Source: an uncultured Gemmatimonadota bacterium (lineage in GTDB: Bacteria > JAAXHH01). Taken from it: 64,000 nucleotides of DNA. The stretch is from NCBI GenBank assembly GCA_951812955.1, contig OX638340.1, forward strand, positions 1,440,001 to 1,504,000, given 5' to 3'. The position numbers and the translations under genes were made by a program. Position 1 is the first letter of the stretch. Every line of letters starts with the position of its first letter. This document shows positions 1 through 64,000 of the stretch, piece by piece. The notes below the pieces were generated by a model. The model was given only the letters and a program-made list of their open reading frames with translations. It was not told the DNA's origin and ran no database searches.

Positions 1-1323
1 CGTCCTATCCTGATCGGGACGACCTCCGTCGACGCATCGGAGACGCTGAGCCGCATGCTGAAGCGGCGGGGGATAAAGCACAACGTGCTGAACGCCAAGT
101 TCCACCAGCAGGAGGCCGAGATCATCGCGAAGGCCGGGCAACCCGGCTCCGTGACCATCGCCACGAACATGGCGGGCCGGGGAACCGACATCAAGCTCGG
201 TACGGGTGTGGTGGATACCGGCGGGCTGCACATCGTCGGGACCGAACGCCATGAAGCCCGGCGAATCGACCGCCAGCTTCGCGGACGCTCCGGACGCCAG
301 GGTGACCCGGGGTCCTCGCGTTTCTACCTATCGCTGGAGGATGACCTGATGCGGCTCTTCGGCTCCGAGCGCATCGCCTCGGTCATGGACCGTCTGAAGA
401 TACCGGACGGGGAGGTGATCGAGCACTCCATGGTGACCCGGTCCATCGAACGGGCCCAGAAGCGTGTGGAGGCCCAGCACTTCGACATGCGTAAGCACGT
501 GCTCGAGTACGACAACGTCATGAACCAGCAGCGCGAAGCCGTGTACGATCGCCGGCTGCACGCCCTGGAGCGGAAAGACCTCAGGAACGACGTGATCGAA
601 ATGATCCGCGGGGTGGCGGAACGGAAGGTGGAAGAATACACCGATCCCAAGACGTATCCCGAGGACTGGGACCTGGACGGGTTGAGCGGCGACCTCGCCC
701 GGAACTTCCACGTCGCCGTGGCCGTGGCCGAAGAGGAAATGGCCGATCTGAACGTGGAATCGCTGGTGGAACTGGTCAACGAGAAGATGCTCGAATCCTA
801 CGAGCGGAAAGAAAAGGCGCTGGCGCCTTCGCCCGAGCTGATGCGCGACCTGGAGCGGTTCGCCACCCTGCACGTCATCGACAACGCCTGGCAGGAGCAC
901 CTGTACGAAATAGACCGGATGCGGGAGGGCATCGGCCTGCGCGCGTACGGCCAGCTCGATCCCCTGATCCAGTACAAGAAGGAAGCCTACGCCATGTTCG
1001 AGGAGTTGTGGGACCGGCTGGACGAGGAGATCGTCAAGACCGTCTTCAACGCCGAACTTGCCGAGTCCCGCATGCCGCGCCAGGAAACCCCGACCAACAT
1101 GCGGACGATCCACCAGGAAGCACCGGCCATGGCCGGCATGGCCGCGGAAGATCCCGATACGGGCGGCGCCGTCCAGCGGGGTGGAAGGCGCGACGCGGCT
1201 TCGGACGGGAGCTCATCCCGGTCGCGGCCCGTCAAGGCCGAACAGAAGATCGGCCGCAACGCACCCTGTCCATGTGGGAGCGGCAAGAAGTACAAGAAGT
1301 GCTGCGGGGCGGGCATCGCCTGA
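1..1323 (+). CDS. secA: Preprotein translocase SecA, C-terminal part (5' end outside window)
   Basis: In frame from base 1; SecA helical scaffold/wing motifs and C-terminal zinc finger CPCGSGKKYKKCCG; stop at 1321-1323. Confidence 0.95.
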   Translation, partial: RPILIGTTSVDASETLSRMLKRRGIKHNVLNAKFHQQEAEIIAKAGQPGSVTIATNMAGRGTDIKLGTGVVDTGGLHIVGTERHEARRIDRQLRGRSGRQGDPGSSRFYLSLEDDLMRLFGSERIASVMDRLKIPDGEVIEHSMVTRSIERAQKRVEAQHFDMRKHVLEYDNVMNQQREAVYDRRLHALERKDLRNDVIEMIRGVAERKVEEYTDPKTYPEDWDLDGLSGDLARNFHVAVAVAEEEMADLNVESLVELVNEKMLESYERKEKALAPSPELMRDLERFATLHVIDNAWQEHLYEIDRMREGIGLRAYGQLDPLIQYKKEAYAMFEELWDRLDEEIVKTVFNAELAESRMPRQETPTNMRTIHQEAPAMAGMAAEDPDTGGAVQRGGRRDAASDGSSSRSRPVKAEQKIGRNAPCPCGSGKKYKKCCGAGIA

Positions 1324-1331
1324 GGTGCTCT

Positions 1332-1416
1332 GACCAAAGCCGTCCGTAGCCCAGATCGCACCTGTCAGATCGCACCTGCCCGGCCATACCTGTCGGACCA
1401 AAGCCGTCCGTAGCCC
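1332..1416. repeat. Intergenic direct repeats: 21-bp gaccaaagccgtccgtagccc x2 (1332-1352, 1396-1416) flanking tandem cagatcgcacctg x2 (1352-1378)
   Basis: Read directly in the convergent secA / ABC-ATPase intergenic region. Confidence 0.8.
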
Positions 1417-1482
1417 CGACTGCCACATATCCCCTCAATCGCATCTGCCCGAACGCACCTGCCGGTTTACCGGGATGCCGGC

Positions 1483-2259
1483 CTATTCCTCCTCGGCGCC
1501 GATCTGGCCCAGATCCAGGTCCAATTCCTCGCGGCGCTGGTTCTTGGTGATCCTTCCGTCCTGTACCCACAGGATACGGTCCGAGACGTCCAGCATCTTC
1601 AGATCGTGGGTAGCGGAAATGATCGTGACCTGTTTTTCCTGGTTCAGTTCCCGTAACAATTCGATGATCTCCCGGCCCGTCTTGCGATCCAGGTTCCCCG
1701 TGGGCTCGTCCGCGAGGACGATGGCCGGATCGTTGGCCAGGGCGCGGGCCACGGCAACGCGCTGCTGCTGGCCGCCTGACAGTTCCAGCGGCTTGTGCTG
1801 GACCCGTTCTCCGAGGCCCACCAGCGACAGCAGGTCGACGCCCTTGTCGATCGCCTCGTCCGTCGCCAGGCCAGCGAAAATCATCGGCAGGGTGACGTTT
1901 TCGAGGGCGGTCATGACCGGAATCAGGTTAAAGGTCTGGAAGATGTAACCGATCTTGCGGCACCGCAGCCAGGCCAGTTCATAGGCGTCCAGCTGGGCGA
2001 CGTCGACCTCGTCGATATAGACCTTGCCCTCTGTGGGCTTGTCCAGTGCGCCGATCATGTTGAACAGAGTGGACTTACCCGAACCGGACGGACCCATGAT
2101 GGAGATGTACTCCCCGCGCTGCACCTCCATATCGATGCCTTTGAGCGCTTCCAGCGAAAGCTTGCCCATTTCATACACACGCTTTACGCCCCGCGTGCGT
2201 ACGATATTCTGTGTTGCGGTGTACTGCGCGTCCACTACCGCGGTCTGCTCTTCTGTCAT
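1483..2259 (-). CDS. ABC transporter ATP-binding protein (LolD/MacB-type)
   Basis: Walker A GPSGSGKST, signature LSGGQQQRVAVARAL, Walker B ILADEPT; ATG with AAAGGGG SD. Confidence 0.9.
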   Translation of the reverse strand: MTEEQTAVVDAQYTATQNIVRTRGVKRVYEMGKLSLEALKGIDMEVQRGEYISIMGPSGSGKSTLFNMIGALDKPTEGKVYIDEVDVAQLDAYELAWLRCRKIGYIFQTFNLIPVMTALENVTLPMIFAGLATDEAIDKGVDLLSLVGLGERVQHKPLELSGGQQQRVAVARALANDPAIVLADEPTGNLDRKTGREIIELLRELNQEKQVTIISATHDLKMLDVSDRILWVQDGRITKNQRREELDLDLGQIGAEEE

Positions 2260-2329
2260 TTCCCGCCCCTTTCAGGTTGCTTTCAAACTGCTTACGATCC
2301 TGCATGGTATTCCGGGTGTGTTCCGAGTG

Positions 2330-2992
2330 TCAGACCTCCGTGCGCATGGCGTCGGCCGGAGGCATCTGGGATGCCCGGTACGCGGGGTACAGCGCTCCGA
2401 TGATGGCGAGACCCAGCCCGGCCCCCAACGAATACAGGCCACTCCACGCCACATCCGCCACGGGAAAGAGCACCAGAGGGTCCCATCCGTAGGAGGTCAT
2501 CATCGAAATCAGCATGAAAAGGCAACCCAGTATGACCCCGCCCACCGATCCGACCAGTCCCTGGAAGGTGGACTCCAGCACGAACAGCTGAATGATGAAC
2601 TTGTCCAGGGCCCCAAGGCATTTCATGGTCCCGATCTCACGGTATCTTTCGGTCACCGACATCAGCATGGCGTTCGTGATGCCGACGACGCACACCAGCA
2701 GCGAGAGGGAAACGAGCCATACCTGCTGAGTCGCCGAATCGCCGTCCGCACCTTTCTGTTCCAGCAGTGCGCGGACCTGGGGGGAACCGCTATCCACCAG
2801 CGCTTCATTGATGGATGCTCCAGTCAGAATGGACATGAGAAAGGCGATGCCGAAAAAGATCCCACCGATCGTGATAAGCGACCGCCAGAACCTTATCTTC
2901 AGGCTGCGGAAACTGATCTCGATCGCCTTGGACAAGGGCAGTGATATTTGTTTCTCCGTCGTTCCGGCCGTCGCGGCCGATTCCGTCGTCAT
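2330..2992 (-). CDS. ABC transporter permease, minimal FtsX-like family (220 aa)
   Basis: N-terminal TM helix plus C-terminal FtsX-type 3-TM bundle; ATG overlaps upstream stop as ATGA. Confidence 0.8.
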   Translation of the reverse strand: MTTESAATAGTTEKQISLPLSKAIEISFRSLKIRFWRSLITIGGIFFGIAFLMSILTGASINEALVDSGSPQVRALLEQKGADGDSATQQVWLVSLSLLVCVVGITNAMLMSVTERYREIGTMKCLGALDKFIIQLFVLESTFQGLVGSVGGVILGCLFMLISMMTSYGWDPLVLFPVADVAWSGLYSLGAGLGLAIIGALYPAYRASQMPPADAMRTEV

Positions 2993-3453
2993 GCGTTTCT
3001 ATCTCCTTTTCTGTTTGCCACGGCCAGTCCGATCAAGCCCTTCTCCGTGAGTTGTTTCAGGTACGTCAGCGTGGAGACTTCCGCTTCCTTGCGTTCCAGT
3101 TTGTATTCGGTCCGGATTGTAGATATGACGTGGTCCACCGTATTCTGCCCATCGCAGAGCCCCCAGAGGAAGGACCCAATGCGGTCCAACACAACCGTTC
3201 GCCGGCTCGGTACGTAAAAAAACCGGGACATGCTGTTGATCCACCAGGTCTTTCTCCTCGGGATCCCCAGTACGATTTCCCCGTCGGAGTTTTCTTCGCA
3301 GGTCAGTCTTTCGTTGCGTACCGGCTTTGCGCGCAACAAATCCCTGCGGGGCAAAGGGGACTGTTTCTTACGAAAGAACTGCATGGTTATGACCCGTGGG
3401 AAAGATCCCGGCAATGAACTAGGGATGCGCACATCCCGTGATATCAATGGCAA
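2989..3453 (-). CDS. PqqD-family protein (RiPP recognition element-like)
   Basis: PqqD-like core DGEIVLG...NSMSRFFYV...LDRIGSFLWGLCDGQNTVDHVISTI...KQLTEKGLI; start codon uncertain (TTG 3453, GTG 3432 or ATG 3384). Confidence 0.7.
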   Translation of the reverse strand: MPLISRDVRIPSSLPGSFPRVITMQFFRKKQSPLPRRDLLRAKPVRNERLTCEENSDGEIVLGIPRRKTWWINSMSRFFYVPSRRTVVLDRIGSFLWGLCDGQNTVDHVISTIRTEYKLERKEAEVSTLTYLKQLTEKGLIGLAVANRKGDRNA

Positions 3454-4388
3454 ATCACCGTGCCAGCTATACCGTCCAGGTAATCGGGCCGGAGCTTCTC
3501 GTCCAGGTGCCGCAACACGAATATCTTATTGCCATCGATACAATGCCAGCTGCAACAACTCAATGGTTTTTTTCGGGACCGCCGCCACGGCAGCCAGGTC
3601 ATGCGAGTGTGCACCGTCTCGGGATCCACGCCTTCGCCCGTTCCCCGGATGGACGGATGGCCGTGATAGGATCCGGCTCCGTCAGTCCAGTGGTCGATCT
3701 CGTTTCCGTAAGTGGCCTGGAACCAATCCGGGAAGGTACGGTTCTCCAGATGCATTTCGGCGAGGCTCATCCTCACCAGTTCCAATCTGGCGCTACCGAG
3801 CTGGAAAGTCAACTCGATACGGCCCGTCAGAAAGGAATGCTGCACGAGTGCGTAGTCGGACGGGAGCTCTATGTGCAGCCCGTAAACCGCCCAGGTGGCG
3901 TTGTCGCCGCGCGCGTGGTCGTCCAGGGTATTCAGCAACCTCGAGGCCCGGGTCATCATGGATTCTCCCCCGCGCCCGAGGACCTGGGCGAAGACCGTGC
4001 GCCCGCAGGTTTCGCACATCCACAGGCAACCATAGGCCTGCAAGGGATCCGGCCCTTCCGTCCGCCAGTGGAACCCCTCCACCGTCCTGTCCGCCAGCGC
4101 GGACTCCGCCTTGATGAGCCCCAGGTCCCGCCGGACCTTCACGGGAGGCCCCTTCTTTCCGGCCTTTCCCGTGATGTTCTTAAGATATCTCGAGACAACC
4201 TGGTCGACGGGTTCCCGCCCCCGGGTGCGCTCCCACCTCAGTTCGAAACGCGGCATTTCCGTATCGTCGAGCCGCAGGTAACCCGATGAATGATCTCCCG
4301 TTACCGCGCCGATGCTCCAATCTTCCGGCCGCTCGAACGACAGGTGATGCCAGCCGGTGACCGCCCATTTCGATGCGACTCGATTCAT
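3444..4388 (-). CDS. Hypothetical Cys-rich protein (about 315 aa; CxxC and CCxxHC motifs)
   Basis: Long ORF in a packed operon; ATG at 4388 overlaps pgsA stop (ATGA); no family recognised; ORF-track start at 4655 would overlap pgsA and is rejected. Confidence 0.55.
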   Translation of the reverse strand: MNRVASKWAVTGWHHLSFERPEDWSIGAVTGDHSSGYLRLDDTEMPRFELRWERTRGREPVDQVVSRYLKNITGKAGKKGPPVKVRRDLGLIKAESALADRTVEGFHWRTEGPDPLQAYGCLWMCETCGRTVFAQVLGRGGESMMTRASRLLNTLDDHARGDNATWAVYGLHIELPSDYALVQHSFLTGRIELTFQLGSARLELVRMSLAEMHLENRTFPDWFQATYGNEIDHWTDGAGSYHGHPSIRGTGEGVDPETVHTRMTWLPWRRSRKKPLSCCSWHCIDGNKIFVLRHLDEKLRPDYLDGIAGTVICH

Positions 4389-4951
4389 GTGTACGAACGC
4401 TCCCGGATGAGCCGCGCGAAACCAAGGACGTAATGGATGCCCGACCCGGCGACGCAGCAGAGGGCTGCCCAGAGCGCCCACGCTCCGTAGGGCTGCCAGT
4501 CCACGGCATAAAGAATGAGGGCGCTGCCCATGGCCAGCGTGGTCAATTTGCCGATCCGGTCGGCCGGCAGGACCACGTTGCCCGGTCTGAAGTAAAGATA
4601 CGCGCCCGCGCCCAGAATGGACAGGTCGCGGGCGATGATCAACGCGGCCGCCCACAGTGGGAAGTCCCGATACAGCACCAGGAAGACCGACAGGCTACCG
4701 ACCAGGATCTTGTCGGCCAGCGGGTCGAGGACAAGCCCCCATTTGCTTTCCCAGCGGAAGCGGCGCGCCAGGAAACCATCGGCCGCGTCCGTCAGAAAGG
4801 CGCAGCCGATGAGCGCGTAGAGAGCCAACTGCGCATCCCCTGCGAAACCCCAGTAAATGAACGGAACAGCGGCTATGCGTGAGAGGGACAGGATGTTTGG
4901 CGGCGACCAGAACCCTCGCGCCCTTCCGCTCCGTCCGGTATTCGGGCTCAT
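4385..4951 (-). CDS. pgsA: CDP-diacylglycerol--glycerol-3-phosphate 3-phosphatidyltransferase (CDP-alcohol phosphatidyltransferase)
   Basis: Motif DAADGFLAR...GLVLDPLADK; multi-TM; ATG with AAGGA SD. Confidence 0.85.
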   Translation of the reverse strand: MSPNTGRSGRARGFWSPPNILSLSRIAAVPFIYWGFAGDAQLALYALIGCAFLTDAADGFLARRFRWESKWGLVLDPLADKILVGSLSVFLVLYRDFPLWAAALIIARDLSILGAGAYLYFRPGNVVLPADRIGKLTTLAMGSALILYAVDWQPYGAWALWAALCCVAGSGIHYVLGFARLIRERSYT

Positions 4952-4970
4952 GCCGCCGTCCTTCGCGAGC

Positions 4971-6680
4971 TCACACGGCCGCCGTGCGCCGAAGCATCTC
5001 GCGTGCGTGCGAGATGGCCATGGCGTCCACTGTCTCCCCGGCCAGCATGCGCGCGATCTCCCGGATCCTGCCGTCCTCGTCCAGATGATCGACCAGCGTG
5101 ACCGACCGGCCGCGAGCCGACTGCTTGTGCACGGTAAAATGCGTACGGCCCCAGCAGGCCACCTGGTGGAGATGGGTGATGCAAAGCACCTGGTGGTCCC
5201 GGGACAGCAGCTTTAACCGGTGCCCGACCGATTCGGCGATGCGTCCACCGATGCCGATGTCCAACTCGTCGAATACCAGCGTCGGCATTCGGTCCGATTC
5301 GGCCAGAATCACCTTGAGCGCCAGCATGATGCGCGAGATCTCCCCGCCGGACGCGATGTTCGCCAACGGTTTCAGGTCCTCGCCGGAATTGGGCGATATC
5401 AGGAATTCGATCCGATCTATCCCGTGGGCGTCGACGCTGTAGCCGCGCCCGTCGATCCGCAAGGGACCTTCTTCGGCTTCCCGCCATTCGATACCGACAC
5501 GGAATCCCGTCTTCTCCATGCCCAGTTCCGCCAGTTCCGCAATCACCCTTTTCTCCAGCCTGCTCGCCACCTGTTTACGCCGGTCCGACAGGGTTTTCGC
5601 CCGTTCGGCCAGTTCTTCGCGGGCCGCTTCCACCTCCGAGCGCAAACTGCTTCGATGCTCGCCGGCCGTGTCCATCTGTTCCAGTTCTCCGGCGATACGG
5701 CCACGGTAGGCCAGGACTTCCTCGATCGTGGCGCCGTACTTGCGTTTGAGCCGACCGAGAAGGTCAAGGCGGTCCAATACCTCTTCCAGGCGCGCCGGGT
5801 TGTAGTCCACGCGGTCGCGGTAGCGCCGAAGGAAGTCGGCACAGTCGTCTAGATGGTAGCGCGCGCTCCGAATACCCTCGAGGGCCTCGCCGAGTGCGGG
5901 GTCTATGCGCTCCGCTTCCTCCAGCGAACGGATGACCCGGACCAATCCGTCGACCAGGGCGCCTTCCCCTTCAGAGAGCGCCTCGGAAGCGTCGGATGCG
6001 ATCTGGACCAACTGTTCAGCGTGCTCGAGGACGGACCGCTCCCTTTCGAGTTCTTCGTCTTCTCCCGGGGACAATTCAGCCTGGTCGAGCTCTTCCAGCT
6101 GAAAGCGGTAGAGATCTTCCCTTTCCCGGGTGGCGGCGAGACTGTCTTCCATCCGCCGCAGGGCTTCCGACCGCTCGGTGAAAAGGTGGTAGGCCTCGGC
6201 GACCCGTTGCTTCGGCGCTCGGACGTCCTCGTAACCGTCCAGAAAGTCCCGGTGCGTCCGCGGATTCAGCAGCGACTGGTGATCGTGCTGTCCGTGCAGA
6301 TCCACCAGCAGGACGCCCAGTTTCCTGAGAACGGAAACGGTGACCAGGCTGCCGTTTATCGTGCACCGGTTGCGGCCGTCGCGGGCCACCTCCCGTCGGA
6401 TGATCAGCATGCCTTCTTCCGGGTCCACGCCGATTTCCACCAGCAGGGCCTGCAACTGCGCGTCGTGCTCCCCTTCGAACAGCCCCTCGACGATGGCGGT
6501 CCGTGTGCCGCCGCGTATGGACTCGGACGCGGCCCTGTCGCCCAGAATGAGGCCCAGCGCGCCGATCAGGATGGACTTGCCGGATCCGGTTTCACCCGTG
6601 AGCACGTTCAGTCCGGAGGTGAACTCGATGTCCACCTCGTCCAGCAGCGCGTAGTTTCTGACCCTCAAGTTCGCGAGCAT
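4971..6680 (-). CDS. recN: DNA repair protein RecN
   Basis: N-term MLANLRVRNYALLDEVDIEF...GETGSGKS, coiled coil, C-terminal SMC-like signature; ATG 6680 preferred over TTG 6689. Confidence 0.92.
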   Translation of the reverse strand: MLANLRVRNYALLDEVDIEFTSGLNVLTGETGSGKSILIGALGLILGDRAASESIRGGTRTAIVEGLFEGEHDAQLQALLVEIGVDPEEGMLIIRREVARDGRNRCTINGSLVTVSVLRKLGVLLVDLHGQHDHQSLLNPRTHRDFLDGYEDVRAPKQRVAEAYHLFTERSEALRRMEDSLAATREREDLYRFQLEELDQAELSPGEDEELERERSVLEHAEQLVQIASDASEALSEGEGALVDGLVRVIRSLEEAERIDPALGEALEGIRSARYHLDDCADFLRRYRDRVDYNPARLEEVLDRLDLLGRLKRKYGATIEEVLAYRGRIAGELEQMDTAGEHRSSLRSEVEAAREELAERAKTLSDRRKQVASRLEKRVIAELAELGMEKTGFRVGIEWREAEEGPLRIDGRGYSVDAHGIDRIEFLISPNSGEDLKPLANIASGGEISRIMLALKVILAESDRMPTLVFDELDIGIGGRIAESVGHRLKLLSRDHQVLCITHLHQVACWGRTHFTVHKQSARGRSVTLVDHLDEDGRIREIARMLAGETVDAMAISHAREMLRRTAAV

Positions 6681-6810
6681 AGGCTGCAAAATGAACGGCG
6701 AGACCGGGTGGGACCGAACGGGCCGGATGGACCGTGCAGAACCGGACGGGACCAGGCGCGGCCGGGTGCCGCCGGACGCGGCCGGGAAGGCCCGCTGATT
6801 CCCGGGGTCT

Positions 6811-7698
6811 TCAGCGTTCTCCCCATTTCAGTTTCGTACGCAGGACGTCGTAAAAGGACCGATCCGAAAAACGGATCAGGTGTATGGTGTGGTCCGCCCG
6901 GTAAAGCTCGACGGTGCTGCCCGGCTGGATGACCACGTTTTCCTGGCCGTCCACGGTGAGCAGGAGATCAGGATGATCGGCCGTGACTTCGATCCGTACG
7001 CGGTCCCGCGCCGCGAGCACCATGGCCCGGTTGGACAGGGTGTGCGGACAGATGGGCGATACGACGATCGCTTCCATACCGGGCGCCAGAATCGGCCCGC
7101 CCGCCGCCAGCGAATAGGCCGTGGACCCGGTCGGCGTCGATACGATGAGCCCGTCCGCCATGACGTCGTTGACGTATTCGTCGTTGACGTAGATGCCCAG
7201 TTCGATGACCCGGCATATTGATCCCTTGTCGATCACGATATCGTTCAATGCCGAAAACACGCCGGCCGCCGCCGCGTCCCCCGGGGTTCCGTTACCGATC
7301 CGACCTTGCAGGACCAGCCGCTTGTCCAGCGAGTATTGCCCGTCGAATACCTGTTCGATGGCTTCGTCCAGTTCGCCGGGCGTCGTCTGCATCATGAAAC
7401 CGAGCTTACCGGAATTGACGCCGAGAATGGGCGTTCCGGAAGCGCCGACCAGACGGGCGGTCTTGAGCAGCGTACCGTCCCCGCCTATGGCGATGACCCA
7501 GTCGACGTCCTTCACGGCGAGTTCGTCCGAATCGACGATCACGCACGCCCGGCGGCCGGTCTCATCTCTGACCATGGCCGCAAGGCCGGCCGCGAGCGAT
7601 GGTTTTCCGGACCGTGACGAGAGCAGCCGCACAAGCTCGGGGATCAGGTGGCTGACCACGGGGCGGGCCGGATTGGCGATGATGCCCACGCGATGCAT
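6811..7698 (-). CDS. nadK: NAD(+) kinase
   Basis: GGDGTLL motif, NAD kinase fold; ATG overlaps ispA-like stop (TGATG). Confidence 0.9.
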   Translation of the reverse strand: MHRVGIIANPARPVVSHLIPELVRLLSSRSGKPSLAAGLAAMVRDETGRRACVIVDSDELAVKDVDWVIAIGGDGTLLKTARLVGASGTPILGVNSGKLGFMMQTTPGELDEAIEQVFDGQYSLDKRLVLQGRIGNGTPGDAAAAGVFSALNDIVIDKGSICRVIELGIYVNDEYVNDVMADGLIVSTPTGSTAYSLAAGGPILAPGMEAIVVSPICPHTLSNRAMVLAARDRVRIEVTADHPDLLLTVDGQENVVIQPGSTVELYRADHTIHLIRFSDRSFYDVLRTKLKWGER

Positions 7699-8849
7699 CA
7701 GAAGGACCTTCCGATCAGGAATTCTGCCCAGTTGACCAGGTATTCCTTGTAAGTGGAACCGGGAACGTCATCGAGATTCCGAATGGCGTCGGCCACCCGT
7801 CGCTCCATGAGCGACCGGGCGTGTTCGAGGCCGCCATGGGCCAGGATGAGGTCGCGCACCTCCGCGATCTGCTCTTCGGTCGCCCCCGGTTTTCCAACCA
7901 CGTCGAGCAGGAACCGCCTTTCGGCGGCCGAAGCCTTGTGGTACGTATGGACGAGCAGCAGGGTTCGTTTCCCTTCCCTCAAGTCGGAGCACACCGGTTT
8001 GCCCAGGGTGGCCTCGTCGGCCGTGAGACCCAGGATGTCGTCCTGCAGCTGGAAGGCCACGCCGCATTCGCCGGTGAAGGATGAAATCGCCCGAACCATG
8101 GGATGGGTCCGGTCCGGCGTATTCAGGCCGATCATCGCGCCGGCGGCACCCGCGAACGCGTAGAGCGCGCCGGTCTTGCGCCAGAACATATCGATAACGG
8201 ACGCTTCGTCCAGGCTGTCCATGGGCGCCTTGGCATACTGAATATCCAGCGCCTGCCCACCCACGAGGGCCAGGAGCACATCCGTTTCCAGGTAACGGAT
8301 CAGTTCGATTACCATCGCTCCATTGTCCGCGTCCGCATCGTACAGTTCGGACAGGAGAGCGGTGGCCCACCCGTGCTGCACCTCGCCTGTCATGATCCCG
8401 ATGCAAATGCCGTAGTGGGCGGCTTCCCTCTCGTCGAAAGCCTCCGTGGCCAGCGCGCGTCTTCGGAACGCTTCGTGGACGGTGGGCGTGCCGCGCCGCA
8501 ACGTGTCCCGGTCCATGATGTCGTCATGGACGATGGTCCAGGTGTGGAAAAGTTCCACGGCGACCGCAGCGGGCGTTGCGGCATGCTCCTCGCCGCCTAC
8601 AGCGCCGCAGGAGAAATACAGCACGCAGGGACGGAGGACTTTGCCGGATGCTCTCAGGTAGCTGAACACCCCGTCATGGATATCCGCCGGTACGAAGAGT
8701 GCTTTCCGGCGGTCCCGTTCCAGGTATTCTCGCACCCATTCCTTACGCACGGCCAGCGCTTCGAGGAAGCCCTGCTTCCCCGGGGTCTCGGTCATATGTA
8801 ACACCAGGCTGTGACGGTTCGTCGGCAATTCTCGCGGTGTTGCCGGCAT
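7698..8849 (-). CDS. ispA: Polyprenyl diphosphate synthase (FPP/GGPP synthase family)
   Basis: Second Asp-rich motif FQLQDDILG and first DDxxD region; N-terminus probably shorter (internal ATG 8798). Confidence 0.85.
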   Translation of the reverse strand: MPATPRELPTNRHSLVLHMTETPGKQGFLEALAVRKEWVREYLERDRRKALFVPADIHDGVFSYLRASGKVLRPCVLYFSCGAVGGEEHAATPAAVAVELFHTWTIVHDDIMDRDTLRRGTPTVHEAFRRRALATEAFDEREAAHYGICIGIMTGEVQHGWATALLSELYDADADNGAMVIELIRYLETDVLLALVGGQALDIQYAKAPMDSLDEASVIDMFWRKTGALYAFAGAAGAMIGLNTPDRTHPMVRAISSFTGECGVAFQLQDDILGLTADEATLGKPVCSDLREGKRTLLLVHTYHKASAAERRFLLDVVGKPGATEEQIAEVRDLILAHGGLEHARSLMERRVADAIRNLDDVPGSTYKEYLVNWAEFLIGRSF

Positions 8850-8923
8850 GTGGACCGCGGAGGTACGGTCCCTCGCGAGCGGGACACCCGAACCGGCGGT
8901 AACGCTCCAAGGGACGTCGGAAT

Positions 8924-9190
8924 CTAAAACGACAGATCGTCACCCTGGCTGGCCGGCGGTTCCGGCTCGAGGGGTTCGATGACGAACCGGCCGTTCTCCA
9001 CCCGGACCAGCTTGCGCACGTGCTCGTCCGCCGCATTCAGCTGGCGAGTGCAGATCCGGGAAAGTTCGATGCCCTCCTGGAAAAGAGCGAGTGATTCATC
9101 CAGCGGAAGATCGCCCTGTTCCATGCGTTCAACGATTTGCTCGAGGCGCTTAAGCGCTTCCTCGAAAGTCGGTTTTTCGTGCTCGTTCAT
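8924..9190 (-). CDS. xseB: Exodeoxyribonuclease VII small subunit
   Basis: 88-aa helical protein FEEALKRLEQIVERMEQGDLPLDESL; directly downstream of xseA. Confidence 0.9.
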   Translation of the reverse strand: MNEHEKPTFEEALKRLEQIVERMEQGDLPLDESLALFQEGIELSRICTRQLNAADEHVRKLVRVENGRFVIEPLEPEPPASQGDDLSF

Positions 9191-9207
9191 TTTAGGTATC
9201 CAAACGG

Positions 9208-10515
9208 TCAGACGGGTTCCTGGTTATCCGGGTCATCGAACAGTCCGAAAGTTGCGGGGGCTTCCTTGCGCCGATTCCCGCGGGCCGCCGCTGCTTGTTC
9301 CGCCCCGCCGCGAAGGTGCTCGACGCGGCAGAATGCCTCGCCCTTGCGCAGCCGCACTTTCACCCGGTCGTCGACGTTGAGTTCATCCGCGCCGCGGACG
9401 ATGCGACCGTCGGACGCTCGCTGGCAGACCGCGTATCCGCGTTCCAGCACCGAGAGGGGACTGAGGGCCTGCAGCCGGCCGGCCAGTCCGCCGACCCGCT
9501 GGACGCGGGTTTCGTGGACGTGGAAGCACCGTTCGGCCAGGCGGCGGGTCAATTCATCGGTGTACTGGGCGTACTGACCGACCTGGTCGACGGGCCGCCT
9601 GAGTCCGTAACTGGAGACTGCCGTGGCGATGCGCTGGCGATACCGGTCGATGTACCCCGTCATGCCCCCGCAGAGACGCCGTAATACGGCATCCGACCGG
9701 TCCTTCAGTTCCCGCATGTCGCGAACGACGATTTCGGCCGCGCCCGAAGGGGTGGGGGCCCGGTGGTCGGCCGCGAAGTCGGCCAGGGTATAGTCCGTTT
9801 CGTGTCCAACCGCGGAAACCACAGGGATTCGGGACCCGAAGACCGCGCGGACCACCGCCTCTTCATTGAATGCCCACAGGTCCTCCACCGACCCGCCTCC
9901 GCGGCCGACGATCAACACGTCCACTTCGCCGTAGTCGTTCATCTCTTCGATGGCGGCCGCGATTTCCGCCGCGGCGCCGTCACCCTGTACGGGCGTCGGA
10001 CGGAGGATGATCGAAACCCACGGCGCGCGTCGGCGCAGGACCTGTATGATGTCCCGGATCGCGGCGCCGGATCCGGAAGTGACTACACCCACGCGCTCCG
10101 GGAAGGACGGCAGCGCTTTTTTGTGTTCCTCCCGGAAAAGGCCCTCTTGCTCGAGCCGGGCCTTTAATCGTTCGAAGGCCGCCTGCAGCGCGCCCGCGCC
10201 GACGGGCTTCAGTTCCCGGGCAATCAGTTGGTATTGCCCCTGCACCTCGTAGACCGAGAGGACGCCCCGGGCCAGGACCTCCATGCCGTCTTCGGGCTCG
10301 AAGGTCAGCCTGCGGTTGGCCGTCCGCCACATGACGCAACGCAACTGGCTGCGTTCGTCCTTCAGCGAGAAGTAGGCATGGCCGGACGAGTGCCGCTTGT
10401 AGTTGGAGATTTCACCGGACACCGACACCAGGGGGAACGCCTCTTCGAGCAGCGTCTTGATCCCGGAGGTCAGTTCGGAAACGGTAAGGATACTGCGATC
10501 GCCGTCAGTCCCCAA
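9208..10515 (-). CDS. xseA: Exodeoxyribonuclease VII large subunit
   Basis: OB-fold N-terminus LTVSELTSGIKTLLE plus catalytic core; TTG start with GGGAGG SD. Confidence 0.9.
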   Translation of the reverse strand: MGTDGDRSILTVSELTSGIKTLLEEAFPLVSVSGEISNYKRHSSGHAYFSLKDERSQLRCVMWRTANRRLTFEPEDGMEVLARGVLSVYEVQGQYQLIARELKPVGAGALQAAFERLKARLEQEGLFREEHKKALPSFPERVGVVTSGSGAAIRDIIQVLRRRAPWVSIILRPTPVQGDGAAAEIAAAIEEMNDYGEVDVLIVGRGGGSVEDLWAFNEEAVVRAVFGSRIPVVSAVGHETDYTLADFAADHRAPTPSGAAEIVVRDMRELKDRSDAVLRRLCGGMTGYIDRYRQRIATAVSSYGLRRPVDQVGQYAQYTDELTRRLAERCFHVHETRVQRVGGLAGRLQALSPLSVLERGYAVCQRASDGRIVRGADELNVDDRVKVRLRKGEAFCRVEHLRGGAEQAAAARGNRRKEAPATFGLFDDPDNQEPV

Positions 10516-10552
10516 GCCTGGCCTCCCTCTCCTGCCTGTATCGGTGACTCCG

Positions 10553-12109
10553 CTACCGTGCGAATTCGACCGCGCGGGTCTGACGGATGACCGTCACCTT
10601 GATCTGGCCGGGATATTCCATCCTGACCTGGATTTTCCGGGCGATTTCCGTGGCAAGCTGAACCGCACGGAGGTCGTCGACTTCTTCGTGATCGATCATG
10701 ACCCTGACTTCTTTTCCCGCCTTCATGACAAATGCACTGGATACGCCTTCGAAGGAATTCACCAGCCGTTCCATCTCCCGGAGCCGCCGTACGTATTTCT
10801 GCAGCGGTTCCCGCAGCGCGCCGGGTCTTGAAACGGAGAGGGCGTCGGCGGTTCTGACCACCACGGCCATGGGGCTGGCCTCATCCAGGTTCTCGTGGGT
10901 CACGGAGATGCATCCCAGCACTTCGGGCGTTTCGCCGTACTTCTCGGCAACCGATCTACCCAGTTCTCCATGCGCACCTTCCGGACCGCCGTCCACAGCC
11001 TTGCCGATGTCGTGCAGCAGTCCGCAGCGCCGGGCCAGGGTCACGTCCAGGTCCAGCTCCTGCGCCATGAGGCCTGCCAGTTCGGCCACCTCGCGGCTGT
11101 GATGCAGCGCGTTCTGTCCTCCGGTCATGCGGTATTTCAATTGCCCGAGCAGCATGGCCAACTCGGGACGGACACCGGTAACGCCCAGGTCGAAGAGCAC
11201 CTGCTCACCCGTATCCTGGATCAGATCGTTGATCTCCTCCTGGGTCTTCGAAACAACCTGCTCGATGAATCCGGGATGGATTCTTCCATCCTCGATCAGC
11301 TTCTCCATGGACAGCTTTGCGATTTCGCGTCGTATGGGATTGAACCCGGAGAGGACGACGGCATTGGGGGTGTCATCGACGATGACATCGATCCCCGTCG
11401 ACATTTCGAAAGCCTGGATATTGCGTCCGTCGCGCCCGATGATCCGTCCCTTCATTTCATTATCGGGCAGGGATATGACCGACGTCGTCGTTTCCGTCAC
11501 GTGATCCAGCGTGTACTTCTGCATCGCGTGCGTAATGATTTCCCGGGCTTCGATCTCCGCGTTCTGGCGGGCTTCTTCGATGATGCTGCGGGCCTGCTGG
11601 CCGGCTTCGGCGCGTATCCGGGCCTGGATATTGCCGAGTAGCGCCTGCCTCGCTTCTTCAGTCGTCATGCCGGCGGACTGCTCAAGCTGTTCAGTCTGCC
11701 GCTTGATCAGCTGTTCCAGCCGCTCTTCCTCTTCCGAAAGCTTCTCCTCCCGCTCCTGCATCGACTGGAGTTGTTTCTGTATGCCCTGTTCCCGCTTGGC
11801 CACGTAATCGGCCTTGCGTTCTATGTTCTGTTCCCGGATCGCGATCCGTTTTTCGGCCCGTTGGAATTCCTGGCGGGTTGTGTTACTCTCCCGTTCGAAT
11901 TTCGCCTTGGCCTGATACGATTCCTCCTCCATTTCGATCCGGGCCGTGTTTTTTATCGTTTCAGCTTCTTCCACCGCCTCTGCGAGAATGCTCTCTGCCA
12001 AGCGCTCCATACTGTCCGTCTTGCGTTTTTCGACACGCTTTCGAATGTACCATCCGAAGAGAAACATGATCAGGGCGGTGCCGGCGTAGAGACTGATCGT
12101 CACAAGCAT
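10553..12109 (-). CDS. rny: Ribonuclease Y
   Basis: N-terminal TM helix, coiled coil, KH domain and HD domain (HDIGK); ATG 12109 with AGGTGG SD preferred over TTG 12130. Confidence 0.9.
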   Translation of the reverse strand: MLVTISLYAGTALIMFLFGWYIRKRVEKRKTDSMERLAESILAEAVEEAETIKNTARIEMEEESYQAKAKFERESNTTRQEFQRAEKRIAIREQNIERKADYVAKREQGIQKQLQSMQEREEKLSEEEERLEQLIKRQTEQLEQSAGMTTEEARQALLGNIQARIRAEAGQQARSIIEEARQNAEIEAREIITHAMQKYTLDHVTETTTSVISLPDNEMKGRIIGRDGRNIQAFEMSTGIDVIVDDTPNAVVLSGFNPIRREIAKLSMEKLIEDGRIHPGFIEQVVSKTQEEINDLIQDTGEQVLFDLGVTGVRPELAMLLGQLKYRMTGGQNALHHSREVAELAGLMAQELDLDVTLARRCGLLHDIGKAVDGGPEGAHGELGRSVAEKYGETPEVLGCISVTHENLDEASPMAVVVRTADALSVSRPGALREPLQKYVRRLREMERLVNSFEGVSSAFVMKAGKEVRVMIDHEEVDDLRAVQLATEIARKIQVRMEYPGQIKVTVIRQTRAVEFAR

Positions 12110-12162
12110 AGTGGCAGCCACCTTCTTCAAATATTGTATTTAATCCGGACATGGTTCGTTCC

Positions 12163-12513
12163 TCAACAAGATCGGTCGTGGTTTTCCTGCCCGTCGTCCT
12201 GTTCAGGAATCAGGGTCTCCAGCAATTCATCCATGCGCCGGATCAGTTCCGTGATCCGTTCGTTCTGCATGGATTCCGATACGACCTGTTTCGTCTGTTT
12301 CTCACGTTCCTTGTGCAACTCGTCGGCAATCCTGATCGCCGTGAGGACCGCCACGCTGGTGAGGGACTGCATGGTCACGCTGACGGGTACCTCGCGCATA
12401 CGTTCGTCGACATAGGCGGCGATCCGCTGGATGTACTCGGGTTCCTCCTCCGCCTGTATCGGATATTCGGTTCCGCAGATGTTGACTCGAACCGTGGCTT
12501 TTGCGTCATCCAT
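12163..12513 (-). CDS. zapA: Cell division protein ZapA
   Basis: About 116 aa; VRVNICGTEYPIQAEEEPEYIQRIAAYVDERM is ZapA-like; conserved position between pheT and rny. Confidence 0.8.
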   Translation of the reverse strand: MDDAKATVRVNICGTEYPIQAEEEPEYIQRIAAYVDERMREVPVSVTMQSLTSVAVLTAIRIADELHKEREKQTKQVVSESMQNERITELIRRMDELLETLIPEQDDGQENHDRSC

Positions 12514-12600
12514 AGTGGGTTAATCCCAGTGAGCAACCGGCGCCTGACCGCACGCGGTACGAACGCGAATTCCGAGTCCAGTTTCTCCATGGAACTGATC

Positions 12601-12864
12601 TTATTCGATGACGTCGAGACGCGACAGCATGGTGTCTATGCGCGCCTTGATGTCGTCCTGTTTGACGCGCAGCGTCTGGTTTTCCTTTTCCAGTTCATCC
12701 TTCGAGGTAACCGACTGCTCCTGTGCACGCTGCAGTTCCTGAACCTGCGACTCCAGGTTCTGATTCTGGCCGCGGAGCTCTGCGTTTTCGTCCTTCAGCC
12801 GCTGAATCAGGTCGATCATGGTTTCAATCCGGTCCAGCAACAGCTCTATGGATTGTTCTTGCAT
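12601..12864 (-). CDS. Coiled-coil ZapB-like / DUF904 protein
   Basis: 87-aa all-heptad coiled coil; GGAGGG SD 5 nt before ATG. Confidence 0.5.
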   Translation of the reverse strand: MQEQSIELLLDRIETMIDLIQRLKDENAELRGQNQNLESQVQELQRAQEQSVTSKDELEKENQTLRVKQDDIKARIDTMLSRLDVIE

Positions 12865-12906
12865 GAATCCCTCCGATAACGTGATATCCCGCGCGCCTCG
12901 ACGGCG

Positions 12907-15327
12907 CTAGGAGCGAAGTTCCGCACGGTACCGGCCCACCAGCCGGCGCAGCACCTTGTCCTGCAGTTTCGTAACTTCGGCATCCGTCAGCGTCCGCTCG
13001 CCCGACCGGAAACGCATTGCGTAGGCCATGCTCTTACAATGGGCCGCAATCTGCTCTCCACGATACACGTCGAACAGTTCTACAGCTTCCAGGAGGTCGC
13101 CGCTACACGCGCGGATTTCTTCCAGTATGTCCCTATGAGAAACCTCTTCGGGCACGACAATAGCCAAGTCTCTTTCGACCGCAGGGTACTTGGCGGGCGC
13201 ATGATAGTTCCTTCGTTCAGACGCCTTGCCAAAGAGTACGCCGCAGTCGATCACCCCCATCCACACGGGCTCTCGTATTTCGTACCGGTCGAGAACCTGG
13301 TACGAAACCGCGCCGAATCGACCGGTCCGCACCCCGTCTGCACGCAGTTCGCCAGTCCGGTCCGCGTCGAACAGAGGGTCGTCATTATCATACGGGACGG
13401 TCTCGACCCTGTCAAGCCCTAACCGTCCGTGCAAAGCTTCCGCCAGCCCCTTCAAATCGAAGAAGTCGAAGGCCTGCGGCGGTCCGTCCCAGTGCGGGTC
13501 GTGACGCTGTCCCGTAACGGCGAAACAAAGTTGTTCGGGTTCGTCGGGAAGACCGCCGTTTTTCGGCCAGTACACCCGGCCTGCCTCGAATATCCGGATG
13601 TCCCGTACTTTGCGATTGGCATTCCAACGCACGACGTTCAACACGACGGCCGCGAGACTCGTGCGCATGGCGGAGAGTTCGGGACTCAGGGGGTTGTCGA
13701 TCATCACGCTGGGACGGGAAGGGTCTATGAGCCGGTTCAGGTCCGGATGCAGGAGACTGTGGGTGATCACTTCCGTGAAGCCGAACCCGGTCATCGTATC
13801 GCGCAGTCGCCGCCGGACGTCCTGGCGGCCGCGGAGGTCCTTCTCTCTTTCCCGGGCTTCCACCGACTCTTCGCGGGGTGGCGCGGAAGCGGCCGGTTCG
13901 ATCCGGTCGTAGCCGTAAAGCCGGGCGACCTCCTCGATCAGATCCACCTCGCGGTGGACATCCCTCCTGAACGACGGCACGCTGACCTCGAGGTCGGTTC
14001 CGGCTGGCCGTACGCCGAATCGGAGCCTGCGCAGGAAGGTGGCGATCTCGTCCAGGTCCAGGCCGGTTCCCAGCAAGCCGTTCACGCGGTCCGGCCGTAA
14101 CCGGATCTCCGGTCCGGGCCCGGCCGGGGTCCGCACGTCGATCATGCCTTCAGCCACCACACCCCCGGCCACCTCGGCAATCATGCCCGCGGCCCTGCCG
14201 ACGGCCTCTCCCTGCAGTTCCGGGTCCATGCCGCGCTCGAACCGCCGGGATGCGTCAGTCTGCAGCTGCAGCGCCTTCGATCCCCGGCGCACCCGGACCG
14301 CGTCGAAGCAGGCGCCTTCCAGAAATACCCGTTCGGTATCTTCGGTTATCTCGGTATTCAGCCCGCCCATGACGCCGCCGACCCCGATGCTCCGCTCATG
14401 GTCGGCGATCATTAACACGTCGGGACCAAGGGTCCGTTCAACGCCGTCAAGGGTGGTGAAGGCCTCCTCCGCCCGCGCGCGGCGGACGACGATACCCTGT
14501 CCGGCCAGCCGATCCAGGTCGTAGGCGTGCAGCGGTTGTCCCAATTCGAGCATGACGTAGTTCGTCACGTCGACTACGTTGCTGATGGACCGGATGCCGG
14601 CGGCTTCAATCCGCCTCTTCAACCAGTCCGGCGAAGGTCCGATCCGGACGCCGGTGATCACGCGGCCCACGAACCTGGGACAGTCGTCCGGCGCGTCGAC
14701 ACGGACGCCGGCGAGCGATTCGACGGGTGGGCCGGAATCCGCGGCGGCGCCCGAAGGAATGCGCGTTTCGCCGCCCGACAGGGCCGTAATCTCCCTGGCC
14801 AGGCCGACCAGGGACAGGCAGTCGGGCCGGTTGGTGCCCACGTCGATGCTCAGCACCGTTTCCGGTCCGCCCAGGACGTCCTTCAGAGGCCGCCCCGGTT
14901 CGGTCGCACCGTCGAGCACCATGATACCGTCGTGGTCGTCGGAGAGGTTCAGTTCGGCCTCGGAGCAGATCATCCCGAAGGACTCCACCCCACGGATCCT
15001 GGCCCTCCTGATCGCCATCCCGTCCGGCAGTGCCGCGCCGACCCGGGCAACCGGCACCATCTGGCCGGCGGCCACGTTCGGCGCCCCGCAGATGATCTGC
15101 AGGGACTCGCCGCCCACGTCCACGGTACATAGGGAGAGCCGGTCGGCGTTGGGATGGCGCTCCAGGCGCTCCACGCGGCCGGCGACAAACCCTTCGAAGT
15201 CGCTTCCGACCGTCTCTACGGCATCGACCTCCAGACCCGTCATGACCAGGCGTTCCACCAGTTCTTCGACGGACCACGGGATGTCGCAGTAAGCGCGCAG
15301 CCAAGAAAGAGGCACTTTAATCACCAT
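12907..15327 (-). CDS. pheT: Phenylalanine--tRNA ligase beta subunit
   Basis: 806 aa with tRNA-binding, B3/B4, B5 and FDX-ACB domains. Confidence 0.95.
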   Translation of the reverse strand: MVIKVPLSWLRAYCDIPWSVEELVERLVMTGLEVDAVETVGSDFEGFVAGRVERLERHPNADRLSLCTVDVGGESLQIICGAPNVAAGQMVPVARVGAALPDGMAIRRARIRGVESFGMICSEAELNLSDDHDGIMVLDGATEPGRPLKDVLGGPETVLSIDVGTNRPDCLSLVGLAREITALSGGETRIPSGAAADSGPPVESLAGVRVDAPDDCPRFVGRVITGVRIGPSPDWLKRRIEAAGIRSISNVVDVTNYVMLELGQPLHAYDLDRLAGQGIVVRRARAEEAFTTLDGVERTLGPDVLMIADHERSIGVGGVMGGLNTEITEDTERVFLEGACFDAVRVRRGSKALQLQTDASRRFERGMDPELQGEAVGRAAGMIAEVAGGVVAEGMIDVRTPAGPGPEIRLRPDRVNGLLGTGLDLDEIATFLRRLRFGVRPAGTDLEVSVPSFRRDVHREVDLIEEVARLYGYDRIEPAASAPPREESVEAREREKDLRGRQDVRRRLRDTMTGFGFTEVITHSLLHPDLNRLIDPSRPSVMIDNPLSPELSAMRTSLAAVVLNVVRWNANRKVRDIRIFEAGRVYWPKNGGLPDEPEQLCFAVTGQRHDPHWDGPPQAFDFFDLKGLAEALHGRLGLDRVETVPYDNDDPLFDADRTGELRADGVRTGRFGAVSYQVLDRYEIREPVWMGVIDCGVLFGKASERRNYHAPAKYPAVERDLAIVVPEEVSHRDILEEIRACSGDLLEAVELFDVYRGEQIAAHCKSMAYAMRFRSGERTLTDAEVTKLQDKVLRRLVGRYRAELRS

Positions 15328-15359
15328 GGACGTTCGGCTCCTTCCCGAATGAACCGCCC

Positions 15360-16380
15360 TTAAGGCCGTTCGAGCAGACGCAGGTCGTTCTCCAGGAACA
15401 TGTGGATGCTTTCGATCCCGTACTTGAACATGGCGAGACGGTCAAGTCCCATGCCAAACGCGTAGCCGGTGTACAATTCCGGATCGTAGTCGACGAATCC
15501 GAACACGGCCGGGTCGACCATGCCGGCGCCGGAGATCTCCAGCCACCCCGTGTTCTTGCAGATCCTGCAGCCACCGCCGCCGCACGCGACGCAGGAGAAG
15601 TCATACTGCACGCTGGGTTCGGTGAAGGGGAAAAAATCGGGGAGGAAACGCACTTTGACCTTCCCGCCGAAAAGGCGCTGGGCGAAATAGGTCATGTCGC
15701 CCTTGAGCTGGGCCATCGTGACCCCCTTGTCCACGTACAGGCCCTCGCACTGATGGAAAGTGAAGGCGTGGGTGGCGTCGGGGTTCTCGTTACGGTAGGT
15801 GCGTCCCGGCACGATTACCCGCACCGGGGGCTGCTGCTGTTCCATGACCCGGACCTGCACCGGCGAGGTATGGGTCCGGAGCACGATGTCGCTGCCCAGG
15901 TAGAAGGTATCCTGCATATCGCGGGCCGGGTGATCCCGCGGGATGTTCAGCGCTTCGAAGTTGTAGTAGTCCCACTCCACCTCGGGGCCATCCACCACCG
16001 AGAAGCCCATGTCGCGGAAGATCTCGGACACTTCCTCCCGGATCAGGGTCAGTGGGTGCTTGCTGCCCAGGGGCGGGCGCCGTCCCGGCAGGGTGACGTC
16101 CAGCGGGCCGGACGCGGATTCCCGTCCCGTTTCGCACGCCGCCCGGCGCGCCTCCAGCGCTTCGCCGATGGCTTGCTTGGCCTGGTTTACCCGCTGGCCG
16201 ATTCGGGGTCTGTCTTCAGGGGCCGCCTTGCCCACGGACCGCAGGATGCGGGTCAGGTCGCCGTTTTTCCCCATGTACCTGATACGGATGTCTTCCAGGT
16301 CCGACGGGTCGTCGGCGCGTCCGATTTCTTCCAGCGCCCGTGTTTCTATGGCTTCTGCTTCCTGTAGCATGGATGGTCCG
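15360..16380 (-). CDS. pheS: Phenylalanine--tRNA ligase alpha subunit
   Basis: Class II aaRS motifs (FRPSYFPFTEP, GAGMVDP); start moved to ATG 16380 (MLQEAEA...), giving a 340-aa product. Confidence 0.93.
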
Positions 16381-16517
16381 GTACGGTCCTTCATCGGAAA
16401 GGAAGACGCGGCGGCAAGCCTGGACGCACCACACCCGGCGGCGAACATTCCCGATCTCCGTCGCCCGGGATCTTCAGACGGGACGGCAGGCCGTTCCGCG
16501 GTCTTCCGTGGTAATCG

Positions 16518-16874
16518 TCAGGAATTCTGCGCTTTGGCCGCGTCCGCTACCACGGTAAAGGCGGGGGGATCGTTGACGGCGAGTTCGGCAAGGAGTTTCC
16601 GGTCGATTTCGATCTGGGCCAGCTTCAAACCGTGTATGAGTTGGCCGTACGTAAGGCCGTTGAGCCTTGCCGCCGCGTTGATCCTGGTGATCCACAGCCG
16701 GCGGAAATCACGCTTGCGCCGGCGACGATCGCGGTACGCGTAGGCCAGGCCCCGGTTGACGGCTTCGCGGGCCGTCCTGTAAAGCCGGTTGCGCCGGCCC
16801 CAGTATCCCCTGGCCAGCTTGATGGTTTTCTTGCGCCGCCTGTGCGAGGCGGCGGCGTTGGTTGCACGTGGCAT
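16518..16874 (-). CDS. rplT: 50S ribosomal protein L20
   Basis: [38 protein letters not shown]. Confidence 0.95.
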
Positions 16875-16910
16875 GGTTCGTTCCTTCTCTGGTTCGGCGT
16901 CCCTCGCCGG

Positions 16911-17105
16911 TTAGTTCGGCATCATCCGCTTGAGGCGCGGCGTGTCGGCCTTGCTGACCATGGCGGTGCCGCGAAGACCTCTCTTGCGCTTTCCGGATTT
17001 GGACAACTTCTGGTGGGTCGCGTGGGAATGGCTGCGTTTGAACTTGCCGGAGGCGACCCGCTTGAATCGTTTCGCCGCCGCTTTCAACGTCTTGATTTTC
17101 GGCAT
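16911..17105 (-). CDS. rpmI: 50S ribosomal protein L35
   Basis: [15 protein letters not shown]...; ATG 17105 with GGGAG SD. Confidence 0.93.
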
Positions 17106-17121
17106 GATCAACTCCCGGAAT

Positions 17122-17634
17122 TTACCTGGGTATGAGGACCAGCGACATGCTGCGTCCTTCCAGTCTGGGCCGCTGTTCGATGGAGCTTACGTCCTCCAGC
17201 ATTTTCGCCATGTTCTCCAGCTTGCGCTGGCCCAATTCAATGTGGGTCATCTCACGGCCCCAGAACCGCACTGACACCTTGACCTTATTACCGTGCTGCA
17301 GAAATTCGCGGGCCTGGTTGGCCCGATACTCCAGGTCGTGTTCACTGATCTTGGGCGTTTTGAAGCGGATTTCCTTCAGCTGCGTCACGTGCTGTTTCTT
17401 GCGCGATTCCTTAACCCGCTTGCTCTGCTCGTACTTGTACTTGCCAAAGTCCATGATCTTGCAAACGGGCGGGCGGGCGTCGGGCGATACTTCCACGAGG
17501 TCGAGATCGGCGCCGGACGCAAGCTGTAGGGCCTCCCCGGTTTCCATGATGCCTACCTGCTCGCCCTCTGCGCTGATCACCCGCACCTGGGGCACGCGTA
17601 TCATTCCGTTGACTCTGACGGTTCTCTTTTGAAT
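17122..17634 (-). CDS. infC: Translation initiation factor IF-3 (AUU start codon)
   Basis: IF-3 N- and C-domains; in-frame ATT at 17634 with GGGAGGA SD 6 nt upstream; no ATG/GTG at the expected N-terminus. Confidence 0.88.
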
Positions 17635-17665
17635 GGCTGTCCTCCCGGATCCTTGTGCTTTCGAT

Positions 17666-19591
17666 TCAGTTCGCCGCCCGGACGGTCCGGGCGATTTCAT
17701 CTTCCATCGCGTCGATGAGGGCGTCAACCGACATGTTCCCCTGGTCTCCCGAGCCATGGCGGCGTACGGATACGTCGCCTGCTTCCACCTCGCGAGCGCC
17801 GGCAATGGCCATGAAGGGGATCTTCTTCGTCTCCGCTTCGCGGATTTTGTACCCGACCTTCTGGTTTCTCACGTCCGTTTCGACCCGGAGCCCGGCGTCC
17901 TCGAGCCTGCTTGCCACCCGGCGGACGTACTCGGCCTGGTGTTCAGATATGGCAATTACGATCGCCTGGACCGGCGCCAGCCAGGTCGGGAACGCGCCGG
18001 CACAGTGCTCTATGTACACGCCGAGGAACCGTTCCAGGCTTCCGAGTATGGCGCGGTGGATCATGACGGGACGGGCGGGTTTGCCGGATTCGGTGACGTA
18101 TTCCAGTTCGAACAGTTCGGGCATGTTGAAATCCAGCTGGCAAGTGCCCAGTTGCCAGGGGCGCTGCAGGGCGTCTTTCACGAAGAAATCCACTTTCGGT
18201 CCGTAGAAAGCCGCCTCGCCCGGCGCCACCTCGTAGTCGACACCCAGGCTGTCCAGCACGCAGGCCAGGGTCTCCTCCGCCTGGTCCCACAATTCGTCGG
18301 AACCGGCGCGCTTTTCCGATCGGGTGGACAGGTAAATGCTGGTGTCCTCGAACCCAAGCGTGGTATAGGCCTCCCGCAACATCTTGATGAAATCGTCGAC
18401 TTCGTCCCGGATCTGATCGGGACGGCAGAAGATGTGGGCGTCGTCCTGCGAAAAGGAGCGCACCCGCATCAGGCCGGCCGTCACCCCGGATCGTTCGTGC
18501 CGGTGCAGCCGGGCGAAATCCGCGTATCGGATCGGCAGATCCCGGTAGGAATGGTGACCCGCCGCGTACATGAGGCAGTGGCTGGGACAGTTCATCGGTT
18601 TCGGCGCGTATTCCCGGTCGTCGGCATCGATGGTGAACATCTCGTCCCAGAAATGCTCATAATGCCCGGAGGTCTTCCACAGCCCTGCTTCGTAGATCAG
18701 CGGGGTGATGACTTCGTCGTAACCGTACCTTCTGTACAGATCGCGGACGTAATCAGTCAGGGAGTTATAGACCCGGGCGCCATTCGGGAAGAAGAATGGA
18801 GACGCCGGCGCGTGGGGATGAAACATGAACAACCCGAGCTGCCTGCCCAGTTTGCGGTGGTCCCGCCGCTCGGCCTCGGCGCGCCTTTCCAGGTACGCGT
18901 CCAGGTCTTTCCGCCGGGGATAGGAGACGCCGTATATCCGCTGGAGGCTCTGGTTGTTCTCGTCGCCGTGCCAGTACGCGGCCGCGACGTTGAGCAGCTT
19001 GAAAGCCTTGATCTTTCCGGTCGACGGGATGTGCGGACCCCGGCACAGGTCGATGAAATCCCCCTGCTCATAGATGCTGATCACATCGTCAGCGGCGAGG
19101 TCGTCGATCATCTCGACCTTGTAGGCCTCGCCCCGTTCGGTAAAAAGGGTTCGCGCATCCTCGCGGGAGAGTTCGCGCCGCCGGATGGGCATGTCCGCCC
19201 GGGACAGCTCGGTCATGCGGCCTTCGATTCGCTCGAGATCCTCGGCCGTGAACGGTTCCGGCGTGTCGAAGTCGTAATAGAAGCCCTCCTCGATCGGCGG
19301 ACCGATAGTCAACCGCGCTTCGGGGAACAGTTGCTTCGTAGCCTGGGCCATCAGGTGCGTGGTACTGTGCCAGTACACCTCCCGGCCCTCGGGATTGCTG
19401 AAGGTCAGCACCTCCAGGGAAACGTCTCTTTCCAGCCGGTGATCCAGGTCGACCTGGGCGCCGTCGATCTTGGCCGCGAGCGCAGCCTTACCCAGACCGG
19501 GACCGATGCGCTCCACCGCGTCCATGACCGTCGAACCCGGATCCAATTCGATGTGACCGCCGTCGGGAAGAGTGATCGTGACGCTTTTCAA
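17666..19591 (-). CDS. thrS: Threonine--tRNA ligase
   Basis: TGS domain (VTITLPDG), editing domain, class II core; TTG 19591 with AGGAG SD preferred over GTG 19621. Confidence 0.93.
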   Translation of the reverse strand: MKSVTITLPDGGHIELDPGSTVMDAVERIGPGLGKAALAAKIDGAQVDLDHRLERDVSLEVLTFSNPEGREVYWHSTTHLMAQATKQLFPEARLTIGPPIEEGFYYDFDTPEPFTAEDLERIEGRMTELSRADMPIRRRELSREDARTLFTERGEAYKVEMIDDLAADDVISIYEQGDFIDLCRGPHIPSTGKIKAFKLLNVAAAYWHGDENNQSLQRIYGVSYPRRKDLDAYLERRAEAERRDHRKLGRQLGLFMFHPHAPASPFFFPNGARVYNSLTDYVRDLYRRYGYDEVITPLIYEAGLWKTSGHYEHFWDEMFTIDADDREYAPKPMNCPSHCLMYAAGHHSYRDLPIRYADFARLHRHERSGVTAGLMRVRSFSQDDAHIFCRPDQIRDEVDDFIKMLREAYTTLGFEDTSIYLSTRSEKRAGSDELWDQAEETLACVLDSLGVDYEVAPGEAAFYGPKVDFFVKDALQRPWQLGTCQLDFNMPELFELEYVTESGKPARPVMIHRAILGSLERFLGVYIEHCAGAFPTWLAPVQAIVIAISEHQAEYVRRVASRLEDAGLRVETDVRNQKVGYKIREAETKKIPFMAIAGAREVEAGDVSVRRHGSGDQGNMSVDALIDAMEDEIARTVRAAN

Positions 19592-19656
19592 TGACTGACT
19601 CCTGGGCAGTTCCCCCTGCACCGCATGGGCTTTCTACATACCGGAACAAACAGATA

Positions 19657-19685
19657 AAAATAACGTGCGCACCGGGTATTGTCAA
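19657..19685 (-). promoter_or_regulatory. Candidate sigma70 promoter of the thrS-infC-rpmI-rplT-pheST operon
   Basis: Minus strand reads TTGACA-17 nt-TATTTT with an upstream A/T tract. Confidence 0.4.
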
Positions 19686-19711
19686 TAAAATTACCGCTTT
19701 ACGGAAACCCC

Positions 19712-21169
19712 TCAGCGTTCAAACAGGCTGCCCATCATATCGCTGTAGGAACGCCGGCCGGCGGCGACGTTCTTGCTGATCCTGGAATGCTGGTGAAGGC
19801 CCTCCAGCAGGAACTCCATTACAAGAGCGAGTTCCGCCCGGCTTTGCGTACCGACGTGCGCGGCGGCCAGCTTCCGCAATCCGCCGACACCGTTCAGCGC
19901 GCCGTAATAAGATTTGTCGTCCATGGTGTCCGAAATCTCGACTGTTTTTCCCTCTTCGAACCAGGCGAGGATTTCCTGGTAGCACGCGCCGCGTTCGTCG
20001 TCCTCGCCGTAAACCGCGGGGAAGTAGCTTTCGAAGACTTCTTTCACGGCCCGTCCGATCAGCGCCTCGGCCACTTTGACCTCGCCCTCCTGTTCGCCCT
20101 CGTACACGAGTTCGAGCTTGCCGGTCATCGCGGGTATCACGGCGGATAGATCGCACATGCGGGGCACGACGGACCGTTCGCCCTGCAATACACATCGTTT
20201 TTCGACCTGGCTGACCAGGTTCTCCATGGCGGCGATGGTCATGCGCGTGCTCACGCCGGAAGTCTGGTCGATGAACTCGCTGCCCCGGGCCTGGAATGCA
20301 ATCTCTTCCACCGTTTCGCGCAGAAAGTGCGGCATGTCGACGCGTACGCCGCCGGGCCGGTCGGTCCAGGCCTCGCGGTCGGTTATGGCCATGGCGTATT
20401 CGCGGTTGACCGGGTAATGGGTGAGGATCTGCGAATCGATCCGGTCCTTTAGCGGGGTGATGATGGTGCCCCGGTTGGTATAGTCCTCCGGGTTCGCCGA
20501 AAAGACGATCAACACGTCCAGTGGGATCCGTACGGGAAATCCCCGGATCTGGATGTCCTTTTCTTCCATGATATTCAGCAGGCCGACCTGGATGCGGGGC
20601 TGCAGGTCGGGCAATTCGTTCACGGCGAAAATGCCGCGGTTCATCCGCGGGATAATGCCGAAATGGATCACGCCCTCATGGGCGTAGTGAAGACGCTGGG
20701 AGGCCGCCTTGATCGGGTCGATGTCGCCGATCAAATCGGAAATGGTCACGTCCGGCGTGGCGAGTTTCTCGCCATAGCGCCGCGACCGGCCGATCCATTC
20801 GATGGGCGTGCCGTCTCCGTGCTCGGTCACTAGGTCCCGCGCGCTCCGACTGACAGGCGCGAAGGGCGAACTGTTGATTTCGCAGCCCGCGATCACCGGC
20901 ATGTATTCGTCGAGTAGCGAGACCAGGGATCTTAGGATGCGGGTCTTTGCCTGACCGCGCAGGCCGAGGAGAATGAAGTCGTGCCGGGACAGGATCGCGT
21001 TGACCAGCTCGGGGACAACGGTCTTGTCATACCCTACAATGCCGGGAAAGACCTGCTCGCCGCTGGAGAGTTTGGCCAACAGGTTGTCCCGCATCTCGTC
21101 CTTGACAGTTCGCTGCGGATAACCCATGCCGCGCAGCGCACCGATGGTCGTGGCAGCGGTGTAGTCCAT
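19712..21169 (-). CDS. AAA+ ATPase, Mg-chelatase ChlI/BchI-like (COG1239-type)
   Basis: Walker A GLRGQAKT, sensor/arginine-finger region IFAVNELPDLQPRIQVGLLNIMEEKDIQIRGFPVRIPLDVLIVFSANPEDY. Confidence 0.75.
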   Translation of the reverse strand: MDYTAATTIGALRGMGYPQRTVKDEMRDNLLAKLSSGEQVFPGIVGYDKTVVPELVNAILSRHDFILLGLRGQAKTRILRSLVSLLDEYMPVIAGCEINSSPFAPVSRSARDLVTEHGDGTPIEWIGRSRRYGEKLATPDVTISDLIGDIDPIKAASQRLHYAHEGVIHFGIIPRMNRGIFAVNELPDLQPRIQVGLLNIMEEKDIQIRGFPVRIPLDVLIVFSANPEDYTNRGTIITPLKDRIDSQILTHYPVNREYAMAITDREAWTDRPGGVRVDMPHFLRETVEEIAFQARGSEFIDQTSGVSTRMTIAAMENLVSQVEKRCVLQGERSVVPRMCDLSAVIPAMTGKLELVYEGEQEGEVKVAEALIGRAVKEVFESYFPAVYGEDDERGACYQEILAWFEEGKTVEISDTMDDKSYYGALNGVGGLRKLAAAHVGTQSRAELALVMEFLLEGLHQHSRISKNVAAGRRSYSDMMGSLFER

Positions 21170-21357
21170 GTGCTCCCGGGAGTCCGTAAAGGGTTGGTTT
21201 CGAGGGGAGATTCCGTAGGTAGGGATATCCCATTCGACAGTCGACGGATTCTATCGCGCAAAGCCCGTTCTGTCAACAGTTTTTTGGATTCTCCCGCGCG
21301 CCGGCGCACCGTCTTTTCGTTTGACTTCACAGGGCTCCAGGGCTAAGTTGTAAGGTC

Positions 21358-22329
21358 ATGAAGAACCCGATCCACGCAGCGCTCATCGCGTTGCTGGCCG
21401 TCGCGCTGATTGCCGCGGGGCTGGTGGAAATACGCTGGCACGTCATCGAACGGTTCATCGGCGCGTACATGGACGCCCGCAACGATTCCCGCGAACGGCT
21501 GGAGCGGTTTGTCGACCAGGAAAGCCGGACCACCCAGGCGCTGGAGCACGCAAACCGGCTGATCGAAGAGCGCAGCCAGGTAGCGTCGGACGCGGTGGAG
21601 GAACCCGCACGGCGGGACACCCGGTCCGGTTCGCCGTCCGATGTAGTCCGGCTGGAACGCGGTCACAAACTGATTATGACCCGGGACCGGTTCCTCGAAA
21701 TCCCCCGATGGTTCACCGGGTTCGGTCATCCGCCCGCGGCGCAGTCCGGCACAATGTCGAGCGGCCAGCCGCATGTACCGCCTGCCTCGCAGGCTGATTT
21801 GACGTCTTCTTCGGGGGCTGACTTGACGTCTTCCGCGCGGGCTGATTTGACGTCTTCCGCGCGGGCTTCATTACTCTCCCGGTCGCCTTCGGAATCCGAC
21901 CCCGATTTCCTGGAAGACTGGACGCACACGGTCGTCATCCGGCCCGGGTGGATCCGCAAGGGCGAGGCCTACATGGTGGACGACGACAATTACATCCTGC
22001 ACCGGATGCCGATATCTGTCGAGCAATTCGATATCATTGACGCCTACGCCGCGGCGTCCGAAGGACAGATGCACGAAGGCATTGAGCACGTGTTCGGCCC
22101 CGAGGAGTTTTTCGAGACACTGCGGAGCCTGGACATGGAAATGCGTGACGAGATCATCAATCCGCTGCGTTTCAGGGACCTGGAAACCACCGCGCAGCGG
22201 GTAGGGGTATCGGAGGGTCAGCGGATCATCCAGATCGAGCGGTTGATAGACGGCCGGATCGACGTGGTCACCATTCCGGTATCCGCGGACCTGTTCGTGG
22301 AACTGTACGTGGCGCTCGGAGCGCTTTGA
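21358..22329 (+). CDS. Hypothetical membrane-anchored protein with in-frame 8-aa tandem repeats
   Basis: N-terminal signal-anchor helix; stop TGA overlaps the TTG start of the PBP1A ORF. Confidence 0.6.
   Translation: MKNPIHAALIALLAVALIAAGLVEIRWHVIERFIGAYMDARNDSRERLERFVDQESRTTQALEHANRLIEERSQVASDAVEEPARRDTRSGSPSDVVRLERGHKLIMTRDRFLEIPRWFTGFGHPPAAQSGTMSSGQPHVPPASQADLTSSSGADLTSSARADLTSSARASLLSRSPSESDPDFLEDWTHTVVIRPGWIRKGEAYMVDDDNYILHRMPISVEQFDIIDAYAAASEGQMHEGIEHVFGPEEFFETLRSLDMEMRDEIINPLRFRDLETTAQRVGVSEGQRIIQIERLIDGRIDVVTIPVSADLFVELYVALGAL
21793..21864 (+). repeat. 24-bp tandem repeat x3 (gctgatttgacgtcttccgcgcgg), in frame, encoding ADLTSS(A/S)(R/G)
   Basis: Read directly; two perfect and one diverged copy. 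Confidence 0.9.
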
Positions 22330-24845
22330 TCCGTCTGTCGTGGACGGACCGGGATTCGACGATGAACTTCTTTCGAAACCTGCTTGATAGACTCGTGAAC
22401 ATAACCTGGAGGCATCGCGTCCGAACTTTCCTCGCGAAACGCCCGTTCGGATTCCTGTCGGATCGCTTCCGGGAATTCCTGGTGAAAGTGTTACGGAGCT
22501 TCCGGCGGATGCGCCTACGCAGGTCCGGGGGCGGCGGCATGCAAGGGTCCGTGGGCGGCGGCCTGCAAAGCACGGTGGAGGAACGTCGGGGAGGCCCGGG
22601 CGGGCGTTCAAGCAGATTCTTCAGGTGGACGTTTTACGGGGTTTCCGCCGCGTTGCTGACCGGCACGCTTGTGGCCGCCGTATTGTTGTTCTACTTCACT
22701 GTGCCGTCCATTCCCCGCCTTCCGAACGACCTGAACGACATCTTCGGACAGATGACCAGGATCTACGCCTACGACCGGGAAGGCAATCCCCGTCTGGTCC
22801 ATACCCTGGGCGGACATCGCCGGGTCGCCCTTGAGGAGATCGCGCCGTATTTCCGGGACGCGATCATCGCCACAGAGGATGCCGATTTCTATAATCACCG
22901 TGGCGTGGACAAACCCGGCATCGTACGGGCGTTCATAACCAATCTCACGGAAGGTCAGATCCTTGGCCAGGGCGCCAGCACGATCACCCAGCAACTGGCA
23001 CGGCACCTCTTCTTTACCCGCGAGAAGATGTGGATACGCAAGATCAGGGAAGCCCTGGCTTCGATGCAGATAGAGGAGAGATTCAGCAAGGACGAGATCC
23101 TCTCGGCCTACTGCAACAACATGTATTTCGGCGCTGACGCCTATGGCGTGGAAGAGGCCGCGCAGCGATTCTTCAGCAAGCGCGCCGGAGCGCTCACGCT
23201 GGGTGAATCCGCGCTGCTCGCCGGACTGGTCCAGCGGCCGAGCGATTACAATCCCTACTATCGCATGGACCGGGCGCTCAGCCGCAGGGAGACCGTATTC
23301 CGGCGCATGATGGAAAACGGGTACATCACGGAGGAGGAGGTCGCACGGGCCCGTGAGGAGGAGTTGGAACTCAAAGGAACGAGCATCGGTCCGGCCAGGG
23401 GGCCGTACTACCTCGATTACGTCGAGGAACTTCTTCTTCGAAGGTTCGACAGCAACCTGGTTTACAACGGTGGACTGACGGTCTACGTCGCCATGGACCT
23501 CGACCTGCAGGATCTTGCCGAGGAAGTCATCACCAACCGGATGGTTTACGTGGACTCGCTGGTCGGCGATCCGGCGTACGATATGGCTTCGGCGGAAGAG
23601 AAGAAGCGGGCCCTCGAAGCGGCGCTGGTCGCCATCGACCCGCGGACCGGTGCGGTGCGGGCCCTGGCCGGGGGCCGGGACTACACGGTGAGCGAATTCA
23701 ACCGTGCCGTCGAAAGCAACCGGCAACCGGGGTCCGGCTTCAAGCCGATCGTCTACCTGGCAGCGCTGGACCACCTGGGTTATTCCGCCAACACGGTCGT
23801 CGTGGACGAACCCGTGGCCTATACCACCGAACTGGGAGATCTCTGGGAACCGCAGAACTTCACCCGGGAGTACGAAGGCCCCGTCATCCTGAAGCGGGCC
23901 TTCATGCGTTCGATCAACGTGGTCTCCGCGAAACTGGTAAGCGAAGTCGGTCCATCGAAGGTCATCGAGTACGCCCGCCGCCTGGGCATCACCAGCACGC
24001 TGCAGCCCATACTTTCCCTGGCACTGGGCACAAACGGAGTCTCGCCGCTGGAGATGGCTTCCGCCTATTCCGTATTTGCCACAGGCGGGGTCTACCACAA
24101 GCCTTACATCATCACCCGCGTGGAGGATTCCGAGGGCAGGGTGATCGAGGAAGCCGAACCGGAATCGCGCCGCGTGATCAGCGAACAGGCAGCGTACCTG
24201 ATGCTCGACCTCCTGCGCGGGGTCATTCTTGGCGGTACGGGCTCGAGCATACGCTATCGGTACGGGTTCACCGAACCGAGTGGCGGTAAGACCGGGACGT
24301 CAAGCGAATCCAGGGACGTGTGGTTCAACGGTTTCACGAAAGATCTCGCGACTTCCGTATGGGTAGGATACGACGATGCCCGCCCCCTCCTGTCGATCGA
24401 GGAGGACGAAGAGATTACTGGCGCTTCGGGCGCCATACCCGTCTGGGCCAGATTCATGAAACAGGCCACGGTGCTGCAGGAGCAGCGTGAGGTCCGGGCA
24501 CGGTTGGCGGCGGCGGATTCCACGCACGGCCAACCTGGGGGCGGCAACGGGAACGAGACCGGACCGGATGCGGTAGAGGAGATGGCATCAGACGAAACGG
24601 CGGAAACGCTACCGGCCTTCCCCATGCCACTGGGCATCGAAAAAATCCGGGTCGATATCCGCACGGGTCAGTTGTCCCGGGATCCGGAGCACTCCCTGAC
24701 CGTGACCGTCCGTGGCACGAACCCCAGGGAAAGGCCGGACATTATTCCGCCAGGCGGTGACGAACCGGAAGAAACCAGTTCGACGGATCCGCCGGCGCAG
24801 GCAGAACCGCCGGGACAGGCCGGACGGGCGGCACAGGAGAGGTAG
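22326..24845 (+). CDS. mrcA: Penicillin-binding protein 1A (bifunctional glycosyltransferase/transpeptidase)
   Basis: GT51 motifs (EDADFYNHRGVD, RKIREALASMQIEE), transpeptidase SGFKP...SxN...KTGT; long N-terminal cytoplasmic tail; alternative start ATG 22362. Confidence 0.92.
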   Translation: MIRLSWTDRDSTMNFFRNLLDRLVNITWRHRVRTFLAKRPFGFLSDRFREFLVKVLRSFRRMRLRRSGGGGMQGSVGGGLQSTVEERRGGPGGRSSRFFRWTFYGVSAALLTGTLVAAVLLFYFTVPSIPRLPNDLNDIFGQMTRIYAYDREGNPRLVHTLGGHRRVALEEIAPYFRDAIIATEDADFYNHRGVDKPGIVRAFITNLTEGQILGQGASTITQQLARHLFFTREKMWIRKIREALASMQIEERFSKDEILSAYCNNMYFGADAYGVEEAAQRFFSKRAGALTLGESALLAGLVQRPSDYNPYYRMDRALSRRETVFRRMMENGYITEEEVARAREEELELKGTSIGPARGPYYLDYVEELLLRRFDSNLVYNGGLTVYVAMDLDLQDLAEEVITNRMVYVDSLVGDPAYDMASAEEKKRALEAALVAIDPRTGAVRALAGGRDYTVSEFNRAVESNRQPGSGFKPIVYLAALDHLGYSANTVVVDEPVAYTTELGDLWEPQNFTREYEGPVILKRAFMRSINVVSAKLVSEVGPSKVIEYARRLGITSTLQPILSLALGTNGVSPLEMASAYSVFATGGVYHKPYIITRVEDSEGRVIEEAEPESRRVISEQAAYLMLDLLRGVILGGTGSSIRYRYGFTEPSGGKTGTSSESRDVWFNGFTKDLATSVWVGYDDARPLLSIEEDEEITGASGAIPVWARFMKQATVLQEQREVRARLAAADSTHGQPGGGNGNETGPDAVEEMASDETAETLPAFPMPLGIEKIRVDIRTGQLSRDPEHSLTVTVRGTNPRERPDIIPPGGDEPEETSSTDPPAQAEPPGQAGRAAQER

Positions 24846-24850
24846 CCCGG

Positions 24851-24895
24851 GCGGACCAGGCGGACCAGGCGGACCAAGCGGACCAGGCGGACCAG
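24851..24895. repeat. 9-bp microsatellite (GCGGACCAG)x5 immediately after the PBP1A stop
   Basis: Read directly; one variant unit (gcggaccaa). Confidence 0.9.
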
Positions 24896-24943
24896 TTAAT
24901 CGATCGGGCTAGTGTGGGATGACTGGGGAGGCTTCGAAGAGGA

Positions 24944-25456
24944 TCAGTTCCCGCGCGGAAGATCAGGCCCCGTCCGGTTGCGGTCTATCGCATCCCGGAC
25001 CGCGGGGATAAGGAACACGTTATCCAGTGGAAATTCTGCGAAAGCGCGGCCGAGGAGATTGATCCGGCTGTCCGTGTCCAGCCGCTTGTTAATCACGATA
25101 TGGTACCTGTCGCGGTAACGGCACAGCCCGCCGTCTCCATCCAGCTTGCCATAACGGACTCTGATCGACATCCGTTCCGCCAGGTCTTCAAATTCCTGCA
25201 ATAGTGTCATACTGTCCATGTCGCATTCGGAGGCCAGGCCAATCGTCAAAGTCCGCGGGGCTTGAGATCTCCCGGAAAACGCGGACCGGATTCCGATTCG
25301 CACGTCGCTGTTACACTTCGCTTTAATGAATTGTAACATATACCCGACGCCCCGTAGGGTCAAGTACCGATGTACCGCCGCATGAACGGGGCCATCTGCC
25401 TCAGCCCTGGCAAACGAGGGTCCGGGGAGCCTGTTCCGGCGGGCTGCGGGAATCAA
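24944..25456 (-). CDS. Hypothetical protein (only the C-terminal 92 aa from ATG 25219 may be real)
   Basis: ORF only; no SD; mixed GC; no family recognised. Confidence 0.25.
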   Translation of the reverse strand: MIPAARRNRLPGPSFARAEADGPVHAAVHRYLTLRGVGYMLQFIKAKCNSDVRIGIRSAFSGRSQAPRTLTIGLASECDMDSMTLLQEFEDLAERMSIRVRYGKLDGDGGLCRYRDRYHIVINKRLDTDSRINLLGRAFAEFPLDNVFLIPAVRDAIDRNRTGPDLPRGN

Positions 25457-25463
25457 AAAAAAC

Positions 25464-25492
25464 TTGACACAGAGCGGCTGGACTCTGATATT
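25464..25492 (+). promoter_or_regulatory. Candidate sigma70 promoter for the tRNA-Gly/tRNA-Cys pair
   Basis: A-tract, TTGACA (25464-25469), about 17 nt, TGnTATTTT-like -10, about 55 nt before tRNA-Gly. Confidence 0.4.
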
Positions 25493-25550
25493 TTCGGTGA
25501 AATTCGAGGCACTGTCCTCGAATGGTTCGCGCAGTATCAGCGGGAGTAGC

Positions 25551-25622
25551 TCAGCGGTAGAGCATCACCTTGCCAAGGTGAGGGTCGCGGGTTCAAGCCC
25601 CGTCTCCCGCCCTCGGACGTGG
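25551..25622 (+). tRNA. tRNA-Gly (anticodon GCC)
   Basis: Cloverleaf folded by hand: acceptor GCGGGAG/CTCCCGC, anticodon loop TTGCCAA, T-loop TTCAAGC. Confidence 0.9.
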
Positions 25623-25630
25623 CGGCATAG

Positions 25631-25702
25631 CCAAGTGGCTAAGGCACGGGACTGCAAATCCTCGATCGCCGGTTCGAATCCGGCTGCCGCCTTGCTTTTT
25701 CT
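25631..25702 (+). tRNA. tRNA-Cys (anticodon GCA)
   Basis: Acceptor GGCGGCA/TGCCGCC, 3-bp D-stem, anticodon loop CTGCAAA, discriminator U. Confidence 0.9.
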
Positions 25703-25731
25703 TTTCTCTCCTCAGAATGCGTATCGTCGGA

Positions 25732-26424
25732 TTAAAACCTCACCTGGGCGCCCAAAACAACTCTTCGGGCATTACCCTGACCATAACGAAAATCTAAGAA
25801 TGGGACGTACGATATCCCCCTGAATTGGGAAACCGGCAGGTTCTCCCAAGTTTCTGACTTAAATACCCTGCCAGCCATTGCACCGGGCAGCCCGCCGACT
25901 AGTTGGCCCAGGATTGTATAACCGATCCAGTCACCTTTTCCCCAGTCTTCATCGGCAAAAGTAAGAAATACTGCCGCAGTGCCCAAACCCGCTCCAATGA
26001 GGTATCCCTTTCCGATGTTACTTTGCTTTCCTGCACTTCGTTCAAGCCGCGTAACTTCATTGTAGTTAAATCGCTGGATACCGCTCACACCACCACGGTC
26101 AAGTTCAAATCCTTCCGGGTCGACTCGAATGACACTTCCCGTCACCCGGTTGTTTTGATGAGTCACACGAATTCGCTGCCCTGAGTAACGATTGAATGCT
26201 ACCATCGGCCCTTTGGTGATCCTGTCGATCTCTTCCATGGAAAAAACAAACAAGTTCCCGTCTCGTGTTTCCAGTTTGACGGATTCACCAGGGATCTGTT
26301 CAACGATTACCCCCTTAATGATACTCCCATTCTTCAAGTACACGATGTCATCATTCTGCTGAGCTTGCACTTCCTCGGAAACACATAACAAGGCAACGAA
26401 CGCGATAGAAATAAACCGTAACAT
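25732..26424 (-). CDS. Secreted hypothetical protein with C-terminal glycine-zipper segment; lower-GC gene beside the tRNAs
   Basis: Signal peptide MLRFISIAFVALLCVSEEVQA; GYLIGAGLGTAAVFL / LGQLVGGLPGAMAG glycine zippers; TGGAGA SD before the ATG. Confidence 0.6.
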   Translation of the reverse strand: MLRFISIAFVALLCVSEEVQAQQNDDIVYLKNGSIIKGVIVEQIPGESVKLETRDGNLFVFSMEEIDRITKGPMVAFNRYSGQRIRVTHQNNRVTGSVIRVDPEGFELDRGGVSGIQRFNYNEVTRLERSAGKQSNIGKGYLIGAGLGTAAVFLTFADEDWGKGDWIGYTILGQLVGGLPGAMAGRVFKSETWENLPVSQFRGISYVPFLDFRYGQGNARRVVLGAQVRF

Positions 26425-26583
26425 AGTATCTCCATATTGGGATAGTCTCGCCTTGTTGCGAATGGGTTTAGACCTTATGTATTGTATTGACCTGGTTATA
26501 AAAAAGACTCCTTTCTCCTTAATTTGTTTTCAATATCGAACTATAGTACCGTTTCATTGTGGTGAAAAGCAATAACTGCGTTG

Positions 26584-26613
26584 TTGAAAATCTACACTCG
26601 CTTGTCGTATAAT
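26584..26613 (+). promoter_or_regulatory. Candidate sigma70 promoter (TTGAAA-18-TATAAT) in the AT-rich spacer, facing the BNR/PhyH/SDR genes
   Basis: Read directly; perfect -10 hexamer. Confidence 0.3.
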
Positions 26614-26834
26614 CCTGACTTGGACGAGAACGGACCAACCATTCTACCAGGAACAAACCACCCCAATACGCGTCGATAGGCGACTGCGAGACCTGCCCGA
26701 AGAGCTCGTTGACGCTTTCATACGGGCAGCAGTCGGAAGCACTCCCCAGGGCCGTCAGCCATCGGCGCAACGACGTGGAGGCCGGCATCTTTCATTTGTT
26801 TTGTGCAAGGTAGAAGCCGGGATTATCTTATAGC

Positions 26835-27842
26835 ATGGCCGAGATCGATTGGGTTCGACGAATCTACAGTGACGGCTGGCACAACGCCTTCACGGATTTC
26901 CAGCAATTCAAGGGCCGGTATTACGTTTGTTTTCGCAACGGCCTTTCCCACGTGAGCCCCGAGGGGAAGGCGGTGGTGATCGCCAGCGACGACCTGGCCG
27001 GCTGGTCGCGAGCCGGCGTACCGGTCAACACGCCGGGCGACGACCGGGATCCACACATGGTCGCGACCGAAGACAGGTTGTTTGTCTACGCCGGAAGCGT
27101 CACCCGTCCCGACCCTGGACTTACCGGCAACGACGTGGTCCGTGTTATTCGGACCCATGGTGTCTACACTCAGGACGGGGAGACCTGGTCCGATCCCGTC
27201 AAAGTCTACCGGGACGGATTCTGGTTGTGGGGTGTTGGGCGTGGAAATGACCGGTTCTACGGGCTCGCCTATGGAAACGTATCTACGGAAGGGAGTCGGA
27301 AACCGCCCGAGCTTCACCTCGTGCAGTCTACCGACGGGCTGGACTGGGAGCTTGTTTCCGTAGTCACGAAAAACGGGAGTGAGGCCACCTTCCGGATCAC
27401 CGCTAACGGCTCGATGCGCGTAGCCATCCGGGGCGGCGACGAGAATCGGTTCACCCTGGCCACCGCAAGACCCCCGTACACAGACTGGAGTCTTCAGGAC
27501 TTCGGTGAAGTGATCCCGTCACCGTTTCTTGTGGAAGTCGGCGGTGCCGAATACGTGATCGGCCGACAACACGTGCGCGGTCCAGGCGGTCCGGACGATC
27601 CAGGCGATCCGGCGGTCCGCGACCACATTGTCGACAGGCGGACGAGCATCTGGCGGGTGGAGAGCGGCGGAATCGTCCATGTCCTGGATCTGCCTTCCGG
27701 GGGCGACACCTCCTATGCGGGAGTCGTCCAGCAGGAAGACGGATCGCTGCTGATCAGCTACTATTCGCAGCACGAGGTGGAGATAGGTGAGAAACACTAT
27801 CTCTACCCAGCCAACATATATATGGTCCGGGTCAGGCTGTGA
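26835..27842 (+). CDS. BNR/Asp-box repeat protein (sialidase-superfamily beta-propeller); no signal peptide
   Basis: Asp-box motifs YTQDGETWSDP and QSTDGLDWEL. Confidence 0.7.
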   Translation: MAEIDWVRRIYSDGWHNAFTDFQQFKGRYYVCFRNGLSHVSPEGKAVVIASDDLAGWSRAGVPVNTPGDDRDPHMVATEDRLFVYAGSVTRPDPGLTGNDVVRVIRTHGVYTQDGETWSDPVKVYRDGFWLWGVGRGNDRFYGLAYGNVSTEGSRKPPELHLVQSTDGLDWELVSVVTKNGSEATFRITANGSMRVAIRGGDENRFTLATARPPYTDWSLQDFGEVIPSPFLVEVGGAEYVIGRQHVRGPGGPDDPGDPAVRDHIVDRRTSIWRVESGGIVHVLDLPSGGDTSYAGVVQQEDGSLLISYYSQHEVEIGEKHYLYPANIYMVRVRL

Positions 27843-27917
27843 GCCCGAATGAGGTGACGCCATGAACACGAACAGGGTCCTCGATCCACGTACATGGTTA
27901 TTAAGACCGGAGTTTTC

Positions 27918-28754
27918 ATGCCCCTGAGCGCCATACGAGAAGGAGAGCGGTTCACCGACAAGGAAACCGAACGTATCCTCCGTTGCTTTCAGCGTGATGG
28001 ATACTACGCCTTCGGCAGGTTGCTGGAAGACGAGGAATTGGAAGCCCTGCGCTCCGATATGCAGCGCAAGTGGGACGACCCCCGCATGCACGAACCGGCG
28101 CGGGACCAGATCCGCGGGCACAGCCTGATGCGCATGTTCGAGTACTCCTACGCCTTTCGCGACCTGATCGTCCGCGAACCCTTCGCCAGCCTGGCGGAAG
28201 CAATACTCGGCGACGACTGTCACTGCATGTCCCAGAACGCGCTGTACACGCCGCCCAATCCCAAGGCCGTCGAGGACGGTCCCGGGGGATGGCACCTGGA
28301 CGACCTGGTCCATTTTCCGCTGCCCGATGGCGTGCCGCGTCACGACCCCGCCGTGCCCCCGCCCTGTTTCGTCATGCAGGTCTTCACGCCGCTGACCGAC
28401 GTGGAAGCGGTTCGATACGGTCCGACCCAGGTCGTTCCCGGCAGCCATTTCGCGGGACGCCAGCCGCACCTTCCGCATGAACAGGATCGTCCGGAATTCG
28501 AAGGCAGGGGCCCCCACTCCTTCCTCGTCCGGAAGGGCGACGCCTACATGTTCAATAACCAGGTCTGGCACCGTGGAGCGCCGAACGCATCCGACCGTAC
28601 CCGGCTCATGGCCGGCGTCACGTACAGCAAGCGGTTCGTCTCCCAGAAATTCCATCCCTTCATCGACTACCGCATGCCCGGCCACGTGTGGGCCGAAGCT
28701 TCGCCCCGCCTGCAGCGCATGCTGGGTCGGCACAGCAAAGGAGCCTACGGCTGA
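27918..28754 (+). CDS. Phytanoyl-CoA dioxygenase (PhyH) family Fe(II)/2-oxoglutarate oxygenase
   Basis: PhyH-type HxD...H (WHLDD ... VWHRGAPNASDRTR); ATG 27918 with GGAG SD preferred over ATG 27894. Confidence 0.85.
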   Translation: MPLSAIREGERFTDKETERILRCFQRDGYYAFGRLLEDEELEALRSDMQRKWDDPRMHEPARDQIRGHSLMRMFEYSYAFRDLIVREPFASLAEAILGDDCHCMSQNALYTPPNPKAVEDGPGGWHLDDLVHFPLPDGVPRHDPAVPPPCFVMQVFTPLTDVEAVRYGPTQVVPGSHFAGRQPHLPHEQDRPEFEGRGPHSFLVRKGDAYMFNNQVWHRGAPNASDRTRLMAGVTYSKRFVSQKFHPFIDYRMPGHVWAEASPRLQRMLGRHSKGAYG

Positions 28755-29518
28755 TGGCTGACGAGTCAACGCAGTCCGATGAGTTCGCGGGGCGCACCGC
28801 CCTGGTAACCGGCGGTTCCCGTGGAATCGGGCGATCCACGTGCGTCATGCTGGCGAAACACGGTGCCCGGGTGGCGATCAACTACACGCGCGACGAGGAA
28901 GCGGCAAAAACGGCCCTCGGCATGGTGGAGGAAACCGGCGCCGAAGGCATGATCGTCAGGGCGGACGTATCATCCGAAGGCGATGTGAACCGCATGGCTA
29001 CGGAAGTGCGATCGCGCCTGGGACCCGTCGACCTTCTGGTCAACAACGCGGGTATCGCGAAAAACCAGTCCCACGCGGAGCTCGCCTTCGCGGACTGGAA
29101 ACGCATGTTCGAGGTGAACGTGGACGGGGTGTTCCTGGCGACCTGGGCGGTGAAGGACGAGATGATCGCCCGTGGATTCGGACGCATCGTCAACGTGGCC
29201 TCGCTCGCCGGCATCATACTGAAGAAAGACATGATCCACTACGCCACCACCAAGGCGGCGGTCATTTCCATGACGCGGCACTGCGCGGAAGCCTTCGCGC
29301 CCCACAACGTCCGGGTGAACTGCGTGGCCCCCGGGCTGACCGATACCGACCTGGCCGGATCAGGCAACCCGGGTATGATCGACCGGCTCATCGCCTCCAC
29401 CCCCATGGGCCGCATGGCCCTGCCCGGAGAGATGGCTTCGGTGATCCGTTTTCTGCTCTCGGAGGATTCCAGCTTCGTGACCGGCCAGACGGTCGTGGCT
29501 TGCGGCGGCCGAAGCTGA
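28754..29518 (+). CDS. Short-chain dehydrogenase/reductase (FabG-like)
   Basis: TGGSRGIG, NNAG, YATTKAA (YxxxK); ATG overlaps the PhyH stop (TGATG). Confidence 0.88.
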   Translation: MADESTQSDEFAGRTALVTGGSRGIGRSTCVMLAKHGARVAINYTRDEEAAKTALGMVEETGAEGMIVRADVSSEGDVNRMATEVRSRLGPVDLLVNNAGIAKNQSHAELAFADWKRMFEVNVDGVFLATWAVKDEMIARGFGRIVNVASLAGIILKKDMIHYATTKAAVISMTRHCAEAFAPHNVRVNCVAPGLTDTDLAGSGNPGMIDRLIASTPMGRMALPGEMASVIRFLLSEDSSFVTGQTVVACGGRS

Positions 29519-29563
29519 ACGGTCCGTAACCTGAAACCGAGACGGCCGGAGCTTAAGCCCTTC

Positions 29564-31531
29564 CTACCGATTTTCGATCAGCTGGTCCACCACGGCCGGG
29601 TCCGCCAGCGTCGTCGTATCGCCGATCTGGTCCAGTTCGTTGGTGGCGATCTTCCGCAGGATGCGGCGCATGATCTTTCCGGAGCGCGTCTTCGGCAGGG
29701 CCGGAGCCCAGTGGATCACGTCGGGCGTGGCGATGGGACCGATGATGGAGCGCACCTGTTTCTTCAGGTCGCCGCGCAGGTCTTCTGAGTATTCCTCGCC
29801 CACGTTAAGCGTCACGTAGGCATATATCCCCTGCCCCTTGATCTCGTGAGGGAACCCCACGACAGCCGCTTCGGCCACCGATCCGTGGGCCACCAGGGCA
29901 CTTTCCACCTCGGCGGTACCCATACGGTGGCCCGACACGTTGATGACGTCGTCCACCCGCCCCGTGATCCAGTAGTAACCGTCCTCGTCCCGCCGGCAGC
30001 CGTCCCCGGTGAAGTAATACCCCTTGTACTGTTGGAAATAGGTGTCCTCGAACCGCTGGTGGTCCCCGTATATTGTGCGCATCTGCCCGGGCCAGGGTTC
30101 CTTGATAGCCAGCACGCCCATGATCCCGTTGCCCTCCAGTTCCCTGCCGCTCTCGCCGTCGAGCAGCACGGGTTTCACCCCGAAGAAGGGCAGGGTCGCC
30201 GAACCCGGTTTGGTGGGTATGGCGCCCGGCAGCGGGGAGATCATGATCCCGCCGGTCTCCGTCTGCCACCAGGTGTCCACGATCGGGCATCGCTCCTTGC
30301 CCACGTTCACGTGGTACCATCGCCAGGCCTCGGGATTGATCGGCTCGCCCACCGTGCCCAGGAGCTTCAGGGTGGGCATGGGATGCCGGGCGGGCCATAC
30401 CTCGCCCTCCCTGGCCAGTGCTCGGATGGCGGTCGGCGCCGTGTAGAACTGGTGGACGCCGTACTTTTCGATGATCTCCCAGCAACGATCCGGCGCAGGG
30501 TAGGTCGGAATGCCTTCGAACATGATCGTCGTGGCCCCGTTGCCCAGGGGACCGTAGATGATATAGGAATGCCCCGTAACCCAGCCGATGTCCGCCCCGC
30601 AGAAGTAGATGTCGCCGTCATGATAATCGAACACGTAGCGGTGGGTGATCCCGGTGTAGACCATGTACCCGCCGACGGCGTGCTGCACGCCCTTCGGCTT
30701 GCCCGTGGACCCGGAGGTGTAAAGGATGAACAGGGGGGCCTCCGCGTCCATTTCCTCGCAGGGACAGTCTGCATCGGCATCGGCCATCTGTTCATGCCAC
30801 CAGAAATCCCGGCCTTCCCGCATGGGAAACTGAAAGTCGGGATCGTCCTTGACCCGGTCGACCACGATGCAGGTGGTGACCGGCTCCCCCATCTCCTTCT
30901 CCGCCGAGGCCATGGCTTCGTCGGCTACCGGCTTCATGAAGACCGGCTTGTCGCCGCGATGGGTCCCGTTGGTCGTGATGACGGTCCTGCAGGTCGAATC
31001 CACGATGCGATCCGATAGCGAGTCGGCCGAGAACCCGCCGAACACGATGGAATGGACCGCGCCGATGCGGGCGCAGGCCAGCATGGCGACCGCCAATTCG
31101 GGGATCATGGGCAAGTAGATGGATACCCGGTCGCCCTTCCCTACGCCCCGCTTTCTAAGCACGTTGGCAAACTTGCAGACCTGCTCGTGCAGTTCACGGT
31201 AGGTGAGCCGGGCGTCCTCGCCCGGTTCGTTTCCTTCCCAGATGATGGCCGTCTGGTCGCCCCGCGTCTCGAGATGGCGGTCGATGCAGTTGTACACGAT
31301 ATTCGTCCTGCCGCCTTCGAACCATTTGATGGATACGGGTCCCTTCCTGATATCGTAGTTGTACGACCTGATGCGGTCCCATTTCCTGAACCAGTGGAAC
31401 GATTCCGCCTGCTCGGCCCAGAAAGCCTCGGGGTCTGCGGCGGACCGTTCATACTCCCGCCGGTACTCCTCCAGGCTCTTCAGATGCGCTTTTTCGCGAA
31501 AGGATTCATTGGGCTGATACATGTCGGCCAT
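29564..31531 (-). CDS. acs: Acetyl-coenzyme A synthetase (AMP-forming)
   Basis: 655 aa; Acs N-terminal domain plus AMP-binding motifs ([11 protein letters not shown]) and C-terminal lid. Confidence 0.95.
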
Positions 31532-31654
31532 GTTCGGTCTCCGGTCTGCGGGTTATGCCTATGGGTTATGCCTTGCGCAACTGTTGTCGAAAAAGCTCCG
31601 GTTTCCCGGTTCGTCTGATACGGGCCGGATCCGCGTCTTCGAATCAGATGCGGT

Positions 31655-32443
31655 TCACCGCGCCACATCCACTTCGACACGGTCCCCGGGCGCCACGCCC
31701 AGGATTTGGGCCGCGTTGCCGCCGTTGACAGCGATTTCGAGCAGTCCCGCGCTGTCCAGGATCGCCATGGCCGCGCCTTCGGCAGCCTCGTCGTAGGATG
31801 CGCTGACCCGGTCCAGCGTGAGGTTAGACAACGTGATCCTGAACCGCTTCTCCCGGGTCGTCTCCAGGAAGAGGCTATCTTCGATATCCGTTATTATATT
31901 GCCATAGTGGTCTATATGCAATACGTGACCCACGATCCCGCCTTCGCGAACCGTTGGGCCGGTTATGGACCCGCCGTGGAAATCGTCGATTTCGGGGCCG
32001 AAAGCGGTGATTGGCGTGCCAAGTGCGAGATGAGCAGCCACGGGGGCGAAGACGTCCCGCCCGTGAAACGTATTGCTGATTCCTGGGAGCATGTACCCGG
32101 TCTCTGTCACGGAAACGACACGGTGATCGGACTCCCTGGCGTACACGTGGGCGAAGACGCCGTTGTCCGGACCGACGAAGCGATACCGGGGTGTTTCCAC
32201 GATCAGGGCCCGCCTCTCGCCGCCCACGCCGGGATCGACGACGGCCACGTGCACCGTGCCGTCCGGAAAGTATGAATAGGCGGTGCGCAGGATGAAGGCG
32301 CCTTCTTCGATCCGCTGGGCAGCGATTCCATGGGACAGATCGACGATCCGGGCCTCCGGGCATATGCACAGGATGACCCCCTTCATGGTGCCCACGAATG
32401 CGTCGCGGTGGCCGAAGTCGGTAAGGAGCGTGATCACGGACAT
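31655..32443 (-). CDS. SAM hydroxide adenosyltransferase (DUF62; SalL/fluorinase-like SAM hydrolase)
   Basis: TLLTDFGHRDAFVGTMKGVI...VAVVDPGVG...FVGPDNG and C-terminal IAVNGGNAAQILGVAPGD; ATG 32443. Confidence 0.85.
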   Translation of the reverse strand: MSVITLLTDFGHRDAFVGTMKGVILCICPEARIVDLSHGIAAQRIEEGAFILRTAYSYFPDGTVHVAVVDPGVGGERRALIVETPRYRFVGPDNGVFAHVYARESDHRVVSVTETGYMLPGISNTFHGRDVFAPVAAHLALGTPITAFGPEIDDFHGGSITGPTVREGGIVGHVLHIDHYGNIITDIEDSLFLETTREKRFRITLSNLTLDRVSASYDEAAEGAAMAILDSAGLLEIAVNGGNAAQILGVAPGDRVEVDVAR

Positions 32444-33339
32444 GGCTTGGCTTTTTTCTCGTCCGGCAATGCGGCGTCTGCGCACGATCCCGATTCGCCG
32501 GCCAGCCTGGACTCTCCCGGCTGCCTGGTCTCTCCGAACGCTCCGGCCTCTCCGGACTGCCCGATCTGGCCGACAAGGATATTCCGCGGCAGGTCGGCGC
32601 TGACCGGGCTTCCGTCAAAATCGCCATAGGCCTGCACGATTTCCAATCCGGCCCGGGCCATCATCTCGCCGAGTTCGTCCAGTGTATACATCCGCACGGA
32701 TTCGTCGTAGCTTCGTTCCGCGCCGTCTTCTCTGATCCGCACCTGCTTATTGATGCGCACGTGACCACCCGTCTCGGACGGATCCCCAGAGATCCAGCGC
32801 CTCTGTTCGACTTCCATGCCCTCCACGGTGCGGCTGTCCGCCGGGACAAACGTGGAGATGACGTATTCGCGGTTCAGGTAATCCATGAGGAAACGGCCGC
32901 CGGGACGCAACGACCGCGTGATGGCATCCAAAACACGCGCGTTCTCCCTGTCCTCCTGGAAGTAACCGAAGCTGGTGAAGAAATTCACGACGAGATCGAA
33001 GGCGGAGACTCCGGGCGGATCGCGCATGTCGCCCTGGATGAAAGTGATGTCCAGCCCTTCTTCCGCTGTACGGCGACGTGCCCTTTCAAGCAATTCTTCC
33101 GATAGGTCAAGTCCAGTTACCCGGTAACCGCGCCGGGCGAGTTCGAGGCTGTGACGGCCGTCGCCGCAACCGAGGTCCAGAACTTCGCACGACGGAGGTA
33201 TGTCCATGTTGTCGACGAGGAAATCGACCTGGCGGTGCGCCTCTTCGTCGTTTCGATGGGGATACACCCGCAGGTAGTCGTAACGAAAGGCGGTCTTGTA
33301 CCAGTCGGATGCCGGACTGCGATGAGAAGCCATGACCAC
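32434..33339 (-). CDS. Class I SAM-dependent methyltransferase
   Basis: Motif I VLDLGCGDGRHS, acidic motif II; last 50 codons are low-complexity and overlap the DUF62 start by 10 nt. Confidence 0.85.
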   Translation of the reverse strand: MVMASHRSPASDWYKTAFRYDYLRVYPHRNDEEAHRQVDFLVDNMDIPPSCEVLDLGCGDGRHSLELARRGYRVTGLDLSEELLERARRRTAEEGLDITFIQGDMRDPPGVSAFDLVVNFFTSFGYFQEDRENARVLDAITRSLRPGGRFLMDYLNREYVISTFVPADSRTVEGMEVEQRRWISGDPSETGGHVRINKQVRIREDGAERSYDESVRMYTLDELGEMMARAGLEIVQAYGDFDGSPVSADLPRNILVGQIGQSGEAGAFGETRQPGESRLAGESGSCADAALPDEKKAKPCP

Positions 33340-33452
33340 CTGCCGTATTTACGGATTTACGGGTTCTTGAAACGACGAATTTTCAATATACAACGCAGTG
33401 GTTCCTCGTCAATCCGTGATTGCCGGTCCGCCCGGTACCACGGCGCTTTCTG

Positions 33453-33481
33453 TTGACAACAGGTACTCATACGTTTAGTTT
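33453..33481 (+). promoter_or_regulatory. Candidate sigma70 promoter (TTGACA-17-TAGTTT) upstream of the acidic-protein gene
   Basis: Read directly. Confidence 0.3.
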
Positions 33482-33543
33482 TCCCATGTTGACTCACGGC
33501 CGCGGCGCCAGGTTTAACGTCCCGGCCCTGACTGGAGTATGCC

Positions 33544-33927
33544 ATGGCCGGCAAAGACAGGCGGGCAAACGGTTCCGAGCCGGATGACGCGGAATTCGAA
33601 AAGCTGCTCGACGAAATGGACGAACTGGGACGGCAAGCCGATGCCCTGCGCGCGAAGGTGAATAATCTCATCGACGAGATGCGGCAGAACGACGTCACTG
33701 CGGACGAGGAAGGCACAGCGGGCGACCTCGCAGTAGACGCGGGGGATGTCTCGGCGAGCGAGGAATCGGGCGACGCACCGGACGAACAAGAAAAAGCGGA
33801 CGGCATCCCGGCAGGCGAGGGCGAGGAGGGAAACGAGGCCGGAGATGGAGACGTCGCTGTGGATACGGACAACGCGGAGGGCAAATCGGGCGGAGAAAGC
33901 CTTGGACGAGCAAGCGGACCAAATTAG
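33544..33927 (+). CDS. Hypothetical acidic low-complexity protein (coiled-coil N-terminus, D/E/G-rich tail)
   Basis: ATG with GGAG SD 7 nt upstream; composition-biased. Confidence 0.4.
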   Translation: MAGKDRRANGSEPDDAEFEKLLDEMDELGRQADALRAKVNNLIDEMRQNDVTADEEGTAGDLAVDAGDVSASEESGDAPDEQEKADGIPAGEGEEGNEAGDGDVAVDTDNAEGKSGGESLGRASGPN

Positions 33928-33939
33928 AAGTGAAACGAG

Positions 33940-33968
33940 TTGACAAATTGAAGACATGTAGGCATAAT
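33940..33968 (+). promoter_or_regulatory. Strong sigma70 promoter (TTGACA-17-CATAAT) at the left edge of the AT-rich cassette
   Basis: Consensus -35, 17-nt spacer, near-consensus -10; about 75 nt before the 34044 ORF. Confidence 0.5.
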
Positions 33969-34043
33969 TCGCTATGAGGAATGGGTAAGTCCAATCTCGT
34001 TGATGAATAAGAGTAATAATCGTAGTGATTGTAGAGGCTCAGT

Positions 34044-34526
34044 ATGATGGCTACACAGGAAATTGAAAGTGCCAATCATATCATAAGCAAAATCGACGAG
34101 TTTCCTGATTACTTTTTAAGACAATACAGTAATGTTCAAAATGAAGCGTTACTTTCAAAAAAACTTGAATACACCGTTCGGTCGTTTAACAAGAGACTGG
34201 AAATCGCATATGAGATCTCTCATGATTTTATAGAATTCTTAAAGCAAGATGGAATAATCGATCCAGAGCAGCCGTTAGTCGGGTGTGTGCAAGAGTACGA
34301 AAAGGTTTGCTCTGAACTCTATCTATATTTCAACCAAATCCCCTCAGACTCTTTTCATTTCCCGCATATCGTTGAAAGATTAACAAAAATACTAAAAGAC
34401 TATGCTGGTAAATTCCAGGATTTACGCTGGGAGGTTATGATCCATAACGGGCTTCTTGCACCTCGGCATACAAATACATTTTCAGGTGGAGATGAGTTTG
34501 AGCAAATTTTAAAACAACGAAATTAA
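34044..34526 (+). CDS. Hypothetical 160-aa protein (low GC), upstream partner of the RelE/ParE-like toxin; candidate atypical antitoxin
   Basis: Clean ORF in a 38% GC segment; stop TAA one nt before the next ATG; no HTH/RHH recognised. Confidence 0.55.
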   Translation: MMATQEIESANHIISKIDEFPDYFLRQYSNVQNEALLSKKLEYTVRSFNKRLEIAYEISHDFIEFLKQDGIIDPEQPLVGCVQEYEKVCSELYLYFNQIPSDSFHFPHIVERLTKILKDYAGKFQDLRWEVMIHNGLLAPRHTNTFSGGDEFEQILKQRN

Positions 34527-34527
34527 C

Positions 34528-34830
34528 ATGAATTACCCCTTCGACGTTCCATCCGAATTCGTAGAACCAGATGATTCCTTCCTTGAGCAACACCAAAAAC
34601 TTCCCTCGTCTTTAAAACAAAATTTCCAAAGATTGTTAGATCAATTCAGAAATCACCGTTTAACACCCGGTCGCAGATTAAAAAAAATCGGTCCTAATCT
34701 GTTCTCGGTAAGATTAAACAGAAAATACCGTTTCGTATATGAATTGCTTTATATAGATGGAAAAGCTGTTGGAAGGCCTCTGGCCGTAGGAAACCATGAT
34801 GAAACATACGACTCGGCAAGTCGGGTTTAA
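34528..34830 (+). CDS. RelE/ParE-family toxin-like protein
   Basis: C-terminal KKIGPNLFSVRLNRKYRFVYELLYIDGKAVGRPLAVGNHDETY matches the RelE/ParE pattern (KLxG..yElRi..YRiiY.....v.il.igHR..vY). Confidence 0.7.
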   Translation: MNYPFDVPSEFVEPDDSFLEQHQKLPSSLKQNFQRLLDQFRNHRLTPGRRLKKIGPNLFSVRLNRKYRFVYELLYIDGKAVGRPLAVGNHDETYDSASRV

Positions 34831-34941
34831 TCAATGAAACGTGTTTCCCCCGTCCTCCCGGTCATAACCAACTAGACTAACATCGGGTTTGGCCGTTGGT
34901 CTTCTATTGTGTGGACTCATCATCTCGAACGGGTTTTAATC

Positions 34942-35916
34942 TCACACCGCGCCAGCCAGGCCGCGTAACCTCTCGTACACGCCGAATGCCTCTTCTCTTG
35001 CGGGTATGGAGTACGTCGCCCCGCGGCCTCGAACCTTGAGGCCGGCCATGACGGTGCCAAGACGGGCGGATTCAACGGCGCTCATGCCATGGGTCAGTCC
35101 GTACAGCAGCCCACCGTTGAAGACGTCCCCGGCCCCCGACGTATCAGACACGTGTTCAGGGACGTAGGCTCGGAGTTCGTGGATTTCGTCGTCCAGCCCG
35201 AGCACGGCGCCTTCCGCGCCGCATTTCACCGCGACCATCTTCACACCCATTTCACGAGCTTGACCGATCACCGCGCGGGCATCGTTCGTACCGAATAGGG
35301 CTTCGCTCTCCTCCGGCGCGCTGGGCAGGAGGATATCCACGTAGGGGATGATCTCGTCCAGTGCCTCTCTGGCTTCCTCCAGGGACCACAGGCCGAGCCT
35401 CAGGTTCGTGTCAAAGGCCGTCGCGACGTTTCTTTCCCGCGAAACGCGGAAGGCCTCCAGCACGGCCGCCCGGCTGCTCTTCGATATGGCCTGGGTGATT
35501 CCGCTGGCATAGACGACTTTCGCGCTTCCGATGTAATCCGGATCGATGTCGGACGGTTCGAGGAAGCTCGCGGCGCTGCCTGCCCGGTAGTAGGTGAATT
35601 CCCGTTCGCCACCCGGAAGGATGGAGATGAAGTAGAGTCCGTTGGGCCGGTCCAGCGCGGTAGCGCAACGCAGGTCGATGCCCTCCGACCGCCACGCCCC
35701 GGTCAGGAAATCCTGGAAGGGGTCGTTGCCGACGTGCGTGACGTACCCGGTCTTGGCGCCCAGGCGGGAGGCCGCCACGAGCATGTTCATGGTGTCGCCG
35801 GCGAAGGTGCGGGTGTAGGTATCTGTGCTGGCGAGGGGCCCTTCGCAGAACATCTCGATCATGCACTCGCCGATCGAGATGATGTCCAGTTTGGAAGGGC
35901 TGTCGGTTATGCCCAC
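34942..35916 (-). CDS. PfkB-family carbohydrate kinase (KdgK-like)
   Basis: DTSGAGDVFNGG, N-terminal IISIGECMIEMF; GTG 35916, 8 nt after the O-methyltransferase stop. The 550-aa ORF-track model is a frame-merged artifact. Confidence 0.85.
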   Translation of the reverse strand: MGITDSPSKLDIISIGECMIEMFCEGPLASTDTYTRTFAGDTMNMLVAASRLGAKTGYVTHVGNDPFQDFLTGAWRSEGIDLRCATALDRPNGLYFISILPGGEREFTYYRAGSAASFLEPSDIDPDYIGSAKVVYASGITQAISKSSRAAVLEAFRVSRERNVATAFDTNLRLGLWSLEEAREALDEIIPYVDILLPSAPEESEALFGTNDARAVIGQAREMGVKMVAVKCGAEGAVLGLDDEIHELRAYVPEHVSDTSGAGDVFNGGLLYGLTHGMSAVESARLGTVMAGLKVRGRGATYSIPAREEAFGVYERLRGLAGAV

Positions 35917-35924
35917 GGCGGATC

Positions 35925-36584
35925 TTACCTCTTCAAACTCACGGCCACCCCGTCCCGCAAGGGGATAATCGTCGTCCAGACCTCGTCGGTACCATAGGCC
36001 TTCCTGTTGTATTCCTGGATGGCCGAGGTCCAGCGGTCGTCGGAAGGCTGCGTCACGCGTCCGCTCCAGAGCACGTTGTCGGTGATCAACAGGCCACCCC
36101 GGCGGATGCGCGGCAGCGCCAGGTCGAACACGCGGGGATAGTCGTGCTTGTCCACGTCGTTGAAGATCAGGTCGAAGCTGCCCTCGGTCTGCTCCAGCAG
36201 TTCCAGCGCGTCGCCCACCTGGATCACGACGCGGTCCGCCACGCCGGCGCGCTCGATGAACCTTCGGGCCTGGTTGGCGTTCTGCTCGCTGCCGTCGGAG
36301 TAGTAAATCCTGCCTTCCGGACCCACCGCCCGGGCGAGCCAGATGGTTGAATAGCCAATGGCCGAACCCATCTCGAACACGCGGCGCGCGCCGCTTAACA
36401 CGGCCATCTGATGCAGCACGCGGCCGACCAGGGGGCCGACGATAGGTATCCGCTCCGCATTCGCCTTTTCTTCCATTTCGGTGAGGACCTCGTCCCTTTC
36501 GGGCATCAGGTCCGTCAGATAGCCGTCCAGCGCTTCCGAGAGTACGTTGGGCATTGGGTTGTTGCTCCTGCTGTTGCGGGCCAT
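35925..36584 (-). CDS. Class I SAM-dependent O-methyltransferase (family 3, caffeoyl-CoA OMT-like)
   Basis: VFEMGSAIGYSTIWLA...DLIFNDVDKHDY. Confidence 0.85.
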   Translation of the reverse strand: MARNSRSNNPMPNVLSEALDGYLTDLMPERDEVLTEMEEKANAERIPIVGPLVGRVLHQMAVLSGARRVFEMGSAIGYSTIWLARAVGPEGRIYYSDGSEQNANQARRFIERAGVADRVVIQVGDALELLEQTEGSFDLIFNDVDKHDYPRVFDLALPRIRRGGLLITDNVLWSGRVTQPSDDRWTSAIQEYNRKAYGTDEVWTTIIPLRDGVAVSLKR

Positions 36585-36611
36585 GGTATTTCAAAGCTCC
36601 GTGGTGTCGAA

Positions 36612-37541
36612 TCAGAAGATCTCGACCTTAACATACCTGCCGGGATTGGATTTCAGATCAACGACGAGTTCGTCCAGGTTGGTCACCAGGCGGTCCATCT
36701 TGACGAACACGCGGTCGACGTCGTCGTACAGCGTCTCATCCAGGAGCAGCTTGCCGAGTGTTCCCTCGCCCCGGTCCATCCGGGCGAGAATGTTATCCAG
36801 CGATGTATTCGTGGACTGCAGGCCGTTCACCAGGGTCTTCAACTGGCCCGAAGTGCTTTCCAGGTTGTCCAGGGTGTTCGAAACCTTGGACCGTTCGGTC
36901 TCGCTCAGGTTCTTCGCGTTGACCACCAGCGAGTCCATGTTCGTCAGGACCCGGTTGAACTGCGCGCTCTCGCGTTTAATGGTCTCCTGCAGTTCGACGG
37001 TCAGGTCGTGCATAGCCGCAAGACTGCTCATTACCGACTTATCCCGACCGGGGTCCAGGAGCAGGTTGGCGTTTTTCAGCAGGTCGCGCACGTTCACGGT
37101 AACGGAATCGACCTGGGTGAACATGTCGGAAATCCCCGGCGCGGACGTACCCTCGATAGTGCCCCCCGGCGGAATCATCGTCGTACTGACGCCCTTGCGG
37201 ATGTTGATGGATTTCTCGCCCATGACGCTGCGCGAAATCACTTCCACCTGCGAATCCTCGGGGATCTCGTAGGGCTCGTCGATACGCAGGGTGACGATGG
37301 GTGTCAGGTCGTCGAGCGTCACGGCCTCGACTTTGCCGATGCGCACGCCGCCTACGAGGATCGGATCGGTGGATTTCACCCCTACGGCGCTGCTCAAACG
37401 TACCTCGACCAGGTAGGTATCTCCCGTTACGCGCCATTCTTTCAGATAGAACAGGCCCCAGACGAATATGATGATCGCCAGGAGAAATACCATGCCCAGT
37501 TTCGCTTCGTCGGGCAGCAGACTGTTTTTCTGGTACGTCAC
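36612..37541 (-). CDS. mlaD: MCE-family protein MlaD
   Basis: N-terminal TM then MCE domain; GTG 37541 with AGGAGG SD. Confidence 0.85.
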   Translation of the reverse strand: MTYQKNSLLPDEAKLGMVFLLAIIIFVWGLFYLKEWRVTGDTYLVEVRLSSAVGVKSTDPILVGGVRIGKVEAVTLDDLTPIVTLRIDEPYEIPEDSQVEVISRSVMGEKSINIRKGVSTTMIPPGGTIEGTSAPGISDMFTQVDSVTVNVRDLLKNANLLLDPGRDKSVMSSLAAMHDLTVELQETIKRESAQFNRVLTNMDSLVVNAKNLSETERSKVSNTLDNLESTSGQLKTLVNGLQSTNTSLDNILARMDRGEGTLGKLLLDETLYDDVDRVFVKMDRLVTNLDELVVDLKSNPGRYVKVEIF

Positions 37542-37556
37542 GTCGAACCTCCTGGT

Positions 37557-38333
37557 TTACAGGATCGTCCTGGCCAGCAGATAGTCCAGGCACAGAATCA
37601 ATATGCACGACACCACCACGGTATTGGTGGTCGCCTGGCCCACACCTTCCGCGCCTGAGCCCGGTTTCACCTTGAAACCCTGGTAGCAGGCGATGGTGGT
37701 GATTGTTATCCCGAAGCAGAAGGCCTTGGACAGCCCGAAGAATGCGTCCTTGGTCCGGAAGAACTCCCGCATGCCCCGTTCGAAATCGGGGATGCTCACC
37801 TGCATCCGGTCGATGGCCGCGACCATGCCAGACAGCACCCCGATCAGGTCGGCGAACACCACGAGGACCGGCAGCATGAACATGCCGGCGATGATGCGGG
37901 GGATCGCCAGGTAGACGATGGGGTTCATCGCCATCACCTCGTAGGCGTCGATCTGCTCGGTCACCCGCATCGTGCCGAGTTCGGCCGCGATGGTGGCGCC
38001 CACCCGTCCCGACAGCACCAGGGCGCCGAGTACAGGCGCGAGTTCGAGGACCACCGATGAAAGGACGACGCTGCCCACGAGGTAGGCGGGTACGTACCCC
38101 TGGAATTGGTACCCGGTCTGCACGGCGGTCACGAGGCCGGCGAAGAAGGCGATGATCAGGACGATCGGCATGGAATGGATGCCGATCTCGAACATCTGGT
38201 GGACCATCAGCCCCCAGTACGTCCTGATCCGCGGCAGGTTCCGGACGACTTCGACCATCATCATGCCGAAGTCGCCGATATTCGTCAGCGCCCAGAGAAC
38301 GCGTCTGCCAAGGAAGGAAAAGAAGGAGGTCAT
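37557..38333 (-). CDS. mlaE: ABC transporter permease MlaE
   Basis: MlaE family 258 aa, 5 TM. Confidence 0.88.
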   Translation of the reverse strand: MTSFFSFLGRRVLWALTNIGDFGMMMVEVVRNLPRIRTYWGLMVHQMFEIGIHSMPIVLIIAFFAGLVTAVQTGYQFQGYVPAYLVGSVVLSSVVLELAPVLGALVLSGRVGATIAAELGTMRVTEQIDAYEVMAMNPIVYLAIPRIIAGMFMLPVLVVFADLIGVLSGMVAAIDRMQVSIPDFERGMREFFRTKDAFFGLSKAFCFGITITTIACYQGFKVKPGSGAEGVGQATTNTVVVSCILILCLDYLLARTIL

Positions 38334-38339
38334 GGTCGG

Positions 38340-40496
38340 CTAAAGCGCGATGAGCGGGGCGATGACCAAAGACACCACCGACATCAGCTTGATCAATATG
38401 TTCAGCGAGGGGCCGGACGTGTCCTTGAAGGGATCGCCCACGGTGTCTCCCACGACAGCGGCCTTGTGGGCCTCCGAACCCTTCCCGTACCGAACGCCGT
38501 CGATGGTCAGTCCCTCTTCGATCATCTTCTTCGCGTTATCCCAGGCACCGCCCGAATTAGCCTGGAAGATGGCCATGAGCACGCCGCACACGGTGACGCC
38601 GGCCAGCAGGCCGCCCAGGGTCTCCGGACCGAAGATGAAACCCACGGCGACGGGCGTCAGCACGGCCAGCAGGCCGGGAAGCACCATGCGCCGTATGGCC
38701 GCCTTGGTAGAGATCTCCACGCAGCGGGCGTATTCGGGTTTTCCACTCGCCGCCTCGAAGACGTCTCGGTCCTCCTTCGTCCAATCCCCTTCCGCCACCC
38801 CGTCGTTCTTCTTCATTACCGACAGCGCGGCCTTTAGTTCCGGGATGGCATTGAACTGGCGCCGGACCTCTTCGATCATGGCCATGGCCGCCTGTCCCAC
38901 GGCGTTCATTGCGAGCGCGGAGAAGAGGAAGGGCAACATGCCGCCCACGAAGAGTCCCGCCATCACGCGGGGATTGGCGATATCGATGCTCGAGATGCCC
39001 ACCTGTACCATGTAGGCCGCGAACAACGCAAGCGCTGTAAGCGCCGCGGAGCCGATGGCGAATCCTTTGCCGATGGCCGCGGTCGTGTTGCCCACCGCGT
39101 CTAGCTTGTCGGTGCGCTGCCGGACTTCGGGGGGTAGCTCGGCCATCTCGGCCACGCCGCCCGCATTATCTGAAATTGGGCCATAGGCGTCCACCGCCAG
39201 CTGGATTCCCGTGTTGGACAGCATGCCCAGGGCCGCCATGGCGATCCCGTAAAGACCGGCGAAGTAATAGGCGCCCATGATGCCGGCGGCGATGATCAGG
39301 ATGGGGATGGCCGTGGACTGCATGCCGATGCCCAGGCCGGCTATGATGTTGGTCGCCGTACCCGTCACGGACTGTCGCGCAATGGAGGTGACGGGGCCTT
39401 TGTGGGTACCCGTGTAGTGTTCGGTAATCAGACCGATGCCGAGTCCGGCCAACAGTCCGATTGTAGCCGCAATGAAAACCCCCAGGCTGGTGTAAGTCTC
39501 GCCGCCCAGGGTGAAGTCGCCGGGCAGCAGGTAGTCGATGAGCAGGTACATTACGGCGACCATGATCGCGGAGGATCCGAATTCGCCCTTGTTCAGGCCG
39601 GACTGGGGATTGCCGCCCTCCTTGACGGAGACCATGAATGTGCCGAGGATCGAGATGATGATGCCCGCGCCCGCGATAATCAGGGGCAGGGTGATGAAGA
39701 TCGGATCGTAAACGCCCGCCACGAGGATGCCGGCGCCCAGTACCATGGAGCCGACGATGGAGCCCACGTAGGATTCGAAGAGATCGGCGCCCATCCCCGC
39801 CACGTCGCCTACATTGTCGCCCACGTTGTCGGCGATCGCGGCCGGATTCAGCGGATGGTCCTCGGGTATTCCCGCCTCGACCTTGCCCACCAGATCCGCG
39901 CCAACATCGGCCGCCTTCGTATAGATGCCACCGCCCACGCGGGCGAAGAGGGCGATCGAGGAAGCGCCCAGCGAGAAGCCGGAAATGACGTTCAGCACCC
40001 GGCCGATCCCGGACTCATCGATACCGAAGAGGCCCGTATAGAGGATGAACAGGCCGCCGAGACCCAGGACGCCCAGGCCCACGACGTTGAGCCCCATGAC
40101 CGAACCGCCTGCAAAGGCCACGTGCAGCGCCCGGGCAAGGCCGGTCCGCGCCGCGTGGGTCGTCCGCGTATTGGCCCGGATGGCCACGCGCATGCCCAGG
40201 AATCCGGCCAGACCCGAAGCGAGCGCGCCGGTGACGAAGGACAGGGCGATGAGCGCACTCGATTCGACCTTGCCCATATTCGCCACGGCCAGCAGCACGG
40301 CAACGATCACGACGAAAATCGCCAGCACCCGGTACTCCGCCTTGAGAAAGGCCATGGCGCCCTCGGAAATGCTTGCGCCAATGGCTTTCATCTTATCCGT
40401 TCCCTCTTCCTGCCTGTTGATCCAGGACGTCCTCCAGATGGAGTAAATCAATCCCAACAGGCCCGCGCCGATCACACCATACATCAACTCGTTCAT
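38340..40496 (-). CDS. hppA: Membrane-bound proton/sodium-translocating pyrophosphatase
   Basis: 718 aa, 16 TM, conserved [12 protein letters not shown] motifs. Confidence 0.95.
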
Positions 40497-40523
40497 ATTC
40501 CGAAACTTTCTCCTTTAAACCAG

Positions 40524-40565
40524 CTGGCTGAAAACCAGCCGGCTGAAAACCAGTTTGCTGAACAC
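40524..40565. repeat. 15-bp tandem repeat (ccggctgaaaaccag, about 2.7 copies) upstream of hppA
   Basis: Read directly. Confidence 0.8.
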
Positions 40566-40570
40566 ACAGA

Positions 40571-40600
40571 GGGCGGGTCTGAAAACCCGCCCCGTTTCTA
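40571..40600. terminator. GC-rich hairpin (GGGCGGGT-ctgaaa-ACCCGCCC) with T-rich flank downstream of tonB
   Basis: Perfect 8-bp stem; cgTTTCT on plus, TCTGTGTGTT on minus. Confidence 0.4.
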
Positions 40601-40691
40601 ACCTGCGTACATTTTTGGATTAAGCGCGAAGCATGCCGCAGCTCGTATGGCCTTGCGGCCCGCATGGCCGCGTCGCACCGGTTTCACCCTG

Positions 40692-41432
40692 TCAGCGCAA
40701 GTTGAATATGATCCGCTGCGCAACCCAGACGGCAACCGGCTGGTTGTTCTGGATCGCAGGCGTGTACTTCGTATTCTTCAAAGCCTCGACCGCCGCCTCG
40801 TCCAATCCCGCGCCGATCCCTCTGATGATCTGTGCGTCTCGCACGTTTCCCCTTTTGTCGATCAGGATCTTAACCCACACGGTGCCTTCGATGCCCGCTT
40901 TGCGAGCCAGTTCCGGATACTCGGGCGTTATGGGCGTGATGGGCTTTGGCTCGATCTCAAAAGCCACGAAGGCATCGGGAGGAGGCAGCGCCTCGTCCTC
41001 GATCCGGATGTTCTCTTCCTCCGGCGCCTCGATGATGATGTTCTCCTCCTCAATGTCCTGGATCACCGGAGCGATACTTTGGCTCATCTCGGTCTGGGTG
41101 GCGATCGTCATCTCGGCGGACACCTCGGCGTCATCAACGGGTTCAGGTATGCCGATGACCGGCCTCGAAGGCGCCTCCACCGGTACCTCCGGCATTTCCG
41201 GCGCGTCGGTCAGCGCCGGGGGCGGTCCCAGGTCGGCGTATTCCAGGATCCTTGTCGCGTAGACCCGGTTAGACTCCTGGATGTACCATACGGTCCAGTA
41301 GGTTCCCAGGGCAAGCATGTGCACGATAATGGCTGCTATGATGCCCCGTTTGGCATTCCGCTGATAGAAGAACTTGATGGGGGATTCTTTTTTCAGGGGG
41401 AAATGGTCGACGCTGAGCAGCGATCCGATCAT
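40692..41432 (-). CDS. tonB: Energy transducer TonB
   Basis: N-terminal TM, Pro/Glu-rich linker, C-terminal TonB domain; ATGA overlap with exbD. Confidence 0.85.
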   Translation of the reverse strand: MIGSLLSVDHFPLKKESPIKFFYQRNAKRGIIAAIIVHMLALGTYWTVWYIQESNRVYATRILEYADLGPPPALTDAPEMPEVPVEAPSRPVIGIPEPVDDAEVSAEMTIATQTEMSQSIAPVIQDIEEENIIIEAPEEENIRIEDEALPPPDAFVAFEIEPKPITPITPEYPELARKAGIEGTVWVKILIDKRGNVRDAQIIRGIGAGLDEAAVEALKNTKYTPAIQNNQPVAVWVAQRIIFNLR

Positions 41433-41947
41433 GAGCCAAACACCTCCTCGTACTTATCCTGCTCCAGGACCGTGATACTGAACCGGTCGATGGCGCCAAG
41501 CTGAAGTTCGTCCATGACGTTGACCATCTGCTCGTAGGGACTCGTGCGCTGAATCATCACCAGGGTCACCAGCTTGGATTCGCCGTCGTGCGTGTCGGCG
41601 TTCTCCACCTCCTTCTCCTTGATGAATTCCTGGACGTCCGCCAGTTCCATTTCCACCGGCGTCATGTCCCGGCCGATCTGCCAGAACATGCGGTCGTCGT
41701 CCAGCATGTAGATCAGCAGCACGTTCGATTCCGCGATCTCGACCTTGTCGTCCTTGTCGGGCGGAATGTTGAGCTCCATGGTCTGCGGCGCCCTGAATAC
41801 CGTGGTGACCATGAAGAAGATGAGCAGGAGGAATGCGATGTCCACCATGGGCGTCATGTCGATGAAAATCTGATCGCGGCCCTTTTTCTTTTTAGCGCCT
41901 TCCTTCTTTCTGTCGCTGGCTTTCTGAGTGCCCTGGACAGCTGCCAT
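41429..41947 (-). CDS. exbD: Biopolymer transport protein ExbD/TolR
   Basis: DMTPMVDIAFLLLIFFMVTT. Confidence 0.9.
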   Translation of the reverse strand: MAAVQGTQKASDRKKEGAKKKKGRDQIFIDMTPMVDIAFLLLIFFMVTTVFRAPQTMELNIPPDKDDKVEIAESNVLLIYMLDDDRMFWQIGRDMTPVEMELADVQEFIKEKEVENADTHDGESKLVTLVMIQRTSPYEQMVNVMDELQLGAIDRFSITVLEQDKYEEVFGS

Positions 41948-41953
41948 GTGTCA

Positions 41954-42439
41954 TCACCTCCTTACCAGGTCGTGGTTGACCGGCCTCAAGCTGGTCGGAC
42001 TGTCGTCCGAAGACTTGGTATCGTCCTCGAAGTTTGTCACCAGGTTGAACCGGGTGTTGTTCGTTTTCTGAAGGATCTCCATCATGTCGCTGATTACGCC
42101 GAACTCGGCATCTTTGTGCGCCTTGATGGCTATACGCAGGCGGGGGTTTCTTATGCGCGCCTCCACCAGTGCGTTCTCCATTTCCGCCAGCTCGATCCCT
42201 ACTTCGGGCTGTGGCTCCAGCCGCCAGAACAACCGGTTTTCCGGTTTCGGTCCTACGGTCAGGATCACGACGTCCGATTCGGGCAGCTTGATGGCCGAAT
42301 GGGACTCCGGAAGCTGGATGGGAATCGATTCCGGGGACTTGAACTGCGTCGTGGCCATGAAGAAGATGAGCAGCAGGAAGGCGATATCCACCATCGGCGT
42401 CATATCGATCATGACCGGCTTATGTTTTCCGTGCGCCAT
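41954..42439 (-). CDS. exbD: Biopolymer transport protein ExbD/TolR (second copy)
   Basis: IDMTPMVDIAFLLLIFFMATTQF. Confidence 0.9.
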   Translation of the reverse strand: MAHGKHKPVMIDMTPMVDIAFLLLIFFMATTQFKSPESIPIQLPESHSAIKLPESDVVILTVGPKPENRLFWRLEPQPEVGIELAEMENALVEARIRNPRLRIAIKAHKDAEFGVISDMMEILQKTNNTRFNLVTNFEDDTKSSDDSPTSLRPVNHDLVRR

Positions 42440-42465
42440 ATAAAAGACTCCTTAACGCAACCCGA

Positions 42466-43182
42466 TTAGGCCCGGCCAGTAAGAATAGCCAGGACTTCCT
42501 GTGCCACTTCGTCGACGGCGTAGGTGAACATGTCCACCTTGTTGACGAAGTAATTATACGCTACGATACCCATGATGGCCGCGGCCAGCCCGCCCGCCGT
42601 GTTGATCAGCGCTTCCGATATACCCAGAGCAAGCTGAATTGCGTCCGGCGCACCTTCATTAGCCATGGCGGCAAAGGCGCGGATCATACCGATCGTCGTA
42701 CCGAGCAGCCCCACCAGCGTGGCGATTGTGGCAATGGTCTGCAACGCGATCAGGTTACGTTCGAGCAACGGCGTCTCGAGGGCGTTGGCTTCTTCAAAAG
42801 CCCGCTTGATCTCCTGCACCTGTCTGTCGCTCGTCAGGTTCTCGTCGGCAATGGTCTGGAACCGCTCGAGACCGGCGCGAAGCACGTTGGCCATGGTACC
42901 CTGTTGCGAGTTGCACAGGTTGACCGCGCGGGTGACGTCGTTGTTGCGGATCGCGCCCATGGCGTCTTTGAGAAACTCCACCTGCGACCGCTTGCCGCGC
43001 GCTTTTTTCAGCGTCAGCGAACGCTCTATGATGAAAGTGATGTCAAGCATGGTGAGCACCATGAGACCGATGACCACGGGTCCGCCGTCCTTTACGAACT
43101 GTGGCAGAAAGTACTCGAAAATGATCCATGAAACAATAAAGCAAAGGACGATGATGATCATGATAAAGGCGCCTGGCCGCAT
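42466..43182 (-). CDS. exbB: MotA/TolQ/ExbB proton channel
   Basis: 3 TM, ExbB family; AAGGAGAA SD. Confidence 0.9.
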   Translation of the reverse strand: MRPGAFIMIIIVLCFIVSWIIFEYFLPQFVKDGGPVVIGLMVLTMLDITFIIERSLTLKKARGKRSQVEFLKDAMGAIRNNDVTRAVNLCNSQQGTMANVLRAGLERFQTIADENLTSDRQVQEIKRAFEEANALETPLLERNLIALQTIATIATLVGLLGTTIGMIRAFAAMANEGAPDAIQLALGISEALINTAGGLAAAIMGIVAYNYFVNKVDMFTYAVDEVAQEVLAILTGRA

Positions 43183-43458
43183 ATCAAATTCTCCTTAAAC
43201 TTTGTTGCGTTACGAATAGTGAATTAAAAACCAAGACAATCATCTCACCGTGATATAATCCCTGCCGGACAAACCCGGTACTGCTCATCCTGAAAGTGTC
43301 CTGTTCGAGTCGGCGGGACAAACGCCTTCCTTCACCACCACCTTTCCATCCGTGTCCTGTGTGTCGCCTGTAAACAGGCCTGGATCATGTAATTTGCAAT
43401 CCGGAACTTCCCCGCCGTTCACGCGTGCCGGACCTGCCCGCGGACGAACGATCGTTCC

Positions 43459-45456
43459 TCAGCCTCCCTGCAGCTGTTCGTAGATCTCGCGCACGTTGTT
43501 CAACTGCTCCCGCGCCGTGCCGTTATTGGGGTCCAGCCGCAGGCATTCCCGGTAATGGCGGATCGCCGGCGCAAGCTGTTGCGAATTCGTATAGGCCTGG
43601 GCGAGAAGAAGATGATAGGACGATTCGTCCGGTTTCAGTTCAACGGCTTTCCGCAGGCGGCCGATAGCGCCGGCGTAATCCTTGTTCAACACCCGGTCGA
43701 AACCCAGGCGGTAGTATGCCTCGTGGTCCGTAGGATCGATCTCCAGCACCCGGCGGAACGTCGTGCGCGCGTTGGCGAAATCCTCCAGGATGAGGTAGGC
43801 CGTTCCCAGGTATTTCAACGGTTGGAGAATGGTCGTCGGATCCGTCTCGCCTTCTTCGGCCCGCAGGTTCAGGGACTGGAGGAGCGCGTCCCGGGCCACC
43901 GTGCCGTCGTTGGCCACCAATCCCGTGATGCCCATGTTCAGATAGGCGGAATAGTTCGTGCTGTCATGGGCGACCTTGGCACGGTACATATCCAGCGAAG
44001 CGGCAAAGATCGCCTGCCGCTGGTCTCTCTCCACCTCGCGGGATTCGACGTAAAGCTCCCTGCCGAGGTTGTAGTATACGTTACTCAGTGTGATCCTTTC
44101 GCGCTCGTCCGCCGCCGCCTGCAACGCCGGTTCCAGCACGGCTTTTACGGCCGATACGGCCTGCGCGTACTGGCCCTGCTTGATGAACGAACGTCCGTAG
44201 TACGCGTAAGGATTCTGGTCGGTGGGATTGACCCTGATGGCCTCTTCAAGATACGGAATGGCATCGGCGAACTTTTCCTGGTCGAATAAGACAAGCGCCA
44301 GTTGGATGTAGGGCTTCTCTGACGTCCCGTCCAATTCTATGGATTTCTTCAGATTGTCGATGCCTTCGTCGTACTGGCCCACTTCCGGTTGCGTCTGTAC
44401 CCAGCCCAGGCTGAAATGCAGCGCCGCGTTGCCCTCGTTCTGCATCAGGGCTTCCCTGTAGGCGTTGACCGCATCCATGTACCGGCCTTCGGCGACCAAC
44501 CCGTCGCCCATCGGCAGATAGGCCTTGACCTTGCCCGGGTCCAGTTCGACGGTCTTCATGTAGTGGGGTACGGCCATCTTTATCCGCTGGGTCTTGTTGA
44601 ACGACTCGGCCAGCATGAAATAGGCTTCGGCGTTGGTCTGGTCCAGTGCCACGTATTGTTCGATCGGCTCGACGACGAGGGGATAGCGCTCTGCGACGAA
44701 CTGGATATAGCCCTGCTGGTACCAGGCGTCCTTCAGGGTGGGATCGAGTTCGGTCGCTTTACGGAACCCGTCGTAGGACTCGTTCCACTGCCGCGCCTTG
44801 AAATGCAACTGGCCGATCCGGTAGTAGATCATGGCGGCGTCGGGGGAATCGGGCTCCATGGCGAGGGCCTGACGGTAGTTGGTGATCGCCAGCCCCCACA
44901 CGTTCTGGGCCTCGTAGACGTCACCGAGCCCGCGCACGTAAAGCGAGTTCTGCGGATCAATGCTCTGCGCGCGGGTGAAGAGTACCATGGCGCTCTGGAG
45001 ATCTTCCCGGGCGATGGCGAGCTGGCCGTCGGCGTAGAAAAATCTCGCGTCTTTCTCCTTGGTGCGCTTGAGCCCCTCCCTGATCGACTTCTCCGCTTCC
45101 TCGAACTGCCCCTTCCTGATCTCCTGCAAGCTCAATTCGAAGCGGGCGTCGTGATTCTTCTTCTGCTGGTCGACGGCGATCAGAAATTCGGAATGCGCTT
45201 CGTCGAGGCGTCCCTGCCGTTTGAGCGCCATACCGAGCAGGTAATGGGCTTCGTGGTTCTTCTTTCCGTTGCTGAGCACGTCCCGGAGTATGGTAACGGC
45301 TTCGTCGTAATTCCCGCCGTCGTAGGCTGCCTGGGCGGCGTCCACACTCTGCGCGTTCACGGCCGCCGGCGCGCCGGCCAGACCGACTAGCAGCAGCAAG
45401 CCAAGTACGAGCGAGGCACCCCGGTCTTTCCTGCGGTTCTCACCTGCGATCCACAT
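43459..45456 (-). CDS. Secreted tetratricopeptide-repeat protein
   Basis: Signal peptide, then about 15 TPR units; ATG 45456 with GGGAGGA SD preferred over GTG 45477. Confidence 0.85.
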   Translation of the reverse strand: MWIAGENRRKDRGASLVLGLLLLVGLAGAPAAVNAQSVDAAQAAYDGGNYDEAVTILRDVLSNGKKNHEAHYLLGMALKRQGRLDEAHSEFLIAVDQQKKNHDARFELSLQEIRKGQFEEAEKSIREGLKRTKEKDARFFYADGQLAIAREDLQSAMVLFTRAQSIDPQNSLYVRGLGDVYEAQNVWGLAITNYRQALAMEPDSPDAAMIYYRIGQLHFKARQWNESYDGFRKATELDPTLKDAWYQQGYIQFVAERYPLVVEPIEQYVALDQTNAEAYFMLAESFNKTQRIKMAVPHYMKTVELDPGKVKAYLPMGDGLVAEGRYMDAVNAYREALMQNEGNAALHFSLGWVQTQPEVGQYDEGIDNLKKSIELDGTSEKPYIQLALVLFDQEKFADAIPYLEEAIRVNPTDQNPYAYYGRSFIKQGQYAQAVSAVKAVLEPALQAAADERERITLSNVYYNLGRELYVESREVERDQRQAIFAASLDMYRAKVAHDSTNYSAYLNMGITGLVANDGTVARDALLQSLNLRAEEGETDPTTILQPLKYLGTAYLILEDFANARTTFRRVLEIDPTDHEAYYRLGFDRVLNKDYAGAIGRLRKAVELKPDESSYHLLLAQAYTNSQQLAPAIRHYRECLRLDPNNGTAREQLNNVREIYEQLQGG

Positions 45457-45645
45457 GTTCGATTCCTCCCGATGCACTGAAAGTCTCGTTTTCAGGGCCT
45501 CATTGTCCGTTTGCTTTCGGCAATTTGTTATTCAGTAAAGTGCTCTTAATGAATCTGAACGCTCGAGCGCATGCGTGCTTGAGCCCTTATCCAATTACAT
45601 CCAAATCTATTCAAAACCGGCAGTTACCCGGTATGCAATGACTCA

Positions 45646-46578
45646 TTAGTCCAGTTTGACCGTTCGGACCGGCATGGTCGCCGGCACGACGCCCTGGTCT
45701 ATGGCGATCTGCTGTCCCTTGACCGCCGTGAGAAAGGTTACGAATCCGGATACCAGGTTGACTTCCAGCGACGACCTCTTGAAGTAACACAGTACCAGGG
45801 GCCGCCGAAGCGGATACAACTTCTTGCCCTGTTTGTCCGGTTCATCAAGGAGCTTGTGCTGCGTGGGCAGCAAATAAGGTCCGCCTTCCTCTTCCGCGAT
45901 CCGGATCGTCTTGTAATACGCCATCGTTTCGACGTCGGTCGTAATCAGAAGCCCAGTAATCCCGATCGTGCCCGGATACGCTCCCACGATACCCGCCAGG
46001 GCGGCCATCGTGCTGCAGGGATATACGCTGGCGCCGTACTCCGCGCCGTCGAGCACCATTTCCTTGAAAACCTCGTACGTGCCCGAATTACGGTCACGGA
46101 CCAGGGGGCGGATCGCCATGTCCGCTCCACCGACTTCCCGCCAGTTCCTGATCTTTCCCGTGTAAATGTCCTTCAGTTGCCCCACGGTCAGATCATCGAC
46201 GGGATTGTCGCCGTGGAGGATAACCGCCAGCGCGTCGTGGGCGACCGTGCGGGTTATGAAGTCCGGCTCCCCGGCAGAAAGTGCTTCGACCTCGGATTCG
46301 TTAGGCTCGCGGGACATGACCGCCAGCCGGCTTCTTCCCTCGGCGAGATCGACCAGTGCCTCGCGGGAGGTCGTCTTGCCTACGTCGATAAAGGACTCGT
46401 TATAGATCTGCTCGTACTTGACGGCCGAACTTTCAATGTACGGAAATGCTACCTCCGCGCTGGACACCTTGAGGTAACCCCGGGTAGCCGTTTCGTTCGG
46501 CTCACCGCAGCCCGTCATGAAAAAGAGAAGGGCCGCGCACATGCACGCTAGTCGGATTTGGACCCCGTGCCTCGCCAT
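45646..46578 (-). CDS. PstS-family phosphate-binding lipoprotein-like protein
   Basis: Lipobox FFMTGC; GQLKDIYTGKIRNWREVGG motif. Confidence 0.75.
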   Translation of the reverse strand: MARHGVQIRLACMCAALLFFMTGCGEPNETATRGYLKVSSAEVAFPYIESSAVKYEQIYNESFIDVGKTTSREALVDLAEGRSRLAVMSREPNESEVEALSAGEPDFITRTVAHDALAVILHGDNPVDDLTVGQLKDIYTGKIRNWREVGGADMAIRPLVRDRNSGTYEVFKEMVLDGAEYGASVYPCSTMAALAGIVGAYPGTIGITGLLITTDVETMAYYKTIRIAEEEGGPYLLPTQHKLLDEPDKQGKKLYPLRRPLVLCYFKRSSLEVNLVSGFVTFLTAVKGQQIAIDQGVVPATMPVRTVKLD

Positions 46579-46811
46579 GAATCATCCTCAAGGATCGAGC
46601 GGGTCTCCTCGGCCTTCTTCTCCGCGTAGTAGGCGGACACGAACCGAAAGACGCCGTACAGAATGAGTACACTGCCGAATACCAGTCTCAGCTGTTCCGT
46701 CTGAATGAACACCCGCAGGAGTTGGCCGGTCAGAACCAGCACCCCGGATACGCACATGGCCAACGCGACCAGGTAGCCGAGAAACTGCCGAAATGACGTA
46801 ATACGGATCAT
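46548..46811 (-). CDS. Small two-TM membrane protein (87 aa), overlaps the PstS-like start by 31 nt
   Basis: ORF only; hydrophobic helices. Confidence 0.35.
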   Translation of the reverse strand: MIRITSFRQFLGYLVALAMCVSGVLVLTGQLLRVFIQTEQLRLVFGSVLILYGVFRFVSAYYAEKKAEETRSILEDDSWRGTGSKSD

Positions 46812-47170
46812 ACGCGGGTGAGACGGAATCCACCGTGCGGGCGCTAACAGACATGGTTTTTCAAAGCTTCACCGGATGGTTCGATCGCCGAATCCCACCT
46901 CGTTCAGCCCCAGGTGAAACGACTTCGATCCAACTCGGACAAGCCGGAGAATGCTGGAATCCAATGGCCATAGTTCACTGAAGTTTCGATTCTAACTAAA
47001 TAAGAACGGCAAACCCTGGTTGTCAAGGAAAAGTTACGGTCCACGCGTGATCATCAGGACGCGGTCAGATGACGGTTTCGTGAAGAATCAGGACCGCCGG
47101 CAATGCCCGGCAGAAGCCGCGCCGCACGGCGCGTCTTGTGGAGGCTCGGTCGCGGCAGTCGCAGGCCCGG

Positions 47171-47653
47171 TCACGGCCGGCCGTCTTCGCCTCTCTCACA
47201 CAGTTCGATCAACACGCCTCCCGTGCTCCGGGGGTGAACGAAGGCGACACGGACGCCGCCCGCCCCGATTCGCGGCTCTTCATCGATCAAACGGTATCCA
47301 CGGCCGCTCAGATTCTTCAGCGATTCCTCCACGTCGTCGACTTCAAGTGCTATATGATGGACGCCTTCCCCGCGCTTTTCGATGAAGCGGGCCACCGGAC
47401 TCTCCGGGTCCGTCGCCTGCAGGAGTTCCACCTCGGTGTCGCCCGCGTCGAGGAAGGCCACGGTGACGCGGTCGCTTTCCACAGTCTCGCGGCCGTGCAA
47501 TGGCAGCCCGAGGGCTTCGTGGTAGAGGCGGAGCGCCTCTTCAAGGTCGCGCACGGCGATCCCGATGTGTGCAATGCGCGCAGACTGTGCGGCCAGTGCG
47601 GACTGTGCGGACTGTGCGGACCGTGTGGATCTTCGCGGTAGTTCGCTCGACAT
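47171..47653 (-). CDS. mce: Methylmalonyl-CoA epimerase (VOC/glyoxalase family)
   Basis: IAHIGIAVRDLEEA...GVHHIALEVDD...LIEL; ATG 47653 with AAGGAGG SD. Confidence 0.88.
   Translation of the reverse strand: MSSELPRRSTRSAQSAQSALAAQSARIAHIGIAVRDLEEALRLYHEALGLPLHGRETVESDRVTVAFLDAGDTEVELLQATDPESPVARFIEKRGEGVHHIALEVDDVEESLKNLSGRGYRLIDEEPRIGAGGVRVAFVHPRSTGGVLIELCERGEDGRP
47580..47624. repeat. 9-bp imperfect tandem repeat (GCGGACTGT)x5 inside the 5' end of mce (encodes SAQSAQSALAAQSAR)
   Basis: Read directly. Confidence 0.85.
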
Positions 47654-47670
47654 GGACTTCCGTACCTCCT

Positions 47671-47773
47671 TCAAGCGGCCGGATGGGGCGGCGTCGCGGG
47701 CGTATCTGATGCCGTCAAGCGGCCGGATGGAGCGGCGTCGCGGGCGTATCTGATGCCGTCAAGCGGCCCGGCG
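47671..47773. repeat. 44-bp tandem direct repeat, 2.3 copies, filling the mcm-mce intergenic spacer
   Basis: Units 47671-47714 and 47715-47758 differ by one base; partial third copy to 47773. Confidence 0.9.
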
Positions 47774-47808
47774 TCATGGGCTGCGCTTCGGGCGACCACG
47801 TGGAATGT

Positions 47809-49482
47809 TCAGAAACGCTCGGGTCTGCGGTATTCGCCGAAGACGCCGCGGAGCGTATCGCAGATCTCTCCCAGGGTTGCCCGTTCACGAACGGCGTCGA
47901 TGATAAGCGGCATCAGATTTTCTCCGGTACCGGCCGCCGATTCCAGCGCGTCGAGCGCTCGCGCCGCGCCGCGCCCGTCCCGCGTCTGTTTGAACGCCCG
48001 GACCCTTTCGATCTGCCTGGCCTCGATGGCGGGGTCGATGGGAAATGGCACCGGTCCCTCTTCCTCGGCGTCCGTGAAGCGGTTCACTCCGACGATGACC
48101 TGTTCTTCCCGTTCGATGGCCATCTGGTACGCATAGGCGCTGCGGCTGATTTCCTCCTGGGGGTAGCCCGCTTCGATAGCGCCCAGGGCGCCTCCCAGTT
48201 CGTCTATACGCTCCAGGTATGCCGTCGCCGCATTCTCGATTTCGCCGGTCAGTTTCTCCACAAAGTAGGATCCCGCAAAGGGGTCGACCGTGTCGGCCGC
48301 CCCGGTCTCGTGCGCGATGACCTGCTGTGTCCTCAGCGCCAGCGTCGCCGCCGATTCGGACGGCAGGGCAAGCGCTTCGTCGAGACTGTTGGTATGGAGG
48401 GATTGCGTGCCCCCGCACACCGCCGCCAGGGCCTGAAGCGCCACCCGCACGACGTTGTTCTCCGGTTGCTGCGCGGTCAGCGTTGATCCGCCGGTCTGGG
48501 TATGAAACCTGAGCTGCCATGACCGGGGATTTCTGGCCCCTACCCGTTCCCGCATGAGCCGGGCCCAGAGCCTCCGTGCCGCGCGGAACTTGGCCACCTC
48601 TTCAAAGAACTGGTTGTGGGCGTTGAAGAAGAAAGAAAGCTGCGGGGCGAACGCGTCGACGTCGACTCCGGCGTCCATTACCGCCTTAACGTATCCCAGC
48701 CCGTTGGCGAGGGTGAAGGCGACCTCCTGCACTGCGGTAGCGCCCGCTTCACGGATGTGATACCCGCTGATGCTGATGGGGTTCCACTTCGGCATGCTGC
48801 CCGCGCAGAAACGGATCAGGTCGGTGGCTAGGCGCAGTGAGGGTCCCGGCGGGTAGATGAAGGTGCCCCGGGCTATGTATTCTTTCAGGATGTCGTTCTG
48901 AACTGTGCCCGCGAGACGCTCCAGCGGGACACCGCGCTCCTCCGCCACAACCGCGTAGAGCGCCACCAGTACCGTGGCCGTGGCGTTGATGGTGAGCGAA
49001 GTGCTGACGGACTCCTGCGGGATTTCATCGAACAGGGTCCGCATGTCGTCGATGGTGGAGATCGCCACGCCCGTGCGTCCCACCTCGCCGGCCACCATGG
49101 GATGATCGGAATCGTAGCCGATCTGGGTGGGCAGGTCGAAGGCCACCGAAAGTCCGGTCTGTCCCTGGGAGAGCAGGTACCGGTAGCGGGCGTTGGTCTC
49201 TTCGGCCGAACCGAATCCCGCGTACTGACGCATCGTCCAGAGCCGGCCTCGGTACATGGTCGGGCGGATTCCCCGCGTAAAGGGGTACTGGCCGGGCAAT
49301 CCGATATCGGCATCCGGATCGATGTCCGAGGTGTCCTCGGGCGTGTACAGCCTCTTCACGGGAATGCCGGAGCCGGTCTCGAACCGTTCGCGGCGTTCGG
49401 GCAGCCGCTCCAGCGCCGGCTTAAGCTTATTCTCTTCCCATTTCTTCCGGGCTGTTTCCAGAGTTTCCTTGCCAGCATCCAT
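47809..49482 (-). CDS. Methylmalonyl-CoA mutase, catalytic (substrate-binding) subunit, split type without B12-binding domain
   Basis: 557 aa TIM-barrel MCM domain; no C-terminal cobalamin-binding domain. Confidence 0.93.
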
Positions 49483-49567
49483 GACCGGTGAATCCGCGTT
49501 GTCTCAGGGTAGAAGAGTTGATGTCCGGGCCCTGAAATCTACACCGGATCCACCCGCAAGTCAACGT

Positions 49568-49672
49568 GTTTGGGGGGGGGCGGTGCGACCGGGTTTGGGG
49601 GGCGGCGCGCACGGGTTTGGGGGCAGCCCACCCGGGTATGGGCGGCGCGACCGGGTTTGGGGGGCGCCGCGC
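49568..49672. repeat. G-rich imperfect about 22-bp tandem repeats (cggcgcgcacgggtttgggggg-like x5) including a G9 homopolymer (49571-49579)
   Basis: Read directly in the mcm-upstream / HD-gene-downstream spacer. Confidence 0.85.
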
Positions 49673-49687
49673 ACGCGTCGTATGCCC

Positions 49688-50248
49688 CTACGACCCTGCG
49701 AGGCCCAACGCGTCCGCCTCGCCCTGCATGGCCTCGATGACGTTGGCGATGTGTTCGCCCAGATCGAGGCCCAGGCTCTCGGCTCCTTCGACGATGTCCT
49801 CGCGGGAAACGGCGCGGGCGAAGGCGACCGCCTTCATCTTCTTCCGCACGGATTTCACTTTCACTTCGTGCACGCTTCCGGAAGGCCGAACGAGCGCGAC
49901 GGCGGTGATGAATCCAACGAGTTCGTCCACGGCGAAAAGCGTCTTGTCCATCAGACTGCGCCGCTCGAGACCGAGGTAGGTGGCATGGGACTTGATGGCG
50001 TAGATTACGTCCTCGGGGTAACCCTCTTCCTCCAGGATCTTTGCCCCGCGCATGGGATGGTCCTTTGGATCGGGCGTGGCTTCGTAGTCGAAATCGTGCA
50101 ACAGGCCCACGTTGCCCCATTTCTCCTCGTCCTCGCCGTATTTCCTGGCGTAGTGCCGCATGGCGGCCTCCACCCCCAGGGCGTGTTTCTGCAGGCTGTC
50201 CGTCTTCGTATGCTCATGGAGCAAAGTCAGCGCGTCGTCGCGATTCAA
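49688..50248 (-). CDS. HD-domain phosphohydrolase
   Basis: H...HD...D motifs (LLHDFDYE); TTG start with purine-rich SD. Confidence 0.8.
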   Translation of the reverse strand: MNRDDALTLLHEHTKTDSLQKHALGVEAAMRHYARKYGEDEEKWGNVGLLHDFDYEATPDPKDHPMRGAKILEEEGYPEDVIYAIKSHATYLGLERRSLMDKTLFAVDELVGFITAVALVRPSGSVHEVKVKSVRKKMKAVAFARAVSREDIVEGAESLGLDLGEHIANVIEAMQGEADALGLAGS

Positions 50249-50266
50249 TTCGTTTCCCTTCCCTTC

Positions 50267-52207
50267 CTACCGGATCACGGCACGGCCGTAGTAGTAGGGC
50301 AGGGCCTGGGCGGAGGGACGGTAGGACCAGGCCAGGCGGGCCTTGCCGATGTTTGCCCCGGGACCGGCATCGGTCTCGTCGCCGTCGTAGATCACCAGGT
50401 TGAAGCCGATGGTCTCTCCCGCCGGCGGCGCGGCGCCACCGGGCATTTCGGACCAGGGGATGGCGGTCTCGATCACGTATCCGTAGTCGGTGAACCTGGA
50501 CGCCACCCGCATGCCCGGCGCCGTCTTCTCGATAACGCCCTGCCGGGCGTCGGCGTCCCGGGCCGCCCTGGGCTCGCGGCCCGCTGTCGTCCCTGGAAAG
50601 ATGCCTGCCTTGAACACCGTCAGCGTGTTGTCGCTCCGCCCGGACGGGTCGACGCAGATCTCCACGGCGTCCGATCGCCAGTGGCCCTTGACGTCGTCCG
50701 GGGCGATGTTGCAGACCACCGCGTCGTCCCGCACGTCCACGGCGACGTAAAGGTTCGCCCGGTCATAGGCGACGCGGAACACCGCGCTGCAGTCGTCATC
50801 GCCGCCCGGTAAGGATCCCGACCATATGTGGCCCGACGTAATGGCGTGGGTACCGATCCCCTCCCAGTCGGCGAGATCGCCGTCGATCCGCATGGGACCC
50901 TCGGCAACCGCCAGATCCAGGACAGGCAACACGTCGATCATGCCCCCCTCTTCAAGGATCCGACCCGACGTGTCGGCCGTCAGCCGCACCGGGTAGCTTC
51001 CCTGCGCCACGTGATCCGGCACGTCCACGGTGAATGGGACCATCGTCCGGTCCTGGCCCGCAACCTCAAAGTCCGCCTCCAGGGGATCGTCTGTCCACCC
51101 ATCGGGAAGATCGAGCCTCACCCGGCCCGCCGCGCCCTCGGGAGTCCGGCTGGCTGCCTCTATCTCCAGGGTGCCCGTCATGCCTGACCCGATGGACAGC
51201 GCGGCCGGAAGCAGGCCCGCGACCCACGACACCTGGTGTTCCTCGGCCCAGCGGCGGTACCTGACGATGTCCGATCGGGGCACCATACCGATGGTCAGTG
51301 GCTCGGACGAAGGCGGCGGCCCCAGGACGATCCCGGGATCGCGCGGCCCCTCCAGGCCGCCCAGGAGGGTCTTCAAACCATCCGGCGACGGCGGCACAAG
51401 AGTCTTCACGAGCAGGAACGACTCCGCCCGGGCGCTGGCCGGAGGAAGCGTCGCCCTCCGATCGAAGCCCTGCGACCTGAAGTTGCGCAGGGCCAGGGAC
51501 TTGATCTCCGCGTAGCTCAGGAACCGGCTCGGTGAGATATCGCCCGACGGTATGGAAATCGAACCCTCCCGACGGGTGTTGTAGTAGAGTTTAGCCGGCT
51601 GCCAGGTCCGCAGGAACTCATCGCCGATCTGTTCCGGGAAACGCCCGGGATCGGCAGCGGCGGAAAAGGCCTCCGTCGCGAGCCGGGCCGCGGCCTGGTG
51701 ATGGCCGTGAGTGCCCGGTCCGGGCCACATGGTCACGATGACGTCCGGGCGGAGCAGGCGGACAAGCCGCACGATCCTGCCCAGTGTGTCCTCATGGCCC
51801 CAGACATCGTACGTGGCCTTGTCGCTCAGTGTGTAGAAGAAATCGGTCTTGTCCAGGAAATAGACCAGGTCCACCCCGTACTCGGCAGCAGACCGGCGTA
51901 TCTCGGCCTCTCGCAGTATGCCCAGCGAGGGACCGAGTTCCCGCCCGATGGCATTGCCGCCGCCCTCACCCCGCGTGATGAGCACGATGCCCGCCTTTGC
52001 GCCGCCGTCCAGGACCTCGCGGGCAAAGGTGGCCGTTACGCCGCTTTCATCGTCGGGATGGGCGCCCACGTAGAGCAGGTCTACTTTCAGCAAGTGATCG
52101 GATCGCATCTGTTCTATGGACTGTGCGGAGACAGATCCGGATAGCAGCGGGAGAAGAAGGATCAGGCCGAACCATCTTCCCGTAAGGAAGCAAGCGCCAC
52201 GCATCAT
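50267..52207 (-). CDS. Secreted PIG-L/LmbE-family N-acetylglucosaminyl deacetylase fused to a CBM9-like carbohydrate-binding domain
   Basis: Signal peptide from ATG 52207 (MMRGACFLTGRWFGLILLLPLLSGSVSA), LYVGAHPDDESG motif, C-terminal CBM9-like domain; the 78 upstream codons of the ORF-track model are treated as non-coding. Confidence 0.8.
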   Translation of the reverse strand: MMRGACFLTGRWFGLILLLPLLSGSVSAQSIEQMRSDHLLKVDLLYVGAHPDDESGVTATFAREVLDGGAKAGIVLITRGEGGGNAIGRELGPSLGILREAEIRRSAAEYGVDLVYFLDKTDFFYTLSDKATYDVWGHEDTLGRIVRLVRLLRPDVIVTMWPGPGTHGHHQAAARLATEAFSAAADPGRFPEQIGDEFLRTWQPAKLYYNTRREGSISIPSGDISPSRFLSYAEIKSLALRNFRSQGFDRRATLPPASARAESFLLVKTLVPPSPDGLKTLLGGLEGPRDPGIVLGPPPSSEPLTIGMVPRSDIVRYRRWAEEHQVSWVAGLLPAALSIGSGMTGTLEIEAASRTPEGAAGRVRLDLPDGWTDDPLEADFEVAGQDRTMVPFTVDVPDHVAQGSYPVRLTADTSGRILEEGGMIDVLPVLDLAVAEGPMRIDGDLADWEGIGTHAITSGHIWSGSLPGGDDDCSAVFRVAYDRANLYVAVDVRDDAVVCNIAPDDVKGHWRSDAVEICVDPSGRSDNTLTVFKAGIFPGTTAGREPRAARDADARQGVIEKTAPGMRVASRFTDYGYVIETAIPWSEMPGGAAPPAGETIGFNLVIYDGDETDAGPGANIGKARLAWSYRPSAQALPYYYGRAVIR

Positions 52208-52365
52208 TTCAAGTCGAATCGAAGGGAATGGGCGGAACCCGAAGTGAAGTCTAACCGCATCGAACCGTGGTCGTATACGCCCCGGTTGGACCGCGATCTC
52301 ATTGCGATCTAGATACGTCCCATCCCGTAGTTGTGTCAAGGCTTTTGGTTTAACGACCACAATGA

Positions 52366-52403
52366 AACGGCCGCGGTGGAACGGCCGCGGTGGAACGGCC
52401 GCG
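52366..52403. repeat. 14-bp tandem repeat (aacggccgcggtgg x2.7) in the divergent promoter region
   Basis: Read directly. Confidence 0.85.
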
Positions 52404-52572
52404 TATGGGTTGATATCCGGACCGTTCGTATACATAATCATAATTAAGGCGCGGAATCACCCGATTGCGAACGAGCATATATCATGCAAGATCAAACCTG
52501 AGTACGAGTCTCTCGTCTCAACAATATGATGAACTACGAGGAGACTTTCCAACCAAACGGAGGATGTGCAAC

Positions 52573-53583
52573 ATGGGCGATCTTATTGCCGTTCATCCCG
52601 ACTTCGACGGTGTCTGGCCCTTTGCCGCCGGCCACTTCCATACCCTATGGCCCGAAGCGGAATTCATACGCCTGACCCACGGGGACGAGCGTCCCCTCGG
52701 CGATGTCGCGATGGACGCGGGCCGGGTGAAGCGGCTGGCCGCTCTCGGTGTGCCGGTGACCGTCGCATGTCTGAAACGGTTCGGCGCGCTGCGTGAAGCG
52801 ACTTTTCAGGGAGCCTGCGGCCGGGGGCCGGACGAGGATTGCGGCACGTACCTGGCCGGGGCCGGCGTCGCCGTTTACGACCATCCGAGCGAGGGTTTCT
52901 GGTCGCAGTCCGTGGCGGAATTCGGCCTGGCGCTGACGCTGTGCGGATTGCGCCGGATTCCCCAGTTGCATCGGCAGATTATCCACGACCAGGCGCCCTG
53001 GGACTACGAACCGCCTGGCGGCCGGGGCCGCCCGGGGGAAAGGGGCCAGCAGTTCGGCGACGATCCGGCCTTTGCCAACGGGACACTGGCCGGCAAACGG
53101 ATGCGGATCGTGGGGGCCGGCAACATCGCCAGCAGGTTCGCGAGCTTCGCGTCGATGCTGGGCGCCGACGTGGCTGCCTGGGACCCCTACGCCTCCGAAC
53201 CGGGCTTTCACCGTGCCGGTTCGCGCCGGGTCTACCACCTGGATCAATTGGTCTCGGACGCAGAGGTGTTCGCGCCCATGGTGCCGCTCACTGAATCAAC
53301 GCACGGCGTGGTCACGGCCGGACACGTCGACGCGCTACCCCGCGGCTGCCTCGTGGTGCTGGTAACCCGGGCACTGGTCTGCGACATGGACGCGATCCGG
53401 CGGCGGGTCCTGGCCGACGAACTGAGCCTGGCGGCGGACGTGTGGAACGAAGAACCCCTGTCCCTGGACGATCCACTGCTCGGTCGCTTCAACGTCGTGC
53501 ACACGCCGCACAACGCGGGGCGCACCATCGACGCGAACAGGTCCTGGGCGGAGAAACTGGCCGCGCAGTTCAGGCCGGGCTAA
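52573..53583 (+). CDS. D-isomer-specific 2-hydroxyacid dehydrogenase family protein
   Basis: NAD-binding GAGNIA, catalytic region HTPHNAG; ATG 52573 with GGAGG SD. Confidence 0.88.
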   Translation: MGDLIAVHPDFDGVWPFAAGHFHTLWPEAEFIRLTHGDERPLGDVAMDAGRVKRLAALGVPVTVACLKRFGALREATFQGACGRGPDEDCGTYLAGAGVAVYDHPSEGFWSQSVAEFGLALTLCGLRRIPQLHRQIIHDQAPWDYEPPGGRGRPGERGQQFGDDPAFANGTLAGKRMRIVGAGNIASRFASFASMLGADVAAWDPYASEPGFHRAGSRRVYHLDQLVSDAEVFAPMVPLTESTHGVVTAGHVDALPRGCLVVLVTRALVCDMDAIRRRVLADELSLAADVWNEEPLSLDDPLLGRFNVVHTPHNAGRTIDANRSWAEKLAAQFRPG

Positions 53584-53778
53584 GGTTCCGCGCAGGGAGA
53601 ATGGAACAGCATTTTAATACTGGTTTTTATTGACTGTTGACGTATATTAAGATGCATATAAGTATTTTAACAGATGTCGGCTCGCGCGGAGTGCAGGCGA
53701 ACGCAGCGGACCGGACCTCTTCCACGGGCGATATTTCAAACAGAATGTCCCCCGTTGTCCTGGTATTAAGGTTAAAAG

Positions 53779-53964
53779 ATGAAAGATAGAACTTCTGATT
53801 TCGATCCGGAAAAAGGTATTCCGGAGACCGAGGAAGAAGAAATAGACTACGACGCCCGGAATACGAAAGAACTATTGAAAAGCGGTTTTATTTCCAAAGC
53901 CGTATATGATGAAATACAAGTACAACTGATAAGGCGTAGGGAGGCGCTGAGCCGAGAGAAGTAG
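53779..53964 (+). CDS. Small hypothetical protein (61 aa) in an AT-rich spacer
   Basis: ORF with AAGG 5 nt upstream; weak. Confidence 0.3.
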   Translation: MKDRTSDFDPEKGIPETEEEEIDYDARNTKELLKSGFISKAVYDEIQVQLIRRREALSREK

Positions 53965-54049
53965 GACCTGGTTCGAGGAATCGTGATCGAATTCGGAGGT
54001 TCGCTGCCGATAGGGGTAGCGCTTTCGGTCCTGCACGCCACGCTGGTCT

Positions 54050-54556
54050 TCAGTGCCCGTTCCGTTCCAATGTTCCTGCCTTGACCTCAACCTTTCCGAT
54101 CTCGTTTCCGAAGTACTGAATCATCCTCAGGGCTGCGTCCACCTCGTCCGACTGCACGAACTCCCATTGGTCTGATTCCTCGATGCCGCGCTCCGCCTCG
54201 ATGCCGCGCTCCGCAAGGAGATTGCGGAATCGATCCGCCACCGCCCGCCCCCTGCTGCTCAAATCATACATCCAGAGATCGGGATCGGCGGGATCCATGC
54301 TGCTCCGCACCATGTGACCGCGTTCCAGTCCGCACATCGCGGATTTCGTGCTCGAATGCGCACAGTCCAGGTGCCTGGAAATGGCGCTCATGGGTAGCGC
54401 GCCTAATCGCTCAAGTGCAAACAGGGCCCGGATCCGGAGGATCGTCTCATCCCGGCGCTCCAGTTCGTCTTCGCGGTGGGACAGGAACCGGAAGGCCAGA
54501 CGCTCCACCACTCCCAAAAAACGGCGTTCCAGTTCACTTCTGTGCCAATCGGACAT
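54050..54556 (-). CDS. MarR-family transcriptional regulator
   Basis: Winged HTH LGALPMSAISRHLDCAHSSTKSAMCGLERGHMVRS; AGGTGG SD. Confidence 0.8.
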   Translation of the reverse strand: MSDWHRSELERRFLGVVERLAFRFLSHREDELERRDETILRIRALFALERLGALPMSAISRHLDCAHSSTKSAMCGLERGHMVRSSMDPADPDLWMYDLSSRGRAVADRFRNLLAERGIEAERGIEESDQWEFVQSDEVDAALRMIQYFGNEIGKVEVKAGTLERNGH

Positions 54557-54632
54557 GTGTCCACCTGTTCATGTAGATGAAATCTGTATCCGGTCGATGG
54601 ACTCGAAATCCGGTACGGGTATGACAGGCAGG

Positions 54633-54815
54633 TTATCTGCCGATTGTCCCATTGCCGATTCGCCGCTCTATCTTTTCCACTGCGTGCAGCAGTTCGCGAA
54701 CAAAAGTCCTCAAGTCTTTCATCTCGCGTTCAATCTTGAGTACGTGTGCCAGGATCGCCTCCTGGTTCTTCTCCAGCACGCGCATGTATTCGTACTTTTT
54801 CATCTGCTGTTCCAC
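54633..54815 (-). CDS. Small basic helical protein (60 aa)
   Basis: GTG start with GAGGA SD 8 nt upstream; 76 nt upstream of MarR on the same strand. Confidence 0.4.
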   Translation of the reverse strand: MEQQMKKYEYMRVLEKNQEAILAHVLKIEREMKDLRTFVRELLHAVEKIERRIGNGTIGR

Positions 54816-54930
54816 GCCTTGGTCCTCGCTTCCAGTTTGATGAGAAATACCGACTGCTTACAGTCACATCGGCATCATTTGCCTGATTACAGTTCTGCGC
54901 AGTAAACGTGCGTGGCGCCGGTGTCTGCCT

Positions 54931-54969
54931 ATAACAAAAAGCCCCGGTATCACCCAGGGGCCCGGGGCT
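54931..54969 (-). terminator. Rho-independent terminator (minus strand): stem AGCCCCGG/CCGGGGCT followed by TTTTTGTTAT
   Basis: 8-bp GC stem plus U-tract on the minus strand. Confidence 0.55.
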
Positions 54970-55331
54970 TGATGCTACCTGACCTGCATATGCACGGCCG
55001 TCGTCCGATGCTTACGTCGTCCGATGCTTAATGGTGGCAGGCTGCACGCCGCCTATAGTGGCCGTGTTTCCTGCTTGAAGCGGACGAGAATTCGTTCCAA
55101 GGTGCCTGGAACCGATGAGCTAGGCGGCTTCGTTTACATCGCATGGCTCCCATGAACGTTACCCAGCTCGATCGGATTGTTTGACAACTGCACAAATTGC
55201 ACACACGCTAAGTGGTAGATATACGTTTATGACAACAATATCAAGAACAAGTATAGTAATGTCAATAGTAAATTACGTTATAACTGTTATTTCGTTAAAT
55301 AGTAGTTTAATTTAAGGAGAGTAATAAAACA

Positions 55332-55370
55332 ATGAAATACTCTGATTTGCGATTCTACAGGCTTTACTAG
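55332..55370 (+). other. 12-codon mini-ORF (MKYSDLRFYRLY) with strong RBS AAGGAGAG inside a 30%-GC segment
   Basis: AAGGAGAG-9 nt-ATG; the only well-initiated ORF in the AT-rich stretch. Confidence 0.25.
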
Positions 55371-55747
55371 CTTCAAAAACAAGGAATGGTGATACTCTAG
55401 TGACCATTTAATCCATTTTAAGATAATATTGTTTATATATAACTTTTCTTTTTATACGTCGTTCTAACCTGACCAATCTCCAAATCCGGTATGGTTTTCC
55501 TTTTTCGAATGCACAGGTTTCAATAACCCGTACTGCCCTATACTGCTTGACATTGGCATCGTTTACGGCGTAGTTTATTCCGGAATTTGTTGCGAATGGA
55601 AATTGCTGGTCGGGGGCAGTCAAGAAACGAAATACAGGATGGGAATTGGCGACCGAAATGGTAAACAACGCCTCGATCAGGGAATCAATAAACGGAGGAT
55701 AGCATCCCCGGATTCCTTCGTATCACCGGCCTGTTTAACTTAGGTGA

Positions 55748-56263
55748 GTGATCGTGCAGGTAAACAACCTGAGAGATCTTTCAGATCGCTTCGTGACCGT
55801 AGTGAGACAGTTGTGCCGTTTGACATACATCGCAAGACTGAATGAGTGGCAGGGGCTGGACATGACCGTGCCTCAGATCAAGACGTTGATTCTGATCGAG
55901 CACTTGGGGCCGCTCAGGATGGGCGCGATAGCCAGTTACCTGGGCAGCGGCCTTTCCACTACGACCACGATAGTGGATCGCCTGGTGAAAAAGCAGCTGG
56001 TTCAACGGGATTCGGATCCGAACGATCGAAGAGTCGTGATATGCGAACTGACTTCCAAGGGTCGGGATGCGACCGAGTTGTTCTGGGATCACCTGAAGAC
56101 GAAAGCGCTGATGCTTTCCGATCAGTGGGAAGTGGATCAATTCGAAAAGGTCGTCCAGGCGCTTGAACTGATCTGGGGTACCGAGGAAGCGCTTCAATCG
56201 GCATCTGATTCCGCTCCGCCCATCGTCAGCCAATCTCCCGGCGCCAAGTCATCCGCGCTTTAA
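55748..56263 (+). CDS. MarR-family transcriptional regulator
   Basis: wHTH LGPLRMGAIASYLGSGLSTTTTIVDRLVKKQLVQRDSDPNDRRV; GTG start after GGTGA. Confidence 0.8.
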   Translation: MIVQVNNLRDLSDRFVTVVRQLCRLTYIARLNEWQGLDMTVPQIKTLILIEHLGPLRMGAIASYLGSGLSTTTTIVDRLVKKQLVQRDSDPNDRRVVICELTSKGRDATELFWDHLKTKALMLSDQWEVDQFEKVVQALELIWGTEEALQSASDSAPPIVSQSPGAKSSAL

Positions 56264-56384
56264 TCACTTCCCGGCCAAACCGTCTCAAGTCCCCGGGAAA
56301 AAAGAAACCCCGACAACCCTTGGTTTGCGGAGGGTTTCGGGGATGTGGTGGAAAAAGCCGCGAGTGCTTACTACACTGACCGTA

Positions 56385-56456
56385 TAGCGGTACGGGGAAT
56401 CGAACCCCGGTTTGATGGCTGAGAACCACCCGTCCTAACCACTAGACGATACCGCC
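56385..56456 (-). tRNA. tRNA-Glu (anticodon CTC)
   Basis: Folded by hand: acceptor GGCGGTA/TACCGCT, anticodon loop TTCTCAG, T-loop TTCGATT. Confidence 0.8.
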
Positions 56457-56568
56457 GCGTTGCTCTTGACGAAAATACCCCATTTACCGGCCATAGTCAA
56501 GTATCCGGGCCGGCTTTTATATCGCTTCGAAGACGTAAAATCCTCTACGGGCATGGCAAGAATGTGAA

Positions 56569-56639
56569 CTGGGGGGCAGGGATTCGAACCCCGATTCCAT
56601 GGTCCAGAGCCATGTGTCCTACCCTTGAACGACCCCCCA
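56569..56639 (-). tRNA. tRNA-Gln (anticodon CTG)
   Basis: U1-A72 acceptor TGGGGGG/CCCCCCA, anticodon stem CATGG/CCATG, loop CTCTGGA, discriminator G; matches the bacterial tRNA-Gln architecture. Confidence 0.88.
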
Positions 56640-56839
56640 TCGAACCGGCGTTTCGCAGGACAACTTCTCCCGTCGGCGCCGGGTATATTATAGGAATTTC
56701 ACCGGGAAAATCAAGGGAAATCAGAAAGGCGGTTTCCTGTCCGGAACCTTGCCGGAACCCCTCCGGAACCCGTCCGGATCCCGTTCCGCGGGCAGCAGGG
56801 GCATTAGCACGCGCGGCTCGGACACGGCTTAAATACTGC

Positions 56840-57991
56840 TCAGACGCGTTCGTAGGGATCGAAAAGCCGCTCGTATTCGCGCAGGGCGTAGCGGTCCGTC
56901 ATCCCCGCGATATAATCGCAGACCCGGCGCTCTAGCGGTTCGTCTTCGGGGTATTTCCGGTCGGTCGGCGGCATTTGCCTTGCATCGGCCATGTACTCTT
57001 TGAAAAGGCTTTCGACGAAGCGGGTCGCCTTGCGTGACATGCGGATGAGCCGGTAGTGCCTGTAAAAGTTCTCTTTCAAAAACGACCTGAGCTGACTGTT
57101 CTTCTCTGACATGCCGGGGCTGTAGTCCACCACTGGGAAATCCAGCCGGCGAACCTCGTCCGGGGACTTCACGCCGTGGCGTTCCAGGTTCCGATGCGTC
57201 GTCTGGACGACGTCGATGATCTGCTGGTTGATCAGCGCCCGTATGATCTGGTACCGCTGCCGCGTGGAATCCAAATTCCGAACCTTTTCCACTTCCTCGC
57301 GAATCGCACCGTCCCATACGTCCAGTTCGGACAGCTGATCGAGACTGAGTATGCCCGCGCTGACGCCATCGTCGAGGTCGTGGGAATTGTACGCGATCTC
57401 GTCGGCGAGGTTGGCGATCTGGGCTTCCACGGAAGCGTACTGCCCGGGCTGGAAGTCGTTTAAGTCGAACCCGTGCGGCGCGTTGTGCTTGGCGATGCCT
57501 TCCCGCGTCTCCCAGGTCAGGTTCAGTCCGGGGAAAGCGGGATAACGCCATTCGAGCTGGTCGATGACCCGAAGGCTCTGCCGGTTGTGCTGGAATCCCC
57601 CGTGATCCCGCATGAGAACGTTCAGGGCTTCTTCTCCGCAGTGGCCAAAGGGAGGATGACCCAGGTCGTGGGCCAGGGCAATGGCCGCGGCAAGGTCCTG
57701 GTTCGCCCCCAGGTTCCGCGCGATCGTTTCCGACACGCCGGCCGTTTCCATGGTGTGGGTCAGGCGCGTGCGATAGTGATCTCCCTCGTGGTACACGAAG
57801 ACCTGCGTCTTGTATTCCAGCCGCCGGAAGGCCTTCGAGTGAACGATGCGGTCGCGGTCCCGCTGAAACGGCGTACGCCACGGCGCTTCCTCCTCGGGAT
57901 GACAGCGTCCCCGGAACGTTCCGCTTTTTTCGGCGTAAGACGCAAGCGTCTGCTCCTCCGCGTCCTCCAGCCGGTTTCTGTCAACGATCAT
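56840..57991 (-). CDS. dgt: dGTP triphosphohydrolase-like HD-domain protein
   Basis: HSKAFRRLEYKTQV, HD motif LAHDLGHPPFGH; ATG 57991 with GGAGAG SD preferred over GTG 58012. Confidence 0.9.
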   Translation of the reverse strand: MIVDRNRLEDAEEQTLASYAEKSGTFRGRCHPEEEAPWRTPFQRDRDRIVHSKAFRRLEYKTQVFVYHEGDHYRTRLTHTMETAGVSETIARNLGANQDLAAAIALAHDLGHPPFGHCGEEALNVLMRDHGGFQHNRQSLRVIDQLEWRYPAFPGLNLTWETREGIAKHNAPHGFDLNDFQPGQYASVEAQIANLADEIAYNSHDLDDGVSAGILSLDQLSELDVWDGAIREEVEKVRNLDSTRQRYQIIRALINQQIIDVVQTTHRNLERHGVKSPDEVRRLDFPVVDYSPGMSEKNSQLRSFLKENFYRHYRLIRMSRKATRFVESLFKEYMADARQMPPTDRKYPEDEPLERRVCDYIAGMTDRYALREYERLFDPYERV

Positions 57992-58020
57992 CAGATGCTC
58001 TCCAAAGAGCACGATCCCCG

Positions 58021-59412
58021 TCAGGTTCCCGCGATCAATGCGCCGCCGAGGTCGATGTCCTGGAGCATGGTAGCATTGAAAGCGGCCTCGACCAGGCGGT
58101 GCTTCACTTCCTTATAGTCGGCGTCGTGCCACAGGTTCTCGAATTCCCAGGGGTCGTTCTCGAGGTCGAAGAGCTCGCCTTTGTCGTGGGTATGGTACAT
58201 CACCAGCTTGTACCGTTCGTCCCGGTACATGGTGGCATAGCTCAGTGGCTCGGCGGATACGGCGTCGTAGTACTCGGAACGGACGAAAGACCTGTGAAAT
58301 CCCGGATCCGCCTCCCCCTGCAGGATGGGCAGCAGGCTCCGGCCTTGAAAGGCCTTCGGCTGCTCTACGCCGGCCAGGTCGAGCATCGTTGCCGACATGT
58401 CGATCAACTCGACGAGCGCTTCGCTCCTGAGATCCGAACGCATCCGTCCGGGATGGGAGAAGATCAGCGGGACCCGCACCAGGCCTTCGTAAAACCGGCA
58501 TCCTTTCCAAAGCAGGCCGTGGTCGCCCAGGCATTCGCCGTGGTCGCTGGTGAAGATGATCACGGTGTCGTCCCGTTGTCCAGTCCGTTCGAGCTCGCGC
58601 AGGATTCGGGCGAACTGGTCGTCTACCTGCCGGATCATGGCGTAGTAGAGGGCCTGCTGCTTTTTACCGTCGAAGGCGTCGGGATGCCTCGACTCCGACT
58701 GGAAGAATACGTCGCGCAACTCCTCCTGCCGGGCCAGGTCGCTGTCGCGGAAATTGGGGCCGGGCATATCGGCCGGATCGAACTGATCGGCGTAGACCCG
58801 GGGTGGGATCAACGGTTCGTGGGGACTGTAGGGATTGAGCGTCAGCATCCAGGGCATACCGGGGTCTCGGGGCTGGTTGATGAACTCCAGGGCGCATTCG
58901 GTAACCCAGGTCGTCTGGTGGAGTTCGGGCGGCACCCTGCCTTCGCTGAATCGCAGGGCGTCGAGGTCGCCGCCGCGTTCGCGTACCCAGTCGCCGTAAT
59001 CATGGCCTTCCGGCCAGTCGTCCCGCGGCGCGTGGCTGAAGCGCCAGAACCGGTAGCCGTCGTCCATGCGGGGTTCTGTCCGCTTTCCCGCGCTCTGGAG
59101 GTGAAACTTGCCCGCCAGGCCGCAGTCATATCCGCTGTCTGCCAGCAATTTGGAGATCAGGGGAGGCGGATTCACAAAGGATCCGTTGCCGTTGCGGCAG
59201 TTGTGAATCCGCCCGGGGTACATGCCGGTCATGAAACTCGAGCGGCTGGGTGTGCAGATCGGACTCTGGCAGTACGCTCGCGTGAAAGCGACGCCTTCCT
59301 GCACCAGTCCGTCAAGCGCCGGCGTGCTCACGTGGGGATTACCGAGCGCGCCGATGGTGTCGAAACGCTGCTGATCCGTGCAGTACCAGAGTATGTTGGG
59401 GCGTGTGGGCAT
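58021..59412 (-). CDS. Sulfatase (formylglycine-dependent arylsulfatase family), no signal peptide
   Basis: Signature CQSPICTPSRSSFMTG; ATG 59412 (MPTRPNILWYCTDQ). Confidence 0.9.
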   Translation of the reverse strand: MPTRPNILWYCTDQQRFDTIGALGNPHVSTPALDGLVQEGVAFTRAYCQSPICTPSRSSFMTGMYPGRIHNCRNGNGSFVNPPPLISKLLADSGYDCGLAGKFHLQSAGKRTEPRMDDGYRFWRFSHAPRDDWPEGHDYGDWVRERGGDLDALRFSEGRVPPELHQTTWVTECALEFINQPRDPGMPWMLTLNPYSPHEPLIPPRVYADQFDPADMPGPNFRDSDLARQEELRDVFFQSESRHPDAFDGKKQQALYYAMIRQVDDQFARILRELERTGQRDDTVIIFTSDHGECLGDHGLLWKGCRFYEGLVRVPLIFSHPGRMRSDLRSEALVELIDMSATMLDLAGVEQPKAFQGRSLLPILQGEADPGFHRSFVRSEYYDAVSAEPLSYATMYRDERYKLVMYHTHDKGELFDLENDPWEFENLWHDADYKEVKHRLVEAAFNATMLQDIDLGGALIAGT

Positions 59413-59439
59413 GTTGCTATGCACCCGCCGCCTTGAATC

Positions 59440-60030
59440 CTATTGGGCGGGCTGCGTGGTGGCTTCCTCTCCGCCCATGGATGCGTCCGAATCGCCGTCT
59501 TCCATTTCCTCTTCGCCCATGTCGCCTTCATCCATGTCGCCTTCGCCCATGTCGCCTTCACCTTCACCCATGTCGCCCTCGCCCATATCCATTTCCGGGG
59601 CGTCGGCGGCCATGACGTGCAACATATCGCCCACCGCGGCGCCGATTTCGGTCGCGGCATTTCCGCCGTTGATGGCGATCTGAAGCGTGCCGGACTCCTC
59701 GTCCATCCGGGCGAGCCAGGCGCCTTCGGCCACGTCGCCATAATCCACGACCATCGGCATGACGAGGGTCTGTTCGTTATGGGTTATCGAAATCCAGCCG
59801 TCCGAGGCGAAACCGGCTTCCGTCAACTGATCGCTCGTGGCGTTCGTATTGATGTTGGCGAATTCCTCGCTAATGCTGGAGACTTCGACGTTGATCATGG
59901 CAACGTCCGCTGCCATCTCCTCGGTTGCCGCCTCTTCCATGGCCGTTTCTTCGGTCTCGGCTCCGCCGCAGCCGTACAGACCGAACGCGCCGACCATACA
60001 GGCCAACAGGTATGATGTAAGTCGTTTCAT
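59440..60030 (-). CDS. Lipoprotein with a DUF62 C-terminal-like domain and a Met/Asp/Glu-rich repetitive tail
   Basis: Lipobox LYGCGG from ATG 60030; LQIAINGGNAATEIGAAVGD resembles the C-terminal domain of the DUF62 enzyme at 31655; tail DMGEGDMGEGEGDMGEGDMDEGDMGEEEMEDGD. Confidence 0.65.
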   Translation of the reverse strand: MKRLTSYLLACMVGAFGLYGCGGAETEETAMEEAATEEMAADVAMINVEVSSISEEFANINTNATSDQLTEAGFASDGWISITHNEQTLVMPMVVDYGDVAEGAWLARMDEESGTLQIAINGGNAATEIGAAVGDMLHVMAADAPEMDMGEGDMGEGEGDMGEGDMDEGDMGEEEMEDGDSDASMGGEEATTQPAQ

Positions 60031-60213
60031 GATCTTGTTCCTTTCACGTGGAAACCCGCATCGCGGATCAAGTGGTAGAAAAGGCACACAAATTGGTAGA
60101 GGTGGATCGGAATGTTCTGCTTTCCAGGACGTTCGGAATACATCTTTTCTTATGTATATTTCAATTTTAAAGTGTCCGCAACCACAATTCTCAAGAAATT
60201 GCGGCAAAACGCG

Positions 60214-61047
60214 TCAGCCGGCGGATCGCTCGGCGGCCGGTTCGGCGGAGGCGGCCTGCTCAGCGGAGGCGGCGAGATCCGCCCACTGCCTGCGCCCCAC
60301 TTCCCTGACCCGGCCGTCGTCCCACTTTTCAAGGGGCCGGTAGGACGGGTGGCCCGGACGGTCCTGGCAGGGATTGTGCCGGGTGTTGTAGCAGCAGATG
60401 AGGCTCCACCGCGGGTCGTCGCTCTCGTTGGGATCCGACCTGTGTAGCACGTTCGCGTGGAAGAACAGCGCGGTCCCGGGCGACATTTCGCAATACACGT
60501 GGTCCAGGTGCTCCAGCGCGAGTTCCACCCGCTTCGGGTCGGCCCCCACCTGCGTACCGTACCGGCCGTGCTCGATCCTTCCCAGGCGGTGCGAACCCCG
60601 GATGACCTGGAGGCACCCGTTCGCCCTGTGGGCCCGGTCCACCGCGATGTAGCAACTGGCCATGTCGGGATACAGCGCCTGGTTGTGGTACCAGTAGCCG
60701 TAGTCCTGGTGCCACTCCCAGGCTCCGCCGACGCGGGGTTCCTTGACCATCATCTTGTAATGGTACAGGTAGATCTCGTCGCCCATGAGCCGTTCCATCG
60801 TGTCGACCATCCGCCGGCCGTGGCAGATAGCGTTGTAGATATCCTCGCGGTCCGTGTCCGACGTCAGCCACAACTTGCTTTCGCGGCCCTCGGTATCCTC
60901 GGCTGCGCGTACGAGCGAGGCCTTCTCCCCGTCGGTACGGCCGACACTGAGCAGGAGTTCCATTTCCTCCTCGTCGTAGAGGCCTTCCACCATCAGGTAG
61001 CCGTCTTCCCGGAATTGCCTTTCATGTTCTTCGGTTAGACGGAACAT
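60214..61047 (-). CDS. Phytanoyl-CoA dioxygenase (PhyH) family oxygenase
   Basis: WEWHQDYGYW...H motifs; GGGGAG SD. Confidence 0.88.
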   Translation of the reverse strand: MFRLTEEHERQFREDGYLMVEGLYDEEEMELLLSVGRTDGEKASLVRAAEDTEGRESKLWLTSDTDREDIYNAICHGRRMVDTMERLMGDEIYLYHYKMMVKEPRVGGAWEWHQDYGYWYHNQALYPDMASCYIAVDRAHRANGCLQVIRGSHRLGRIEHGRYGTQVGADPKRVELALEHLDHVYCEMSPGTALFFHANVLHRSDPNESDDPRWSLICCYNTRHNPCQDRPGHPSYRPLEKWDDGRVREVGRRQWADLAASAEQAASAEPAAERSAG

Positions 61048-61135
61048 GGTATGCTCCCCGTTTGACCTTTGCGGTTTGCTCTAGATCTGCCCTTTGCGGA
61101 TGTATCGGTCGACGGCATGCACGGCAATGCAACGC

Positions 61136-62368
61136 CTACGCCCCGATGCGGGCGCGGTGGCGCCGTTCGACGTGGTGCGCGACCGAGCGGCACACCCGGG
61201 AGATGCCCTCGCCGATGAGCGACTGGTCCAGGAAGCTGTAGCACAGTCGGAACTGGTTCGCTCCCCGGCCGTCGGTATAGAACGAAGGGCCGGCTACGTA
61301 GGCCACCTTTTCGTTTTCCACGGCCCAGGTCAGCATAGCGGTGGAATCGATCCCCTCGGGCGCGGTCAGCCACACGTAGAATCCCCCGTCCGGACGGGTC
61401 CAGGTCATGCCGGGCGGGGCATGTTCCGCGAGCGCTTCCAGGGTGACGTTGCGTTTGGCCTGGTAGAGCGCCCTGGACAGCACGATCTGGGAGTCCATCA
61501 ATCCCTGGCGGCCGTATTCGTAGACGATGCGCTGCCCGAGGGTGCTGGAACACTGGTCGCTGCCCAGTTTCGCCTGGCACAACTGGTTGACCACGGCCGG
61601 CGGCGCCGCAATCCAGCCGAGGCGGATACCTGGCCCGAAGATTTTAGAGAAGGTGCTGACAAACAATACACCGTCGGGATTCAGCGCTTTGAGCGATGGA
61701 GGCGGCGGGTGATCGAAGTAGAGTTCCGCGTAGGCGTGGTCTTCCAGGATGGGGATGTTGTGCCTGTCGGCCAGGCCGACCAGCTTCCGGCGCCTTTCCA
61801 GGGGCATGGTCACGCCGCCCGGATTCTGAAAAGTCGGCATGGTGTAGATCAGCTTGGCGCGCTTGCCCCGGCGTTCCAGTTCCCCCAGCCGTTCTTCCAG
61901 GAGGTCCACGCGCATTCCCTCGTCGTCGATATCCACCGCGACGAATTCCACGTCATAACACCGGAACACCGAAAAAGCAGTCAGGTAGGTGGGGGCTTCC
62001 ACGATGACGATATCGCCAGGATTGAGCAGGGTCTTGGCGATAAGGTCCATCGCCTCGATCCCGCCCGTGGTGACCAGGATGTCGTCCACGCCGGCGGTTA
62101 CGCCCTCGACGGGGCCCATGCGATGGGCGATCCACTCCCTGAGGGCCGTGTACCCCGCCGTGGGGCCGTATTGCAGCGACATGCTGCCGTGTGTATCGAA
62201 GACCTGGACGGCGACTTCCTTCATCGCTTCCATGGGAAACGTGGCAGCGTCGGGCAGGCCGCCGGCAAAGGAAAGCACGTCTGGCCGTTCCGCCAGCTTG
62301 AGAAGCTCAATGACCGCGGTATCGCCCAAGAGATCCATACGGTCCGCATATACATCCCGCCAGTCCAT
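61136..62368 (-). CDS. PLP-dependent aminotransferase (class I/II)
   Basis: Fold-type I aminotransferase; Lys region FSKIFGPGIRLGW; ATG 62368 with AGGAGG SD. Confidence 0.88.
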   Translation of the reverse strand: MDWRDVYADRMDLLGDTAVIELLKLAERPDVLSFAGGLPDAATFPMEAMKEVAVQVFDTHGSMSLQYGPTAGYTALREWIAHRMGPVEGVTAGVDDILVTTGGIEAMDLIAKTLLNPGDIVIVEAPTYLTAFSVFRCYDVEFVAVDIDDEGMRVDLLEERLGELERRGKRAKLIYTMPTFQNPGGVTMPLERRRKLVGLADRHNIPILEDHAYAELYFDHPPPPSLKALNPDGVLFVSTFSKIFGPGIRLGWIAAPPAVVNQLCQAKLGSDQCSSTLGQRIVYEYGRQGLMDSQIVLSRALYQAKRNVTLEALAEHAPPGMTWTRPDGGFYVWLTAPEGIDSTAMLTWAVENEKVAYVAGPSFYTDGRGANQFRLCYSFLDQSLIGEGISRVCRSVAHHVERRHRARIGA

Positions 62369-62548
62369 CAACTACCTCCTGCGCCAGTGCAGTTATGACT
62401 CGTAACGAATTACAGCCGGCCTCGCGTCCGCCGATCGGCATGGACGCCCGGCCGGCCGTCAGATACCACGGGCGAGGCGTTTATTCAGCATGCCGCGCGC
62501 GTTCATTATGGTACGATCCGGACGGCGTGAAAACAAGGCCAAATTTAC

Positions 62549-62579
62549 TTGACACGGACGGGAATCCATGCCTTATCAT
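62549..62579 (+). promoter_or_regulatory. Candidate promoter (TTGACA...TTATCAT) upstream of the PC4-like gene
   Basis: Consensus -35; -10 spacing 17-19 nt is ambiguous. Confidence 0.25.
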
Positions 62580-62641
62580 GGCGAACCGTTTGCGTTCATG
62601 GTGTTCCACCACGCACAACCCCCGCACCGTGAGGAAAACAC

Positions 62642-62899
62642 ATGGCAGAGGACAGCCGGGTCGTAGCCAGTTTCCAGAAAAACAGCCAGGAAGAGTTCCG
62701 CTTCACGATCACGTCTTTCCGGGGCAAAGAATATGCCGATATCCGGATCTATTACGAGAATGACGGCGATTTCCTGCCCAGCAGGAAGGGCATCACCGTC
62801 TCTCCGGATGCATGGGAGTCGTTCAGGTCCTGCCTCGACGAACTGGAGTCGGAACTCAAGGAGCGCAACCTGCTCAAAGCCGACGAAGGCGAAGGCTGA
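62642..62899 (+). CDS. Transcriptional coactivator p15 (PC4)-like / YdbC-family ssDNA-binding protein
   Basis: FRFTITSFRGKEYADIRIYYENDGDFLPSRKGITVSPDAWESF matches the bacterial PC4-like pattern. Confidence 0.65.
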   Translation: MAEDSRVVASFQKNSQEEFRFTITSFRGKEYADIRIYYENDGDFLPSRKGITVSPDAWESFRSCLDELESELKERNLLKADEGEG

Positions 62900-63041
62900 T
62901 CAGGGACGGTATCGTTTCACGGACGCCCAGTCTCCGGGCACTGACGGTCCGGTCCATGGCCCTCCCCTCCCGGGGCGCCGGTCGCTCGTGGCCGGTTCGG
63001 GCCCTGGCTGTCGCAGGCGCCAGACCGCCGCAGGCCGTTTT

Positions 63042-64000
63042 CTAGCCCACCCGGTGCCCTTCCCCCGCGAGAAAGCACTCGGGGTCGTGGCGGATGGGAA
63101 GATAACCCGTGCTCATGAGGAATTCGCCGACGATCTCGGGTCCCATGAAACGGAAAGTCTTCCTGAATACAGCAACCCATTCGTCCAGCGAAACGCAGGT
63201 CTGGCCGTTCAGCCAGGCCACGAATGAACCGTGGTCCCGCCTGATCTCCTGGATGACCCGGGCGTTGTGGATGGCCGCGTCGATCTTGAGCCGGTTCCGG
63301 ATGATGCCCGCGTCCCCCAGCAGTCGCGAGCGATCCTCGTCGTCATAGGCCGCCACACGGTCCACGTCGAACCCGTCGAAGGCCTCCCGCAATGCCTTCC
63401 GTTTCTTCAGCACCGTCAACCAGCTCAGCCCCGCCTGGTTTATCTCCAGCACGAGCCGCTCCAAGAGATCCTCGTCCCGGGTCAGGGGGAAACCGTACTC
63501 GTCGTCGTGGTAGGCGGCCAGTACCGGATCCTTCCGCGTCCAGGCGCAACGACGCCGCTCGTCGGCCCCTTCGGTGAACTCGCCTGTCCGATAGGGGTGG
63601 ATGTCCACCCCGGTAATCCATGCCTCGGGCAAGTGGCGCGCGCAGTTCATCAGGGCGAGTTGGGTATAGGTTGGCGTGATGATGAAACGGGTGACGGAGG
63701 TGTTCGCGAACCAGTAGATTCGATCTTGTCCCATACCCGGGGTATCCAGAATCACACCCACAAGGAAGCGCATGAACGCCCCGTGCGTAACCAGGACGAC
63801 ACGTTCCCCGGTAAGGCCGAAATCTTCGTGGATCCTCCGGTTGACCCGCTCCGCACGCGCCTGGGCCGATTCGTAATCCTCCCAGGGCCGGCACTTCCAC
63901 CAACCCTCCTCGTCGAACCCGTCATCGAGGCGGACTCCCGGAAAACCATGCTCGATCTCCGACCGTTTCATGCCGGGTCTACCCTCGTAGTCCGCATTGC
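63042..64000 (-). CDS. tag: Histidine-phosphatase (PGM-family, C-terminal half)::DNA-3-methyladenine glycosylase I fusion ORF; 5' end beyond the window
   Basis: Tag core CAWTRKDPVLAAYHDDEYGFP...LEINQAGLSWLTVLKKR...GIIRNRLKIDAAIHNA preceded in frame by VVLVTHGAFMRFLVGVIL; frame stays open to base 64000. Confidence 0.75.
   Translation of the reverse strand, partial: NADYEGRPGMKRSEIEHGFPGVRLDDGFDEEGWWKCRPWEDYESAQARAERVNRRIHEDFGLTGERVVLVTHGAFMRFLVGVILDTPGMGQDRIYWFANTSVTRFIITPTYTQLALMNCARHLPEAWITGVDIHPYRTGEFTEGADERRRCAWTRKDPVLAAYHDDEYGFPLTRDEDLLERLVLEINQAGLSWLTVLKKRKALREAFDGFDVDRVAAYDDEDRSRLLGDAGIIRNRLKIDAAIHNARVIQEIRRDHGSFVAWLNGQTCVSLDEWVAVFRKTFRFMGPEIVGEFLMSTGYLPIRHDPECFLAGEGHRVG

What the first reader, a model, noticed from the sequence alone, without database searches (positions are those of the whole stretch)
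3444..4388. 315-aa Cys-motif protein with no recognisable family
A long, well-coupled ORF carrying CLWMCETCGR (CxxC) and CCSWHC motifs suggestive of metal binding, with no similarity to any family I can recall. The ORF-track start at 4655 would overlap pgsA by 270 nt, so the ATG at 4388 that shares ATGA with the pgsA stop is the credible start.
Basis: seen in the sequence. Interest (0 to 1): 0.55.

Follow-up and report, generated by a model that had tools for sequence, protein, structure and literature searches.

The report
Metal-site partner protein of ABC transporter
The ORF is a real, conserved, soluble protein from a large unnamed family; it is a duplicated PsbP/Mog1-type fold that probably carries one metal site per half, and it is nearly always encoded next to a small peptide-binding (PqqD/RRE) protein and a MacB/FtsX-type ABC transporter, so it is most likely a part of a transporter system nobody has studied.

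Summary
Window 3444-4388 (-) encodes a 314-aa protein (not 315). Its ATG at 4388 overlaps the stop of the upstream pgsA-like gene (ATGA), and all close homologues are also 314 aa. No Pfam, NCBIfam, PADLOC or PDB sequence match exists, but an exhaustive profile search finds 1,564 cluster representatives, all named 'hypothetical' where named.

Only four of the seven cysteines are conserved. Correlated loss across 166 relatives resolves two independent ligand sets:
- Site A: C125, C128, D157, H158.
- Site B: H244, C283, C313, H314.

These are probably one Zn site per domain. Some members have lost one site, so the sites look structural rather than catalytic.

The gene is followed by a PqqD/RRE-fold protein in 67 of 79 genome loci. 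A MacB-type ATPase lies within 3 kb in 57 of 71 loci, across Latescibacterota, Poribacteria, Armatimonadota, Planctomycetota and others.

Best reading: a cytoplasmic adaptor or scaffold subunit, working with the RRE protein, of an uncharacterised FtsX/ABC module. The exact role is inferred, not shown.

The parts
3444..4388 (-). Gene X: a 314-aa soluble protein, the subject of the finding, from an unnamed family. ATG at 4388, TGA at 3446-3444.
   Evidence: No hydrophobic segment (maximum Kyte-Doolittle 19-residue mean 0.79).
3915..4367 (-). Domain 1 (residues 8-158): Mog1/PsbP-like alpha/beta domain carrying the most conserved surface motif of the family, G36-Y-L-R-L-D-D-x-E-x-P-R-x-E-x-R-W52.
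3447..3902 (-). Domain 2 (residues 163-314): second Mog1/PsbP-like domain, an ancient duplicate of domain 1.
   Evidence: hhalign of the N-half against the C-half gives probability 96.8%, E 2.9e-10. C125 aligns with C283 and D157-H158 with C313-H314.
4005..4016 (-). Site A, part 1: C125-E-T-C128, a CxxC motif in a beta-hairpin turn.
   Evidence: Conserved in 47/49 and 44/49 diverse members. Lost together with H158 (Fisher p 1e-11 to 2.5e-14).
3915..3920 (-). Site A, part 2: D157-H158, directly after the last helix of domain 1.
   Evidence: H158 is kept in 43/49 members. It co-varies with C125/C128 but not with site B.
3657..3659 (-). Site B ligand H244.
   Evidence: Kept in 41/49 members. Lost together with C283/C313/H314 (p 7e-8 to 4e-11).
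3540..3542 (-). Site B ligand C283, the last Cys of CCSWHC, at the end of a beta-strand. It is the positional equivalent of C125.
3447..3452 (-). Site B ligands C313-H314, the last two residues of the protein.
   Evidence: C313 is kept in 47/49 and H314 in 49/49 members. Co-variation.
2989..3384 (-). Partner gene: a 131-aa PqqD/RRE-fold protein. The likely start is ATG 3384, not the TTG at 3453 of the longest ORF. A 59-nt gap follows the X stop.
2330..2992 (-). Short FtsX/MacB-type permease of 220 aa. It has four hydrophobic helices and only about 35 aa between TM1 and TM2, so no periplasmic domain. Its ATG overlaps the PqqD stop (ATGA).
   Evidence: Pfam FtsX E 1.3e-21. Hydropathy. Same arrangement in orthologous loci.
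1483..2259 (-). ABC ATPase of the MacB/LolD/FtsE type, 258 aa, with intact Walker A (GPSGSGKST), signature (LSGGQQQR) and Walker B (LADEPTG).
   Evidence: It scores below the NCBIfam cut-offs for LolD, FtsE, MacB and DarD.
4385..4951 (-). Upstream neighbour: a CDP-alcohol phosphatidyltransferase (pgsA-like) whose stop overlaps the X start. This linkage is specific to the Latescibacterota-type lineage.
   Evidence: Pfam PF01066 E 1.3e-30. pgsA lies upstream in 19 of 20 assessable Latescibacterota-type loci and in none of the other phyla.

Best explanation
Gene X encodes a soluble cytoplasmic protein built from two tandem, anciently duplicated Mog1/PsbP/DcrB-type domains. Each domain probably carries its own metal site, most likely Zn.
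- Site A: C125, C128, D157/H158.
- Site B: H244, C283, C313, H314.
Each site would pin the hairpin after the long beta-strand to the segment that follows the last helix of the domain.

X probably does not act alone. It appears to be one subunit of a conserved module made of X, a small PqqD/RRE-fold peptide-binding protein, an FtsX/MacB-type permease and its ATPase.

The most likely mechanism is inferred, not shown. X would be a non-enzymatic binding platform (adaptor or chaperone). Together with the RRE protein, which binds an extended peptide by beta-strand addition, X would recognise a peptide or protein ligand on the cytoplasmic side. It would then couple that ligand to, or regulate, the ATP-driven FtsX/ABC machine.
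For: Gene reality and start codon.

Duplication: hhalign probability 96.8%, E 2.9e-10.

Two metal sites:
- Of 170 aligned relatives, 122 carry the full C-C-H-H-C-C-H pattern.
- Within each ligand set, residues are lost together (p 1e-7 to 1e-15). There is no significant association between the sets.

Sites dispensable for the core function: members lacking site A (P0127) or site B (P0141, P0176) keep P21, W24, W52 and W166 and are still followed by the PqqD gene.

Cytoplasmic location: no signal peptide or TM segment.

Functional linkage:
- X is immediately followed by the PqqD gene in 67 of 79 species-level genome loci.
- An ABC ATPase lies within 3 kb in 57 of 71 loci, across at least five phyla.
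- The gene set survives changes of upstream context, of permease size (220 aa, about 468 aa, or a 930-1,520-aa protein upstream) and of gene order (ABC-X-PqqD in L086).
- Start/stop overlaps suggest co-translation.

The partner is a genuine RRE fold.

Proteins of this fold are typically binding modules rather than enzymes: Ran-binding Mog1, PSII-binding PsbP, Eag chaperones that hold effector TM helices (PMC12881460), and T6SS immunity proteins.
Against: - No experiment and no co-structure exists. The tools gave no model coordinates, so the ligand residues could not be checked for proximity in 3D.
- The metal could be Fe or an Fe-S cluster instead of Zn, since site B is 2Cys+2His.
- In 10 of 15 Armatimonadota loci, X stands without PqqD or ABC neighbours, so the linkage is not absolute.
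- No substrate is identified.
- RRE proteins next to transporters are usually taken as markers of RiPP biosynthesis (PMC7470986). That would favour an enzymatic role for X.
- The correlated-loss statistics treat related sequences as independent.
Confidence: 0.5

Rival explanations
1. RiPP-like pathway. X is a new kind of metal-dependent peptide-modifying or leader-processing enzyme. The PqqD/RRE protein presents a precursor peptide to X, and the FtsX/ABC pair exports the product or gives immunity.
For: - A discrete RRE next to a transporter is regarded as strongly indicative of a RiPP cluster (PMC7470986).
- Site A has only three strongly conserved ligands (Cys2His), a make-up seen in catalytic Zn sites that activate thiols (own knowledge, for example LanC cyclases).
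Against: - No conserved small precursor-like ORF exists in or beside the cassette. Intergenic gaps in the window are 59-160 nt, and the screen of small ORFs found only xseB and a Poribacteria-specific 2-TM peptide.
- No known RiPP enzyme class is nearby.
- The cassette is embedded in housekeeping genes, as far as the fetched loci show.
- Both metal sites have been lost in some members that keep the PqqD neighbour.
Confidence: 0.17
2. Redox or metal sensor. The Cys/His sites of X bind Zn (or Fe-S) reversibly. Oxidation or metal loss would change X's hold on the ATPase or permease and so switch the transporter on or off.
For: - Two Cys-containing sites sit in a cytoplasmic protein tightly linked to an ABC ATPase.
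- A CxxC motif lies in an exposed hairpin turn.
- Zn-thiolate redox switches are well known (own knowledge: Hsp33, RsrA). PerR's Zn(Cys)4 site appeared among the weaker fold matches of the partner, which is incidental.
Against: - Lineages that lost one site keep the cassette. This fits a structural better than a regulatory role.
- No regulator or stress genes are conserved nearby.
- There is no direct evidence of lability.
Confidence: 0.13
3. Unrelated neighbour. X is a stand-alone protein, for example a chaperone or an immunity-like binder of the PsbP/Tsi3/Tli4 type. Its adjacency to PqqD and the ABC genes would be mere synteny.
For: - Ten Armatimonadota loci have X without the cassette.
- The pgsA linkage in Latescibacterota shows that lineage-specific synteny with unrelated housekeeping genes does occur.
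Against: - The X-PqqD adjacency holds at 21-46% identity across at least five phyla, with different flanks and even a different gene order.
- Known immunity proteins of this fold are periplasmic. X has no signal peptide.
Confidence: 0.08
4. Not a gene: a chance ORF in GC-rich DNA.
For: High-GC DNA (61% GC, 76% GC3) gives many long spurious ORFs in this window.
Against: - 1,564 homologous cluster representatives.
- Conserved length and a third-position excess of substitutions.
- A confident fold prediction.
Confidence: 0.01

Closest known systems
Mog1/PsbP/DcrB (DUF1795-like) fold superfamily: PsbP/CyanoP, Mog1, DcrB, LpqN, Apa
   Different: - No sequence-level match to any of their Pfam or NCBIfam models.
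- X is cytoplasmic, whereas most bacterial members are secreted or lipoproteins.
- X is a tandem duplicate.
- X carries two conserved Cys/His ligand sets not described for these families.
- X's gene neighbourhood (RRE plus FtsX/ABC) is different.
Eag (DUF1795) chaperones of type VI secretion effectors, e.g. SciW, EagT6/PA0094
   Different: - No T6SS, PAAR, VgrG or Rhs genes are nearby.
- No DUF1795 sequence match.
- Eag proteins have no Cys/His sites.
- The client of X, if any, is unknown.
Tandem PsbP-like proteins TplEi/Tli4 (5h7y, 7wdk) and BT_1490 (3hlz)
   Different: - Only one domain aligns, and the two-domain arrangement is not matched (TM-score relative to the query <=0.37).
- They are periplasmic immunity proteins or of unknown function, not linked to RRE/ABC genes.
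Lasso-peptide B1 (RRE) / B2 / C / D systems
   Same: A discrete RRE protein most similar to TbiB1/TfuB1 is encoded beside a second protein and an ABC exporter.
   Different: - X is not a transglutaminase-type protease.
- No lasso cyclase and no precursor peptide were found.
- The exporter is FtsX/MacB-type, not the McjD-type half-transporter (own knowledge).
Type VII (MacB/LolCDE/FtsEX) ABC systems with accessory proteins
   Same: The permease has an FtsX domain and the ATPase is LolD/MacB/FtsE-like. In other phyla a very large MacB_PCD+FtsX protein, sometimes with a periplasmic M28 peptidase domain, belongs to the cluster. This recalls FtsEX-type control of extracytoplasmic hydrolases (own knowledge).
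   Different: - All scores fall below the curated cut-offs for LolD, LolCE, FtsE, FtsX, MacB and DarD.
- The window's permease has no periplasmic domain.
- No known member of this class is described with a PsbP-like or an RRE-like cytoplasmic partner. Literature searches for PqqD+FtsX and PqqD+MacB returned nothing relevant.

Membership tests
Mog1/PsbP-like fold superfamily | Antiparallel beta-sheet sandwiched by helices, superposable on PsbP/Mog1 | tested here: met
Mog1/PsbP-like fold superfamily | Sequence match to a curated family of the clan (PsbP, Mog1, DUF1795, DcrB, LpqN) | tested here: not met
   No Pfam or NCBIfam hit for X or for any of 49 diverse relatives. No PDB sequence hit with the family profile.
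PsbP proper (photosystem II extrinsic protein) | Lumenal/periplasmic targeting and occurrence in oxygenic phototrophs | tested here: not met
   No signal peptide or hydrophobic segment. The hosts are Latescibacterota, Poribacteria, Armatimonadota and Planctomycetota.
Eag/DUF1795 T6SS effector chaperones | Encoded beside a T6SS effector with N-terminal TM helices or with VgrG/PAAR | tested here: not met
   The neighbours are pgsA, PqqD, FtsX and ABC. No such genes appear in 79 loci.
Structural Zn site (Cys/His) | Four conserved Cys/His/Asp ligands that co-vary | tested here: met
   Set A is C125, C128, D157, H158. Set B is H244, C283, C313, H314. Each residue is kept in 83-94% of 166 relatives and is lost together within its set.
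Structural Zn site (Cys/His) | Ligands within bonding distance in 3D, and metal present | not testable with these tools
   Model coordinates are not returned. No metal analysis is possible.
Classical zinc ribbon / zinc finger | Two CxxC (or CxxH) knuckles forming one site | tested here: not met
   There is only one CxxC (125-128), and its partners are D157/H158. The weak DUF1450 hit (E 0.02, 15 bits against a cut-off of 30) covers only the CxxC hairpin.
RRE-dependent RiPP gene cluster | Discrete or fused RRE (PqqD-like) domain | tested here: met
RRE-dependent RiPP gene cluster | Precursor peptide gene in the cluster | tested here: not met
   No conserved small ORF lies in or next to the cassette in Latescibacterota-type loci. 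The only conserved small ORFs are xseB and a Poribacteria 2-TM peptide. A precursor encoded elsewhere is not excluded.
RRE-dependent RiPP gene cluster | Modifying enzyme of a known RiPP class | tested here: not met
   No radical SAM, YcaO, LanB/C, lasso cyclase, B2 protease or similar in the window cassette or in related loci.
MacB/type VII ABC transporter (for the neighbouring genes) | FtsX four-helix permease domain plus a MacB/LolD-type ATPase with intact motifs | tested here: met
MacB/type VII ABC transporter (for the neighbouring genes) | Large periplasmic domain between TM1 and TM2 | tested here: not met
   The window permease has a loop of about 35 aa. The giant FtsX proteins of other phyla do show a weak MacB_PCD match (E 4.8e-4).
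FtsEX / LolCDE equivalogs | Score above the NCBIfam curated cut-off | tested here: not met
   FtsE 200.5 against 264.85. LolD 234.2 against 307.75. lolCE 46.8 against 362. FtsX models 29-35 against 225-255.

The most novel reading that the evidence does not exclude
X is the catalytic component of a previously unrecognised RRE-dependent peptide-maturation pathway. It would be a metal-dependent enzyme built on a Mog1/PsbP scaffold, a fold with no known enzymes among its structural matches here. It would modify or process a peptide held by the PqqD-like protein before export through a MacB-type ABC transporter. This would define a new RiPP-like class spread over Latescibacterota, Poribacteria, Armatimonadota and Planctomycetota.
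Probability: 0.15. Interest if true: 0.8.

Novelty: new variant of a known kind. Interest (0 to 1): 0.55.

Why it matters
The family is large (over 1,500 clusters at 50% identity) yet has no name, no Pfam or NCBIfam model and no literature. It defines a conserved module of X, an RRE protein, an FtsX permease and an ABC ATPase. The module occurs in several poorly studied phyla, many of them sponge and coral symbionts or hot-spring bacteria.

If X and the RRE protein are cytoplasmic partners of a MacB-type transporter, two things follow. It would be the first RRE domain used outside classical RiPP biosynthesis. It would also be a new type of accessory subunit for mechanotransmission ABC systems. 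If instead X is an enzyme, it would mark a new RiPP-like class.

Either way, the work gives a family definition, two testable metal sites and a clear set of partners for experiments.

Tried and rejected
1. Sequence-family assignment. Pfam, NCBIfam, PADLOC and a PDB sequence search with the family profile gave nothing for X. The DUF1450 hit (E 0.02) is only the CxxC hairpin.

2. One four-cysteine site (C125, C128, C283, C313) stapling the two domains. This was my first idea. I rejected it because the residues are lost in two independent groups and the two halves are repeats with equivalent ligand positions.

3. Homology between X and the cytoplasmic C-terminal domain of the giant FtsX proteins. 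hhalign probability was 1.4% or less, so this was rejected.

4. Fusion proteins (Rosetta-stone evidence). Ten longer family members have no extra Pfam domain.

5. Precursor peptide hunt. Clustering 888 small ORFs around X in all loci found no candidate in the Latescibacterota-type cassette.

6. Functional link to pgsA. The link is restricted to one lineage, so I treat it as synteny.

7. Search for the other components of the extended cluster (giant FtsX, 665-686-aa membrane protein) in the 64-kb window. tblastn found none.

8. Identity of the 665-686-aa polytopic membrane protein. No Pfam, NCBIfam or PDB sequence hit even at E 10.

9. Literature. Searches for PqqD+FtsX and PqqD+MacB gave nothing relevant.

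10. AFDB Foldseek search. The library was unavailable.

11. The search for related loci with the broad alignment A2 failed for lack of a conserved stretch. The narrower alignment A1 worked.

12. Promoter and terminator scan of 1200-7000 gave no more than the chance expectation.

Full report
**1. Observation.**
The minus strand of the window carries an ORF from ATG 4388 to TGA 3446-3444. It encodes 314 residues, not 315.

The mechanically longest ORF starts at GTG 4655 and would run 271 nt into the upstream gene (4385-4951). That gene is a CDP-alcohol phosphatidyltransferase (Pfam PF01066, E 1.3e-30). Its pgsA score of 79 bits is below the 109-bit NCBIfam cut-off, so I call it pgsA-like. The ATG at 4388 overlaps that gene's stop as ATGA.

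Eighteen of the 24 clusters at 45-100% identity are exactly 314 aa and the rest are 299-315 aa. The same 4-nt overlap recurs in orthologous loci. In seven orthologue pairs the 945-nt length is conserved and third-codon positions carry most of the differences, for example 30/24/75 and 48/36/124 by codon position.

**2. Family.**
No Pfam, NCBIfam or PADLOC model matches X. A profile of the family finds nothing in PDB sequences. The word-indexed search found 26 clusters. The exhaustive profile search found 1,564 representatives at E<=1e-3, 820 at 1e-10 and 230 at 1e-30. None of 49 diverse members (21-46% identity) hits any Pfam family. Every name that sources give is 'hypothetical protein'. This is a large unnamed family.

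**3. Fold.**

Each match covers about one domain. Foldseek agrees and finds no match to the two-domain arrangement. A profile-profile alignment of the N-half against the C-half of the family gives probability 96.8% and E 2.9e-10 over 141 columns. X is therefore an ancient internal duplication of a Mog1/PsbP-type domain. It has no hydrophobic segment or signal peptide, so it should be cytoplasmic.

**4. The cysteines.**
X has seven Cys residues. Only C125, C128, C283 and C313 are conserved. C121, C278 and C279 are not. Counts in 49 diverse relatives:

| Residue | Conserved in |
|---|---|
| C125 | 47/49 |
| C128 | 44/49 |
| H158 | 43/49 |
| H244 | 41/49 |
| C283 | 47/49 |
| C313 | 47/49 |
| H314 | 49/49 |

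Among 170 aligned family sequences, 122 have the full pattern. The exceptions fall into two classes. One class loses C125 and C128, mostly with H158, but keeps C283/C313/H314. The other does the reverse. Fisher tests on 166 sequences show strong association within {125, 128, 157, 158} (p down to 2.5e-14) and within {244, 283, 313, 314} (p down to 8e-15). Between the sets, one of the 16 pairs is nominally significant (D157 with C283, p = 0.02) and the rest are at p > 0.05. These tests ignore phylogenetic relatedness, so they should be read qualitatively.

The repeat alignment puts C125 opposite C283 and D157-H158 opposite C313-H314. My reading is one metal site per domain. Each site would tie the hairpin at the end of the long strand to the residues just after the domain's last helix. 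Zn is the most likely metal, but Fe or Fe-S cannot be excluded, and I could not check distances because coordinates are not returned. Members lacking one site still keep the family's invariant core (P21, W24, W52, W166) and its gene partners. The sites therefore look structural rather than catalytic.

**5. Neighbourhood.**
Downstream on the same strand lie three genes:
- A 131-aa PqqD-family protein at 2989-3384. Homologues are 131-133 aa, so ATG 3384 is the start rather than the TTG at 3453.
- A 220-aa FtsX-type permease at 2330-2992, whose ATG overlaps the PqqD stop.
- A MacB/LolD/FtsE-like ATPase at 1483-2259 with intact Walker A, signature and Walker B motifs.

In 79 species-level genome loci carrying a relative of X, X is directly followed by the PqqD gene in 67. 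An ABC ATPase follows within 3 kb in 57 of 71 assessable loci. The hosts are:
- Latescibacterota, including sponge and coral MAGs labelled Gemmatimonadetes
- Poribacteria
- Armatimonadota, including Chthonomonas calidirosea
- Planctomycetota (Brocadiaceae)
- Hebobacteria
- others

The set survives several kinds of change:
- A changed upstream context. pgsA lies upstream only in the Latescibacterota-type lineage (19 of 20 loci).
- A changed permease: 220 aa, about 468 aa in Brocadiaceae, or none downstream in Poribacteria.
- A changed gene order: ABC-X-PqqD in L086.

Outside Latescibacterota the cluster is larger. Upstream it adds a 930-1,520-aa MacB_PCD+FtsX protein, which has a periplasmic M28 peptidase domain in L002. 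It also adds a 665-686-aa polytopic membrane protein with no family. Neither is in this window. Ten of 15 Armatimonadota loci have X without these partners, possibly paralogues.

**6. Mechanism.**
Shown or strongly supported:
- The gene is real.
- The protein is a tandem PsbP-like fold.
- It carries two co-varying ligand sets.
- It is tightly linked in genomes to an RRE protein and an FtsX/ABC pair.

Inferred: X is a cytoplasmic, metal-stabilised binding platform. With the RRE protein, it would recognise a peptide or protein segment and couple it to, or regulate, the ATP-driven FtsX machine. The support is indirect. Members of this fold among the structural matches are binders, not enzymes. 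Examples are Mog1-Ran, PsbP-PSII, and Eag chaperones that hold TM helices (PMC12881460). The metal sites are dispensable in some lineages. X and the RRE stay constant while the extracytoplasmic part of the permease varies, which points to a role on the cytoplasmic side.

The main rival is a RiPP-like pathway with X as a new enzyme. RRE-plus-transporter neighbourhoods are normally read that way (PMC7470986). I found no precursor-like ORF and no known RiPP enzyme, and the context is housekeeping genes. I therefore put this rival at about 0.15-0.2. A redox or metal-sensing switch and plain synteny are less likely.

**7. Comparison and novelty.**
X works like, and folds like, Mog1/PsbP/DUF1795-type binding modules. 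It fails every sequence-level membership test and differs from them in several ways:
- It is cytoplasmic.
- It is a tandem duplicate.
- It has two Cys/His sites.
- It sits next to RRE and FtsX/ABC genes.

The transporter genes belong to the MacB/FtsX class but score below all curated cut-offs for LolCDE, FtsEX, MacB and DarD. The window's permease also lacks the periplasmic domain. Literature searches for PqqD with FtsX or MacB found nothing relevant.

I rate X as a new variant of a known kind: an unnamed family on a known fold, in an undescribed ABC-associated cassette.

- **Interest:** 0.55.
- **Most novel reading not excluded:** a new RRE-dependent enzyme class, with probability about 0.15.

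Noticed in passing
window 2989-3453 (-): The longest ORF for the PqqD-like gene starts at TTG 3453 and overlaps the end of X by 10 nt. Homologues are 131-133 aa, so ATG 3384 is the likely start, leaving a 59-nt gap after X.
   Followed up: yes
window 2330-2992 (-): The FtsX-type permease is unusually small at 220 aa, with only about 35 residues between TM1 and TM2. It lacks the periplasmic domain that defines MacB/LolC/FtsX function. Its ATG overlaps the PqqD stop (ATGA).
   Followed up: partly
L002 815-5386; L065 2-2800; about 30 other loci, upstream of X: Outside Latescibacterota the cluster starts with a giant (930-1,520 aa) MacB_PCD+FtsX protein. In L002 it has an N-terminal signal sequence and an M28 peptidase domain. 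It also has a conserved cytoplasmic C-terminal domain of about 150 aa that is unrelated to X.
   Followed up: partly
L002 5448-7445; L065 2852-4912: A 665-686-aa polytopic membrane protein is conserved between the giant FtsX gene and X. It has no Pfam, NCBIfam or PDB sequence match even at E 10.
   Followed up: partly
L033 3646-3813, L035 1662-1829, L051 3016-3186 and 21 other Poribacteria loci: A conserved small ORF of about 55 aa with two predicted TM helices (MEKLAYGLIFIGAVLWGFSILFMEGRWQPQILAAVILAVGILVAHIWEE...) lies between the giant FtsX gene and the 665-aa membrane protein gene.
   Followed up: no
L036, L037, L040, L042, L047, L049, L053, L055, L058, L062 (Armatimonadota): X relatives stand without PqqD/FtsX/ABC neighbours. 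Some lie next to TPR proteins (L036, L042), a Na+/H+ exchanger (L047, L055) or FtsW/RodA (L053). They may be paralogues with another role.
   Followed up: partly
L065 8841-10100 (Chthonomonas calidirosea MAG): A 419-aa protein with a weak PtsI / PEP-utilising-enzyme match (TIGR01417, E 4e-13, far below its cut-off) directly follows the ABC ATPase.
   Followed up: no
window 4971-10515 (-): X lies at the end of a co-directional housekeeping array of xseA, xseB, polyprenyl synthase, NAD kinase, recN and a pgsA-like gene. The array is conserved in L001 and L004, and secA converges on the cassette at 55-1323 (+).
   Followed up: partly
window 25540-25692 (+) and 56385-56639 (-): Two pairs of adjacent tRNA genes (Rfam RF00005).
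   Followed up: no
record titles: Close relatives of the window (96-82% identity for X) come from sponge and coral MAGs. They are labelled variously Gemmatimonadetes, Candidatus Latescibacterota or just 'bacterium', so the taxonomic labels of this lineage are inconsistent in public records.
   Followed up: no

Follow-up and report, generated by a model that had tools for sequence, protein, structure and literature searches.

In this analysis, we describe two adjacent genes, here called A and B, within a short AT-rich segment of the window (the whole 64-kb stretch of DNA that was analysed) and relate them to known two-gene modules. Judging from their sequences and structure models, we consider it likely that they are a type II toxin-antitoxin operon of the chromosome, in which the antitoxin represents a new family. 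The module consists of the following elements:

33928..34941, + strand: AT-rich segment containing the whole module (GC 0.345-0.41, flanks 0.60-0.665)
33940..33968, + strand: sigma-70-like promoter candidate, TTGACA-17-CATAAT (11/12 match)
34034..34037, + strand: putative ribosome-binding site GAGG, 6 nt 5′ of the ATG of A, read from the sequence (GAGG kept in syntenic loci)
34044..34526, + strand: gene A, 160 aa, acidic, predicted all-helical (AF2 model), proposed antitoxin, no family match
34404..34511, + strand: conserved C-terminal motif of A, codons 121-156, AGKFQDLRWEVMIHNGLLAPRHTNTFSGGDEF, conserved in all six subfamilies
34524..34530, + strand: TAA-C-ATG junction of A and B, read from the sequence
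34528..34830, + strand: gene B, 100 aa, basic, RelE/ParE superfamily by profile and fold matches
34680..34687, + strand: run of eight A (A8) within gene B, one A shorter in sister strains (comparison with L002 and L004), with a resulting frameshift of B

A conserved gene pair and its acidic first product

A and B constitute a conserved, co-diverging gene pair. Across 24 loci and six subfamilies, a B-like open reading frame (ORF) lies directly downstream of every A-like gene, with locus L017 as the sole exception. Identities between subfamilies reach down to approximately 20% for A and 30-40% for B, and the pairwise identities of the two proteins are strongly correlated (r = 0.95). The partners carry opposite charge in 11/11 pairs, A being acidic (pI 5.2 in the window; 4.5-5.4 across pairs) and B basic (pI 9.6 in the window; 7.9-10.4 across pairs). 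The pair is nearly confined to uncultured Latescibacterota: among 1.84 billion proteins searched exhaustively, only 9 relatives of A turned up, the two genome records carrying A are Latescibacterota MAGs, and a metagenome scan yielded no contig beyond one already known. To our knowledge, this candidate phylum has no cultured representatives, and its modules of this kind are barely known.

By its sequence, A belongs to a family not described before. In Pfam, NCBIfam, PADLOC and PHROGs, no match of A was better than E = 0.08, and we regard all of these matches as noise; the remote homologues of A match no Pfam family either. Profiles of A built from 7 and 13 sequences and compared with all PDB chains returned coiled-coil noise only and no antitoxin, and no profile similarity was detected to known antitoxin families (RelB, ParD, Phd/YefM, DinJ, HigA, PaaA2, Panacea/DUF4065 and others). 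Weak matches to Cmr5, FtsK-gamma and xenorhabdolysin were all partial, with E > 0.05, and were discarded as noise. The tail of A contains the string SGGDEFE; assignment as a GGDEF protein was rejected, since there is no Pfam match and the string is not kept in remote homologues. Structurally, the AF2 model of A (pLDDT 61.5) is predicted to comprise four long helices and one short one, followed by a tail of low confidence (residues 139-160) with a short helix at its end; the model shows neither an N-terminal strand nor a helix-turn-helix. Its fold matches are generic helix bundles only, which for a model of such low confidence is weak evidence of absence. Neither Pfam nor NCBIfam gave a match to a DNA-binding domain (RHH, HTH, AbrB or Phd/YefM) in A. 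The sequence-only reading had described A as devoid of RHH, HTH or Phd-like features and as a possibly novel antitoxin class; the former agrees with the Pfam, NCBIfam and fold searches, the last of these on the low-confidence model, and the latter has held so far, as A matches no known antitoxin or enzyme family. Many type II systems, though not all, have an antitoxin with a DNA-binding domain. As none is detectable in A, the usual antitoxin autoregulation is left unexplained here.

The only region of A conserved across all six subfamilies spans codons 121-156, with the consensus FQDLRW-x-hLI-x-(D/N)G-x-LAPR-xxx-TFSG. Mean conservation is 0.67 at residues 121-146 and 0.34-0.45 elsewhere, and the N-terminal domain varies between subfamilies. 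We propose that the C-terminal motif is a toxin-binding element, through which A would neutralise B. A conserved C-terminus together with a low-confidence tail from residue 139 fits the modular antitoxin design of PMC10440598.

The genomic surroundings of the pair differ between family members. In the window, the cassette is flanked by housekeeping-type genes; in sister strains, a variable HipA-like insertion is found 1.7 kb from it. Other members of the family occupy five other genomic sites, and in 2/5 of these, which hold two very divergent A-B pairs, the module has a small basic ORF on one side and an IS1-like transposase on the other. Neighbours of the other members include restriction-modification methylases, an HNH-methylase gene, a PIN protein gene and transposases. 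The PIN domain occurs in VapC-type toxins. Neither A nor B has relatives in IMG/VR viral contigs or in PLSDB plasmids, and we therefore rejected a phage or plasmid origin; PADLOC likewise contains no match for the pair.

These surroundings bear on the possibility that the pair serves mainly in abortive infection or anti-phage defence, the N-terminal domain of A sensing a phage or stress cue and the C-terminal motif holding B inactive until triggered. Mechanistically this would be the same toxin-antitoxin pair, with another biological role. It would account for an N-terminal domain that varies above a conserved C-terminal motif, an arrangement that resembles the sensor-plus-neutralising-element proposal for PanA (PMC10440598), and it draws further support from the methylase, PIN-protein and transposase neighbours of other family members and from the HipA-like insertion. 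Nevertheless, the missing PADLOC match, the absence of relatives from viral contigs and the housekeeping-type neighbours in the window itself speak against it, and we judge such a primary role to be unlikely.

The toxin candidate B: superfamily, selection and loss

By profile searches and structure modelling, B is a divergent member of the RelE/ParE superfamily, as had been read from its sequence pattern. It matches the profile phrog_1213 (RelE-like toxin) over its full length (E = 1e-7; 81/88 profile positions covered), and a B-family profile of 11 sequences recovered E. coli RelE, also over its full length, at 7.7e-6 and YoeB at approximately 1e-4. Among B-family members, Pfam searches identified ParE_toxin (PF05016) at 3.1e-6, YoeB at 2.2e-5 and HigB-like at 1.5e-4. 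For the B of the window, the best Pfam match is HigB-like_toxin (E = 0.006; 17.5 bits, gathering cut-off 27), and ParE_like (PF24732) is matched at E = 0.04 (14.4 bits, gathering cut-off 24.4). None of the Pfam families concerned (HigB-like, ParE_toxin, YoeB, ParE_like) is reached above its gathering score, and NCBIfam gave no match, so that B can be placed in the superfamily as a divergent member, with no named family assignable.

The AF2 model of B (pLDDT 73) is predicted to adopt a beta-alpha-alpha-beta4-alpha topology (H16-21, H27-41, E51-55, E58-62, E67-76, E79-89, H90-99). In a Foldseek search of the PDB, the top 38 matches are RelE, YoeB, YafQ, HigB and ParE toxins (probability 0.87-1.0; TM 0.40-0.63), except for Txp40 at ranks 3-4, where the matched region is C-terminal in the alignment. 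Residues R62, R68 and Y94 are invariant in the 11 B-family members, and position 90 is His (as in the window) or Arg; in an alignment of low identity, these correspond to RelE K54 (R62), R61 (R68), R81 (H/R90) and Y87 (Y94). The position of RelE K52 is taken by an invariant serine (S60), so the catalytic set differs from that of RelE. B is probably a ribosome-dependent mRNA endonuclease, and it would be expected to be toxic and to have RNase activity.

It could instead be supposed that B is a ParE-type gyrase poison, with A as a ParD-like neutraliser of unrelated fold. Weak Pfam matches (PF24732, E = 0.04, for the B of the window; PF05016, 3e-6, for a family member) and the ParE structures 5cw7 and 6n90 among the fold matches would be compatible with this. 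However, PF05016 includes both RelE and ParE proteins, the best sequence and structure matches of B are RelE, YoeB and YafQ, and the residues aligned with RelE K54, R61, R81 and Y87 are kept family-wide. ParE toxins generally lack the RelE catalytic residues. A gyrase target for B thus appears quite improbable.

Both genes are under purifying selection (dN/dS 0.13-0.33 for A; 0.07-0.37 for B), and B is intact in most subfamilies. Among the sequenced strains of the species to which the window belongs, most carry an inactivated B. Six loci (L002-L006 and L020) show identical split B matches, with B frameshifted by two indels; in L002 and L004, the A8 homopolymer is one A shorter and the GGCC at 34782-34785 is missing as well. 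A 1-bp deletion right after the ATG puts the B frame of L001 out of register with its start codon. In all seven of these close-strain contigs, A is 100% identical to that of the window. Locus L017 has lost B by a precise deletion and keeps A intact, and no locus with an intact B and a broken A was found among the loci examined. Further frameshifts, in the low-coverage long-read contigs L008, L014 and L022, may be assembly errors. Inactivation of B in most strains of the species speaks against the operon reading: the toxin is evidently dispensable, and A may act independently of it.

Such losses invite the view that in this species only a decaying remnant of the module is left, B being free of selection and A being kept for a function unrelated to the toxin. 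The frameshifted and out-of-frame B genes beside identical A genes, the clean deletion in L017 and a weaker -10 hexamer in strains with frameshifted B would all be in line with it. Still, the B of the window retains its full length together with each of the 12 family-invariant residues, its between-species dN/dS (0.07-0.37) indicates constraint, and most subfamilies keep it intact; moreover, loss of the toxin with retention of the antitoxin is the pattern expected of a toxin-antitoxin pair anyway. We therefore give this view little credence and continue to read A-B as a probable toxin-antitoxin operon.

Candidate expression signals and the age of the AT-rich segment

The earlier observation of a near-perfect promoter-like site upstream of A stands as a matter of sequence: TTGACA (33940-45) and CATAAT (33963-68) are separated by a 17-nt spacer. 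Both strands of the whole window hold only four equally good sites, and when the AT-rich segment is shuffled, such a site appears in approximately 2% of cases. The -35 hexamer and the GTGAAAC upstream of it are kept in 6/6 aligned syntenic orthologous loci; the -10 hexamer varies, and in strains with frameshifted B it reads CACAAT, which is weaker than CATAAT. This site was not found upstream of the other subfamilies. The site at 33940-33968 may function as the promoter of the module. The tight coupling of the two genes through TAA-C-ATG, also noted earlier, is borne out by the ORF coordinates (34044-34526 and 34528-34830). A stop-N-start junction recurs in 9/13 listed loci; the genes overlap in L021, whereas L019 and L022 have an ATG that does not share the reading frame of B. 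The junction implies, from its sequence, translational coupling of B to A.

The segment itself is bounded by two stop codons, that of the upstream acidic-protein gene and that of a convergent PfkB gene. In 200-nt windows, GC is 0.345-0.41 at 33,900-34,800 and 0.60-0.665 in both flanks, in agreement with the drop over approximately 1 kb reported before (35-41% at 33,928-34,940, 60-66% in the flanks). It is the lowest-GC kilobase of the window (0.404, against a mean of 0.607). The difference is also seen at third codon positions, where the PfkB and O-methyltransferase genes next to the module have a GC (GC3) of 0.79-0.85 and both A and B have 0.35. We considered the 127-aa upstream acidic protein as a third component and rejected it, as its gene has a host-like GC of 0.62 and is found solely at the syntenic site. 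No structured RNA was found in the segment (no Rfam match at E ≤ 1).

The sequence-only reading had suggested a horizontally acquired module, a proposal that holds only in part. In relatives, the cassette lies at the same site down to 74% identity of the A protein, and the dS values of the cassette and of the flanking genes are in a similar range (0.15-0.90 and 0.15-0.65, respectively). Its GC3 is steady across syntenic relatives (0.33-0.39), with no excess of AT-to-GC changes (17 W-to-S, 11 S-to-W). Recent horizontal acquisition in this genome was rejected on these grounds: the cassette has co-diverged with its flanking genes and has been AT-rich throughout. What stands of the proposal is mobility over a longer timescale, given the five other genomic sites. 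A striking compositional island therefore need not reflect recent horizontal transfer, a GC3 of approximately 0.35 having persisted beside approximately 0.8 through species-level divergence.

A 7-bp direct repeat, TGAAACG, was likewise confirmed at both edges (33930-33936 and 34834-34840); its suggested role as a cassette boundary or target-site duplication was discarded. Within the same 1.5 kb, 21 repeat families of a comparable kind occur. The right-hand copy is kept in the closest relatives only and is missing from more distant syntenic orthologues, the left-hand copy is part of the conserved sequence directly upstream of the -35, and family members at other sites have no boundary sequence in common. 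The repeat is a chance occurrence.

Proposed mechanism and relation to known systems

As a toxin-antitoxin operon, the module could work as follows. The candidate promoter at approximately 33,940-33,968 would drive a bicistronic mRNA, from which A would be translated from its own GAGG site and B mainly via re-initiation at TAA-C-ATG, such that the toxin would never be made without its partner. Free B would most likely cleave mRNA on the ribosome, leading to translation arrest. A would neutralise B by direct binding through the C-terminal motif, much of which has low confidence in the isolated model. The opposite charges of the two proteins, the conservation of this motif and the loss of B, but never of A alone, lend indirect support to such neutralisation. 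The variable N-terminal helical bundle, which has no recognisable DNA-binding fold, would be a scaffold for dimerisation or possibly a sensor. If A does bind B through its conserved tail, the pair would show how an antitoxin that does not bind DNA controls a RelE-type toxin.

A more far-reaching version is conceivable, if doubtful. A would then be a lineage-restricted antitoxin class, in which a non-DNA-binding helical sensor or scaffold carries an FQDLRW...LAPR...TFSG clamp, and this clamp inactivates RelE-fold toxins by a structural principle that is new; the modules would be exchangeable cargo, with two very divergent A-B pairs in one and the same slot next to an IS1-like transposase, and their AT-richness would be stable over long vertical descent. 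Were this true, a GC3 of 0.35 maintained in a background of 0.8 would point to an unusual regime of selection or expression.

Compared with known systems, A-B is close in layout to RelBE, YefM-YoeB and DinJ-YafQ, in which the antitoxin gene is also first, the toxin gene second and the coupling tight. As in the RelBE group, the toxin candidate has approximately 100 aa, is basic, has a predicted RelE fold and keeps residues that align with RelE K54, R61, R81 and Y87, and the partner is acidic with a conserved C-terminal region, here partly of low confidence in the model. In contrast to RelB, YefM and DinJ, A has 160 aa, is predicted to be all-helical, lacks a ribbon-helix-helix or Phd/YefM domain and shares no sequence or fold similarity with them, and B differs from RelE by the serine at the K52 position and by scoring below the Pfam gathering threshold for each RelE/ParE family. 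ParDE and PaaR-PaaA2-ParE2 share the toxin superfamily and the operon layout. However, B keeps residues aligned with RelE-type catalytic ones, and A is unrelated to ParD. PaaA2 is an antitoxin without a DNA-binding domain, as A appears to be; A is far larger, and no third regulator gene travels with A-B, because the upstream acidic-protein gene is found at the syntenic site only. With HigBA, the module shares HigB-like_toxin as the best Pfam match of the window B (E = 0.006) and HigB structures among the fold matches. In HigBA, the toxin gene precedes that of an HTH (Xre-type) antitoxin; in A-B, the order is reversed and the partner lacks an HTH.

A conceptual parallel is offered by the Panacea (DUF4065) PanA antitoxins and the NetFlax network of swapped toxin-antitoxin partners (PMC10440598), where a globular non-DNA-binding antitoxin domain is combined with a short neutralising element, and where toxins of known fold have partners from unrelated antitoxin families. 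Unlike Panacea, A has no DUF4065/Panacea match in Pfam, is helical-bundle-like in its model, is seen with one toxin family only and is restricted to Latescibacterota. With 275 two-gene toxin-antitoxin combinations in the same work (PMC10440598), new antitoxin families beside known toxins are routine finds, and the conceptual advance offered by A-B is modest for that reason. A-B is a variant of a familiar toxin-antitoxin system and nothing fundamentally new; within that frame, A would add an uncharacterised family, with a testable 36-residue motif, to the partners able to neutralise RelE-fold toxins.

Composition and history of the AT-rich cassette

In 200-nt windows, GC content falls to 0.345-0.41 at ~33,900-34,800, against 0.60-0.665 to the left and 0.60-0.65 to the right, and no kilobase of the 64-kb window is lower in GC than this one (0.404 versus a mean of 0.607). 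The ~1-kb GC drop of the sequence-only reading is therefore borne out, as are its promoter-like site and its two tightly coupled genes, which share one orientation, occupy the segment and meet at a TAA-C-ATG junction (34526/34528):

33940-33968, + strand: sigma-70-type site TTGACA-17-CATAAT, 11/12 match
34044-34526, + strand: ORF A, 160 aa
34528-34830, + strand: ORF B, 100 aa

Only four 11/12 sigma-70-type sites occur in the entire window, both strands counted, and ~2% of shuffled AT-rich segments contain one; GAGG lies 6 nt 5' of the ATG of A. The 7-bp repeat TGAAACG, read earlier as edging the cassette, is present at both edges, but we treat it as chance, given 21 comparable repeat families within the same 1.5 kb and the absence of the right-hand copy from slightly more distant orthologues.

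Within the window's clade, relatives with as little as 74% A identity carry the cassette at a single, fixed position, with the gene for an acidic coiled-coil protein on one side and a convergent PfkB kinase gene on the other. The dS of the cassette (0.15-0.90) is in step with that of its PfkB and methyltransferase neighbours (0.15-0.65). Its GC3 is 0.33-0.39 versus 0.79-0.85 in adjoining genes (window and orthologous loci L009, L012 and L013), and remains steady in these orthologues despite dS of 0.5-0.9, while lineage-specific synonymous changes are roughly even (17 W-to-S versus 11 S-to-W), without a G/C-ward excess. On this evidence the island is old and compositionally stationary, rather than a recent import still to ameliorate. 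In the flanking high-GC genes, S-to-W singletons dominate (56:14). All 11 family loci examined have a GC content below that of at least one flank, the left-flank gap being just 0.01-0.03 in L021 and L022.

The earlier proposal of a horizontally acquired module thus fails for recent import and holds for a longer timescale, over which mobility is evident: other subfamilies were found at five other sites, three of them (L021-L023) near genes for a transposase, a restriction-modification methylase or a PIN protein. At L007:5780-7606 and L022:3720-5723, the same slot holds two A-B modules that are just ~18% (A) and 37% (B) identical. On one side is a conserved small basic ORF without a Pfam or NCBIfam family (MPKGPNGEKRPAD...RRSEIGRKAA.TRWK; 80% DNA identity), on the other an IS1-family-like transposase gene (87% DNA identity, 5'-truncated in L007). 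The arrangement looks like cargo exchange within or beside an IS element. No family members were found among IMG/VR viral contigs or PLSDB plasmids, and a species-level genome collection gave two matches, both Candidatus Latescibacterota MAGs. In the 173-aa subfamily, a 26-nt perfect palindrome, TTTTACACGGGCTAGCCCGTGTAAAA, lies ~100 nt upstream of the A counterpart (L016:3875-3900), with one mismatch in its L019 equivalent, and may act as an operator or as a terminator for upstream transcription.

The gene upstream of the cassette (33544-33927) encodes a 127-aa protein of no assigned family, coiled-coil-like in its N-terminal segment and extremely acidic in its tail (pI 4.05, net charge -26). 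Among syntenic relatives the length of this protein ranges from 101 to 127 aa. Identity to the near-identical L001 and L002 is 96-100% right of ~33,500 and 70-85% to its left, across methyltransferase and SAM hydroxide adenosyltransferase genes, which indicates a putative recombination breakpoint at ~33,500, immediately 5' of the acidic-protein gene. Another variable, toxin-like island lies 1.7 kb from the cassette, between the O-methyltransferase and mlaD genes: L002-L004, and in part L009, have an additional ~1.85-kb insertion (47% GC; L002:5125-6996) that contains a small ORF and a gene for a toxin-like HipA_C kinase, and that the window (junction 36575-36611) and L001 lack. Two further lower-GC patches of the window (0.49 and 0.45; 26000-27000 and 55000-56000) each adjoin a tRNA gene pair (Gly-GCC/Cys-GCA, 25540-25692; Glu-CTC/Gln-CTG, 56385-56639); one holds a 230-aa ORF, the other a 171-aa ORF of no known family.

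Proteins A and B

B fits no curated family, its Pfam matches being sub-threshold (HigB-like_toxin E=0.006; ParE_like E=0.04), and its full-length match to E. coli RelE is marginal (E ~0.02). It does match the PHROG profile 'RelE-like toxin' at 1e-7 over 81/88 positions; with an 11-member family profile, E-values are 7.7e-6 for E. coli RelE and ~1e-4 for YoeB, and single family members reach Pfam ParE_toxin at up to 3e-6 and YoeB_toxin at 2e-5. The AlphaFold2 model (pLDDT 73) shows the expected strand, two helices, four-stranded sheet and C-terminal helix, and the best-matching solved structures are almost all RelE/YoeB/YafQ/HigB/ParE toxins (probability ~1, TM 0.5-0.6). In RelE, K54, R61, R81 and Y87 are part of the catalytic set that cleaves mRNA on the ribosome. 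Twelve residues are invariant in the B family, among them R62, R68 and Y94, which align with K54, R61 and Y87; position 90, aligned with R81, is H or R throughout, and the counterpart of RelE K52 is an invariant serine. From these profile and fold matches and the residues kept, we conclude that B is a divergent RelE/ParE-superfamily protein, as first suspected, and more likely to be an mRNA endonuclease; ParE-type gyrase poisoning would be less likely because the RelE-type residues are conserved.

A has no significant match in Pfam, NCBIfam, PADLOC or PHROGs, nor among the sequences of all PDB chains, whether queried as a single protein or as 7- and 13-sequence profiles. It is a very rare protein, with 8 relatives among 5.8 billion proteins (word-indexed search) and 9 among 1.84 billion cluster representatives (exhaustive HMMER search). 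Remote relatives (22-26% identity, 135-176 aa) share a strongly conserved block at the C-terminal end, FQDLRW-x-(I/V)LI-(H/R)-(D/N)-G-x-LAPR-xxx-TFSG, and conservation scores 0.67 at residues 121-146 versus 0.34-0.45 in the remainder. The low-confidence AlphaFold2 model (pLDDT 61.5) has four long helices and a short one, followed from residue 139 by a low-confidence tail ending in a short helix. As this model contains neither an N-terminal strand nor a helix-turn-helix, the earlier view of A as free of RHH, HTH and Phd features stands.

Pairing of A and B and the proposed mechanism

Across the window and 23 further loci (six subfamilies), a B-like ORF directly follows the A-like gene at all but one, mostly through a stop-N-start junction and in L021 with overlapping genes. 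Pairwise identities of A and B are correlated (r=0.95, 55 pairs), A is acidic (pI 4.5-5.4) and B basic (7.9-10.4) in 11/11 pairs, and purifying selection acts on both (dN/dS 0.13-0.33 for A, 0.07-0.37 for B).

Seven close-strain contigs encode an A protein with 100% identity to that of the window. B is frameshifted in L002-L006 and L020 by two deletions, one of 1 bp in an A8 run (34680-87) and one of 4 bp (34782-85); in L001, loss of 1 bp right behind the ATG leaves B out of frame with its start codon; and L017 shows clean excision of its B counterpart (~310 bp), A being untouched. A broken A beside an intact B occurs at no locus. Some apparent lesions in the low-coverage long-read contigs L008, L014 and L022 may be assembly errors. 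Were B harmful in the absence of A, one-sided decay of this kind would be expected; the decay is not proof of such harm. Strains with frameshifted B also carry a T-to-C change in the -10 hexamer (CATAAT to CACAAT; window 33965, L002:2540 region), which may reflect relaxed or lowered operon expression.

A type II toxin-antitoxin operon is the best-supported reading, and we consider it probable. An anti-phage role would be compatible with the same toxin-antitoxin mechanism; PADLOC gave no match. It is also possible that the module is a decaying remnant in this species, with A independently useful; against this, B is intact in the window and conserved between species.

For the toxin-antitoxin operon, we infer toxicity, neutralisation, an A-B interface and RNase activity as follows. 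A and B would be cotranscribed, with the conserved TTGACA promoter as the probable origin of the transcript in the window's clade, and B would be translated only via re-initiation after A. B would be a RelE-type translation inhibitor, neutralised when A binds it via the conserved motif at A's C-terminal end (much of it low-confidence when A is modelled alone), and the variable helical N-terminal domain of A may serve as a scaffold or sensor. No DNA-binding fold that would account for autoregulation of expression is seen in the low-confidence AlphaFold2 model of A.

Systems of this kind are well known, and B adds one more divergent protein to a very large superfamily. What is new is A, an uncharacterised, lineage-restricted family recognisable by its motif; as new antitoxin families are regularly reported, specialists should be interested rather than surprised. 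What is unusual in the A-B modules is their persistence of composition together with cassette-like behaviour. A modular design has been described for other non-DNA-binding antitoxins (PMC10440598), and the proposed A-B model agrees with it.

What the first reader, a model, noticed from the sequence alone, without database searches (positions are those of the whole stretch)
54931..55750. 30%-GC segment between two MarR genes with orphan terminator, tandem duplication and RBS-equipped mini-ORF
A clean minus-strand intrinsic terminator (54931-54969) has no annotated gene upstream of it for more than 400 nt, implying an unannotated minus-strand transcript (sRNA or small protein) in 54970-55400. 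Next to it is a 17-bp tandem duplication (gtcgtccgatgcttac, 54997-55030). It is followed by a strongly AT-rich stretch containing a 12-codon ORF (MKYSDLRFYRLY) with an AAGGAGAG RBS, which is hard to explain by chance. The whole block is flanked by two MarR regulators and a 60-aa SD-equipped basic protein (54633-54815). This could be a small regulatory or leader-peptide locus, or the remnant of an acquired element.
Basis: seen in the sequence. Interest (0 to 1): 0.5.

Follow-up and report, generated by a model that had tools for sequence, protein, structure and literature searches.

The report
Leftover ends of a deleted gene
The AT-rich stretch with a lone terminator is most likely the surviving promoter, leader and terminator of a surface-protein gene that related genomes still carry and this one has lost, lying in the control region next to a MarR regulator gene; this is ordinary genome decay, not a new regulatory locus.

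Summary
The described features are all in the sequence: a minus-strand hairpin plus U-tract (54931-54969), an exact 16-bp x2 tandem repeat (54999-55030), the lowest-GC stretch of the window (about 55200-55470), and a 12-codon ORF with an AAGGAG upstream.

Twenty related contigs explain them.
- **Terminator side:** window 54933-55117 matches the 3' flank of a 477-aa collagen-repeat/Ig-like lipoprotein gene in two relatives.
- **Promoter side:** window 55130-55592 matches that gene's promoter and leader, an AT-rich spacer and the MarR promoter.
- **Missing gene:** the 1.65-kb coding part is absent here, with only 12 bp between the two flanks. That leaves a promoter-to-terminator unit of about 300 nt with no gene.
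- **Other lineages:** they carry different nested deletions of the same interval.
- **AT-rich spacer:** it sits between the two divergent promoters in nearly all relatives. It evolves faster than synonymous sites, and its GC is near the value mutation bias alone would give.
- **Mini-ORF:** its ATG and ribosome-binding site exist only in this genome. Such a pair arises in 47% of shuffles.
- **Tandem repeat:** copy number varies from 1 to 3 among relatives.
- **Database searches:** no Rfam, plasmid or phage match.

The finding is ordinary. Whether the gene-less transcript has any residual role is untested.

The parts
54931..54969 (-). Intrinsic (Rho-independent) terminator: stem GCCCCGG/CCGGGGC followed by UUUUUGUUAU
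   Evidence: Identity to L002 is 0.975. The hairpin and U-tract are kept in window, L014, L002, L021, L027, L003 and L004. In L003/L004 it lies about 280 nt downstream of the collagen-repeat gene.
54970..55117 (-). Relic of the 3' untranslated region of the lost gene; includes the invariant CAGGCACCTTGGAACG (minus-strand reading)
   Evidence: blastn matches window 54933-55117 to L003 3658-3826 (66%, E 8e-14) and L004 3665-3833; alignment. Absent in L027. Two compensatory pairs in one predicted hairpin, but no net covariation support.
54999..55030 (.). 16-bp tandem repeat, two exact copies (CGTCGTCCGATGCTTA); copy number varies between lineages
   Evidence: Two diverged copies in L001, L014 and L002; three in L021-23; one unit in L027, L003 and L004.
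55118..55129 (.). Junction where relatives carry about 1.65 kb: part of the leader, the 477-aa CDS and the proximal 3' UTR
   Evidence: L003 3827-5476 has no counterpart in the window. tblastn finds no copy of the protein anywhere in the 64 kb.
55130..55230 (-). Relic of the 5' leader of the minus-strand unit; holds the conserved DNA motif TGTGCAATTTGTGCA (55189-55203)
   Evidence: Homologous to the leader upstream of the collagen-repeat gene in L003/L004 and upstream of the 60-aa gene in L006/L024. The motif lies at a near-constant distance from the MarR start within each group. No conserved RNA fold: consensus energy -1 kcal/mol.
55237..55265 (-). Promoter-like site of the minus-strand unit: TTGACA, 17-nt spacer, GATATT
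   Evidence: 10 of 12. Homologous to L003 TTGACA-16-TAGATT at 5616-5589. By reading the alignments, the TTGACA is kept in L014, L002, L021, L027, L003 and L004. Function is inferred.
55240..55460 (.). AT-rich spacer (about 25-32% GC) between the two divergent promoters; apparently unconstrained DNA
   Evidence: A 21-35% GC block lies at the same place in L003, L004, L006, L008, L009, L024, L027 and L029. Identity to L002 is 0.75-0.81 against 0.89-0.93 at four-fold sites. Substitution spectrum.
55332..55370 (+). 12-codon ORF MKYSDLRFYRLY with AAGGAGAG at 55314-55321: a chance, lineage-specific ORF
   Evidence: The ATG is GCG in L001/L014 and ACG in L002; the SD is ATGAAGGG in all three. Chance expectation is 0.47 per region.
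55547..55576 (+). Promoter of the MarR gene: TTGACA, 18-nt spacer, TAGTTT (TAGAAT in relatives)
   Evidence: The -35 box is invariant in all ten aligned genomes. The L003 site scores 11 of 12. Block 55455-55580 is 0.94-0.96 identical in L002/L001.
55754..56263 (+). MarR-family regulator gene, divergent from the minus-strand unit
   Evidence: Pfam MarR 3.3e-15; NCBIfam MarR-type hits; start codon.
54633..54815 (-). 60-aa helical basic protein gene immediately downstream of the terminator; strongly conserved, function unknown
   Evidence: The stretch VLEKNQEAILAHVLKIERE is unchanged in the window, L002, L021, L027 and L024; L027 and L024 share a longer 24-residue stretch (YVRVLEKNQEAILAHVLKIERE plus flanking residues). 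Identity to L002 is 0.967, with second codon positions 1.000. In L006 and L024 it sits directly behind the same leader.
54050..54556 (-). Diverged MarR paralogue, probably co-transcribed with the 60-aa gene
   Evidence: blastp to the right-hand MarR gives E 3e-16. Weak PDB matches to DtxR/IdeR (4e-4) and MarR (0.03). The 3' end is deleted in L002.

Best explanation
The segment is the control region between two divergent transcription units, and it contains the shell of a lost gene.

- **Plus strand.** A sigma-70-type promoter (55547-55576) drives the MarR gene.
- **Minus strand.** About 280 bp away, a second promoter (55265-55237) once drove a collagen-repeat/Ig-like lipoprotein gene that ended at the terminator at 54931-54969.
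- **The deletion.** In the lineage of this window an internal deletion of about 1.65 kb removed the distal leader, the whole coding sequence and the first part of the 3' UTR. The proximal leader (55130-55230) was fused to the distal 3' UTR and terminator (54931-55117).
- **What remains.** A predicted gene-less unit of about 300 nt, which explains the 'orphan' terminator.
- **AT-rich core.** It is the spacer between the two promoters. It looks like unconstrained DNA that has drifted to the composition set by the GC-to-AT mutation bias of this genome.
- **Tandem repeat.** It is a slippage product whose copy number varies between lineages.
- **Mini-ORF.** It is a chance product of recent substitutions in this one genome.

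Shown: the homologies, the absence of the CDS, the conservation pattern and the substitution spectrum. Inferred: promoter activity, the direction of the event (deletion here rather than insertion elsewhere), and the lack of function of the leftover RNA.
For: 1. **Two-sided homology around a missing CDS.** Window 54933-55117 matches L003 3658-3826 and L004 3665-3833. Window 55130-55592 matches L003 5477-5942. The intervening L003 gene (3977-5410, minus) has a lipoprotein-type signal with a cysteine, Collagen (1.4e-15) and a sub-threshold Big_2 match (0.0016, 18.8 bits against the 22.8 cut-off).
2. **Promoters at homologous positions.** Window TTGACA-17-GATATT corresponds to L003 TTGACA-16-TAGATT. 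Window TTGACA-18-TAGTTT corresponds to L003 TTGACA-18-TAGAAT, which scores 11 of 12.
3. **A deletion series in the same interval.**
   - L006 and L024 have the same leader running straight into the 60-aa gene.
   - L004 keeps the last ~65 nt of the 60-aa gene right after its terminator, and L008 keeps ~30 nt.
   - L027 keeps the terminator and leader but lacks the 3' element.
   - L005 and L026 have only 240-350 bp between the dehydrogenase gene and MarR.
4. **No sign of coding or strong constraint.** ORFs are frameshifted in L002. Identity to L002 is 0.89 for the 3' relic and leader, against 0.89-0.93 at four-fold sites. It is 0.75-0.81 for the AT-rich core, 0.975 for the terminator and 0.944 for the MarR promoter block.
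5. **The AT-rich spacer is old and compositional, not conserved in sequence.** It is present in eight further lineages. Among L003-L009 the upstream region is 65-77% identical (91% for the close pair L003/L004) while third codon positions are 80-92% identical.
6. **Mutation spectrum.** Lineage-specific changes in flanking coding DNA are 148 GC>AT against 49 AT>GC, implying an equilibrium GC of about 0.36. In the spacer the counts are 13 against 19, on about 54 GC and 129 AT sites, implying about 0.38. Observed GC is 0.30. The spacer changes about 3.6 times faster than the flanking coding DNA.
7. **Mini-ORF.** The start codon and SD are unique to the window. Chance expectation is 47%.
8. **Repeat copy number** is 1, 2 or 3 in different lineages.
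9. **No external matches.** No Rfam family, no plasmid or phage similarity, no second copy in the window.
Against: - **Direction not rooted.** The closest non-syntenic paralogues (L015-L020) give no outgroup. An insertion of the gene into a pre-existing short unit in the ancestor of L003/L004 is therefore not formally excluded.
- **Retention across lineages.** The terminator is retained in every lineage that keeps the 60-aa/MarR-paralogue pair behind it, including L027, which lost the rest. It is also more conserved than neutral. Both points hint at a present-day role.
- **Hints of constraint in the relic.** A 16-nt stretch of the 3' relic is invariant between the two deep lineages. One predicted hairpin shows two compensatory pairs. 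The fold z-score is about -2.
- **Small counts.** The substitution counts in the spacer are small.
- **No expression data.** Promoter and terminator activity are not demonstrated.
Confidence: 0.7

Rival explanations
1. The relic now serves as a long 5' leader with an attenuating or insulating terminator for the downstream 60-aa gene and MarR paralogue. Transcription from the 55265-55237 promoter mostly stops at 54931, and the operon is expressed by read-through, or the terminator shields it from that promoter.
For: - In L006 and L024 the very same promoter and leader drive the 60-aa gene directly.
- No consensus promoter was found between the terminator and the 60-aa gene on the minus strand.
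- The terminator is kept, and is more conserved than neutral, wherever that gene pair follows it, even in L027.
Against: - The terminator and 3' element are homologous to the end of another gene in L003/L004, so no special origin is needed.
- No conserved alternative fold exists in the leader.
- Most of the sequence between promoter and terminator is dispensable in L027.
- A non-consensus promoter in 54816-54930 cannot be excluded.
Confidence: 0.2
2. The ~300-nt minus-strand RNA, or its 3' part, is a functional small RNA, comparable to sRNAs derived from 3' UTRs, that outlived the coding sequence.
For: - A conserved promoter and terminator bracket it.
- A 16-nt stretch is invariant, and there are two compensatory pairs in a predicted hairpin between deep lineages.
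- The fold z-score is about -2.
Against: - Divergence equals that at four-fold sites.
- The element is deleted in L027 and absent from L006, L008, L009 and L024.
- The covariation term is zero or positive.
- There is no Rfam match.
- A metagenome-wide pattern scan found it only in this clade.
Confidence: 0.12
3. The collagen-repeat gene was inserted in the L003/L004 lineage into an older short non-coding unit, and the window shows the ancestral state.
For: The tree cannot be rooted with the available loci. The number of events is similar under both scenarios.
Against: - The insertion would have to land exactly between a promoter/leader and a terminator and create a working mRNA.
- The 65-nt distal leader that the window lacks is shared by L003/L004 (before the collagen-repeat gene) and L006 (before the 60-aa gene), so it is older than either arrangement in that group.
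- Every other variant in the interval is explained by deletion alone.
Confidence: 0.15
4. The segment is a leader-peptide or small-protein locus built around the 12-codon ORF.
For: AAGGAGAG lies 10-12 nt upstream of an ATG (read directly from the sequence).
Against: - The start codon and SD are absent in L001, L014 and L002. L021 is about 88% identical across 53585-55760, but its mini-ORF region was not inspected.
- Chance expectation is 47%.
- The ORF is on the plus strand, with no downstream gene or terminator it could control before the MarR promoter.
Confidence: 0.02
5. The low-GC block is a remnant of horizontally acquired DNA, such as an IS, a prophage or a plasmid fragment.
For: GC is 30 points below the genome average.
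Against: - An AT-rich block lies at the same position in eight further lineages.
- No terminal inverted repeats, no transposase-like ORF, no plasmid or phage similarity, no other copy in the window.
- The composition matches the mutational equilibrium.
Confidence: 0.03

Closest known systems
Rho-independent (intrinsic) transcription terminators
   Same: A GC-rich 7-9-bp stem followed directly by a U-tract on the minus strand, with the stem maintained across seven diverged lineages.
   Different: In this genome it no longer follows a coding sequence. The loop is long (14 nt) in the window clade.
Divergent MarR-regulator/target-gene control regions (for example marR/marC or ohrR/ohrA; from general knowledge of the family)
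   Same: A MarR gene is transcribed divergently from a neighbouring unit, with both promoters in one intergenic region. Conserved short DNA motifs lie near both promoters.
   Different: The promoters are about 280 bp apart, separated by unconstrained AT-rich DNA, rather than overlapping. No operator was identified or tested. The original target gene is gone here.
Gene-loss relics under the deletional bias of bacterial genomes (general principle, e.g. Mira, Ochman and Moran 2001; cited from memory)
   Same: A nested series of deletions in one interval among close lineages. Flanking non-coding pieces of a gene survive without its CDS.
   Different: The deletion is clean. Both transcription signals remain, so the shell may still be transcribed.
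3'-UTR-derived small RNAs (e.g. CpxQ, SroC; from general knowledge)
   Same: A terminator-proximal 3' UTR segment with some conserved sequence that could exist as an RNA of its own.
   Different: No evidence of processing, of a seed region or of selective constraint. The segment is lost in sister lineages. It applies only to the novel-case reading.
Leader-peptide attenuators (e.g. trpL-type; from general knowledge)
   Same: A short ORF with an SD in an untranslated region near a terminator.
   Different: The ORF is on the opposite strand from the terminator. It is not conserved even among >90% identical genomes, and it has no run of regulatory codons.

Membership tests
Intrinsic terminator | GC-rich hairpin immediately followed by a U-rich tract on the transcribed strand | tested here: met
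   GCCCCGG...CCGGGGC followed by UUUUUGUUAU on the minus strand.
Intrinsic terminator | Hairpin maintained in relatives | tested here: met
   the stem pairs in all 7 lineages; 0.975 identity to L002, against about 0.90 at neutral sites.
Intrinsic terminator | Transcripts actually end there | not testable with these tools
   Needs Term-seq or 3'-end mapping.
Relic of a deleted gene | Both flanks homologous to the two flanks of an intact gene in relatives, at the same genomic position | tested here: met
   Synteny (dehydrogenase ... MarR, tRNA-Glu/Gln, HD-domain gene).
Relic of a deleted gene | Polarity: the gene was present in the common ancestor | tested here: inconclusive
   The deletion series and the shared distal leader favour loss. 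No syntenic outgroup was found.
Known RNA family (Rfam) | Covariance-model match at or near the gathering score | tested here: not met
   only tRNA-Glu and tRNA-Gln in and around the region, with E-values allowed up to 10 (window) and up to 1 (relatives).
Structured cis-regulatory RNA / sRNA | Conserved secondary structure with covariation, and divergence below neutral | tested here: inconclusive
   Leader: no consensus fold. 3' relic: 2-5 compensatory pairs from only two deep lineages, covariation term +0.39. Divergence is about that of four-fold sites.
Leader peptide / small protein gene | Start codon, SD and reading frame conserved in close relatives | tested here: not met
   ATG becomes GCG or ACG, and AAGGAGAG becomes ATGAAGGG.
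Mobile-element remnant | Similarity to transposase, phage or plasmid sequences, terminal repeats, or patchy presence at this site | tested here: not met
   The AT-rich block is present at the site in eight further lineages.
MarR family (left-hand gene 54050-54556) | Significant similarity to MarR-family winged-helix regulators | tested here: met
   Pfam and NCBIfam give no hit. blastp to the adjacent Pfam-confirmed MarR gives E 3e-16 over 145 aa. Weak PDB MarR and DtxR hits.
Sigma-70-type promoter (both divergent sites) | -35 and -10 hexamers at 16-18 nt spacing, conserved in position among relatives | tested here: met
   Activity itself is not testable here.

The most novel reading that the evidence does not exclude
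A promoter-leader-3'UTR-terminator shell that has lost its coding sequence has been kept in at least two diverged lineages because it still works. It would act either as a ~300-nt regulatory RNA or as a terminator-based insulator or attenuator. In the second case it sets the expression of the very conserved 60-aa protein and its MarR-like partner from the promoter that in other lineages drives the 60-aa gene directly.
Probability: 0.15. Interest if true: 0.35.

Novelty: new member of a known kind. Interest (0 to 1): 0.12.

Why it matters
- **For annotation.** It shows that an 'orphan' terminator plus a striking low-GC block need not mean a hidden gene, an sRNA or foreign DNA. Here they are the surviving signals of a deleted gene, plus neutral spacer DNA whose composition shows the underlying GC-to-AT mutation bias of a 61% GC genome.
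- **For these uncultured lineages.** In these Gemmatimonadetes/Latescibacterota-labelled genomes, the interval next to this MarR gene is a small hotspot. A collagen-repeat surface lipoprotein, a conserved 60-aa protein and a MarR paralogue are variably kept or lost there.
- **Overall.** Nothing here challenges current knowledge.

Tried and rejected
- **Rfam.** Permissive thresholds on the window region and on four relatives gave only tRNAs.
- **Family libraries.** Pfam, NCBIfam, PHROGs and PADLOC gave nothing significant for the small ORFs, the 60-aa protein and the 61-aa ORF.
- **Exact-protein look-up** of the window's MarR: not on record.
- **Metagenome pattern scan** with the invariant 3'-element motif: a single contig (L014) of the same clade. 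The element is not widespread and is not found in other contexts.
- **Outgroup attempt.** MarR homologues of 63-69% identity (P0011-P0013) lie in unrelated small-ORF cassettes, so they could not root the indel.
- **Leader fold.** A consensus fold of the leader across ten lineages showed no structure.
- **Plasmid and phage searches** at blastn sensitivity: no match.
- **Self-comparison** for repeats of the segment elsewhere in the window: none.
- **Literature search** for collagen-like proteins in related symbiont lineages: nothing usable.
- **Candidate ORFs.** The 86-aa (55408-55668, minus), 58-aa (55028-55204, minus) and 43-aa (55024-55155, plus) ORFs were rejected as genes. Indels shift their frames in L002, and the 86-aa ORF overlaps the conserved MarR promoter.
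Full report
**1. What is in the sequence**

The region 54816-55753 is a 938-bp gap between two oppositely oriented gene sets. On the minus strand lie a 60-aa gene (54633-54815) and a 168-aa gene (54050-54556). On the plus strand lies a MarR gene.

- **Terminator.** A minus-strand hairpin and U-tract lie at 54931-54969. The inverted arms are 54932-47 and 54962-77, and the inner hairpin plus CTTTTTGTTA was found.
- **Tandem repeat.** It is an exact repeat of a 16-bp unit, not 17 bp, at 54999-55014 and 55015-55030.
- **Low GC.** GC is 0.30 over 55200-55499. The lowest 200-nt GC of the whole 64 kb (0.25, against 0.607 overall) is here.
- **Mini-ORF.** The ORF runs from ATG 55332 to TAG 55370, with AAGGAGAG at 55314-55321.

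The right-hand gene is a Pfam MarR (3.3e-15). The left-hand gene gets no Pfam or NCBIfam hit. It aligns to the right-hand MarR at 31% identity over 145 aa, E 3e-16, and weakly to DtxR/IdeR and MarR structures. 'Two MarR genes' is therefore acceptable. The 60-aa protein has pI 9.5. Rfam finds only tRNA-Glu and tRNA-Gln downstream of MarR.

**2. Relatives**

A genome scan with the MarR protein returned nine syntenic loci from MAGs labelled Gemmatimonadetes, Latescibacterota or 'bacterium'. L001 and L002 encode MarR proteins 98% and 94% identical to the window's. L003-L009 encode proteins 74-79% identical.

Further loci came from three sources:
- A metagenome pattern scan added L014, which is 95% identical over 7.5 kb.
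- A protein search and contig look-ups added L021-23, with the same layout as the window.
- The same look-ups added L027/28, L024/25, L026 and L029.

Homologues at 63-69% identity (L015-L020) sit in unrelated cassettes and gave no outgroup.

In all syntenic loci, a 2-hydroxyacid dehydrogenase gene ends on the left and MarR starts on the right. The interval between them ranges from 240 bp to 2.5 kb.

**3. The orphan terminator**

Sensitive blastn and alignments give two homologies:
- Window 54933-55117 matches L003 3658-3826 and L004 3665-3833.
- Window 55130-55592 matches L003 5477-5942.

Between these two blocks, L003 and L004 carry a minus-strand gene (L003 3977-5410). It encodes a 477-aa protein with an N-terminal lipoprotein-type signal (…VMGC), collagen triple-helix repeats (1.4e-15) and a sub-threshold Big_2 match (0.0016, 18.8 bits against the 22.8 cut-off).

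In the window only 12 bp (55118-55129) separate the two homologous blocks. tblastn finds no copy of the protein in the 64 kb. The terminator is therefore the terminator that follows this gene in relatives. The window retains the proximal leader and the distal 3' UTR but not the coding sequence.

The hairpin and U-tract are kept in seven lineages. The terminator is 0.975 identical to L002, where neutral sites are about 0.90.

**4. Promoters**

The scan found a minus-strand TTGACA-17-GATATT at 55265-55237. L003 has TTGACA-16-TAGATT at the homologous place, 5616-5589. By reading the alignments, the TTGACA is retained in L014, L002, L021, L027, L003 and L004.

The MarR promoter is TTGACA-18-TAGTTT at 55547-55576. 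Its -35 box is invariant in all ten aligned genomes. The -10 is TAGAAT in six of the seven distant relatives, and the L003 site scores 11 of 12.

If the minus-strand promoter is active, the predicted transcript runs from about 55230 to about 54931, roughly 300 nt, with no conserved ORF. Indels shift the frames of the 58-aa, 86-aa and 43-aa ORFs in L002. Gene callers annotated nothing there in L021-23.

**5. A deletion series**

The same leader precedes different things in different lineages:
- **L003/L004:** the collagen-repeat gene.
- **L006 and L024:** the 60-aa gene directly.
- **Window clade:** the relic.

Other variants fit the same picture:
- L004 retains the last ~65 nt of the 60-aa gene immediately after its terminator, and L008 retains ~30 nt.
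- L027 shares the window's gene layout. It keeps the terminator and leader but lacks the 3' element and part of the leader.
- L005 and L026 have lost nearly everything.

The simplest history starts from an ancestor with the order promoter, leader, collagen-repeat gene, terminator, 60-aa gene, dehydrogenase. Independent deletions then followed. Polarity is inferred, because the tree could not be rooted.

**6. The AT-rich core**

A 21-35% GC block of 300-400 bp lies between the two promoters in L003, L004, L006, L008, L009, L024, L027 and L029. It is therefore old and not a recent import.

Its sequence is not conserved:
- Identity to L002 is 0.75-0.81, against 0.89-0.93 at four-fold sites.
- Among L003-L009 the upstream region is 65-77% identical (91% for the close pair L003/L004), while third codon positions are 80-92% identical.

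Polarised lineage-specific substitutions point to mutational equilibrium:
- In flanking coding DNA there are 148 GC>AT and 49 AT>GC changes, implying an equilibrium GC of about 0.36.
- In the spacer there are 13 and 19 changes, on about 54 GC and 129 AT sites, implying about 0.38. Observed GC is 0.30.
- The spacer changes about 3.6 times faster than the flanking coding DNA.

The counts are small, but they fit unconstrained DNA at mutational equilibrium. There is no plasmid or phage similarity and no second copy in the window.

**7. Mini-ORF and tandem repeat**

In L001 and L014 the ATG is GCG. In L002 it is ACG. In all three the AAGGAGAG is ATGAAGGG. An SD-like pentamer ahead of an ATG occurs in 47% of block-shuffled versions of the region. 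The ORF is a chance product.

The 16-bp unit is present once in L027, L003 and L004. It is present twice, diverged, in L001, L014 and L002, and three times in L021-23. It is a slippage-prone repeat in non-coding DNA.

**8. Is the leftover RNA functional?**

Evidence is weak either way.
- **Against:** divergence of the 3' relic and leader (0.89) equals that at four-fold sites. L027 deleted the 3' element. The leader has no consensus fold. The covariation term is nil.
- **For:** a 16-nt stretch is invariant between the deep lineages. One hairpin has two compensatory pairs. Fold z-scores are about -2. The terminator is retained wherever the 60-aa/MarR-paralogue pair follows it.

A present-day role as an attenuator or insulator for that pair is the main rival, at about 0.2. 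No consensus promoter was found between the terminator and the 60-aa gene.

**9. Verdict**

The features are real. The explanation is ordinary: the control region of a divergent MarR gene contains the shell of a deleted lipoprotein gene, neutral AT-rich spacer DNA, a variable short tandem repeat and a spurious mini-ORF. Confidence is 0.7 and interest is 0.12.

Noticed in passing
window 54633-54815 (-): The 60-aa basic helical protein is far more conserved than its surroundings. The stretch VLEKNQEAILAHVLKIERE is unchanged in the window, L002, L021, L027 and L024, lineages whose MarR is only 78-83% identical to the window's. No family was found in Pfam, NCBIfam, PHROGs or PADLOC.
   Followed up: partly
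window 54851-54893: Two near-palindromic boxes, ACTGTAAGCAGT and ACTGTAATCAGG (minus-strand reading), lie 29 bp apart upstream of the 60-aa gene. In L002 both carry the same T>C change. They could be an operator of the adjacent MarR paralogue.
   Followed up: no
window 55189-55203: A conserved DNA motif, TGTGCAATTTGTGCA (minus-strand reading), lies in the leader at a near-constant distance from the MarR start: 563-576 nt in the window group and 466-470 nt in the L003 group. It is conserved although the leader has no RNA fold, so it is a candidate regulator-binding site.
   Followed up: partly
window 55580-55675: The 5' UTR of the MarR gene is about 95 nt longer in the window clade, L027 and L024 than in L003-L009. 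The extra segment has no other copy in the window.
   Followed up: no
L002 about 4487 (window 53984-54225 missing): L002 lacks 242 bp that include the 3' end of the MarR paralogue, so that gene is truncated there. L029 keeps only a fragment of it. The paralogue appears dispensable.
   Followed up: partly
L002 about 5500-5520 (window 55256): An 11-bp duplication in L002 duplicates the -35 TTGACA of the minus-strand promoter. The proximal copy keeps a 17-nt spacing to the -10.
   Followed up: no
L003-L008, about 90 nt upstream of the MarR -35 (e.g. L003 about 5850): A perfect palindrome, TGTGAT-N6-ATCACA, is conserved in L003, L004, L006, L007 and L008. It is absent from the window clade. It is a possible regulator site lost here.
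   Followed up: no
L015-L020: MarR homologues of 63-69% identity occur in a recurring same-strand cassette. Its order is a secreted ~165-172-aa protein (45-49% identical between loci), then a small protein, MarR, and in L017-L020 an HSDR_N-like protein. Two copies occur in one MAG (GCA_009840045.1).
   Followed up: partly
window 26315-26679, 33893-34842 and 53728-53934: These are the other low-GC stretches of the window, with minimum 200-nt GC of 0.355, 0.32 and 0.385. The last overlaps the 61-aa ORF 53779-53964, which has a weak SHOCT-like hit.
   Followed up: no
window 52465-53583 and flanks: Lineage-specific substitutions in the flanking coding DNA (window about 51000-54632) are strongly biased: 148 GC>AT against 49 AT>GC over four genomes. 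The implied equilibrium GC is about 0.36 in a 61% GC genome, so the high GC must be maintained by selection or biased gene conversion.
   Followed up: partly
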